A DNA stretch of 53,385 nucleotides, the filler included, from Basidioascus undulatus (taxonomy: Eukaryota), in NCBI GenBank assembly GCA_000826855.1. It is 3 parts of 3 records of this genome, joined end to end, with 100 filler letters (N's around TTAATTAATTAA, not from the genome) between each part and the next. Parts side by side here need not be neighbours in the genome. Positions count along the whole stretch, not along the records: positions 35,691 to 53,385 come from JTLS01000510.1; 2 more parts are not named here. One strand, given 5' to 3'. The stretch's first letter is position 1; every line of letters starts with the position of its first letter. The notes under the pieces were generated by a model. It was not told the origin of the DNA and searched no databases. It saw only the letters and a program-made list of their open reading frames with translations. The translations under genes were made by a program, and so were the position numbers. This document shows positions 1-53,385 of the stretch, in pieces.

Positions 1-10
1 TCCACCTTAC

Positions 11-186
11 AGTGTCCTTCCCTCCCCCCCGGCACCTCGGCTCTCGCCCCTCGCCCCTCCTGCGGCACCCCTTCTTCTCTCGTCCCTCCATCTCTCGTCC
101 CTCCAAGCAGAGGAAGCCCGCCAAGCGCGCCTGCGCCGCGGCAGCCGCGGCGTGCTTGCGAACCCGCTCGGCCCGCTCAAGGGCAT
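11..186 (-). CDS. Possible first coding exon of a gene running off the contig start (unknown product)
   Basis: ATG at 186, GC-rich open frame MPLSGPSGFASTPRLPRRRR..., followed by a GTAAGG donor at position 10; C/T-rich leader upstream on the minus strand. Frame uncertain. Confidence 0.25.
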
Positions 187-1031
187 GCTTCCCACTGGAA
201 AGCCTGTCCGGTTGGCGGGACGCGATTGATTGTGGTGCTGCTGGGCTGTCGAACGTTTGGCATGGCTTGAGGGCGGGATGGTGGATGGAGAGGGTGGAGC
301 GATTGGGTGGAGCGGACCGAGCGGTGCGCGGACGGTGGGATGATGGGATGACGGGGATGGTCAGGACGGATGGACGATAGAATAAGACGACGATGGGCAG
401 GGGGAATGCTGTGCAATTGAGCGTATTGAAATGCAAATGCGTACTCTCGAAGTCGGCGGATTGCTCGACGTAGGGTGATGCATGCAGGGTCGGCCCATTT
501 AAGGCCTGAATTGCACATCGCATCTGGCAATTTCGGATTCATTGAAGTCACGATCTGCATCGCAGATGTGTAACGCACGGTGCGTTGGGTCGAATGGTTC
601 CACCCTGCATATTTCCTTTAAGCGAACAAGTCGTACTCACAGCTCACGAAGCCCTGACGGCTATTTCATTGTATCCATACCCGATCAGACGTGCGTCCAT
701 ATCACTTGAATATATTTTCAATTGTTTCCGTATCATACGTGCCTAGGATTTACAAAGCGGGGAGCGCAACAAGGCGGGCAAACCTTCACGAACTTAGTAG
801 GGTGGCGTCACGTCGAGTCTGAAGACGTGCAGGTCTGAAGCAGCACCGGTGTAGGTCCAGGATTGTCGGATGCTGCGAAATGTCAGGTCGAGAATGGGTT
901 GTCTCGGAAGTTGGGATCGAGGCGCGAGCGAAACGTTGCTGCGGCAGTCAAGGTGGACCAGCATTGCCTTTGTTCTCTACATCAACGCTCATACAGCCTA
1001 CAAACCTCAGTTTCCTTTGCAAGTTATCAGA

Positions 1032-2012
1032 ATGGGCACCTCTGTATTCCAGCTCGTTGATGCTCCTCGCTGGACGCCCGACGTCATTTATGTGAGTTGC
1101 AGCACTCGATCCGCTGCCCAGCCCACCGATTTCTGCCACGCGCAGCTTCTCATCGCTGTTCCCATTCAGAATTTCTGGGACGGCACAATCACCCAGGAAA
1201 CCAGATATCTTACCGAGAGCATCCGCCTCCTCGCTGCTGAGGGCAGACGGGAGTCAGTCCCCGGCTTCGAGGCCCTCGTCGACAACAACCCACACCAGCC
1301 GTACGCGCTCGCGCGTCTCGCGGCGCTGTACTCCGAACTACACCACCCGTCGGGGGCTTTGAAGCTCGGCCGTGCGGCGCAGCTTATCGTGCACACGCGC
1401 GTCGGGACGAATGCCGACCCGCTCTTTCACCGGTGGGTGGACAAGCTGGCGGGGAACGATGCGAGCAGGATACAAAATCAACGTACGTGCACCTCCTCCT
1501 GTTGGATCCTCCCAAAATTGAACATGAGGGTGTATTGTGCTACTGGAGCCCTCTTCGAGCAGGCGCGTCGGTTGCCGAACATCGTGCAATCCCCGCCTGT
1601 CCGCCTTCGGAGTACACGAGCCACATAGCCGGAGCATCTCGCCGCTCAGGTTAGTGCGGGCTTGGCGGCCCTATGTGGAGAGATGGGTCCCGACGTGGTC
1701 GAGGAGCGGTACGCGCGGATCCTCGCTGTCAAGACTTGCGAGCTTGAGGCCCCCACCCGCGAGTTCCGCCAGGAGGACGTCCAGGTCATGCGCCTTCACG
1801 ACCGGTCGATTCTCCTATTGAATCACTACAACGACATCCCCGAGTCCGTGGAAAGCCTTGTCTCCATCGCCGATGTCGGTCTTTCTGAGAGTTGCCAGTC
1901 AACTTCGACAAACGGCTGACGGGCTGTGGGTCCTTTTGCCTCTCAGAACTACACGACCACGCTCAAGGCTGAGCTCGGCCCCGGCACACTACGGCGGTCG
2001 GTGCGATCCTGA
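1032..2012 (+). CDS. Hypothetical protein (~240 aa, 4-5 exons)
   Basis: ATG 1032 MGTSVFQLVDAPRWTPDVIY, GTGAGT..CAG intron, long exon LLIAVPIQNFWDG..., later exons VSAGLAALCGEMGPDVVEERYARIL... and NYTTTLKAELGPGTLRRSVRS* (TGA 2010-2012). C/G-ending codon bias; no family recognised. Confidence 0.6.
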
Positions 2013-3168
2013 TTCTATATCTAGCTTCATGCCTATCTACACTGTCGCCGCCTCGCTTCGCCACGCGCTCATTTACATCCATCCGTTCATGGTATCAGTC
2101 CTCTCACTGGCGTTCCTGGCAAGTCTTCATAGCTAGCGTTCTTTCCCCTACCTCTCTATAGCAGGAAGGAAACGGCAGGATGACTCGCTGGTCTGCCGCC
2201 GATCTACATTTTCGACGCCGACAAGGCCGAGTAATTCTCCACCCTCAGAATTGTACGAGGGCTGACCTTTTAGTGCGCATGCGGATTATTTCACCGACAG
2301 AGGCTGACATTTCTATCATTGTGGCGGACTTCTTTAGGCCACGAACAGCTCGACATCTCTTGAGTTTCTCGCCCGCCAGTCGCTGAAGGCCCTGGCAACG
2401 CTCCGGGACATTTGCCCTCCACTGCCAACCGATAGCAAATACGCCTTCGATGCCATTCCCGGCCTGACTTATCGGCTAGGTTTCTCGATGGGCATGGACT
2501 CGAGCTCGTTTTTCGTACTTCTGGCCATTCTTGAGCAGCTCCCTCCGCCTGCGCCTTACATGTTTCTCTTCTTCCTCCAGCTTTGAGAAACTGCGTCTTT
2601 CACCTCTGTCTCCAGTTTCACGACATGCCCACTGGCTGCCCAAACGCCTGTCACCCGCATTTCGTAATGTCAAATGCAACCGCTGTAAATCTTTGTTTGT
2701 TCGTGAGAGTCAGATGCATCCCGGGGTGCATTTTCGTAGACGGGTTTTTCTTTGGCGAGCAAAGCTGCAAGCGGGTAATGCGGCGACAAACGCATTGGTG
2801 TGCGATAGTCAAAGTCGCCATGCCCTTGACTTTCCACCCGCGAACGATAATCTGAATGGTATCGTTCTTCCGATTTTTTAGTCAACGGTCCTGCATCGGC
2901 TTGAGGTGTGCAAGTCTGACTGGGAGCAGGTTGTCCTGCCGGAGCGCCAGTGGGGGAACAGCATACTCAAAACACGCAAGATTAAAATAGATGAGCATTT
3001 GCAGGAGATCGGTGGTTTCTTACAAAAGAAACCGACAAAGCAAGCGAGTGACATGGGACTGGCTGCTTAACTACATCCCTCCTACAGCCTAAACGCCTCA
3101 AGTCCTGGCATATGCAGAGCCTAAGACAATTGGAGCCTGCAAGGGTTCTATGGAAAATTTGAAACTGT

Positions 3169-3790
3169 ATGATCCCCCGTATTAAGTGCCGAAAGCCTCA
3201 GACAATGTGTGAGTCACCCTTACATTTGACTCTGTGGCTCTGCTGGTGTAGAGCGTGTCGAACTCGTTCGACGAGTCACCCTCGAAGTCAGTGCCTTCAT
3301 CTCACCGAATCACTCCAAACTACCCTGCCAGAAAGGTATGCGACCTGCCCGGATACGCACGCTCAGCGCTCTTCGGCCCTATTGCCGCACCATCCACGCC
3401 AGCCCGCGAGTTGGCACGTCCTTTCCCGGCACGTCCAAAGCCAAAGCAGCAGAGGTGACGTTTGTACACCTCATTCTGGTATGTTCCTCACTCACATACT
3501 GTCATATGGGATCAAAGAATCAAAAGCACGCTATGGGTAAGTGTGGGACGGCCGCTCTCTCGCAGGTCCTTACCTGTTGTTCTTCCCAGACAAATTCGAG
3601 ACGGATGCGAAGGCACAACCGTCGGAGGAGGAGAAGCAAAGGGAAAGGGAAATCGCGGAGAAGGCTGGTGAGCACGCGTGCACAATGCGGAGTAGGCCAA
3701 GGCATGCTGACATGGATCATGGTATCGCCAGTGGAAGCTGTGAAGCAGGACGAGAAAAAGCACCGGGAGGAGGGGAAGAACGTCGCATGA
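3169..3790 (+). CDS. Small charged hypothetical protein, possibly decayed
   Basis: Short exons bounded by GT..AG introns encode SNSFDESPSKSVP..., DKFETDAKAQPSEEEKQREREIAEKA and VEAVKQDEKKHREEGKNVA*. The 5' phase cannot be resolved. Confidence 0.3.
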
Positions 3791-4019
3791 GTGACTCCTT
3801 TCCATTGCCATCATATTGAAGCTGTGGCTATGGCTTTGTTAGCGTGGTCTTTACACATTCAGAAGGTATCGAGGTTTGAACGTGAGTAGCTGGAAGACGT
3901 CCGATTTCGACGTTGGCCTCCATATATCTCGAAGACGTCTTCGTATCGCCGAAATTCCGGGCGCATTAAAAAGTAATTAATAGTACAGGGCTCATGAAGC
4001 CGGAAATGTTACACAGGGT

Positions 4020-4620
4020 CCCTTCGCCGATTCGAATAGGTTGACCACCTCCAGTCGCGTCCCTTCACTGCCCTACCGCCCTCGCTTGGTTTACTCATCA
4101 CTCCATAAACCACGCATAATAAACAGAAAACTCACCTCCACACTCTCGTACAGGGGCAACCTGCGCCGTCTAACCTCCCCAACCCCCGCCCGCCATCGTC
4201 CCCATCCCCTCCGCGCCGCCCGCGGAAACCCTCCTCCTGCTCAGATCGTCCCGCTCGCCCTTCCGCCAGAGCCAGACCAGCACGCCGATCGTCGCGATCG
4301 ACGAGGTCGCCCCGAGGGCGGCGGCGGCGGCGATCGTAGAAGTGGATGCGGGCGGAATGCAATTCCTAAACGCGAGCGGGATGGGGTAGCCCGAGCCGGC
4401 CTCGAGTTCGCGGCAGATGGGGGAGGAAGGGTAAATATCCAGCTTGGAAGATCGAGCTTGGAGCGGTGGTCGGTCTCCTTGACGAATGGGTCTGTGTGCG
4501 CTGTGTGCGTGTCTGTGATGGGGATTGCAGATCCTGGTGGGTGAGGGAAAAGAGTGAACTGCAAGCTGCTGCAAGGGAAGACCAAGACGCACCTCAGCGC
4601 GCGCTTTCTCAGGCACACTC
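4020..4620 (-). pseudogene. Possible remnant of a single-pass membrane protein gene
   Basis: TM-like segment STIAAAAALGATSSIATIGVLVWLWRK, then a different frame RRRRLPLYESVE ending at a GTGAGT donor; intron signals present but no coherent ORF. Confidence 0.25.
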
Positions 4621-4756
4621 AGGTACGCCCGTTCAGCCCATAAACACTGATGGGTGGGCACGTTCCCGACAATCCGGTGAATGGCCAAGCGAGCCAAGAT
4701 TCTAGAGCTTCTTGTCGCTCTCGAGTTTTGAAGGCCGAGAGGAGGGGAAGAAAAAG

Positions 4757-4828
4757 AGCAACAGCCCGGGATCGAACCGGGGACTTCCAGATTTGCAATC
4801 TGACACTCTACCACTAAGTTACTGCTGC
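4757..4828 (-). tRNA. tRNA-Cys (GCA), intronless
   Basis: Reverse complement GCAGCAG TA ACTT AGTGGTA GAGT G TCAGA TTGCAAA TCTGG AAGTC CCCGG TTCGATC CCGGG CTGTTGC T: all four stems pair, U73 discriminator, T5 run immediately downstream. Confidence 0.93.
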
Positions 4829-6363
4829 TGTGCTTACTACTCAATAGTAACATTAATTCAGATTGTATAAACCTACCTTCAAAGAAGTGAACATTTTAAG
4901 GCTTGTTGAGACTGCTGTAGCCCGGCATCAGTGAGGTACCCAGAATTTACCATATAATTAAACCCTAACCAACCGTCCCGACGGCCGAGCTTGATCTCAC
5001 CACAGCCTGCAATGCACGTTTGACCCTGCCGCACCGCCTCATAACTGACATGACTGCGAAACATATTGTGAATAACGAAAGATAATCATTCACATTTCGG
5101 CTGAGCCTCCTACGAGGAAGCATGGGTGCCCACTCGATGTTCAATGTTCTTGCCGGAGGGCCTGGCAGGCCGGGGCAGCTCAGAGTCTTGAGGTCAAGCT
5201 AGCCGACATGCCCACTTATACGGATTTTGAACAAAAGGGTTCACAGAACAGGAAGTCTAAAACTGAAGAGATGAGTGATTCAGCAACGCACCGTAGTCGC
5301 CGTCTTGCCGATGCACATTGCACAGCGTCCGCTCCCGCCACCTCATCCACAAATGCCTTCAGGCTTGATGTCCTTCACCAATACAAAACACGATCAAGAC
5401 GCCGTGAAACTTGGGGACGAATATATACCAGCGGCATTGTCCGCCCGCGACTCTGCATCCGCTTGTTCTAGGAAGACGAGGCGAGGCGAAGCAGAGATGA
5501 ATTATATCCTGAACTTCTTCAACATGCTGTTCCGTATCTCTGAGCGACATCCTTCCTTTGGATGGTTAGCTTGGCAACTCCGTACAACGAGCGGGTACTT
5601 TCAAAGCAGGCGAGACTACAAGCTTGGAGTCGTGCTCAAAACTGTCTATCGGTAATGGCTCCTACTCTGTGCGTCAGTCTACGAAACATTCTGAAGATTA
5701 TGTGATGTTTTGGAGCCATTGGTCTTCTAGAATCAAATATGTGCACCCTCAAACTCCTGTTGAAACGGTGCTGCCTGCGGAGTGAGAAGACGCTGTGCGT
5801 GCCGGCTCTCATCCACATGAAGCCGGTAGACTGTCCCGGCGGTATTCGTATGACAATCGGTCGTGCTACCTCTGGCACAAGGGAATAAGCAGTGACTCGG
5901 AAGAGAACGTCAGGGGTAGTCTAACGCCTTCGAGCGCTCAATCGACGTGTTTATCAGCACTGCTCGCGCACTTTGGAGGACCTCCTGTTGCATGCCTGGC
6001 ACAGCTCAGACTGAGCTCACTGATATGGCGTGCTCGCCGGCCGTGACAGGCGACGATCATGATTTCTGGTCCGATGCGAAGGAAACTCGAAGCGAAAGTT
6101 GAGAGTTACAAGCTGAAACGATCGCGAGGTGACGCAGCCGAGACTCACGTGCAACGTACAGCCTGGAAGCCAGCCCCTCATGAGCGTTCGTGGCTTATCG
6201 CAGCCATGCCTGGCGTGCTGCTCGCCCCCGACTGCAATCTCTCTTCTTTCCCCTCTTGATCCCCAACGGCTACGATCCCCCAGAACATACCCCTTTCCAC
6301 GCCTCGTCATCCCTAGATTCAGCACCCAGATCAACGACTTCATCGCCTAGAGCGACGCCCGCG

Positions 6364-9300
6364 ATGCGTCTTCTTACTTCGGCCGCCCTCATCGGCCTCC
6401 CCGCCACCGCGCTCGCCCTTTCCGCCTCCGGGTCCTCCAGCCAGCGCAAGACGCTCGCCTGGGGCACCGGCGCGCGCTCCAAGTTCTCCACGTCCCCAAT
6501 CGCCAACTCGTACTTCACCACCGCCGACCTCGGCAAGAAGAGCCCCGTCGACATCGCGTTCGCGTTCGCACGCAGCCTCACGGCCCACGACGTCCGCGTG
6601 CGCGACGACGCGTACACAGACGACCACACCGGCGTGACGCATGTGTACATCCGCCAGCTCGTCAAGGGCATGGAGGTTTGGGACGGGGACTTCAACGTCA
6701 ACGTCGATAAGGATGGGAACGTTATCAGCTGGGGCAGCTCGGTGAGTCACGCGACCATCAGTGCGTTGAGTTTGATGAGGCAGCGGGCTGAAGGCATTTG
6801 CCAGTTCTACGATGGCCCTGAACCTATCGATCTTTTGGACGAAGGCGTCCACGAGCGCTGCTCCGACCTTCGCGAGTCGCTCGCCCGGCACATCACGCCC
6901 TCCCACAACTCGGAGGCGCAGATGGTCTTCGGCGCGACCTCCTCCGAGCGCCTCGCCGCCCTCCAGCACTCGGTCCTCCTCTACTGCCCGCATCGCCAGA
7001 CGGACGCGTTCCTCCTCTCATCCCTCCCCGCGCACCAGCAGCCGCTCCTGCAGCACGCGCGCTCGCTCAACCTCCCGCCTACAGCAGACCTCCACCCCGC
7101 GTCCGTCGCGGCGCTCTCGCTCGTGGCGCTCACGACGACGGACGAATCCCTCTCGCAGGCTCTGTATGACGACCTCCCGTCCCACCTCGACGGAGTGACG
7201 TCCTCGTTCGAAACCCACCTCCACTCGGACGGGACCGAGACGGTCGTCGAGACGCTGCACGGCGTACCGGACACGATCGGGCCCGTCAAGGCCTCTGTTG
7301 GCTGGAGCCAGCGCCAGCTCGAGGACGGCAAGACCGAGCTCGTCCCCGTCTGGAAGCTCGAGATGCCGATGAAGCTCAACTCGTACGAGGCGACCATGCC
7401 CGCTGCGAACCCGAAGCTGCCGCTCTCGATCGTCGACTGGGTCGCGGACTCACCCGTGCCTAAGCCGTCGCCGCCAGCTGCGGTTGACCCCCTGTACAAG
7501 GTTTATAAATGGGGTGTGAACGGTGCGTCGTCCATGCTTTCCCTGTACTGAGCGCTGCGAGCTGACCAGTTTCCGGGGCGATAGACCCGAGCGTTGGCCA
7601 CGTACGCATTTCCTTGATCTTGCTCGCCAATACGTATAACCTAATCTTTGCCTATCCCTTCTACAGCGCCTGAGCCTTCACTCGCCGCACGATCACCACG
7701 CGTCTCCGCTCGGCTGGCACTCCATCCCTGCTGGGACCCGCCTGCCCTTCTCCGACGTCCAGGCTAAGGGCGGGTCCACCAACTTCACCGACAGTACGTC
7801 GACTCACATTCTCTCTCCGTAATATATTCATTGTCTGACTTATTGACATTGATTTCAGCTCGGGGCAACAACGTGTTCGCGCACGAGAACTGGCAGGGCG
7901 CCGACAACTGGTTCGTTTCTCCTCCCCTGGCAGTCAGTTCTTTTCAAACATGCAGGGCTAACTCAGCGGGCGGGCAGGATTTCGAACTACCGCCCGAACG
8001 CCGGTCCCTCGCTCAACTTCTCGTACCACCTCGGCATCAAGCACATTGACGGCCAGGAGCTCTCCCCGCGTACGTACATCAACGCGTCCATCACCGAGCT
8101 CTTCTTCACCTGCAACCTTGTGCGTCCTTCGCAATCTTTCCAGCGCAAATGTCCGATAGCTCACGGATATTGTACATACACAGATCCACGACCTCTACGC
8201 CCGCTACGGCTTCGACGAGAAGGCTGGCAACTTCCAGGAGAACAACTTCGGCCGTGGCGGCAAGGGCGGCGACGCGGTCGTTGCGAACGCGCAGGACGGC
8301 TCGGGCTACAAGTGAGCTTTCTCATCCGTTTTGTTTCCACTTGAGGGGAGGTCTGCTAATGCGCTTTGACCGCCATCAGCAACGCCAACTTCATGACGCC
8401 GCCCGACGGTCAGCGCCCGCGCATGCGCATGTACGTCTGGGACACCGCGAAGCCGTGGAGGGACGGCGATCTCGAGGCTGGTATTGTCATTCATGAGTAC
8501 GTCTGTGGCATGCAGTTGCTTGTCTTGCGCGAGGAGATGCTGATCGCATTTCGTTGCGCTGCAGGTACACGCACGGCCTTTCGACCCGTCTTACTGGCGG
8601 TCCGGCGAACTCTGGCTGCCTTGGCTGGGGCGAGGCTGGCGGCATGGTGCGTCACATCCTCTGCTTGCGTTTCTTCGGAAGGATCACTTGCTTATCTTCG
8701 ACGCTGTGCCAGGGTGAGGGCTGGGGTGACGCACTGGCGACCATCATCCGGAGCAAGAAGAAGTACCATGACTAGTCAGTCACCGAGCGTCCTTAGCACA
8801 TCCGGCATTGGGACTGACCTGTGTGGGTTGACTCTCAGCGCTATGGGATCTTGGGCCGCGAACCGGGCCAACGGCATCCGTCACTACCCTTACTCGAGCA
8901 ACAGCACCATCGTGAATCGAATGATATGCAACCAGGTGAAAGCATCACTGACCCCGCGAACTGCCACAGAACCCGAGCGTCTACAAGACTCTCGACGGAC
9001 CTGGCTACTTCGGCGTCCACGCTATCGGCGAGGTCTGGGCTGAGATGCTGTTCGAGCTTGTCATCGGTGCGCTCCTTAACATTTTTGTCCGCATTCCCGT
9101 CATACTGATATGGGTGCTGTGATGACAGTCCTCGAGGCCAAGCACGGCTTCTCGACCACCCTCTTCCCGCCCGCCCCTCAGGCGGACGGCACATACGCTG
9201 CCGACGGCGAGGGCTTCTACCGCCCCATCGACCCGTCTGACGCCGAGGCCAAGTCGAAGCCGCGCGTGCCCATCCACGGCAACACGCTCGCTACGCAGCT

Positions 9301-9701
9301 CATCATCGACGGCATGAAGCTGCAGCCTTGCCGTCCTTCGTACGTTGTTCTTGCTGACTGAAAGCCAGAAGCCGTGAGGCTTACGGAGTGGTTGGGAACA
9401 GGTTCATCGACGCTCGTAATGCGATCATCCAGGCCGATGAGATCCTCACCGGCGGCGAGAACGCCTGTGAGATCTGGACGGCGTTCGCCAAGCGCGGTCT
9501 TGTGAGTTCTGTTTGAATAACTTGTTTCGCGGTTCTCGCTCATTCTTCTGCGCGACGTAGGGTCCCGATGCTGCGCTCCGTGGCGGCACCCCCTGGGGCG
9601 GCGGTATCCGCGAGAACGACTTCAGCGTCCCGAAGAGCGCCTGCGGCGGCAAGGACGTGCCGCCCAAGAAGAAGAAGGGCGACTCGAAGCCTTTCTTCTG
9701 A
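6364..9701 (+). CDS. Extracellular metalloproteinase, fungalysin (peptidase M36) with FTP propeptide
   Basis: Signal peptide [18 protein letters not shown]; propeptide [121 protein letters not shown]; about 14 GT-AG introns; TGA at 9699-9701. Confidence 0.96.
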
Positions 9702-10326
9702 TCACCTCGTCATACGCCTCCCGCTCCCATTTCTTTATCTGCATCGCATGTTTCTCCTTCTCTTCACATACTCCCACCTCCCCTTGCCCATCCTCGGATC
9801 TGCATCGGCTCTACGTCGCGCGCGCTCTGAGAAGCGCGCAGGGGGTTAGATCATAATCCGTCTTTTACAGCGTTTTCATTCGGCGCTCTTGTGTTAGTTC
9901 CCTCGCTCTTGTCTCCGTACTCGATTCTCGCTCTCGCTCTCCCAGACTGTGAAACCCATGAACTAACCCAGTATCGCGCTGTTGTGTCATTTTGTACCAC
10001 CCACACAATAGAACCATTCGTGCTGCAGTGTCGTTGGGTGTGCAGCCTGTCCGGGGACGCGGTTAGCGTCGTGAGTTGGTCCCTACCAATGCAAGTTTAT
10101 ATTAACTACGCATAAAGGGAACGTACTCACGTATAGAGTGTATGGAGCTTGGTCAGTGCCGGATCATAATCAGACGCAGATAAATGCAGCGCCGTGTGAC
10201 GGGAGTCCCCTCAACGGTGAGCGCCACGCCTTCGGCTTGACACAAAGCAGCGTCCATATCTAATATTGAACGTGTCCCTCTCAATGCTTTTATCAAATTT
10301 TCTTCTCCCCAATCTATTAAAGCCAT

Positions 10327-10930
10327 CTACACACCCCTTCGACACTTTGAGACGAGCGTAGACAAACTCCCAGAAAGCCGAAAAAGCAATCGCCCATCGC
10401 GTCTGGACACATCGTGCATCGATTGGTGTTTCATGAGCGGCAAAAGCGCTTTGCGAGTTTCAGTCGCCCCATACTGCGTGCTGCGACGTAGTCGGGAATG
10501 ACAATCTTGGCGTCCGTGCGCGAACCGACGAATGCACGCAGCATTAGTCCGGCTACCTCTACTGCGCGCTGAGCGGCGTATTTCTGGGAGATCCGTAAAA
10601 GTATTTGGCTTCGCCGACGCTCTTAAGTATCGGGAGTTCTTGAGAGGGATGGATGAGGCAGAGGAACCTGTCCAGGTCGACTGCGGTTTCGTCCACAGGG
10701 ACAGCGCTTGCAGCGCCGTTTGTCGCCGGTCGCGAAAGGGAGAGCATGTTACTGAAGACACTTGAGTTGAAGCGAAGGACATGGCGTTCCATGTAGACGA
10801 AGACATCGTCCTTGGAGCGAAGGGCGAAGCCAGCGGAGGGGTCATCGAACTTGTTCGACACTTGCCGCGTGGCTTCAGTCGCCGACGTCGCCTGTGGCAG
10901 CCCGGCCTCGGAGCTGGATTGGGGTGCCAT
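10327..10930 (-). pseudogene. BTB/POZ-domain protein, frameshifted
   Basis: FDDPSAGFALRSKDDVFVYMERHVLRFNSSVFSNML...VDETAVDLDRFLCLIHP resembles a fungal BTB domain. The expected LLRISQKY continuation lies in another frame (shift near 10605), with a second shift near 10455. Confidence 0.7.
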
Positions 10931-11439
10931 GCAAAGATTCGTTATAACACAACGAGTGCGGTAACGTTCAACGTGGTTGAGAGTGCAAGGGGGCCGAACC
11001 TTGACCTTCACGCAACAGGACGCTGACTCAGTGACTTGTTTCAGCTGTATAGTACCTCAGACACGAGAATGCTGGCGTGCACTCGCAGAGCTGTGGCGGA
11101 AAACGAGCTTAAGCGAACTATTTCAAACGTCATCTCAACGAACGACATCGCTTAGCCAGAGCACTCCAGAGCCACCGTCAACGATCCAGCTTAACGCCAG
11201 ACCTCTTTGCCCCACGGCATCCACTAACTATAAAAGAAGCAGTACAGAATGCGAGGAGAACGACACGAGTGAGACAGAGAGAGAGCGACAGAAAAAAATG
11301 TGAAGCAGCCGTCAAGATCCCGCCCAGGCAGTCAAAGGCGAGGATCGCGGTCCTGATATTCTGTTTGATACACCCCACCATGAGCAAAGGCAGTGGTATA
11401 GGCAAGACCCAGGCACGGGGATAGCGAGAGAAAGAGATA

Positions 11440-12162
11440 CTCACCGCTCACGCGCAATTGAAATACCTTGCGGCAGACCCTGCTTATACCAAAGACGTTG
11501 AAGGACCTGGTGAAGCATTTAAAGTCGTCCTCGGTGTAGCTCCGGTACTTGAACTGGAAGCGTTATACAGCTTATCTCGTAGGTGGCGAGCCATTGGATT
11601 TCGTAATAAAGGGTGTGCCGTAACTGGTTGGGAGAAACGTTTTGGAAGTTGGATAACACGCGATACGGTCAGTATTGTCTGACCAGAAAAGGTTTGTAAA
11701 GCCCAGGAAGATAAAGCGTTGCAGGGGCAAAGGTAACAGAATACGAAGCACAGCCGGGAGGAAGAAGACAGGGGAGAAGGGTAAGCATATTGACTCACGT
11801 TCGCTTCACCCGAAAAGCCTGGGACGTTCCCCTGAAGCTCCAGGTCACAGTCCCCACAGTTGCAGTCGCCATTGTAGACATTGACCCCCTCGGAGTTTGA
11901 GGTTCCCCCCGGAAAGTCGTCTTGAAAAGTATGATGCCGGTTGCCAATCAGCGTCAGTCGGTCCATCCTAGCGCATGAACGCAGAAATAGGACTCACTGG
12001 CGGCTATGTTGACTATAATCGTGAGCACGCAGTTGCCCGGACCGGGCGGTTCACAACTCCCTCGTCCGGCTGCTGCCGCTTAACGGCGGGAAAAGCGTAG
12101 GCGTTCGAGGCAAAGAGGGTAAGAAGAACAGCGACGCCGAAGGCGGGAGCGAAGAGCTTCAT
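11440..12162 (-). pseudogene. Small secreted cysteine-rich protein, frameshifted
   Basis: ATG 12162 MKLFAPAFGVAVLLTLFASNAYAFPAVKR (signal peptide plus KR site). SCEPPGPGNCVLTIIV needs a frameshift near 12060. Two GTGAGT introns; later exon VNVYNGDCNCGDCDLE. 3' end approximate. Confidence 0.55.
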
Positions 12163-13272
12163 TGTGCACTCTGCCTAACAGAAATCAGCTGGAGGTTTCA
12201 TGGATATCTCGGATTATTCTATTGGGACAAGATAGCTTAGGAGGTATGATTCAAAATAGATGGCTTAGAGAGTCGAGAGGTATAGTAGGTGAACGCGAAC
12301 GTCGAGGAGAGTGAACGGTGAGGAAGGAACGGCAGGCCGTTGTCCTCGGTCTTTTATGCTGCTTGGACAACAGGATGGCTTGCCTGTCTGTACTAGAACG
12401 TACGCCAGCATGTGCACGGACTTATTGGGAAGGGTCATTTCTCAGTCTTTTGACAGAGCCGGTTCCGGGTGTGGGGTCTTCCTCATGTATTCCAAAAAGT
12501 CAAGGCAGTGTCTGCGTGTGTGCGTGTGGGTGCGTATGGGCGATCCACACGCACAGTGTCCGTGTGATGCTACGCAGTTCATACACACTTGATATATTCG
12601 TGTAAATCTCAGCTCGGGTAGGCGTGACGGTTCCTTCCTACTTCGCGAAGCGAAGACAGACAGCCCTCATGCGAGGACATGACCTCATGCATACAGCTCC
12701 TGCACATCCAAGATTTTAATTAAAAAAATTATACATTTCTGAGACGTATAGCTCGGCCAAGCGCGCTGATCAGCTGAGTAGGACGCACATGCATGGTGTC
12801 AAGAGCAACAGTACAACGTGCACTTTTGAAGCTTGCGTTTTACAGAGGGAGCACGAGCGCCAAGCTAAGCAGGATGGAAAACTTGACTGTGCACGAATTA
12901 TTGCTACGTAGACACCCCGTAAGACCAAATGAGGAGTCAAATGTGCGCCGGTGTAAGTATTGCTGACCGACCGCGATTTGGCTGCCCAGACACCACATGC
13001 GGCAGGAATATGAATTAAAATTTGTTATACTGTAATGATGATACGGATTCCGCCTATATATGTCCATTACCCTCCAGTATATGTGAGCCGAAGATGAAAG
13101 TACAACGAAAGCTATAGGATCAAGAAAACAGCGTAAATTTCGAAGACAGCGAGACAAGCAGATGGCAAGGCAGGCTTCCATTATCGTTAGCGCAAAGTCA
13201 TCCACGGTTATGTACAAACTACGGTACAGTCTAAACGGTTCACAGATGGCGTCGACATGAAAGTGTGCGCGC

Positions 13273-15737
13273 TCACCCCTGGATGACCAGCCCCTCGCCG
13301 ACCTCCTCCGCACTCTCCTCGAGTTTGGCCTGCTCCTCGAGCCTCACGTCCTCCTCCCTCCTCAGTTTCCGCGCCCATACCTGCCCGACATGTTGATGCT
13401 CTCCACCAGGGTTCACCCACTCGCCCCTGCGCCTGACCGCCCACCGACCATACCGCCACTGCTTCAACTCTTCCTCCGTCGTCTCCTCACGCAGCTCGCT
13501 TCCCAGCGCAGGGAAGTCGACCGCGGCGAGCCCATCCTCGGGCACGGCGGGGAGGAGCACTGGCGCCAGCGCGCCCGAGACGGTGTAGTGCGTTGGGTGC
13601 CCGCGCGGTGAGGACGCGGACGGCGAGGGCGCGATGGTGATGCTGGTGTTGGCGGAGTGCCGGAGCGAGTGGACAGGGACGAGATGGCGCGGGTGGGACT
13701 TGCTGACAGGGTAGGCCGACCACGCGGCGTCGTCGGTGAGGTCGTCGAGCTTGGCCGGACATGCTTCGGGGACTTCGCATGCGAAGGTCGTGTGGAGGTC
13801 GACGTGGAGGTAGGAGAGGAAGTCTTTGAAAGTACCGGAGAAGGAAGGCATGGCGTCGCTGGGGCTGTTGACCAATTGTCAGCCCGAGTTAAAGAAAAAA
13901 CAGTAGGGTGAGTTCAGCCGACTCACATGGTAAAGTTGACGAGCACCCGTTGGGCATCCTTGGTACCGTCCAGCTCGGTCTCTGCAGACTGTCGCTCATC
14001 GAAAGGCCAGTGACGGAAACGGCGGCTGATCACGCCTCCATATTCTTCCTTGGCGTCTTCCTCCTCATCCTTCCGGCTCTTGACCGGTCGCGCGCGCAGC
14101 TGGCTCGCCATGGGCGCGTAGTAACTGCCCTCGCCTGCGAGGCTCTCGCGCTGCGCGTCCGTGCGCGCGAAGGAGGCGGCCCAGGTGCGCCGCGTGCGCG
14201 TAGACGGGCTGAAAGAGATGCGGGACGGGACTTCGGTGCCGTTACCGAGGCGGCGGACGGTCGTGTTGAGGAAGATCTGCTGACCTGAGAAATGCAGTTG
14301 CTTTAGCGAGAGAGGCAGGCGAGCATGGGAGAGCGAAAGCGGACCTTGCTCGAAGATACGGTCCTGCGGCAATTCCACCTCGACCTCGAACGTAGCGAGG
14401 TTGCCCTTGTCCTGTGAAATCCACCAAGCGGGGTTCAGCAAACGTCGAGAAATGTGGGACGGAATGACACTCACACATTCCGGCGTTTCGAAAGGCCTGT
14501 TCCGGTCCCAAGGGTCCACCTGGGACTGGTTCTTGGTGCGAGGGCTGTCCAAGTGCATGACCACCCGTTCGGTGGTCGGGAGCTGCTCCGCGGGCGGTGT
14601 CGTCGGCGCGGGGAGGAAGGCGGTGTAGCCCGCGGGGTACTCGAGAGTGGTGCCGTTCCGCAGGGTCAGGAGAAAGTAGTAGCGCAGGTCGGTTTCGCTG
14701 TTGGCGAACTAATTACAGGATTTAGCAGGCGATCCTTGGCTTGAAAAGGAGGGACAGATAAGGAACCTACTTGTTCCTCGCGCGAGCCGCTGTACCAGCC
14801 GCCGTCGAGTGTGGACGGCGGGAACTGCGTAGCGACGCTGGTGAGCTGGGATGCAGTGTACAGATATGGGACAATGGAGACGTACGTTGGTGTTGGGAAC
14901 AGCGACAGCGAAGGTTTTGACGGCTTCAAGTGCGATACTGTCCTCCGGACCTGTCGAGCCGCGCTGTCAGACACAGCTGCAGAAAGGCTGAGAAACGGCA
15001 TGCCCAGCGTACCGGCCGCCGAAGCGAGCTCCCCCCGGGCATCAAATCCGTCGCGCTCCATTCCGTGAACCTCCCAGAGGAGCGGTTCTTCAACGACTCG
15101 TCTGCAGCGGGGCACAGATGATCAGACATGGTTGGCACGCGTGCAATCACAAAGACGCACGCACGGTATTGCTTCAGAAGGATGTTGTACGGCGAGTTCT
15201 GCTCGCGGAACATGTAGCTATCGTAGCCGACGTCGAAGATGCTGTTCTCGATGTCGCGCCCGGTCGACGGCATGGTCGTCTCGTTCATCTCGGGGCGTTG
15301 AGGCATCTCAGCGTCGGGTGCCCTACAGAGCCAACACACTGTCAGCTGCTGTGGCCATCTTGACAAGACGGCATAAATAGTACGCACAGGAACCTAACGA
15401 TCGAACGCTCCTTGAACCGCAAGCCGACTTCCCACTTAACGAGGTCGGCGCAATCCGTTCAGTTCGCAACCAGGCGCGCATCGGCGGAAGACAGCAGGTT
15501 CGGCGAGGGGTCAGGAGCGCTGTTGGATGATTTATGAGTGTTTAGCCCCCCGTGTCCAAACTGAAAATATCACTGTGCAACGCACCGGACCCAAGCGCGA
15601 ACGTCGCACGCCCAGTCATCGGCCTCTACGGCCGCCTCCTCCACAGCATCAGGAACGGCCTCGACTATACCATAGAGATCCGGAATGTGGACGGCGGCGC
15701 ATGAGCCCGCCAAAGCGAGCAGCGGTAGAACGAGCAT
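13273..15737 (-). pseudogene. Secreted/lumenal protein of unknown function (~600 aa), disrupted by a stop and a frameshift
   Basis: Signal peptide MLVLPLLALAGSCAA; CDVRAWVRAPD..DARLVAN*TDCADLVKWEVGLRFKERSIV with in-frame TGA at 15459-15461; 1-nt frameshift near 15078; downstream exons open (YYFLLTLRNGTTLEYPAGYTAF..., EGLVIQG* at 13273); canonical introns. Confidence 0.7.
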
Positions 15738-16469
15738 GATGAAGCGATAGGGGCGGGAGAGAAGATCATCGCGACTTTCCCTCCTCTTTTGAAGACGAGA
15801 TGGGTGAGCGCACGCAGCCGGCCGTGAGCGGAGCGAAGGCCAAGAATGTGCTTCGTCGGCAACTCGAATGATACATCCGGTCGGTCAGGCAGTGATACAG
15901 TACACAAAAAGGAGTACTAGATGTCTGAGATTCAGGTGACAGCTCTTGTGCATTGAACTCTTGCGATGCTGACACTCAAAAGATTACACTTGCCAGATAG
16001 TAAACGATAAGGTAAAGAATGCTCTAGGCAAGAAAAGCGAATGCATTAGACGATCACCGCGGACGCAACGCCGATCCTCTCACCTAGACAAAGTAGGTGA
16101 GCGGAGGAGCAAAGGAGCGAAGCTTCGCGGCGGCGGCCTGGATGGGAAGGGCGAGCCTCACACAGGCGGCTACAGACTAGAAGACAGAATAATACGACGA
16201 TATTCTTCCATGAGTGTTGTGAACTCAAAAAACAGCTCCAAAAAACATACGACAAATGTAAGCCTAAAGCGGAACGACCGAATGTTTGGCGCGCCGGGCG
16301 CGAGTCAGCGGCTCCGGCCGCGCAATTCCTTTGTTGTTTGCCGCTGCCGCATCCCTGCCTCCTCCCACCACCACCTCCGGCCCTTACACTCTCCATCTCC
16401 TCGTGATTGCTCTACATTTTGCATTTATTCAATTCCAACGATATCAATCCACCACATTCCTACACCAGC

Positions 16470-17768
16470 ATGTTCCCTGTCCCGGCGCAGCAGCAGCAGC
16501 AGCCCGCTCAGCAGTCGGCGACCGCCTCGCCCTCCGTCGGCCCCGCTCGCTCCGCGCGTCCGCGTGCGGCAGGCCGCGGTGTCGCCGGCGCTCTGCGCTC
16601 AGCGGGACTCCTCGACGACGACGAGAGCATGCGCGACGTCTCTCAGTCCGATGGCGAGAGCGGGCGGCGAAGATTGGGCAACGGGGCCGGGCGGAGGGGT
16701 GGACGGCCGGGACGGAGCGCCAGCCAGGGAGCTATGGACGCCAACATGGCTTCGGTAGGTCACACAGCCACGATGCTCCCCCTCTCATCTCTTTCGATCG
16801 CTTTCACCAATCCGCCATCCGCTCATTCTTCGGCCGGCGTACTCGGTGACGCTTGGTCCGACGCGTAGATCGCCGACCGCCTTTCGCCCGCCGCCGCTTC
16901 CTCTTCCAAATCTCCCGCAGCTTCCATCCGCGGCGCCGCACGCGAGGCGCGCTCTCGATCTTCTCCCCTCTCGCACAAGCCTGCGCGTGTCCCGACCGGT
17001 CCTGCGGCGGACAAGGGCGGCAAACGCGGCGCGCCGGGGAAGGCCATCGACGCGCTGCGCCGCTTCCTGAGCAGCAGGTACAACGCTGAGCAGAAGTTCT
17101 TGAACCTCGAGGTGAGCCTTGGTATGTGCCAATATTGGTGTCTTCTCATTGCTGACGCGCAGTTGTCGCCAGAACATGGGCGACGACGAGATCTTGAAGG
17201 CGGAGGGCTTCGTCCCGCCCGGCTACCCCAAGTTCAAGTCCAACGCTGGTCCGGTCATGTTCAAGCTCGCGAGCCAGATGTTCCCCGGCGTGCGTTCTTA
17301 TCCCTTCTTGGATTCCGTCGCATTCGCTAAAAGATTCACAATTTGCAGATCACCACCATCTCGCTCGCGTCGAACCGCTTGCGAAGCCTCATCCCCTACA
17401 GCAGCATCGCGCAGTTCCTGCCCGACCTGCAAAATCTCTCATTGCGCGATAACGACATCCGCGCGTGGGCAGACCTCGATCCGCTCTCGGGCGTGAAGGG
17501 CAAGCTCACCAAGCTCAAGGAGCTCATCGTCATCGGCAACCCAGTTGCGGAGCATGGCGACACCTACCGCAAGTAAGTGGCGAAGACTGCGCTTCCCCGC
17601 CTAATGTGATAATTGACTGAGGAGGAATGAGTTCTTCAGCGAGGTTCTCCGGCGCTTCCCCTCCCTCGACCTGCTCGACCTGCAACCCGTCCTATCCAAC
17701 GTCACGCCTGCCCCGCTCCCGTCTGTCCCTGCTCCACCTCCTGCCCCACCCACTCTCCATCCCCCCGC
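16470..17768 (+). CDS. MEX67: mRNA export factor Mex67/NXF1 (TAP), 5' part; truncated at contig end
   Basis: IDALRRFLSSRYNAEQKFLNLENM, AGPVMFKLASQMFP, LRR region ITTISLASNRL..LPDLQNLSLRDNDI..LKELIVIGNPV..YRNEVLRRFPSLDLLD; 4 GT-AG introns. Confidence 0.9.
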
Positions 17769-17868
17769 NNNNNNNNNNNNNNNNNNNNNNNNNNNNNNNN
17801 NNNNNNNNNNNNTTAATTAATTAANNNNNNNNNNNNNNNNNNNNNNNNNNNNNNNNNNNNNNNNNNNN
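17769..17868. other. Artificial contig spacer (N44-TTAATTAATTAA-N44)
   Basis: 100-nt N block with a six-frame stop linker; identical to 35591-35690. Confidence 0.97.
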
Positions 17869-19135
17869 CATACCCCAGACACCGCCCTCCCCCCACCCCT
17901 CCTCCCCCTCCTGCACGCGCCCCTTCACCTTGACCTGGGTGGTCGGCCCGCGCCTCGCAGCCGACGACGGCGCGAGGGAGTGTTTAGAGGACGAGCGGAA
18001 GGGCGTGTCAAACGCCTCGCGCAGGCGGCGGACTTTTACGCCGCCGAAGCCTGGGCACAGGGAGAGGGTCTCGGGCGGGGCGCGGACTATCTCACGGAAA
18101 GACTGGGGGTCCCCAATCCTTCTCTTAGTTTCGGGAAGCAGGGGGGAGGTAGAACGGTGGGAGTGTGGGGGAAGGGAAGACGGACCCCGAAACTAGTAGC
18201 CAGCGTGAGCACGTCCGTCTTGTTCACGCTCTTGATAGACGTGAGCGCCGCGGTGAGCGTGGACATGTAGTCTGACGAGGTGCGCTCGCGGATCAGGTCT
18301 GGCGGGCGGTGCTCGAGCGTCGTGTACAGCGTTAGGTAGCGCGCGGCTTGCTCGGCTCTGCGGACGGCGGAGGTGTCAGTATTGAAGGAGGGCAGGTGGG
18401 GGAAAGGGCGGTTGAAGGGATGGTGGGATGGTGGAAAAGCGCGGGGAGGGAATGAGGGAGACGCACGACCACGCGACCATCACGGTTAGGTTGTTGATTA
18501 GGCAGACCTGAGTGGCGGGGGTGTGAGCTTCGCGAGGAGGGGTGCGGGAGGGGATGCGGACTTTGGTCAGTTCCCGGATTGGTTCTTGGTGGTCGTTCTG
18601 TGTTGCATCGAGCGTATCAGCGTTGATTGTAGGAAGGTGAATGGGACGAGGAGGCGCACGATATCGCACATAAGCAGCAACACCCTGAGCGTGTACATCT
18701 GCGCGAGTTTGGATATCCTCGTATGCACATATTCGGGGTGAAGGCGGTGGTACCTCAAACTGTCCCCCCGACACCGCGTTTCTCATCAGCCACTTCGCCA
18801 ACGAGCGAGGAGGAGCGAACTCACCTCAAGAACAGCACTCCCGTCGACGACCCCACCTGGTAATCAGGAACAATATCCGCATACTCCCACGGGACGTTCT
18901 TGATATGCTGTATAATAGGGTTTCCACGCTGTTTCCCCCTGTCCCTTCAGCTTTATCTCCCTTCTCCGCCCCCCCCCCCTCTTCTCCTCTGACGGACCTG
19001 GCATGCGTTGACGAGGACGGACGTGCGCCCCCCGCCCTTCTTGGGCTGCACGACCGGCTTGGAGGGCCCCGCAGGCTGGGGCGCGGGAGGAGGGGATAGG
19101 CGCGAGGGGACGGAGGGGGAGCGGGAGGTGGACAT
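17869..19135 (-). CDS. ERCC1: DNA excision repair protein ERCC1/Rad10/Swi10; 3' end cut by contig edge
   Basis: SVLVNACQ|RGNPIIQHIKNVPWEYADIVPDYQVGSSTGVLFLS|LRYHRLHPEYVHTRI..LRVLLLMCDI..IRELTKVCLINNLTVMVAWS..EQAARYL; HhH region LTSIKSVNKTDVLTLATSFGS..CPGFGGVKVRRLREAFDTPF. Confidence 0.95.
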
Positions 19136-19581
19136 TGAGTGAGATGAAGGTGTGGGTGGTGGGAAGAGGGCAAGAGGCAAGAGGCAAGAGACGCGTCCGG
19201 TGCGCGTCGTTGAAGGTGAGGTTGTTGGGGGACTGTGCTTCTGTTTCTCGACTGTCTGCTGGATCAAAAATTCAATTCCATATTATGAATTTAGCCCAGA
19301 AAACCCAAAATGTAGGCCGAGAGCAGGTAGTATACTCCTGGAAGAAGCCCACCGCAATGGTCATTTGGCGCTTTTGAGCAGAAGACGGTTAGGTTCCGCC
19401 GCTTCTTCAAATTCCCACGATTAGGGCAAACTTGGTCTTCTCCCCTCGGCTGGCTCTCTTCGCTCCGCACCTCCATCTCCCCCCCACGCTGCCGCCCTAA
19501 ATCCTCAACCTCGACCAAGGACCCATAGCCGCGAGGTCAACTTTCACTCTCTTTACCTAAACGCCAAGCAAGCAAGCCGCC

Positions 19582-20305
19582 ATGTCCGCCCCCGCTGTCA
19601 ACCCCAAGGCGTTTCCGCTCGGTGCGTCTTCCTTCCGGGCTTCCCCCCCCCTCTTCGCTTCCCTTTCCTACACCCTCGCCCTTCCTTTCCTCTTTTTGGA
19701 TCTATGGCAGACCTTGACTGACTCTTATTCGTTTGGGGGACGCGGGCGTTTACAGCCGACGCGACGCTCACGAACAAGGTGCGTCTCCTCCCGCTCTTCC
19801 TCACCCTCACCGCTCCTCCCGCTCATCCTCCTCAAATTCCCTACAGATCCTCGACCTTGTCCAGCAGGCGTCGCACTATTCTCAGCTTAAGAAGGGCGCC
19901 AACGAGGGTAAATACTCTTTATTTTACATTCCACGACGCGTCGGGACTGATGCGGGGGTGGGGCGGCGCGGCGCAGCGACCAAGACGCTCAACCGCGGCA
20001 TCTGCGAGTTCATCATCATGGCCGCCGACGTCGAGCCGATCGAGATCGTCCTCCACCTTCCGCTTCTCTGCGAGGACAAGGTGCGTTCCTTCCCTTTCCC
20101 CCTTCTTCCCAAGATACCCTCTGACATGTTTTGGACGTAACCCCAGAACGTCCCCTACATCTTCCTCCCCTCCAAGACCGCGCTCGGGCGCGCGTGCGGC
20201 GTCTCCCGCCCCGTCATCGCCGCCAGCGTGACGACCAACGAGGCCCGGGAGCTCACGTCGGTAATCCAGCAGATCAAGCTCGAGATCGAGCGCCTGCTCG
20301 TCTGA
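19582..20305 (+). CDS. SNU13: 13 kDa ribonucleoprotein-associated protein Snu13 (15.5K, L7Ae family)
   Basis: [128 protein letters not shown]; 4 introns. Confidence 0.97.
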
Positions 20306-21289
20306 GCGCGGGAGTGGGAGTGGATCGGGTTAGGACGGGGTTCAAATGGACTTCGGTTTATTTTATCAGTGCACCGAGGCCTGACTTGGGTGGCTGCTTT
20401 TCCTTCGTCGGCGATGAGCTTGCGATTCGGCGCATTCGATCGATCGACGCAACGCTGGTCAATGTCGTTTTCGGCTCTTGCACACAGCTCACCACGCGTT
20501 TTCGCTAACTGTCGGGCGTTTGACTGTGTCATGATCACTTAGCTTAATCAGCTAACACCCGCCTACTCTGGGAGTCATAACTGACCCGAGCCATCAACCA
20601 TCACCTTCTCATCATTGTGTTGACTTTGTTCTCATTACGTCTCCCTCTCGACACGCTCGTCGGATGTTTTTCGTTGTTGCCAGCGACATTTGCGGCGTCA
20701 GTCATCCGACCATAGCTGCCTGCCGCACATGGCGACGCTTCATCGAGTCTCGAGCGCCTTCTGAATCGCTGAGGGTTCGTTCCACACCTAGACAAAGTAC
20801 CTCCGCACAACGTCCGCGTCGAGTACGACCCAATAATTACCACCTATCGAGAGCGAAAGATCGTTTGCACAGACGGAACAAGCCTGGCATGGACATGGAC
20901 GCGTACCTGTGTCCTGGACCGAAGAACATCCGGACCTCTAATAACGACTGCGTGGATTGGTCTCCGTAGAACAATGGGAATGTAGGCGTGCACCAATAAC
21001 CAGGCCAAAAAGTGTCAGTTCAGAGGCGTTGGGCCTCTACTGACTATCCCACAGGTATGTGTAGGAGGAATATAGTAAATCTGCGCCTCAACGGCCTCTG
21101 ACCCACCCTTTAACACGACAAGCCCAGCAAGCTTGGCGACCTTGAAGAAAACGTGTTCCCTTCCGCACACCGTCACCGATCATAGCAAGTAGAAGAAAGA
21201 CAATGCGTGTAACGTATCCACGCCGCCCTGAAAAAAGAATCTACAAAGTACAGCTTGTCCATCATCTCAGTTACCTCCTCGGACTCTCC

Positions 21290-24001
<2,712 letters not shown>

Positions 24002-24459
24002 GCACGAGGGCAAGCAGCAGGCGGAAGCGCGAAGACAGGCACTTGAGAACGGGAAAATGCAATCTGTGAGGGCCAGCTTACGAAACCGATTCGCAGGCGG
24101 ACTTCTGAGTCAGTAGCAGCAACTTCCGCCTTGTTCTGCATTTCTTTCGAGTCAGTCACTGCCATTAGAGGATAACAAAGCTGATGACATTTTGAACTGG
24201 CCAAGGATTTGAAAGGGCATGGGGATTCTGGGGCAGCGTGACAGTGTCTGAGTGGGCGCAAGGCTCAGCCTGCCTGCCTTTCACCCTGCCCCTCCCTTCC
24301 TTTCAGCAACCCGCAGTGTTTCATAGCTGAGTTTCTATAAGGGTTGTATTGCTATTTCTACATTACAAACAGTCTCAGCTGAGAGAGAGAACCAGTTTCA
24401 GCGGAGAATATTGCCTTTAGCTCTCTTCGATTGATTTAAATTGGTTTTATGCAAATATT

Positions 24460-24531
24460 TTTTTGTTGGTGTAGTGGCTAAGATCGGGTGTTCTCACCGC
24501 CCAGTCCCAGGGTCGATTCCCAGACGTGGAA
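24460..24531 (+). pseudogene. Degenerate tRNA-Glu (CTC)
   Basis: TGGTGTAGTGGCTAAGATC GGGTG TTCTCAC CGCCC AGTC CCAGG GTCGATT CCCAG ACGTGGAA. Anticodon arm intact; acceptor 5' strand degraded to TTTTTGT; T-stem has 2 mismatches; B-box reads GGTCGA instead of GTTCGA. Confidence 0.75.
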
Positions 24532-25193
24532 AATTCACTGACCAAAAACCCACTTTATATTTTTCGGTACAGGCTCGGAAGCGAACCCCACCAAGGAAGG
24601 CAGACCTCAGAGCAATGCAGCCCACTGCCCGGACATGAGGTGCACAGCTGTCTGTGAGCACGTTCACGCTGCGGAGCTTGACGCAAATCTACTGTGCGGG
24701 TGTGACGCTGCATCCTGCCCTTGTGATAGACAGGTACAGAAGCATCGTAGCTCCACTGCGCGTGGGATGTGAAACTGGCTCATCATGCGACGTCTCTGTA
24801 CTACTGAATGAAAACGTGAACGCAGCGAGCACTCAAGCGGAAGATGTGGGGCCCCAACACGGTGAAGTTGCTGTCTCCTGGATTTGCATCCGCGGCCAAG
24901 GGCTGAGCTAGAGTCGACTCGCGGCAACCCACCATCAGGATACTGAGTACGCGCAGTGAAAATACGTGGGCGCAAGGGCGATAGGCAAAGTGTACGGAAG
25001 TGTACAACATGAAGTGAAGAACGGGTGTGCAAGAACGGGTACATGCGATGCTGTGTATGGGGTGCGATGAGGGGTTGGGTTCATGGGTGGACGTGAAGGG
25101 CATAAACGACAAGAAAAGCGGCACTGCTGAAACCAGAGAGAGAGGTAAAAGGAAAGAAAAGTATCGTGAGCAAGACGAAAGGTCAGACGCGAC

Positions 25194-26094
25194 TCAGCGA
25201 CGACGCCTGATGCCCTCCTCCCCGTCCGCCTGGACCTCACCAGGGTCGATGTCCGGCCCGGGCTGGGCGTCGTCCTCCTCGTCCGCGCCGGACGACCTCC
25301 GCTCGTGCGCGTCGTCGCTCTCTTCGCTGTCGGGCGTGCCCGCACGACTGCGCTCGAGCCCCAGCGCGCCCTCGACCCCGACGCTTGCAGCCCGGGCGCG
25401 CACGCGCGGACGCTCGACGCTCGAGTCGGGCGTGCCTGCGCCGGCGCCCGGTGCGGAGGAGTCGACGGGCGTGAGGAGGAGGGAGGACGTCTTGGTGCTG
25501 CGGCGGATACCGGAGGTCGGGGAGCCGGAGGCGGGGCGCGTGGGGAGGGCAATGGGTGTACCGGGAGGGGAGGAGTCGTTGGTGAGCTGCGGGAGGGATT
25601 CTCGTTAGTTCGGTCTGGTAGAACAGGGAGCAGGTTGGATGGGCGCACCTTTTGACTGTCCTCCGACTCGGACTTCTCGTCATCCTCCTTTATCCGCTCT
25701 AGCTCCTCCTTCTTCACGGCGCCCTCTCCGTCTGCGTGCACGCGTACACGACGAGGGTAGATGCTGTGGGCAAGAAGTGATGAGGGGGTGTTGGTCAGTG
25801 GCTGGGGAAGGCTTGGGAGACAAGGGAGGAGCTCACCCCAGCGTCCTGAACGTCACGTAGGCGGCACCGTCCAGCGCCCTGGTCCCCGTAGCGTGAGCCT
25901 CAGTCCAGCTCCTGTCACCTCTCGATCCACAAGAGCAAGAACACGCACGTCAAGAACACGAACGGGAACGCAAGCATGTACGCGAGAACGCGAAAGATGA
26001 ATGGGATGGGAGCGAGGAGCGGGGGCAAGGGCGGGTCGAGGATGAGGCTGAGGAGGGTGAGCGGGGGAGCGAGGGCGGCGGCGGCGGCATCCAT
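25194..26094 (-). CDS. Hypothetical protein with N-terminal hydrophobic/TM region and disordered acidic tail
   Basis: MDAAAAALAPPLTLLSLILDPPLPPLLAPIPFIFRVLAYMLAFPFVFLT|ALDGAAYVTFRTLG|IYPRRVRV..SQK|LTNDSSPPG..GIRRRR*; 3 GT-AG introns keep the frame. Confidence 0.75.
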
Positions 26095-28108
26095 GTCTAT
26101 GAGGCGGAGAGGACTGGTATGGATGCTGCAGGAGGAGGAGGTGTTGGTGGCTGATCGAGGAGCGCCGGTGCGGAAAGGGAGAAGGCAGCTGCTTGGTCGG
26201 GATGCTAGGACGGCATGCGCATAAGACTGGGTGTCAGTCAGTCGCGTCTGCGTCGCTGCGGCGGAGGAATTTTGCAGGTCGGATTGGAATGGATTTGGAA
26301 TGGATTTGTGTATTCCCAGGCACGGTGATAGGCAGAGAGAAACGGCAACAGCAGGGCAGGGACGAGCTCGAGACTCGAGTTCAAGCTTGCACCCGTGGGC
26401 GTGCAGGCGGGCCGCCAGACTTTGAGATTGCGCAAATTCACATGTTTGTTTGTATCTCCGCTCCGCCGCGCCGAGCTTCTTGCGAGCCGTCTCGACTGCA
26501 CTCTATCTTGACTCCCGAACAAGACCGCAGCAGCAGCACAGCACTCCGCCATATTCGAGAATTTGTGCGTGCATGTCGTGTCTGTTGGACAACACCGGCG
26601 AGCGAACGTGCGCAGCGGGTCTCGGAAGCGTATCGGACGCGCCTTTGATAAGGGCAATCAGTGAAGTAATCTGCTTAGGTACGCACGCGGTGCGCTGCAC
26701 TCGACAATATTGCCAGTCGTCGCGTCAATTGAGACCCTGACAAAGGAGAAAGGTACTGTGTATTGGGTTTGTAAGACACTGGTCTGTGTGTACCTTAATG
26801 ACTGTGCGGCGACCAAAAGCTCTGCCTGCGTCTTGGCCTGCATGGTGGCGTGAGCTTCGAGGCAAGACCCAAGCTTCCATGAAACTCTTGCACATGATCT
26901 TGCGACCTGAGCAGCCCGGATGGTGAGTTTCGGTGCAGCACGCCTCGGGAGGTTGCCTGCCTGCCCACCCGGCGATGATTGAACAGATGCTGTCGACACT
27001 GCATACAAGCTTGGCAGTCCAACCACGACACCCAAACACCCATGATCCACCATAGTATCGCATCTTAAAGTCATGAACTCAGTCTTACTAACATTTGGTC
27101 AGAGGCATGATAGAGCAGGAGGATTTGACTGCCAGTGGACCGTTCTCGCTATGTGGTCGTCCTGTGTGTACGGCTCGAGCCGATACATGAACATTCACGG
27201 CATCCTAAACATTTTCCGGAATGGTCAATTTCGGCTGGACCTTGCGTGCTACTCCATAAACTCGCAGCACACAGGCTCCCCGGTGCCTAAGGCACAACTG
27301 AAGAACCTTACCTCGGTAACTCTGGGACGTTACAGATAATGAGAAGGGGGTTTCGACATATCATTATCGCCAAGTTACTCCAGATAAGGATGATGCGGAG
27401 AATAGAGTCAAGCAAGTTTGAGCGCGACCGCTCGAGGGCTTGATTGACAATTTCGTAAGGCTCTTTGAGCTGTATCTGGTTTCCCAAATCTTTCAGAATG
27501 TTTTGATAGGTCTTGAAAGTTCGAATCGTCGGCAACAGACGTTATTAAGCTTGCAGGGAGAAGTGCCAGTGTTTGCGTCGACTTAGGCAACTTGCCCGAG
27601 ACGCACTTGCCCCTCGTGCTGTTTCATCATCAAGTATCTACTTGTTATCTTGAAGACGCGCCTCGCAGAAAAATAGTGTAACCACCACAGGAGTCTTTGG
27701 CAAGTGCGTAGAGAGGTAAGGAAGGTGCGCGCAGCGCGACTGATGTTTCAACATTTTAGGGGTCGTGGAAGAACGATTTGGGGAGGGGGCGGTGCTGTCC
27801 GCATTGCCAGCCGTCTCCCGAGAGATCTCCCCTGGTCTGGGTCGTACTCGTCTCATCCCCCTAAATCGATATGTACCTTGGACAACCCCTCATGAGAGAA
27901 CGTCCCGGTGCTTTTCGAGGTGATTCTCAGACTCCGTATAGGTAGGATCCGAACCCGCAGCGATCGCAGTGCCGGGGCCCGCAGCGTGCTCTCCGTCTTC
28001 GCGAGTTGGGCCCCCAAGAAGGACGGCCCCCTCAAGAAGAAGATCATATTCATCTTGTACGACTTGATTTCCTCGTCCTACGTTCGCTTTTATTGTCATT
28101 CACTCACT

Positions 28109-31100
28109 ATGACGCCTACTCATCCATCTCACCAAGGGCAGCGCCCTCCTTCCCCCACGTTATCACTTTCTTCGAACTCGTCCACTCAATCAGCCAGAGC
28201 GCCGCTCTCGCCCGCGCTATACTCTCCTTCCGCGCGTTCGCCCCACAACTTCCCGTACGACGGCATCGCTGAGCATCCAGGCGGCACGACGCTGTACGAC
28301 CGCCCCTTCGCCTCGCCGCAGGCTCCCTCTCACGCTGCCGCCTCGAAGCCAATTGGCGAGCGTGGCGTGTCCATGAGCGAGTTCAGCGCGAGCGGCTCAC
28401 ACAATTCCTCGGACGGGAGCACGACGCTCACCGAGAATGCGACCCTCCCCTACGCCTACGACGGGCGGACCCCCACGGCGCCGGCTCCGGCGCAGTCCAC
28501 CGACCCGCTCTTCGACCATCTGCGCGCTGAAAATGCGTCCATACACTCCCGCACACCATTGCATGTTCGCGAAGACGACGAGCACGAGAAGCACGTCCAG
28601 TTCGAGGCGGGCGCGTCGGGGGGTGATGGGGGCGGGAAGGGCTATAAGGAGTACCCGGACGTGGAGAAGCAGCACCAGAAAGCCAGGCGCAAGCCGAGCA
28701 AGGACTTGTTCCGCGGCGAGTGGTATAACTATAACAGCGCCGATGCGAAGGTCGATACACTTCGGTTCGCCGAAGGCGACGTGCCGAAGTCGAGGGTGAG
28801 TTTCTCGCTGTTTCCACGAGAGGACTGGCTGTCGATGCTTAACTACTTGTTCCTGCAGTTTGCGAAGTTCTACTTCTATCTCCTCAACATGTCGATAGTC
28901 ACTCGCTGGGCGCGTAAGCCTTTCTACCTCTTTCAGGGTCGAGTTATGTAGCTGAAGAGCTCCGCCTACAGTCTACATCATCCCTCTCGCCGCCATTCGT
29001 ATGCTTGCGTTTATGACCCTTTTTTCCAGAGCCGCAACTCACGTCTTTTCGACAGTCTGGATTCCGGGACTCGTCGAGCTGACAGCTTTCCCTGGAACGA
29101 GCGTCTGGGTAATTAAACCAGGGTCTGTCGACCATATTCCTCAACGCTTTTAACGCAAACCTTCCTGCAGAGTGTTCGCCTTCGCTGGTGGTCTGTTTGG
29201 CTATGCGTGCTCTGGGTGGGCTGGTGGGGCGCCTGGGCCATTGCCAAGATGTTGCCTTTCGTCGGTGTGTCCATCTCCTTCGGTATCGTCTCAGCCCTGT
29301 GGCCCAGGGTTTGCTGAAAGCTCCCAACAGTACGCAACACCGTGGGCACTGTCATACGGAACGTCAAGCATTACGTCGATTACGTCCAGGCGCTCGAGAA
29401 ATACTTCGCCTTCGTCGGCTGGGCCTTCGCTAGCTGGGTTGTCTGTTCGTCCTATGCGTCATTGTGTTCTAGGTGTACGACATTCTGACGGCGTCTTCCA
29501 AACACAGACAATGTGGTCATGTACGGATTTGCTCTTCGTTCCTAGCTTTCATGCGGAGGCTGACTCTGAGGATGAGCAGAGCCGGCAAGCGGAACGCCGA
29601 CACCAGCTCGTCGAGCAGCTCCACCATCACCGTCATAGCCCAAGTCCTCTTTGGCATCGTTATTTGCGCCGGGATACTTCTAGGGGAGAAGTTCATAATT
29701 CAGATCATGTTTGTCTTCTCCTCTTTCGGCCCGCCTTCTGCGCTCCTCCTGTTCTAATGGCGCTCCGGCATAGTGCCTACAACTTTCATCAAGTCTCCTA
29801 CGCGGATCGGATCGCCGAGCACAAGTTCGCCCTTAAATCGCTTGCAACGCTCTACGCGCACTCGCGTGATCTCGGACGCAGCGATACGCTCGACGGCTTC
29901 GGGAAGCAGAAGAAGGGGCTCAATCCAGCCAGGTTGTTGAAGCGCGCTGCGAAGGAGGCGAAGGAGGCAGCGGCTTCTGCTACGACGGTGCGTTTCCTCC
30001 GAAAAGCTTAATCTGCGATATAAACATGCTCACTCTGGCGCAGGCGCTCGGCAACGTTGCGAGTGAGATTGCGGGTAGCTCGGTTCTGCAGCCGAACAGC
30101 CCACAGTCGATGGTCGTCAATGCTCTTTCCTCTCCGAACAAGACTCGCCAGGTGAGCCACCGAGACTGAGCATTCTCACAATGCATGGCTAAAACTCTAT
30201 TTTACTAGCTCGCCCGACGCCTATTTTACTCCCACTGTCCCCCGCACCGCGAAGTCCTCATTCTCGACGACATCGCCAAGTTCTTCCCGAACCTTGAGAC
30301 CGCGGAGCAGGTGTTTGCTCAGTTCGACAAGGACCTCAACGGCGACCTCAGCCGAGACGAATTGGAGTTGGCTTGCATGTGTGTCTTAAACTCATTAGCG
30401 ATTGCTCATTTTTAAGGGCTGACAAGGGGAACGATCTACAGGGAGCTGCGTCGCGACCGCCTGAGCTTGACCGCCAGCATGCGCGACCTGGACAGTGCGG
30501 TCGGAAATCTTGATAGAATGTAGGCGTTAGGCGTTATCACCACTTCAATTCCTGGACTTGTAGCTGACGCTCTGATGCTTTGAATCACAGTTTCATGTCA
30601 GTCTACCTGCTCATCGCAGCACTCGTTATCGGTGCGCCTGGGAGAGCTCGAGATGTGGCTCGCTGCGAAATGTTTACAAGCTATCTGTTGTACCATCAGT
30701 GGCCATGCTCGAGGTAAAACTGAGCACGCTTATCACGTCCGCCGGAACTTTCATCGTCGGGATCTCCTGGTTGATCGCCAGCACAGCGCAAGAGATTCTG
30801 GCCTCGATCATCTTCCTTTTTGTCAAGCACCCCTACGACGTGCGCTCCTTTCGACTTCAGCAGCTCGAAGCTAAAGGCGTTCACTGATGTCGATGTGTTT
30901 GTCTGTAGGTTTCGGACCGCGTCAGCATCAACGAAGATGAGTTTGTGGTCAAGGAGATCTTCCTTCTTTCGACAGGTGGGCTCACGAGTGCTTCTCCAAC
31001 GGGATAATATTTAGCAAGCTCATCTCTCACTTTTAAACAGTCTTCCGTCGGATGGACGGCGTGATCGTGCAGGCTCCGCACGCGGTCCTCAACACGCAGT

Positions 31101-31885
31101 ACATTCGGAACATCCGCCGCAGCGGTATGTTTATTCTGCTTGACATTTATTTTTAAATTTCAAAAGACTGGAATTCTGGAAATTATCCCTGAATGACGCT
31201 TCACAGGACCTATCAGCGAGACGTTCGAGTTCGCCGTAGCATACGGGACAACGTTTGAGCAGATTGAGGAGCTGCGCTCCCGGATGCTCGAGTTCGTCCA
31301 GGCGGAGAAACGTGACTTCTTGCCCCAAATGGACATCTCCATTATGGATATGCCGTGCGTAACACTCTCTTGCGTCCGCCTATCCTGTTGCTCACGTTAA
31401 ATGACATGCTCAGTGAGCAGTCTCAGATGAACCTTGCGGCGGGTATCCCTTATAAGTCCAGTACGTTCGCTATCTGCCACTTGGTGCTTACTCTGTTTGG
31501 AGGCCGGCACTGACCGACTTGCACAGACTGGCAGAACGGTGCTCTGAAAGGTACGCATGACCTGCTTGCTAATTGCTGTACATCGTGACTCTCGCCTGAC
31601 TGTCTGACGTCTCTTCACAGAGCAACGACGTGTCAAATGGATCGCGGCCCTCAAAATTTCTCTCGCGTAAGTCTTATTATGAGCGTTGAAAACGTCGCTT
31701 TCGTCAGCTGAACCTCCGACAGCGAGTGCAAAATATACGGACCGTCGGGCGACCCCGACAGCTCAGTGCCAATACTCTACACAAAAGTGCCTTACAATGA
31801 GCGCGACGGGAGATCCTCTTCAGAGCCGACGAAGCACGAAAGCGCACTCGAACGGAATCCGTCGCTGCTGGCAGTCAAGGCGTGA
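28109..31885 (+). CDS. MscS-family mechanosensitive channel with EF-hand (Msy1/Msy2-like)
   Basis: About 19 exons; [52 protein letters not shown]-hand [74 protein letters not shown]. First in-frame stop TGA 31883-31885. Confidence 0.93.
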
Positions 31886-32796
31886 GGTCATCGACGCCGA
31901 GGCGGGCTATTTCGACAACCGTGAGCCCGCCAACGCTTCATCAACCTCGAGTGCGGCCGCGCGCTGCGTAGACCTGCGGCTGGCCAGAGCAATGCCTGAA
32001 GTCGCGTTGGTTCGTCTGCGCCGCTGTCTGCCGAGGAGTACGAGATGCAGCAGGCTCGTGGGCCACAGTCGTGATGTTTCTTGTCGAGTTCTCCGCTGTA
32101 CCCGCTTTCAATCGTAATCGTTTCGGACATTTATATAAGTGATGCACTGCTTCATTCTCGGAGACATGCTTAAGTAACCAGTTGGCATGAAAGAAATAGG
32201 TGGAAATGTCGCGTCAAACGGTGAAAATGAACGAAGCTGGGTACCCCGCCTTCTGTTTTTACCACCTATATAGCGTGAAGGGGGGTGGCAGAGCGTGTTT
32301 TGTGTTCCTTTCTGTACAATTTATTGGGCGCATTCAGCAAAGGTGACACAACATTCACGTCAAACCCTTCCCACTGCAGCGAGCGGGATGCTCATGCTGC
32401 AGCACTTCGAGGGATGTGCAACAGTATTACCCAAGGTCACTGAGGTCGTCTACGTGAGCTGGAAAACAAAGCAATCAATAGACCTATTCACCTGTCCACC
32501 CAGTGGGTCAGCGAAATGTAGGCATTCGCTGTGAACTGGCCGTGATCCTCTTGGTTTCATACCCAGCCTGCTGCAACAGAGAGGAACACGGACTGGCAAC
32601 CCAAGCAAGTTTTCTCAGTCGTTCGGGCCGGGACAGTTCTGAGCGTTTGTCCATCCGTCAAAGTTCACAGTCTCCGCCCGCAGACGTCCGCCCGGCAGTG
32701 AGAGCTCGTCTCTTGGACATGCCCTCATCCACACCTTTAATCGACACCACCTCTCTTCACCTTGTTTCTGATTTTCGACTCAGAGCCATCGCACTA

Positions 32797-34470
32797 ATGC
32801 TCCTCACTCTTCCAAGGGAGATCCAAAGCCAAATTGCAGCAGAACTACCCGTCAAGCGCGATCTCGCGGCGCTCTCTTTGGTTCACAGGGCGCCCACCCA
32901 TATCGCTCGGGAGAATCTCCTTCGTACGATCTCCGTAAGAGAGCATTGGGCTGTGGGGCTCGCAGGGCAGGGCCCAAAAGGAACTCGGCGCTGGCAGTGG
33001 CGTGCGGCTGAACTTATTAAGCCGGAATGGGCGGGCGTGCAGGAACATGTCCAGTGAGTCTCCAGCGAGCTGCTGTCGGGGCGGGTTTTCCGAAAGGCAT
33101 GGGCGGGTTTGGGAAGCGCTCTTGCCTTTCATGATGTTCGTTTCGAGTCTCCGCTCCCGCAAGAGCTCCGAACGGTCTACCACGACTCGATCGTCCTGGC
33201 CGCCGAGCTGATCAGGGCGCTGCCGCTTCTCAACGAGCTCACTTTCCACTTCGCGCCATTCAATGCGGTAGCGGACTAGATCGGGGAGGTTGAACTACAG
33301 GACCTCCATCTCCATCGGCTCCGCCTCGCACTTGCTGACTGCGGTTCACGGTTGCGAACGCTCTCGCACTTGGGAACGGCCCTCGCGACCTCATTCTTAC
33401 ATCCAACACCCAGATTCCATCGTCTAGACAATCTTCGCTTCATGCAGTGGGCCTGTGCCTCTCCTGGAGATGTCGAGACTCTGGAGAAGCTTGCTCGAGC
33501 TTCCCGCAGGCGCTTGAGACCCTCATTCTGCATCACCCTGTGTATGACGATGCGGACACATTCCGCATCCCAAAGTGTGCATATAACAACAATCTTCGAT
33601 GCTTCGCCATCTCGGGGGGCTGGGTGACCGAGCAGCAGCGCCTTCGAAATCTGCTGTGCACTTCGCCTTCTCTTCGTGCCGTCGCTCTCTTCAATGGCGA
33701 TACTAGTCCGTACTGGTTCCATGGTCATCTCACCTGCCAGTGCTGCAATTAACAGAGCTCCATCTTTTGCTGCTGCTAGAGGGCGAGCACCTAGTCCGGC
33801 TTGTCCAAAGCTGGACCTTTTCGAATGCATCGAGGGGATCGATTCCAACAGAGCGATGCACCTCGTGAAACATCTCCTCGGACGCTCGCGAGCCTGAAGC
33901 TCTCCTTTGCCGGACATCCAGCTTAACTTCCTTCGGGACCTTGCATTGCATCTCCCTGAGCTGCGCCTGCTGGAGCTTGCTGGGCGTTCAGACCGCATGT
34001 GGACCACTCGTGCTTTGGCAGGGTACCGTGGTAGGTAGTTGAGTTATTGAACCGTCTGCTTTGCCACTTCTTTCAAAGGCTGATGATGTTTTGCAGTGCG
34101 ATTTCCTACCGCCACTTGCGGCTCTCCGCGACCTGCGCGTCTTAGTCTTCCACAGGGGACTCCCACTTCCAGCCTCGTGGCCGCCCGCTGCCGGGATAAG
34201 CGTGCCTGCCGCTGTGGATTTCTGCATGGACATGGCGGTAGCTTTTAACGCGAGCTCACGACGGCCAGACTGGGGGCAAAGGACCGGATGGCCATTGTCG
34301 AAGACATCCCGCTCTTGCTCGGGAACGAGAACCTCTTGAAGCTGAAGATCGAGCTCCAGCATGATGTGTCTTCGTGGGTCGGGTTGAACAGGGATGGGGC
34401 ACCGGCCTAGTTGCACCATTATATAACGATGTGACTGTGAGTATGCTTTGCTGGGTGGCGGCGATGAAGT
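32797..34470 (+). pseudogene. F-box/RNI-like LRR protein, multiply disrupted
   Basis: F-box start MLLTLPREIQSQIAAELPVKRDLAALSLVHR; LRR-like segments (RLETLILH, LRNLLCTSPSLRAVAL, LHLPELRLLEL, LAALRDLRVLVF) are spread over different frames with stops. End approximate. Confidence 0.65.
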
Positions 34471-35424
34471 GACGGAAATGTGCAAGCACTAGCGTAGTGC
34501 AAAAAACAGACCAATATACATGAGCCGACTGCGACGCGGTGTGACATCGGAGCAACACTTGCATGGAAGGACGTCTACCGAAACTGCAAGGAATGCGAAG
34601 CGCAATATGTTAGGCTAAGACGAAGAATAGGGGCTTGTGCAGTCCGTACGGATCACTCCCATTGCAGACTGACTGTAGGGCTGTAGAGAGAAACGGCCTG
34701 TGGTACAACCTTCGACTGTGTCCCAGAAGCTCACACTGTACCACTGCCCTGCAACGCCTGAACGTGACAAGACGAAGAAGCATAATCTGTGGGCAACTGA
34801 CAGCAACAGAATATCCGATACTGAGTTTCGAGGCGTTATGGAAAAAATGTGAAGGGTAAGAACCAGAAGGGTCGGTCCTTGCTGCAGAGGTTTCAAAAGC
34901 AGTACACACGAAATGCAGACGACCACAGCCACGGCTAATTGCCTGAAAGGTGTTGCCTGGCAGACGCGCAAGATCAGAGGTGACGGTCAGGTTTGCAAAA
35001 GGAATAGATGGTCGAGGAGCGGGAGGCTGATTGAAAGAGAAAGAGACGGGTGAAGACGGCGGTCGGGCAGACTGAAAGGAAATAATGTTGTGAAAAGCCA
35101 CGTTAGCCCGTCAGCAAGATTGCCGAGGGGAAGAAGGCGACGGCAAGACACGAAACCGAGCGGAAGGGGTTTCGGTGGGTATCTTGTTGGATGACCAGAT
35201 TGAACGAAATGGGGGGCACAGTCGAGCGGACGGCCGAGGTCACTCTTGCTCCGACTGCCTGTACCCACAAGTAACGCTGGATCACGTCTGTGAGGAAGGA
35301 AGAATGTCGATCGAAAGGAACGCGAAGCGAGCGAGAGGGTCAGTTGAGTCGGGCAGTCAGAAACCAATTTCATGCAGCTGCACAAGAAATAATCTCGTGC
35401 CAAACCATCAGACCTTAGAGCCTC

Positions 35425-35590
35425 GGACAGTGCGGTCGGAAATCTTGATAGAATGTAGGCGTTATCACCGCTTCAATTCCTGGACTTGTAGCTGACGCTC
35501 TGATGCTTTGAATCACAGTTTCATGTCAGTCTACCTGCTCATCGCAACACTCGTTATCGGTGCGCCTGGGAGAGCTCGAGATGTGGCTCG
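35425..35590 (+). repeat. Diverged direct copy of MscS gene segment 30490-30662
   Basis: GGACAGTGCGGTCGGAAATCTTGATAGAATG...GAGATGTGGCTCG matches 30490-30662 except for a 7-nt indel and 2 substitutions. Confidence 0.95.
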
Positions 35591-35690
35591 NNNNNNNNNN
35601 NNNNNNNNNNNNNNNNNNNNNNNNNNNNNNNNNNTTAATTAATTAANNNNNNNNNNNNNNNNNNNNNNNNNNNNNNNNNNNNNNNNNNNN
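35591..35690. other. Artificial contig spacer (N44-TTAATTAATTAA-N44)
   Basis: Same linker as 17769-17868. Confidence 0.97.
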
Positions 35691-36654
35691 GAAGGGGGAG
35701 GAGGAGGAGGAGAAGGGGAGGGGTAAGGCGAGAAGGGGGAGGGTAAGGCGAGAAGGGGGAGGGGGGAACCGGAGACGGACAATGGCGAGACAGATCGCGA
35801 TGCCTACGACGAAGAGTTTGACGATCGAGTTGCGCCGGAGGTGCGCGCGGTCGGGGTGGTCGGACGCGAGCGCCCAGACTTCGAACGTCTGGCAGATGGC
35901 GGAGAGGGCGACGCCGACTGGACGGTATCACAAAAAAAGCGTGTGTGAGCCGGAGGCGGGGAAGCGACCGAGCGCAAAGGGAAGACGCACCGATGAACAC
36001 GAGCGTCATGCTCCAGTGGGCGGTCGCATAGTTGACATCGTCAAAGATCGCGAGGAGGATGAGCGCCGCGCCGCCGATGCAGCCAAAGATGATCGCCGCG
36101 ATGTCGCACGTGCGCTCGCGCGAGCGGACGGTGCCCGGGATGCGGTCGACGTGCCGCAGCCAGCGCTCGAGGAGGAGCGAGAGGATGTAGAAAAATATGG
36201 TTACGCAGTTGAGGACCTGTTTTCCAGTGCGGGGGTGCGGATGAGGGAGAGGTGGGTAAGGAGACGGAGAAGGGAAGAGGACGCACGATGAAGACGGTTT
36301 TGTTGTATGCGCCCACATCGGATACGAACACTATTCTAGCACCGCGCTTGGGGGGGGGGACAGAAGTAGGTGTCAGGCGTGCTGGAGGAAGTGGAAGCGG
36401 GTGTGGGAAAGAAGACGGCGACGCACATCGTATCTCGGGTGCCCGTCCGCCGCCCAGAGACCCAGCAGTGCAATGAGGTCGGCTATCCATACCCAGCTGT
36501 CGAATGCGTTCCGTTGTCAGCGCGGGGGGAGCAAGGGAGTTCGGTGAAGGAAGACGGACAAGGCGATAAGGGGCGCGTAGACTGCCCAGCCGTAGCGGAG
36601 GTGGGTCGCCCGTGGGGGTGTGGACTGGTTCGTAAGCGAGCGGAAGAGAGCCAT
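35691..36654 (-). CDS. Frag1/DRAM/Sfk1-family membrane protein; 3' end cut by contig edge
   Basis: WVWIADLIALLGLWAADGHPRY..IVFVSDVGA..NKTVFI..LSLLLERWLRHVDRIPG..DIAAIIFGCIGGAALILLAIFDDVNYATAHWSMTLVFIVGVALSAICQT..HLRRNSIVKL. Confidence 0.88.
35711..35760. repeat. 20-bp tandem repeat (~2.5 copies) in an intron
   Basis: AGAAGGGGGAGGGTAAGGCG repeated. Confidence 0.7.
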
Positions 36655-37672
36655 GGGCGATTGGGAGCACTGGTGTTTAGGAGGAGGGGAGAGGGTGAGC
36701 TATAGATCAGAGGCAGGTCAAGTCCGTGGAAAGCTGGACGATGGAAGGGGAGGACGGAGCAATAGATTCATGATGCAACCGCATCCAACCCTGTAAGGCC
36801 GTGCCCTCCACATTATGTACCGCTGTACCCGTTCCCTTCCCAGCTGCTGGTCGGTGGCGCGTCGCCGTCGATCGCAGCAGGCTAGGCTGGTCGAGCAGGC
36901 GAAAAGAGAAGACGAAAGAAAGGGGGAGCTTCGCAATTGGCAACGTCATCGTCAGGCGCTTGATCGGCCCCCGAAACGCCGCTGAGCTCGCTTTGTTTGA
37001 ACTGCAACGGCAACAGAGTGAAAATTTGGCTGTTCGCTGCATAGGAGATATAAAACAGCAGGGAAACGATCTGGTGTCCCAAAAAAACGCCATCCTACAC
37101 CACCGCGAGGCCTAGCTGGCGCCCAAGCGAAGAATCAAGGCTCAGCAAGCTCCGGACGACCGTCTAGTCCGGGCTCGAGTGGCAGATAGTAGGCGAGAAC
37201 CTCCTACAAAAAAGATCTAAAACTCCAATGTCAAGTGGTCGCCTGTTCCCAATTCGACGAATAGGACGAATCTCGAACGAAAATGAGCGAAAGGCAGCGC
37301 GGCCGACTTGCCTCCGGGACAAGCCACGCGTTGAGTATCCATCAACAATTGCTAATATAGAATCTGTTCATCTTCTAACGTAGTCATCGTTGAGGTGCGA
37401 GCACGACCCTGTCGGTCTGCGGCACGAGATAAAGACCATCCAAACGACTAAGACCACTGCGTTACGGTGAGCATGGTGAAAAATGGAGAAAAAAGACCCA
37501 GAGATAAATTTAATGGAGAAAGGAAAGTCAAAGCCGATGGCCGATATCTGCGTTTCGCTTGCGACAGTGACGAACGAATCGCATGAAGCAAGATTGCATT
37601 TACAGAACCCTCAGTCCCCAAACGTACTTTTTAGAGCCTATTCGAAAACAAGTCAAACATAGCACCTGCAGC

Positions 37673-38390
37673 TCAAACCCTTCCACCCAAACTAAACCCT
37701 GCGGGCCTTGCACCACTGTCGCCGCAACGTGTGCTCCGACCAGTCCTGCCTCTGGTGCTCCAGCCGGCGCCCATGCACCCCTTGCACATCTCTATGTGCT
37801 CCACGCACTCACCGCAGACTTCGCACAGACCGCTCTCCAGCACACATCCGCGCCTTTGAGCAGCCCTGCCAGCTGTCGCACATTCTATGAGGAGGATTGC
37901 AGAGGCCATTGGCGGGGTCGTGCCTGTCGCGCAACATTTGTAGCATGAGCGCCGTCCTCTTGGGCATACTGTGCCACAGCCTCGCAGCGCATAGGAGCAG
38001 CCGCGCCTCGTCCGACACGCGCGGGATGGGCTCGTATCGATCGCCGTTGAAGGCGAGGCGCGTGTCGAGCGCGCGTCCATGCAGGGCGACAGAGGCGTGG
38101 TGCTCCAGGCGGGAATTACCTTTGATTATCTGCTCTAGCGTGCATGGGACCGTACCGGCGAGCATGAAGGACTGCCGTGGAGGCGAGCAGTGCACGGCAG
38201 TGATCTGGGGCTTCGCGCCATGCAGATCCACGTAGAAAGTGCCCTCGGAAGGAAGAACGTGATGAGGCCCAAAGGTGAAGGACAAGGTCGCGACCTGCTC
38301 GGCTCGCATCTTCAAAAGCCACTCCCACAGGCCCTACTGGAGCTTCAGGTGCCGACCCAAGGAGAACCGGCAAAGCGAGGTTGAGGATGC
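37673..38390 (-). pseudogene. Decayed hypothetical gene with Cys-rich C-terminus
   Basis: 168-aa ORF (37809-38315) overlapped by a second frame with CxxC clusters (CYKCC, CEVCGEC, CKGC); no coherent ORF. Confidence 0.3.
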
Positions 38391-39403
38391 CGGCAGTCAG
38401 AGTGAAATACTGTTTGCTCGAGCGCAGTTGAGATCAATTTTACTGTACAGCTGAATACTAGATATTTCGTTTGGTTCACAAGTGTGCGAGTTTAGGCCAT
38501 TGATTGCTCTTGGGCGGCAGCCGCGCGACAGTCAGTGTGCGCTGAGGCGGTATTTGAGGGCAGCGTCTTCTGCGAAGGCGTCTCTTGACCATCTGCGGGG
38601 GGTTGATGTTCATTAATGGGGTTTACAGAACGTGCAGAAAAATTTTGGGCCCGAGTAGGTGTTCTAAAAGGCTGGTCGTGAGCTGATGAGCTGGACAGCC
38701 AGATATGTCTGTCAACCCACCGCAATCGTCTGCTTGCAGCTTACCGTGCTGGTGATTTCACTCTGCCAAGCTGTACAATTCCAGGACTTCGGGGAAGGCT
38801 CAGATTTAGGAAGCACTAAAGATTACGTTCTGGCAGATGTTATGAATTGCTCGAGAACCGCATGGTGCACGAGGCGACTGGGAGGCTTCGAAGTGGCCGC
38901 CTCCGTGCTTTATGAAGTGGGCACCTTAACAACCTGAGTCAGTATAATTTACCTTCTAATTTTAGACAGAGTTTTCCCCCATGCACGGGGGTCTGGAGAT
39001 TCAAGAGTACGGCAGTGTTCTTGTCGACTCGAAGACGCTGGCTCCCTCTCGCCGCTGCTCTCCACTATTACCGGCTGAACCAATCGGAATAACTAGAAAC
39101 ACCTCGATACCCTCCATTAATCCGGAATCAGCATTGGCATGATACTGAGAATGCATTCTTAGCCAGACAGCTTGAGGTCGGATTCATGGCACCCTTCCGC
39201 GGACGTCCTGTCGATAATCCCCGGAACGCTGGACTTTCACGCGCCTGCAGGCTCAACTTGTTCCCCTCACCTCGCTCGCCTTTTGGTCCCCATCAGCTCA
39301 CATTTGCTACCGAGGGGATTCTCATCGTTCAATTCACCGTCATAACCGGTCCTCGCTCCATCTCGTTCCCCTCCCCTCACCACCCCCACCCCCACCCTCC
39401 ACG

Positions 39404-40046
39404 ATGTCTGGCCGTCAAGGTGGCAAACTGAAGCCTCTCAAGGCGAGTCCCATGGTCCCAGCCACCCGAATGTGGGCGGACGAGCGGTAGACTGACCGAG
39501 CGTACTGGGGCTTTACGCTGTACAGTCGGCGAAGTCCCAGAAGAAGGATATGGACGAGGCGAGTCTTCCATCTTCCCGACTCCCTCAGTGGTTGACCAGC
39601 GACGCTTACGCCCGCTTCTTTGTCTTTATTTTAGGACGATCTCGCGTTCATCGCGAAGCAGAAGGCGGACGAGAAGGGGTGAGTTTCCGTAGCTTCAATC
39701 CATGGATAGTTGGGGCAGTAGCTGACGTCGATCTCGTGCCTTGCAGTAAGTGGGTAGCTGGCTGGACTCGCGACGACGCGCGGAGGGCGGAAGGTTGCAG
39801 TGGCTGACATTCTAACCCCTATTCTCCCGTACAGCCCGGAAGGAGGCGGCGGCGAAGGGTGCGTGGTCTTTCACATCCTCGAGACCAACTTTGCGGACGC
39901 GGGCGCTGACATTGTTCGCCTGGACTCAGCGGCGAAGGGCGGTGCGCCGGGAGGCGGCATCAAGAAGTGAGAGATCTATCTGTGGAGATGCCGCTGACGG
40001 GACGTATGTATTGATATGTTCTTCCTGCAGGTCGGGCAAGAAGTAG
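39404..40046 (+). CDS. TMA7: Translation machinery-associated protein 7 (63 aa)
   Basis: Exons 39404-39442, 39526-39558, 39635-39677, 39835-39858, 39930-39966 and 40031-40046 give [63 protein letters not shown]. Confidence 0.93.
39678..39834 (+). other. Predicted [D1,2] spliceosomal twin intron (stwintron)
   Basis: G[GTGAGT..GCTGAC..TTGCAG]TAAGT..GCTGAC..TACAG: removing the internal intron 39679-39746 creates the external donor GTAAGT. Confidence 0.8.
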
Positions 40047-40213
40047 ATGGGCAGCTTCGGGGCGCTGTGGGGGCGCTGGGCTACCTGCATTGCATGGATT
40101 GCTTATTTACGATCTCTGATCCGGGCTGCAACCGAGAGAGGGCATCTAGTCTTGTGCTACTGGCACACCATGCACACGGAAGCGGAGCAGCTAAAAACGC
40201 ATGAAGAACATCC

Positions 40214-43200
40214 CTAAATGCCTTCGATAACCGTCGCGCCAACCTTGAGCGTCTCCCTCGCCACCTCGACGCCCCACCTAACGAGCTCCGTCTCCGCCTC
40301 GCCGCCACCGAGCACCTCCGCGCCGGGGCCTTTGCGCATCGTGCCGGAGAGGAACCAGAGCAGGCCTTGCGTGAGCGCGGGCAGCGGCGCGGCCTTCATG
40401 AACACGCCCTCGATCGCCGGCCGATCCTGCCTCGCCTTGCTCCGCGACTTGAGCACGAGCGTCGGCGACGCGCTCTGCGTCGAGAGGAGCAGGTACGCGA
40501 AGAAGTAGGCGAAGAAGCGCTGCGAGGTTGGTTGGAGCGTGGGGAAGTTGACGGGCTGCGACGAAACGAGGTGAGCGATCACCCACAGCTGTTTGTTTGT
40601 GAAAAGACCGAAAACGCACCTTGAACACCGTCAGCGACAGACCGCCCTTGGCGACCCACCACGCCGCCGCGCGCGCGACGTTCCGCATCCGGCCCTCTTC
40701 CAGGCCCTTCCCGCCGCCGGCCGCCGCTGCCCCGCCGCCCTTGAGGAGCCCCGCGCCGCCGACGCTCGACTCGCCCATCTCGCGCATAAAGTCCCACAGG
40801 CAGTACTGCAGCGTGATGCGAGACGAGTGCGAGGTTTTAAGCAGGTGTGACGCCACGAGCGCGTAGAACGGGTTGTAGGTCTTCTCCTGCGGGCGGGCGG
40901 AGCAGTGTGAGCGGGGAGGAAGCCATGGGGTGGGGTAAGAAGCCAGAGGTAAGGGGAGACGCACGTTCCCGCAGCAGTGTAGAATCACGCGCATGATCTC
41001 CCGCTGCTGGATCTCCGAGAGTCCCATGCCGAGCAGGCGCTCGCACGCATCGATGTAGTCCTGCGCAGCGCACCCTTCATCAGCTCCTCGCCCCTATCCA
41101 CCCTCATGCATAAAGAGAAGCAGACGCACCTCGCTGCTCATCAAGACCACGAAGATGCTCCTGCGGATATCGGTGTTCATGCCCTGCCGGCGCGCAAGCC
41201 TGAGGAGCTCCGACTCCTCCGCCTTCGCAGCCTTGCTCGCGGCCGCCGCGTCCTTGGCCGTGTCGAGCAGCGGGTTCCCGCCCCACCCGGCACCGACGAT
41301 CCACCACCGGCCCTTGGACTCGGCGGAGCGCAGGTCGGCTAACGAGACGCGCAGGGGCTCGTGCGACATCACTGCGGTCGGGGCTAGCTGAGCTGGATGG
41401 GGATGAGATAGGAAGAGAGATGCACGGACCAGTCCGTTTTTTGGAGAGACCTGATAGATACTTCTTCATCCGCGTGCGCGTCTCCTCACCGCCCGTCCCG
41501 CCAGGAAGCGCCTTGAGCCGGTTGTTCTTCAGGTTCGTGAGCGTCTCAAGCATGAACCTCGTGCGGCTCCTGCCAACTCATATTTCAACATCAGCAATCA
41601 CATTCCAGCGAACAAAGGTTGGTAAGAGGTTCAGCAGACGCACGATACGCGAGCAGCGTCCTGCGACTCCGTCTGCTTTTGCACGGCGAGCACGATGTCC
41701 TTGAGCGCGGTCGGGTCGTCCGACCTGAGCTGCTGTCCGGCACCTATTCACCCCCTCGCTAAACCATCAGCACTCATAAAAACACGCCCAGTCCCCCGGA
41801 AGACACAACGCACTCCGCAAGATGCGCATGAGCCCCTCCACCTCCACCTCCGCCATCCCGCGCTCGCGCTCGCCCTCCGCGCCGATGAGCGCGCGCACGA
41901 GGTCGTACACGAGCAGGCACGACACCACGCCGAGGTTGTACAGCTCCGCGAGGAGCGAGAGGAGGTTCAGGGACTCTTTCCCGCCCTCGTTCTCTTCCGA
42001 GGTGGAAGAGAGAGGGCGCGAGTCGAATTGCTGGATGAGGGTCTGGACGAAGTGCGCGGCTGCGAGAGGGGTGAGGTGTGAGCGGGTGGTGAAGGGGAGA
42101 GAGGGAGGGGGCAAGCGCACCAAACTCGATACCGATTATGCGGTGGAGGGCGGAGACAAGACCGGCGTAGAGGATGGTGAAGGAGTCGAGCATGTTTGCA
42201 CGCGTGGAGAGCGTGGACAGGACGAGGCGCGAGATGGTGGTGGTGACATCTGCGGTAGGCGTCAGAGTGCGGTCCGCCCATCACAAGTACAGCCTGCGAA
42301 GCGGACGCACCGTGCCGAGGATGCGAGCGGTACAGCGCCTCGAGGCCAGTGAGGATGGAGTCGATGTTGGCTTCGCTCAGCCTGCAATCCAAAGTCAGTG
42401 TTACTCCTGTGAGAGGATAGGCACCCTGCGAATGACTTCAGTGCCGCACCTATTCAGCAGACCCTTCGCTGCCTTCTCCAGCCGAGCCAGATCCTCTGCG
42501 CGTTCAGGTGTCTCCTGTGGAGCAGCGGACGCCGACGCCGATGAAGCGGCGGCGGCGGCGGCGGCGCGTCGCATTGCGGGGGGGACGTACTTGGCGGGTG
42601 CGGAGGGTTGAGCTGGAATGCGCACTGTGGGTCAGGCTTCTCGCAGGGAGATGAAACAGTTTTTCGAAAAGGGAAGACGTACCAGGTGCAGCAGGAGTCG
42701 AAGCGTCCGCCAGCGCTTCAGTCGAATCTGGTGCGCCAGCGTCTTCGTCGTCGGACTCCTCCTCGTCGCTGATGCCCCCCCACTCACCGCCGAGGTCGGC
42801 ATCCGCGTCCTCGTCGCTGCCCGGCTCGCTCTCCTCCTCATCCTCTTGGTCTTCATCGCCTTCGCTCTCGCCCTCGCTCCCCTCCTCATCCTCGCTCTCG
42901 CCACCCTCGCTCGGCTCGCTCTCGCTCTCCCCGACGTCCGTAACGATGTGGTCCAGGTGGTCGAGCAGGTCTGTCGCCGCACCGCATTCCACCCCCTTCC
43001 TGCATCAGACACGCCTCCCGCACATTCCCCAGAGCAATCCAAGACGCACCGTCCAAACCGTCGTCCTCCCCATCCTTCTTCTCCCCTCTGAGCTTGTACT
43101 CCAACCAAGCGATCTCATCATCCTCCGGGTCGCCCATGCGTCTCCTCTTTCTCGCCTTAGACGGCTTCTCCATCTCCGCCGCAAGCTTCTCGAGCGCGGT

Positions 43201-43679
43201 CCGCTTCGGCTTAGGCTGCGCGGCCGGCGCCTTGGTGGGCTTGCGCTTTGCGCCGCACTCGGCGGGGGTGGAGGCAGAGGAGGTGGGTTTCGAGGCTGGC
43301 GGAGCGCGCTCGCGGCCAGTTGTGCGAGCGTCGTTGGGGTCAAGGGCGCGCGTGGGCTGGGGTGGGCGCCCGCCAGAGAAGAACGACGCCTTCGCGGCCT
43401 TCTTGGATGAGCGGGCGTCCTTCCTCGCCTCCTCCCGGCCGACCACTCCGCCGCCGCGCTTGCCCGCGCGGCCGCCATGATCGCGCTGGTAATTTTCTGT
43501 GTGTTTCTCATTGAGTTCCCAGGGGAAAAGGGATACAGGAGAAGGTAGTATTGCACACCTGCTTCCTGCTCGTCCAGCTCGGCCCTGAGCGCCTCGGGCA
43601 GGCGCGTCGTGCTGCTTGTGCTCGCACGGGGCTTGCCCGTGCGCGTACGGCCTGAATGGCCACCGCGTGTACCTACCAT
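40214..43679 (-). CDS. SGD1: Nucleolar MIF4G/MA3 protein Sgd1/NOM1
   Basis: EDDEIAWLEYKL, KYVPPAMR, KGLLNRLSEANI, LHRIIGIEFAAHFVQ, KESLNLLSLLAELYNLGVVSCLLVYD, GQQLRSDDPTALKDI, SRTRFMLETLTNLKNN, KGRWWIVGAGW, LARRQGMNTDIRRSIFVVLMSSEDYIDACERL, HCCGNEKTYNPFY. Confidence 0.95.
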
Positions 43680-44020
43680 AGTAGTGAGGAAATAAAGTGG
43701 ATAGTTTTGGGGGAGAGTTTGTGCGTTGGTGGAAGACCCGAAGGCAAGAAGCCGACGAGAAGGGGCTCGCGAAGTTTCGTGGGAAAAGCGTGGCGAGCAC
43801 CTTGCCTGTTATCTGTCACCTGTCAAGTGGCAAATGCTGTTGCGGCATTGCTTCAGTGTGAGCGAGCTGGGATTACATTAACCTTCGTCTTCTGGATGTG
43901 AGGGTCATATGTAGGCATGCTGTTTCTTGAAAGTTACCTGAGAAAGGGCAGAATTAGTGCGTGAACCCTGCAGAGCATCATGACAGTCGTCCGAGAGGAT
44001 CGCGAGCGTCTTCTTTCGTC

Positions 44021-47000
44021 ATGCCATCATCGTCCTTTCACTGTGCCCTGCGGCTTCCAGTCGCCCATACCGCACGACGAGCAACCTGCCCACGTTTCCA
44101 GTCTCTCAGATCTCTTCCATCAACACGCCCATCAACCTCTCACACGACAAGGGCGATCTCGACTTCAACGAGGATGGCGTCGACGCAAGCTGCCCCCGGC
44201 GTACCGCCCGGCGCACGCAACCGCCTCGCAAAGGCCAAGTCGCCTTATCTTTTGCAGCATGCTTCGAATCCGTGAGTTCATATGTCGTGGATGAGTCCGG
44301 AGACCCTGCGGCTGAAGGTGTGGGTCGAAGGGTCGACTGGTACGAGTGGGGCCAGGAGGCCTTCGATGCCGCGAAGGAGCGGGATGTTCCCATCTTTCTT
44401 TCAATCGGTTATTCTGCGTGCCACTGGTGCCACTCAATGGCGTCCGCGATTTATCTATAAATTGCAGGTAGTCAATCGCTCACACAATCCACGGCGTCGT
44501 ACAGTCATGAGTCGTTCGAGAACCCGGCCATCGCCCAAATCATGAACGAGAACTACGTGAACATCAAAGTGCGTCATTCTCCTCATTCACATTTCACAGA
44601 TATTCTGACAGAGAAAGACAACGCACAGGTCGACCGTGAGGAGCGGCCGGACGTCGACAGCCTGTATATGCTCTTTCAGCGTACGCACCGTTGCAACAGC
44701 CTGTTTGACACCGTACTGATTTTACATTTCATTTTTCTAGAGGCTACGAGCGGACGTGGCGGATGGCCTCTTTCTGTCTGTAAGTAGTTCGTCGAAGCCA
44801 GCTCAGACTTCGGTAGGGTTGAAAAACTCCCCGAAGTCCTCACCCCCGAGCTTCATCCCTTCTTCTCCGGGACGTACTGGCCCCCGCGCGGCTCGCTCGG
44901 GCGCCCCGGTTTCCCAGACGTCCTGCAGCGCATCGCGCAAGTCTGGCGAGAGGACCCCTCGAAGGTCCGGGAGTCGGGCGCCAGCGTGATTGCGCAGCTG
45001 GCCAAGCTCTCATCCGTCTGTCCCATTTGCCTCCCTTTCTCTCTTCCGCTGCTTTAAGAAACTTTCTCATTATTGTGTGATATTATAGAGCTCCGCCAGC
45101 TCCTCCACCCCCGCCGACGTCGACCCGCCCATCAGCGCGTCCAAGATCTACGCGCACCTCTCGCAGCGCTTCGACCCACGCCACGGGGGGTTCTCCACCG
45201 CGCCCAAGTTCCCCTCGCCCTCGCAGACCCTGCGTTTCTTAAGCCGGTACGCAGCGTACCTCGCCAGCGAGAAGACAGCCGGGAAGGTCCTTCCCCCGGG
45301 CCCGGCTGGTGCGGCCGAGCGCAAGGAGAGCAGCGCGAGGATGGGGCTGAAGACGCTGAAGGGGATGTGGGAAGGGTGAGTGAGCGGGGTAGGAGGGATG
45401 TGGAGGGGAAACTGATGGGATATGCGGGGGGGTAGCGGCATACATGATTGGGTTGGGAATGGATTCTCGAGGTACTCGGTCGACGAGAGGGTGAGTTTCC
45501 AGCCATCTACATCCCAGTACTGACACTTTGCTCATCCGGACACACTGTCGGGGCAGTGGCACCTTCCCCACTGTAAGTCTTATTTACACCAGACCGCAGA
45601 ACCGCTAACGCAGACGCTGCCCCGGAACAGTCGAGTAAGTATTCAGCGCTGCCCTCGCCCCTTCCAACACTTATAACAACAAGCGCTGACAATCCCTCAG
45701 AAAAATGCTGTATGACGAAGCGCAGCTCATCTCGTCCGCGCTCGAGCTCGCGCTGCTCCCGCCCAACGTCGGCCTGCTCAACGCCGAGCGTGAGCTCCTC
45801 TTCGACTTCGCGGCGGACATCATCCGCTACAGCACGCGGGACATGGCGAACCCTATGGGCGGTTTCTTTTCCGCTGGTAGTGTTCGAATGCTCTTCTCCC
45901 TCATGCCCGACGTTGCTCATGTGGTGCGCTTTGCAGAGGACGCTGACAGCTTTGAGAAGTACGGCGACACGCACCCGAAAGAGGTTGGTCCACGTTCGAG
46001 ACTAGTTCAGAGCGGAAGGGCTAACATTGGGGATGTGACAGGGCGCATTCTACGTCTGGACCGCTCAGGAAATCGACGATGTACTAGCCCCGCTCGAGAA
46101 GGCCGAAGGCGTCGGCAAAGGCCCGCTCACCCCGGCGGACGTGTTCAAGCACCAGTTCGGTGTGAAGCCGGACGGGAACGTCGATCCGCAGTATGACATC
46201 CAGGGCGAGCTTGTCGGAAAGGTAAGGTAATGTCTTATGCTGTGCGGTTGCTTGAATAGAACGCTAATACAGTCTCATCCGGCAGAATGTTCTGTATCTC
46301 GCCTCACACTCGGACGAGACGGCCCTCGCAACCGGGCGGAGCGTCGAGGAGGTGGACAAGATCGTCTCCGAGGGTCTCAAGATGCTCAAAGACTACCGCG
46401 ACACGAAGCGCCCGCGGCCGCACCTGGACGACAAGATCGTCACTGCTTGGCAAGGACTCATGGTGCGTTGCATTAATTCGGTCTGAGCAAGACGCAAGCT
46501 CATGTCTTGACCGTCTTTACGTAGATTTCCGCGCTCTCCACCGCCTTCACGGCCTTGCCGAAGCGGTACGAGACGCTGGCAGCTCAGGCGCTGTCGCTCG
46601 CCGAGTCGAGCGCGCTGTTCGTCAAAGCCAATGTGTACAACAAGGAGACGGGCGAGCTTAGGCGCAGCTGGAGGGAGGGCCGTGGGCCGTGAGTATTTCC
46701 AAGTTCCATCGCTGTTTACCCGAACGCTGAAACAGGCTTGCTACAGGGTCGGACAAGCGGACGACTATGCTTTCCTCATTGACGTGCGTAACACCAGGCG
46801 GATTGATAGAGAAAGACGTCTCATCTCTTTGCTAACAGGGCCTCATTAACCTCTACCAAGCCACCGGGAAGGAGGAGTACGTCACTTGGGCGATCGACCT
46901 TCAAGCGAAGCAGGACGAGATCTTTTACGACCATGAAAACGGCGGCGTGAGCTTTTGAAACTTTCCGAGAAGCATCTTCGACGCGTACTGACAGTGAATT

Positions 47001-47647
47001 ATCCCACAGTACTTTTCGACTGCGCCGGACCCGTCCATCCTTATCCGTCTGAAAGACTTCCAGGTCATTATCACGCTCATTCTGCTACCTTCAGGCTATG
47101 ATTGACACGCCCAGATGATCAGGACGGCGCCGAGCCCTCTGCTCTGTCCGTGACGCTCCTTAACCTCGAGCGTCTGTCCGCATATGCGGAGGACAACCAC
47201 GTTGTGTACAGCGAGCGCTTCGAAGGCGCGGTCAAGGCGAACGCAGCGATGATTTCGAAAGCGCCGCATGCGCTTGCGACGAGCGTCAACGCGCTGCTCG
47301 ACCGCTTTGTTGGGCACAAGCAGGTGCGCCAACCTTCCCAATTTCCTATTCTTTTCAAACGACACTTACCATCGCACCCACAGATCATCGTGACGGGCCA
47401 GCAGCGCGACCCGCGGACGCAGCAGCTGCTCGCGGCGGTCCGCAGCCGCTTCATCCCCAACCTCGTTCTCATCCATTTCGATCCGACCGCTCCGCCCAAG
47501 CAGCTCGCCGAGAAGAACGCAACGCTGCGCTCGCTGATTGAGAGCAACTTGGAGGGGGAGGTTACGCCCAATGTGCGGGTGTGCGAGAACTTTGCTTGTG
47601 GGCTGCCGGTTACGGCCCTCGAGGAGGTGGAGAAGGTCATCGCCTGA
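44021..47647 (+). CDS. SPATA20/SSP411/YyaL-family protein (DUF255 thioredoxin-like plus six-hairpin glycosidase-like)
   Basis: [145 protein letters not shown]. ATGs at 44021 and 44174. Confidence 0.95.
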
Positions 47648-48099
47648 GCAAAGGAAACTCATGAATCGCTTGATTCTGTGATACAGGCTCTGCAGCGTTA
47701 TTTTTTGTGCAAGGAGTAGTTGAAGCCGGGCTTTGCGCTTTCGTCCGGCAAGATCGTGGACTCCCAAAAGCTTCGTCCAGTGGTGCAGTCTGACTCTTCC
47801 TCCACCCTGCCGCGCTCTACAACAGTTAAAGAAATTACACCTCACTTACGGAGATGACGCGCGGATGCCAGTGTGAACGGTCGAGCTGCACCTGCTGCTA
47901 TTGTTTGCCCGGCGACAACACTATTTCCCCGACCTCTCGCGTTTCGAAAAAAAGAAGTATTGAGATGAGCCAAGAATCTGGAAGTTGACGGGGGCGTATC
48001 CCGTGGCCGCTGATCCGTCCGCGAGAGTTCAAGGCACGCAAGCGGTGTTGGGCGCGCAAATTTGTCTGCTGCCGCTTGACTCCCGACATCCACAATCTC

Positions 48100-49274
48100 A
48101 CTTACACCAGCCCTATCGTCGCAGACTCATTTTAGAATCAATACTGCATCGAGACGGTCGAGGTTGGTGTGACCCCCGAGGTCGGCGAGCTGTACGACAG
48201 CCCCTGCCGGCCCATCTACAACTACGCCATCATTTCGCCGCTCTCCTGCGGCATTTTCGACTTCAAATCGTCTTCAATCAAAGGCTTCTGAGTCGACTCT
48301 GTCACGGAGGAAGTCTGCGTCGTGCTCTACTCAAAGGCGACCTCCCGCCTCATGGTCTGCCGTCGCCCCTGGATGATGCACGTCTTCCCTCCGCTGGCGA
48401 AGTAAACGCAATGTGTTCCATCTCGTCCGGGAGCCCTCTTGGGCACGTCGAAATAGTCTTCCTCTACCGCGCCAAGCAAGGCGACGACTATACTCGCTCC
48501 GCTGCATCCAGCATCCCATGGATCCCACGCAACAAAAAAACAAAAAAATTGCTCTTCAGGTGAGACTTGAACTCACAACCTCCCGATTAACAGTCGGACG
48601 CGCTAACCAATTGCGCCACCGAAGATTGCGGCCTTTAGTCCCCTGAATATATTGCTAATCATTGTCCATTTGTAGTCCAATGTCCGAGCTGTTGGGCAGT
48701 AATATCGGGGGCGCAATGCTCAATCCGCTCTCCCTCTCGAAGCTTCGGGAGCTCAGCTGGAACCACACTAAGAAGCAATCAGCTGGTGGGGTGTCTATCA
48801 GGTTTTGCGCCGGGCTTCTCTCCCAGCGTTGCAGAGGATCAACATCGGCAGCACCTGGTCCGACGGACACGCTCTGAATGAGATTCTGGGACGTTTCGGA
48901 GCAAACCCTCGCCATCTCTCCATCCAAACGTTCGGAGACATCTCTGGAGTCACGCTCACTGACTGTCCTCGCCTCCGGTACCTTCATCTTGGCAAGCGAC
49001 AACTCAGTCGGGGCAGTCCCGTTTTTGAGTTGGCACGCCCGTATCTCAGAATTCTTTGCATTAGTTTCAAGCGAGCTTGCAGGGACGTCAAAATCTCGAT
49101 GTGTTTTTCAAGAACCTGTCTCCGTCGCGAACACCCCATCTTTTTCGGATTGAGCTCTTCATAGATGAGCGGGCGGAATGCTGGACACCAGAGACTCTGA
49201 CGTGGTACAGCGAGATGGAGGGGTTGCTCGATGGAAAGGGTGTCGAGTTGTATTGTAAACATGCCCTTTCATGA
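48100..49274 (+). pseudogene. Decayed LRR/RNI-like (F-box-type) gene remnant
   Basis: LRR-like fragments in shifting frames: LSKLRELSW, LPALQRINIG, LTDCPRLRYLHLG, PYLRILCI, ending MEGLLDGKGVELY. Boundaries approximate. Confidence 0.45.
48552..48625 (-). tRNA. tRNA-Asn (GTT), intronless
   Basis: Reverse complement TCTTCGG TG GCGC AATTGGTTA GCGC G TCCGA CTGTTAA TCGGG AGGTT GTGAG TTCAAGT CTCAC CTGAAGA G: full cloverleaf, G73, T7 terminator downstream. Confidence 0.95.
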
Positions 49275-49821
49275 GACTGTACTTGCATTGTCTTCATTCT
49301 ACGCAACCTTCTTTCCTCTAGAAGTGATGTGTGCTCCTCAGCAACGTAAGCGTGTACGCTCCTCTCAGCCTAAGTGCCCCAGGAAGAGATCGGATTGTCC
49401 GGATTCAAGTTCATCTTCTCCATCTTTGAAGTACTATTGTGATACGCCTGCCTGCAGGTCTTGAGGATCGGCTCCTCCTGATTCGAGGCAAGAAATAAGC
49501 TTTTCTACTGTGGATCCCGGATTAGCCAGGCGAAACTTGCAATGTCAAGGGAACATTGCGTCGTTGACAGCGCTTGAAGCGGGAACCTTTTGGAATTCTT
49601 GAAGTACTCCCGTAAACTGACCAAAGGAAACCAAAATTAGCATGAATGCACACCCATTCATGACGAAAACGCCCCACGCCGTACCTCTGCTCCGCTCCGT
49701 AACACTGCGAGTATGCCCTGCCATGCTTGCCCTCTTACCACAGTCTCGCACGGCCACCTTCTGCAGTTCGTTCAGAATTGCAACATCGAACCAGTCCATC
49801 ACCTCTCGACTCTCTTTCAAC

Positions 49822-50090
49822 ATGGCGTCTCCATCGCTGCTCCTGCTCCCCAACGAGCTCCTCACCGGCATCCGCGACGCACTCCCGGACCTGCGCGACC
49901 TAGTCGCCTTCTCCCACACGTGCATTCGTCTGCGGAGCGTCTGAGACTGGGACTTCCTGGTCTCTCGTACGAGTTCTATAACAAGTTCTGGGTGGCTCAA
50001 AGGCACTGTTTTTGAAGTTCGGCCAGGATCTGCGCCCCCTAGGACATTCTCCCGCGTTGGGAGGAAGAGTTTGTCGAAAGGGGCACTGTG
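49822..50090 (+). pseudogene. F-box protein 5' fragment with premature stop
   Basis: MASPSLLLLPNELLTGIRDALPDLRDLVAFSHTCIRLRSV is an F-box motif followed at once by TGA (49942-49944). Confidence 0.6.
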
Positions 50091-51853
50091 AGTATGAACA
50101 CTCTCAAGTCCCTCCAATCCCCAGGTGGTGCTTTCGCTGACTGCTGCATGAGGACAGCCCGAGGAGTTACTAGCGGACGGCAATTGGCCAGGCTGTGAAA
50201 ATGATGCCGAAACTTCGATTACTTTACTCTCGAGCTGCCCGAGCAGTTTCCACTCAATTCGTCGCTGCTGTCTGCGCTGGCTTCATGCCGTTACTTGCGT
50301 TTCCTGGTCACCTCCATTCATCCCGCGCCCTTAACGTTCGACCGACTGGGCATTCCCAAACTTACCACGCTTGCATTGTGTACACTGCCACCTCCAGACG
50401 ACAGCTATCCGCGTCGACCAATATTGTCGTCCTCGTCGCCATTCTTGCCACGCCCCTTCTTCTCATTGTCGTCACCGTGCTCGTCATCCTGTTTATCGTC
50501 CTTCTTGTGGTCCTCTTTTTCGTGCTTCTTATCACACTTCTTCTCAATTTCTTCTTATCATTATCCTAGTCCGCTGAGTCAGCAACCCGCTCAGACAGCA
50601 CGACGCATTTTGGGGTGTGTGAGTGGATGAGAGAGGTTGGTGGATGGAATAAAGGATTGGGGGGATGGTATTGGTGGAGCGATTGGCGGGGGGGTTATAT
50701 ACTGGCGAGGAATGACGAAGCAGCTGATTCAGAGCAGGGCCCGCTGCGCTGCGCTGCGTCCAGGCTGCGTGACGGGCGGGCTGCGTTCGTCCCGCTTCTC
50801 CACCATACTTTTTTTTTAAAAACGCCTGACAGGGCTAGATACCGACTCCTTTGTGCCTGCGCTCCCGGAAGAGACTGGCTGCGAACTCATGCCCGTGCTC
50901 ACCGCTCAAGTCTGTGCGAGGGTAGGCAGACTGAGCAAGTATTGGGCTACATGTTTTCTGGAGTTTCAAGCAGGACTTCTGAAGAGGGGCCCTTGAATTC
51001 GAGGATGCAAGGTGGTCGGGGACGAGAAGACCACGGCCGGCGCAGGGGTACTACTGGGCTGCGCTGTGGGGCTTGCTGCCGCCCAGAAGGCTACTCCGGA
51101 ATTTGGCATGCTCAATAGGATATTCCAGTATGTTCACCGAAATGGTGGTTTGCCTGGAGATGTGGCGGATCGGAGCTCGAATGGAAAGCCCTGCCTCGAG
51201 AGTCCGTCTTCAGCGTGCGGCTGCGCCGTTCCACGGTTAACAGGACCTCTCCCAAGAAACTTTCACGAAAAGATCTACACCATTGCAGACAACTCCTTTT
51301 CTGGTAAAGATGCCATCAAGAGAGGAGTGCTTGTTGCATTTCAGTGCAACGACAATCTTTGGCAATCGAGTCTCGACCTTTCGCGTCACCGCGCGGCGAC
51401 CGCGATTGATCTTCTCCGCTCGCCCTCGCGTGGGTAGACAGCCGGTCAACATCCACGCCTCGCGCGTGTCTCAACCTGCCATCTCTGCCTCCGCAAACGC
51501 TTGTACATCGCAAAAGAATGCTCTAGAAAAAAACAATACTGCTGAATTTGGGGTACGGCCTCCGTAAATGGACAAGTCTGGAACTGGGGGGAGCGCCGGG
51601 GTGCAGGGCGGATAGGGGCTGAAAATGAGGTACCGGCTAGACGAGCGGCCCCTTGCCATTCTGTTCTCCCTTGCGCACGCAGTATCGCAGCACGCAGCAG
51701 CACGCTCCGCTCCACTCCCCAACCATCATCTTCCACCTTTTACCGCATACGCACCCACGCACACAGTAACGACACGACAGACGACTTTTGATGACTGCCT
51801 TATACGACTCGCACACCGATATACACACACATACCCTCGCTTGCTCTCCCTCT

Positions 51854-53385
51854 ATGCCGCCCACGACTCGATCACGAACCCGAGCGAGGGCACGGCGCCC
51901 GACGCTGCTCGGCGCTATGGGCGCGCTGGCACTTGCGCTAGCGGTCGCGGCGGATGGGGAGGAGAAGCTGGCTCGGTGCGTGTGCTGGCGGGGACGAGGC
52001 GGAAGGAAAGGGAGGAAGACGCTGAGTGTGTGTTGGAGGGTCGCTCGCAGCTGGCAGCATTCGTGGACCGCCCTCCCGCCGGACTCTGATACGCCCACAC
52101 ACCTCCTCGTCTACGGCGGCAAGACGTCCCCCTCGCCCGGCTCAGCAGGGCAGACCTCAGTCCGTGCCTCCCTCCCAGTGCTCCAGTCCCCGGCTTCCCC
52201 TCCCCTTCCCACCCCCTCCTTCTCGCCCCCCAGTCGTCCGCCCCCAACTCCGCCGACCTCCTTCTCCTGCCCCTCTCCGCCTCTTTCCCGCTCTCCTCGC
52301 CCCCCTGGAGCGTCCTCTCCCCCTCCCCCGCCGGGCCCCCAACATCCGACCACGCCCTAATCCCGCTCTCCCCGGACGGTGGATCCTCCTTCCTCCTCTT
52401 CGGCGGCCAGTCCTCCTCGGGCGTCCCCACCGGCTCCGACTCCGCGTGGGTGCTCAACCTGGAGAAGGATACCTGGGCGCTCTGGGCCGGCGAGGGGGAC
52501 GAACCGCAGCGGCGTGTCGGGGCGCGCGGGGCGTGGTGGGAGGGCGAGGCGGTCGTTGTGGGCGGGGAGAGGGGACACCAAAGCGGGTTTGATTTCACGT
52601 CCTCAATCTCCTACTCCCCTTCCTCCAAGCGCTTCTCCACCTCCATCCCCGCGCTCCCCGCCGCCCTCTCCGGCCACTCCCTCAACTACCTCCCTGGCTC
52701 CCCCCCGGCGCTCCTCACCCTCTTCGGTGGGTCCACCACACCGTATCTCCTCCGGCCCTCCGCGCGCGCGTGGTTTGCGCTCAATATCACGAGCGGCACC
52801 GGCCCCGCCGCGCGCACGGACCACCTCGCGCTCGCCCTGGGCGGTGGGAAGGTGTTTGTCCACGGCGGGAGGAGCGGGCAGGAAGTGTTTGGGGACGCGT
52901 GGGTGTTGAGCGTTGATGTGGAGCGCGGGGAGGGGAGCTGGGAACGCTAGGAGAAGTGGGAGGGGGCGGGAGCACCGGGGAAGAGGTGGGGCCATGGGGG
53001 GGTCGTGGTGGATGGGAAGATCTTGATCGTGTTTGGTGCGTGGCGGTCTGCCTTCACCTCTAATTTCAGGTACTCATGAACAGCGCGGAATGGTGCAGGC
53101 TACGCCGATAACGGACCAGCAGAGACGACGCTCTTCTCGTACGACCTCGCGTCCTCCTCGTTCCTCACGTCCTTCGCCGCGCCCTCCCCTTCCTCCTCCA
53201 GCGCCGGCTCCGGCTCCGGCAGCAAATCGGGTTCCAGCTCGGGTTCCAGCTCTGGCTCCGGCTCGAACTCTGTCTCTGGCTCCTCTTCTGACGACTCGTC
53301 GTCTCCCTCCGACTCCAACTCGGGTTCCTCTTCCTCCGGCTCCTCTGGTTCCTCTTCTGACGACTCGTCGTCTCCCTCCTCCACC
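51854..53385 (+). CDS. Secreted/cell-surface kelch-repeat (galactose oxidase-like beta-propeller) protein; contains an in-frame TAG and is truncated at window end
   Basis: Hydrophobic N-terminus LLGAMGALALALAVAA; kelch motifs ARWQH..LLVYGGK, FLLFGG, ARTDH..VFVHGG..FGDAWVL, RWGHGGVVVDGKILIVFGY; Ser/Gly-rich stalk; TAG at 52948-52950. Confidence 0.8.
53281..53379 (+). repeat. 30-bp direct repeat in the Ser-rich stalk
   Basis: TCCTCTTCTGACGACTCGTCGTCTCCCTCC at 53281-53310 and 53350-53379. Confidence 0.85.

Follow-up and report, generated by a model that had tools for sequence, protein, structure and literature searches.

The window, by which we mean the whole 53,385-nt stretch of DNA analyzed, carries at 39404-40046 on its plus strand a six-exon gene with a coding sequence of 192 nt and five intervening sequences. 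Exon 1 (39404..39442) runs from the start codon to codon 13, and 39406-39440 of it is present in an exon-only contig from a public sequencing run (X3, described below). Intron 1 (39443..39525; 83 nt) and intron 2 (39559..39634; 76 nt) flank exon 2 (39526..39558), and both are phase 0 with GC..AG ends and the donor GCGAGT; joints in the X3 contig skip 83 and 76 nt here, and at the first of them, which has an ambiguity of 2, GC..AG is the sole near-canonical register. Exon 3 (39635..39677), placed by the reading frame, the X3 contig and a protein profile, ends one base into an Ala codon and is followed by a phase 1 intervening sequence of 157 nt (39678..39834) that begins with GG and ends with AG; it corresponds both to an X3 joint and to a match of a published search formula. 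Downstream lie exon 4 (39835..39858), intron 4 (39859..39929; 71 nt, GT..AG, phase 1), exon 5 (39930..39966), intron 5 (39967..40030; 64 nt, GT..AG, phase 2) and the coding part of exon 6 including the stop codon (40031..40046), beyond which the X3 contig extends to 40112. Frame and contig place exons 2, 4 and 5, and for introns 4 and 5 the profile concurs.

We identified the gene by comparison with relatives assembled for this analysis. The exon 1 piece matched the Pfam family TMA7 (PF09072) with an E of 0.01 and 17 bits, under the cut-off of 27, and no candidate came out of a protein search with 40 residues from around exon 1. A degenerate N-terminal peptide pattern scanned over metagenome contigs yielded 17 loci, and a TMA7 profile was built from an alignment of the 12 that have uninterrupted frames of 64-67 codons; when six of these intronless loci were tested against Pfam, all six were PF09072 (E 4.6e-27 to 1.7e-17). 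With the 157 nt at 39678-39834 spliced out, the window gene has an open frame of 63 codons and a stop, and its product scores 77.0 bits against the 12-locus profile over profile positions 1-64. In contrast, the product of a 156-nt removal scores 51.1 bits, that with the internal intron (see below) alone removed 57.6 bits, and that with the whole 157-nt unit retained 55.9 bits, and each of these matches the profile in its N-terminal part only. Since the match runs from end to end, we take the gene at 39404-40046 to be a TMA7 homologue, with a frame that needs exactly 157 nt out, as an earlier note on this DNA had read from the sequence.

The 157-nt unit contains the signals of two introns, one placed within the donor of the other. 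Exon 3 ends with G39677, and G39678 follows it in a run of four Gs at 39676-39679. G39678, which must be removed to keep the frame, is the first base (39678..39678) of a split donor belonging to the external intron. Directly behind it lies an internal intron (39679..39746; 68 nt) with the donor GTGAGT, a branch element GCTGAC at 39721-39726 whose branch A lies 21 nt from the 3' end, and the acceptor CAG (within TTGCAG). The rest of the external intron (39747..39834) starts with TAAGT, has two branch candidates (GCTGAC at 39803-39808 and TCTAAC at 39811-39816), and ends in the acceptor CAG (within TACAG); counting G39678, the external intron is 89 nt long. Both nested units have a canonical donor, branch element and acceptor in normal spacing, and the base directly 3' of the whole is C39835. 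Moreover, G39746 of the internal acceptor together with TAAGT makes a second complete donor in the primary transcript.

Removal of 156 nt from GT to AG leaves a G in the exon and shifts the frame; excision of the internal unit alone gives a premature TGA; excision of the downstream 89 nt alone, or of nothing, leads to an immediate stop. On these points our re-reading and translations bear out the earlier note, which had listed the coordinates and signals of the nested intron without error and had held that one-step GT-AG splicing leaves an extra G and a frameshift, that removal of the internal intron joins G to TAAGT to create the donor GTAAGT, that removal of this intron alone exposes a premature TGA, and that an acceptor-side [A2,3] route is blocked by the C at 39835.

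Three public runs contain the region (X1, X2 and X3), none of them on record as RNA, and we mapped their assembled contigs on 39300-40150. X1 (word depth 44) and X2 (word depth 16.8) each yielded one genomic contig across 39406-40150 with no other letters and no gaps, and both read GGGG at 39676-39679. They come from two studies (2014, 2025), of which at most one is independent of the window, since X1 or X2 may be its own source. X3, which was made from the same sample as X1, yielded instead a 324-nt contig at a depth of 268.7 that consists of exons only: it matches all six exons with no other letters and skips 83, 76, 157, 71 and 64 nt between them. At the third joint the two sides meet directly, and a one-base ambiguity allows removal of 39677-39833 (GG..CA) or 39678-39834 (GG..AG), and nothing else. 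For X3 the record offers no more than a guess at the library type ('DNA?'). None of the five introns is covered by this run, which contains 0.37 of the words of an 8-kb stretch and amounts to 15.7 million letters; we read X3 as transcript-derived because of this exon-only cover, and its size and word share fit a transcriptome.

The X3 contig discriminates among the ways in which this stretch could be spliced. Removal of 156 nt from GT to AG is excluded, as it would give a letter string different from that of the contig. Microexon readings, as well as an acceptor shifted by one base, are rejected since the contig has no intervening letters and only the one-base ambiguity. The contigs bear out three further points of the earlier note: the DNA has GGGG rather than GGG at 39676-39679 in the contigs of both X1 and X2; microexons fail, with exon 3 and exon 4 abutting in X3; and the mature junction that it predicted is used, the 157 nt being absent from the X3 contig to within one ambiguous letter. 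As far as contigs can show, neither of the two outcomes that the note had given as refuting it was seen.

We then asked how readily such a layout arises by chance, using the formula published for finding [D1,2] stwintrons (Search Model A, as set out in the portion of PMC9024468 available) on both strands of the window. It gave one match, exactly 39678-39834, and none elsewhere on either strand, compared to a mean of 0.05 matches in 60 simulated windows; this sole match agrees with the [D1,2] architecture that the earlier note had assigned. A looser and a stricter pattern of our own also matched only 39678-39834, with expectations of 0.23 and 0.02, respectively. In a dinucleotide-preserving shuffle of the 113-nt interior, with both ends of the 157-nt unit held fixed, 189 of 50000 shuffles (0.38%) retained a valid set of internal branch element, acceptor and donor remainder. 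Since Search Model A has an expectation of 0.05 and only 0.38% of shuffles remain nested, the nested signals are more than chance.

By every criterion testable here, the element is a [D1,2] stwintron, and its mature junction is seen in a transcript-like contig. Specifically, the external donor is split between its nucleotides 1 and 2 by an internal U2 intron (5'-G/GU...AG/U....); each of the two introns has a canonical donor, branch element and acceptor at distances that fall in the ranges of Search Model A; the joint in the X3 contig lacks the whole 157 nt including the leading G (GG..AG being one of the two registers); and single-step GT-AG excision leaves a G and shifts the frame, with the loss in profile score given above. 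We conclude with considerable confidence that 39678-39834 is a [D1,2] spliceosomal twin intron (stwintron) at the third intron position of TMA7.

From the substrate in DNA and the mature junction, both of which are observed, we infer two steps of splicing, their order and both branch points. In the first step, the 68-nt U2-type internal intron (39679-39746) would be excised by means of its own donor, branch element and acceptor; we place it first because it is transcribed first and has complete signals of its own. Its removal would join G39678 to the TAAGT at 39747, producing the consensus donor GTAAGT preceded by AAGG. In the second step, the 89-nt external intron would be excised to the acceptor at 39834, so that G39677 is joined to C39835 and the Ala codon is restored. 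As judged from the sequence, excision of 68 nt and then 89 nt would be the sole pair of canonical U2-type GT-AG excisions that gives the X3 junction, and the order would be forced because removal of the 89-nt unit from 39746 first leaves no acceptor, 39835 being C. The layout would have a cost, in that a frameshifted message would result if the GT at 39679 were spliced straight to 39834; the reading of that message meets no stop before 40202, which is past the contig end at 40112. No function has to be assumed for the nested layout itself, which is most probably a neutral curiosity in the evolution of introns. The single finding that bears on the speculation of the earlier note about a regulatory or NMD switch is the premature TGA of the predicted intermediate.

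We considered that the 157 nt might instead be removed at once by one-step GG-AG splicing, with the GTGAGT at 39679 recognized and the cut made one base upstream, in which case the internal acceptor and TAAGT are there by chance and have no role in splicing. The mature junction in the X3 contig fits this explanation equally well, and a non-canonical 'GG-AG' class is listed in a manually curated annotation of the basidiomycete Ganoderma lingzhi, with 20 of about 92,000 splice-site pairs (PMC11590231 Table 1, from the part of that paper available). However, on this view the nested signals would have come together by coincidence, for which the chance is about 0.4%, and a cut between 39677 and 39678 would put a G at intron position 2. 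U2-type splicing needs G and U as the first two intron bases for catalysis. Moreover, the curated GG-AG cases may themselves be unrecognized stwintrons, nesting not being discussed in the available part of PMC11590231. We consider one-step GG-AG splicing unlikely; if it were true, 5' cleavage would be separable from the GU dinucleotide in this fungal lineage, and the 'GG-AG' class of PMC11590231, as that excerpt presents it, would be a real catalytic variant.

An artefact in the letters themselves could also mimic a stwintron, either because the genome is truly GGG with an ordinary 156-nt GT-AG intron, the fourth G being an assembly error, or because the X3 contig has lost a G. A homopolymer does sit at the critical place, and X1 or X2 is possibly the assembly data of the window. 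Nevertheless, the two DNA runs, from one study of 2014 and one of 2025, both have GGGG, free of gaps and with word depths of 16.8 and 44, the X3 contig has a depth of 268.7 and shares its sample with X1, and a run of four Gs is short for a systematic error; furthermore, such an error would have to land by chance next to a complete nested intron. Thus, we judge an artefact very unlikely. It is scarcely credible that a retrogene (a processed DNA copy) or a paralogue, rather than splicing of the TMA7 locus, gave rise to the exon-only contig: X3 is indeed of a kind only guessed ('DNA?'), but it matches all six exons with no other letters, its lack of intron cover and its 0.37 share of the 8-kb words are transcriptome-like, and a joined (intronless) contig, without which a DNA retrocopy is not its source, was found on this stretch neither in X1 (34.3 million letters, same sample) nor in X2, both searched whole.

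The [D1,2] stwintron in TMA7 thus preferred resembles published examples in its essentials. Stwintrons of the [D1,2] type, as defined in the accessible text of PMC12403724 and PMC7138796, are known in Hypoxylaceae and Xylariaceae, within Pezizomycotina (excerpts of PMC9024468 and PMC12403724). Like these, the TMA7 element is composed of a 5'-G, a complete U2 intron, the five remaining donor letters, a branch element and an acceptor, and it fits Search Model A. One-step excision of a [D1,2] stwintron leaves the first G in the exon and shifts the frame, according to the part of PMC8469720 available, and one-step excision in TMA7 has the same outcome. The TMA7 stwintron is unique in sequence, like the 'uniquely occurring' class described, in the text accessible, for Hypoxylaceae and Xylariaceae. 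In contrast to the proliferating 'sister stwintron' kind of Hypoxylaceae, it lacks terminal inverted repeats, an unusual fold and sister copies in the window. Specifically, the RNA fold of the 157 nt is nothing unusual (z +1.1, with an equally good or better fold in 174 of 200 shuffles), no terminal inverted repeats or inverted-repeat fold were seen in the unit, and a search for a second copy within the window found none, with best other matches of 12 nt. Since it has no inverted-repeat fold and no copy elsewhere in the window, we do not assign it to the 'sister' kind. Rfam gave no match at the TMA7 locus.

Several features set the TMA7 stwintron apart from those of Hypoxylaceae and Xylariaceae. 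The gaps from branch motif to acceptor motif are 17 and 15 nt, compared to a mode of 6-7 nt in the PMC9024468 set, as far as the available text of that paper goes. In the same set, as excerpted, the splicing intermediate is shown by reads and RT-PCR, whereas the TMA7 case is known from sequence and the mature contig. Furthermore, its host appears far more intron-dense than the Hypoxylaceae and Xylariaceae hosts. An origin of the nest by tandem duplication was tried and rejected: the similarity between the internal and external introns was reached by 81 of 1000 shuffles, and the two are no more alike than the other introns of the gene.

Comparison with other complex introns bears upon the route of splicing. 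The stwintron of a DHA1 antiporter gene is described, in the part of PMC5587772 available, as having a one-G overlap of two possible introns, and G39746 of the internal acceptor with TAAGT creates the same one-G overlap in TMA7. Of the two routes of the DHA1 case, the acceptor-side one is closed in TMA7 because the base after the stwintron is C rather than G, and the donor-side route alone gives the junction seen in X3. The [D4,5] and related complex introns of Lipomyces were called the first stwintron outside Pezizomycotina (accessible text of PMC7138796). These likewise have nested U2 introns that disrupt a donor, but the split differs ([D4,5] rather than [D1,2]), as does the gene (reticulon-like rather than TMA7), and the Lipomyces host is still within Ascomycota. 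In the recursive (zero-length-exon) splicing of Drosophila and vertebrates, a first splice regenerates at the junction a 5' splice site that is used again; the donor that is regenerated there is located entirely downstream of the junction, the introns are of great length, and their removal in one step leads to the same mRNA. In contrast, the TMA7 donor borrows one base from upstream, its units measure 68 and 89 nt, and removal in one step produces a frameshifted mRNA.

We found no report of a stwintron in Basidiomycota in the literature searched, nor any report there of recursive splicing or of TMA7 introns in basidiomycetes; the cases described in that literature are all from Ascomycota. Within the texts available, Basidiomycota are named solely for the absence of the stwintron under study (PMC5639578) or of the gene (PMC6616335), and the accessible portion of the review PMC7385547 places stwintrons in species from several ascomycete orders. 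This search agrees with the earlier note, according to which stwintrons are reported mainly from ascomycetes and none is known for TMA7 in a basidiomycete. The TMA7 stwintron is probably the first case outside Ascomycota. If the host is a basidiomycete, stwintrons extend across Dikarya; if it is an ascomycete, the TMA7 stwintron is one more case. Stwintrons serve as models of intron origin, of one-base shift and of loss, and a short conserved gene such as TMA7 makes the junction unambiguous from the reading frame.

There are also consequences for annotation. Gene predictors do not recognize [D1,2] stwintrons, according to the available part of PMC9024468, and for this reason the TMA7 gene is likely to be mis-annotated. 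Likewise, curated annotations of basidiomycetes list GG-AG introns, 20 of them in Ganoderma lingzhi, that may be unrecognized [D1,2] stwintrons. In that curated annotation, as the excerpt of PMC11590231 reports it, the 20 'GG-AG' splice-site pairs stand beside 1.85% GC-AG. Since GC-AG makes up so small a fraction of introns there, the occurrence of two GC-AG introns within one 192-nt coding sequence is unusual. The two in TMA7 (39443-39525 and 39559-39634) have identical donors, and both of their joints are present in the exon-only contig. Upstream of them, the leader right before the TMA7 start codon (39365-39403) is a C-rich, pyrimidine-rich tract, and 39300-39405 was masked as repeat-like in the contig mapping.

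To place the stwintron among relatives, we compared intron positions in the 5 of the 17 metagenome TMA7 loci that have introns (L001, L002, L006, L011 and L016), after checking their gene models against the profile (70.8-100.7 bits). At profile position 39, the codon of the stwintron, all five are uninterrupted. Only L011 among them is intron-dense, with four GT-AG introns of 76, 65, 59 and 55 nt, and it has the positions of window introns 1, 4 and 5: its intron 2 corresponds to window intron 4, its intron 4 to window intron 5, and its intron at the position of window intron 1 has a GT donor, compared to GC in the window. The stwintron position is empty in L011 by the profile alignment, and the position of window intron 2 is also occupied in L001 and L016. 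Thus, in this small sample of five intron-bearing loci, the stwintron position looks lineage-specific. At L006 (positions 1-183 of the oriented locus, a metagenome contig with a GC of 0.68), the TMA7 homologue needs the removal of a 24-nt GT..AG stretch for the conserved frame, which is very short for a spliceosomal intron, and its product is without the usual C-terminal motif.

The window as a whole shows signs of a very intron-dense fungus, in that the TMA7 coding sequence has five intervening sequences in 192 nt, domains fall into short exon pieces, and intron-like motifs are in excess. The window contains 45 strict motifs of this kind (median length 66 nt), compared to an expectation of 12.3. 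Pfam domains fall into pieces of 25-67 profile positions, and in the L7Ae-family, aminoacyl-tRNA synthetase, Frag1/DRAM/Sfk1-family, DUF255 and Kelch-repeat genes given below each match covers just 25-130 profile positions per open frame, which suggests dense introns.

Other genes are visible in the window in such pieces. TMA7 faces a convergent gene with MIF4G and MA3 domain pieces (40278-42135, minus strand), the final long open frame of which stops near 40278, at a distance of about 170 nt from the TMA7 contig end at 40112. A fungalysin-type metalloprotease gene (6184-9040, plus strand) has its FTP propeptide and M36 peptidase pieces split by introns, and two protein searches with the fungalysin-like open frame gave one distant match each, one from a chytrid and one from Calcarisporiella. 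Pfam also identified exon pieces of an L7Ae-family protein (19718-20137, plus strand), a class II aminoacyl-tRNA synthetase (21418-21804, minus strand), a Frag1/DRAM/Sfk1-family protein (35638-36330, minus strand), a DUF255 thioredoxin-like protein (43984-44784, plus strand) and a Kelch-repeat protein (52090-52947, plus strand). The Kelch open frame has an identity of at most about 43% to representative proteins among the best 150 matches listed. Neither these protein searches nor the taxon searches pointed to a relative within Dikarya. Two tRNA genes (4757-4828 and 48552-48625, both on the minus strand) are the sole Rfam matches at gathering score in the window.
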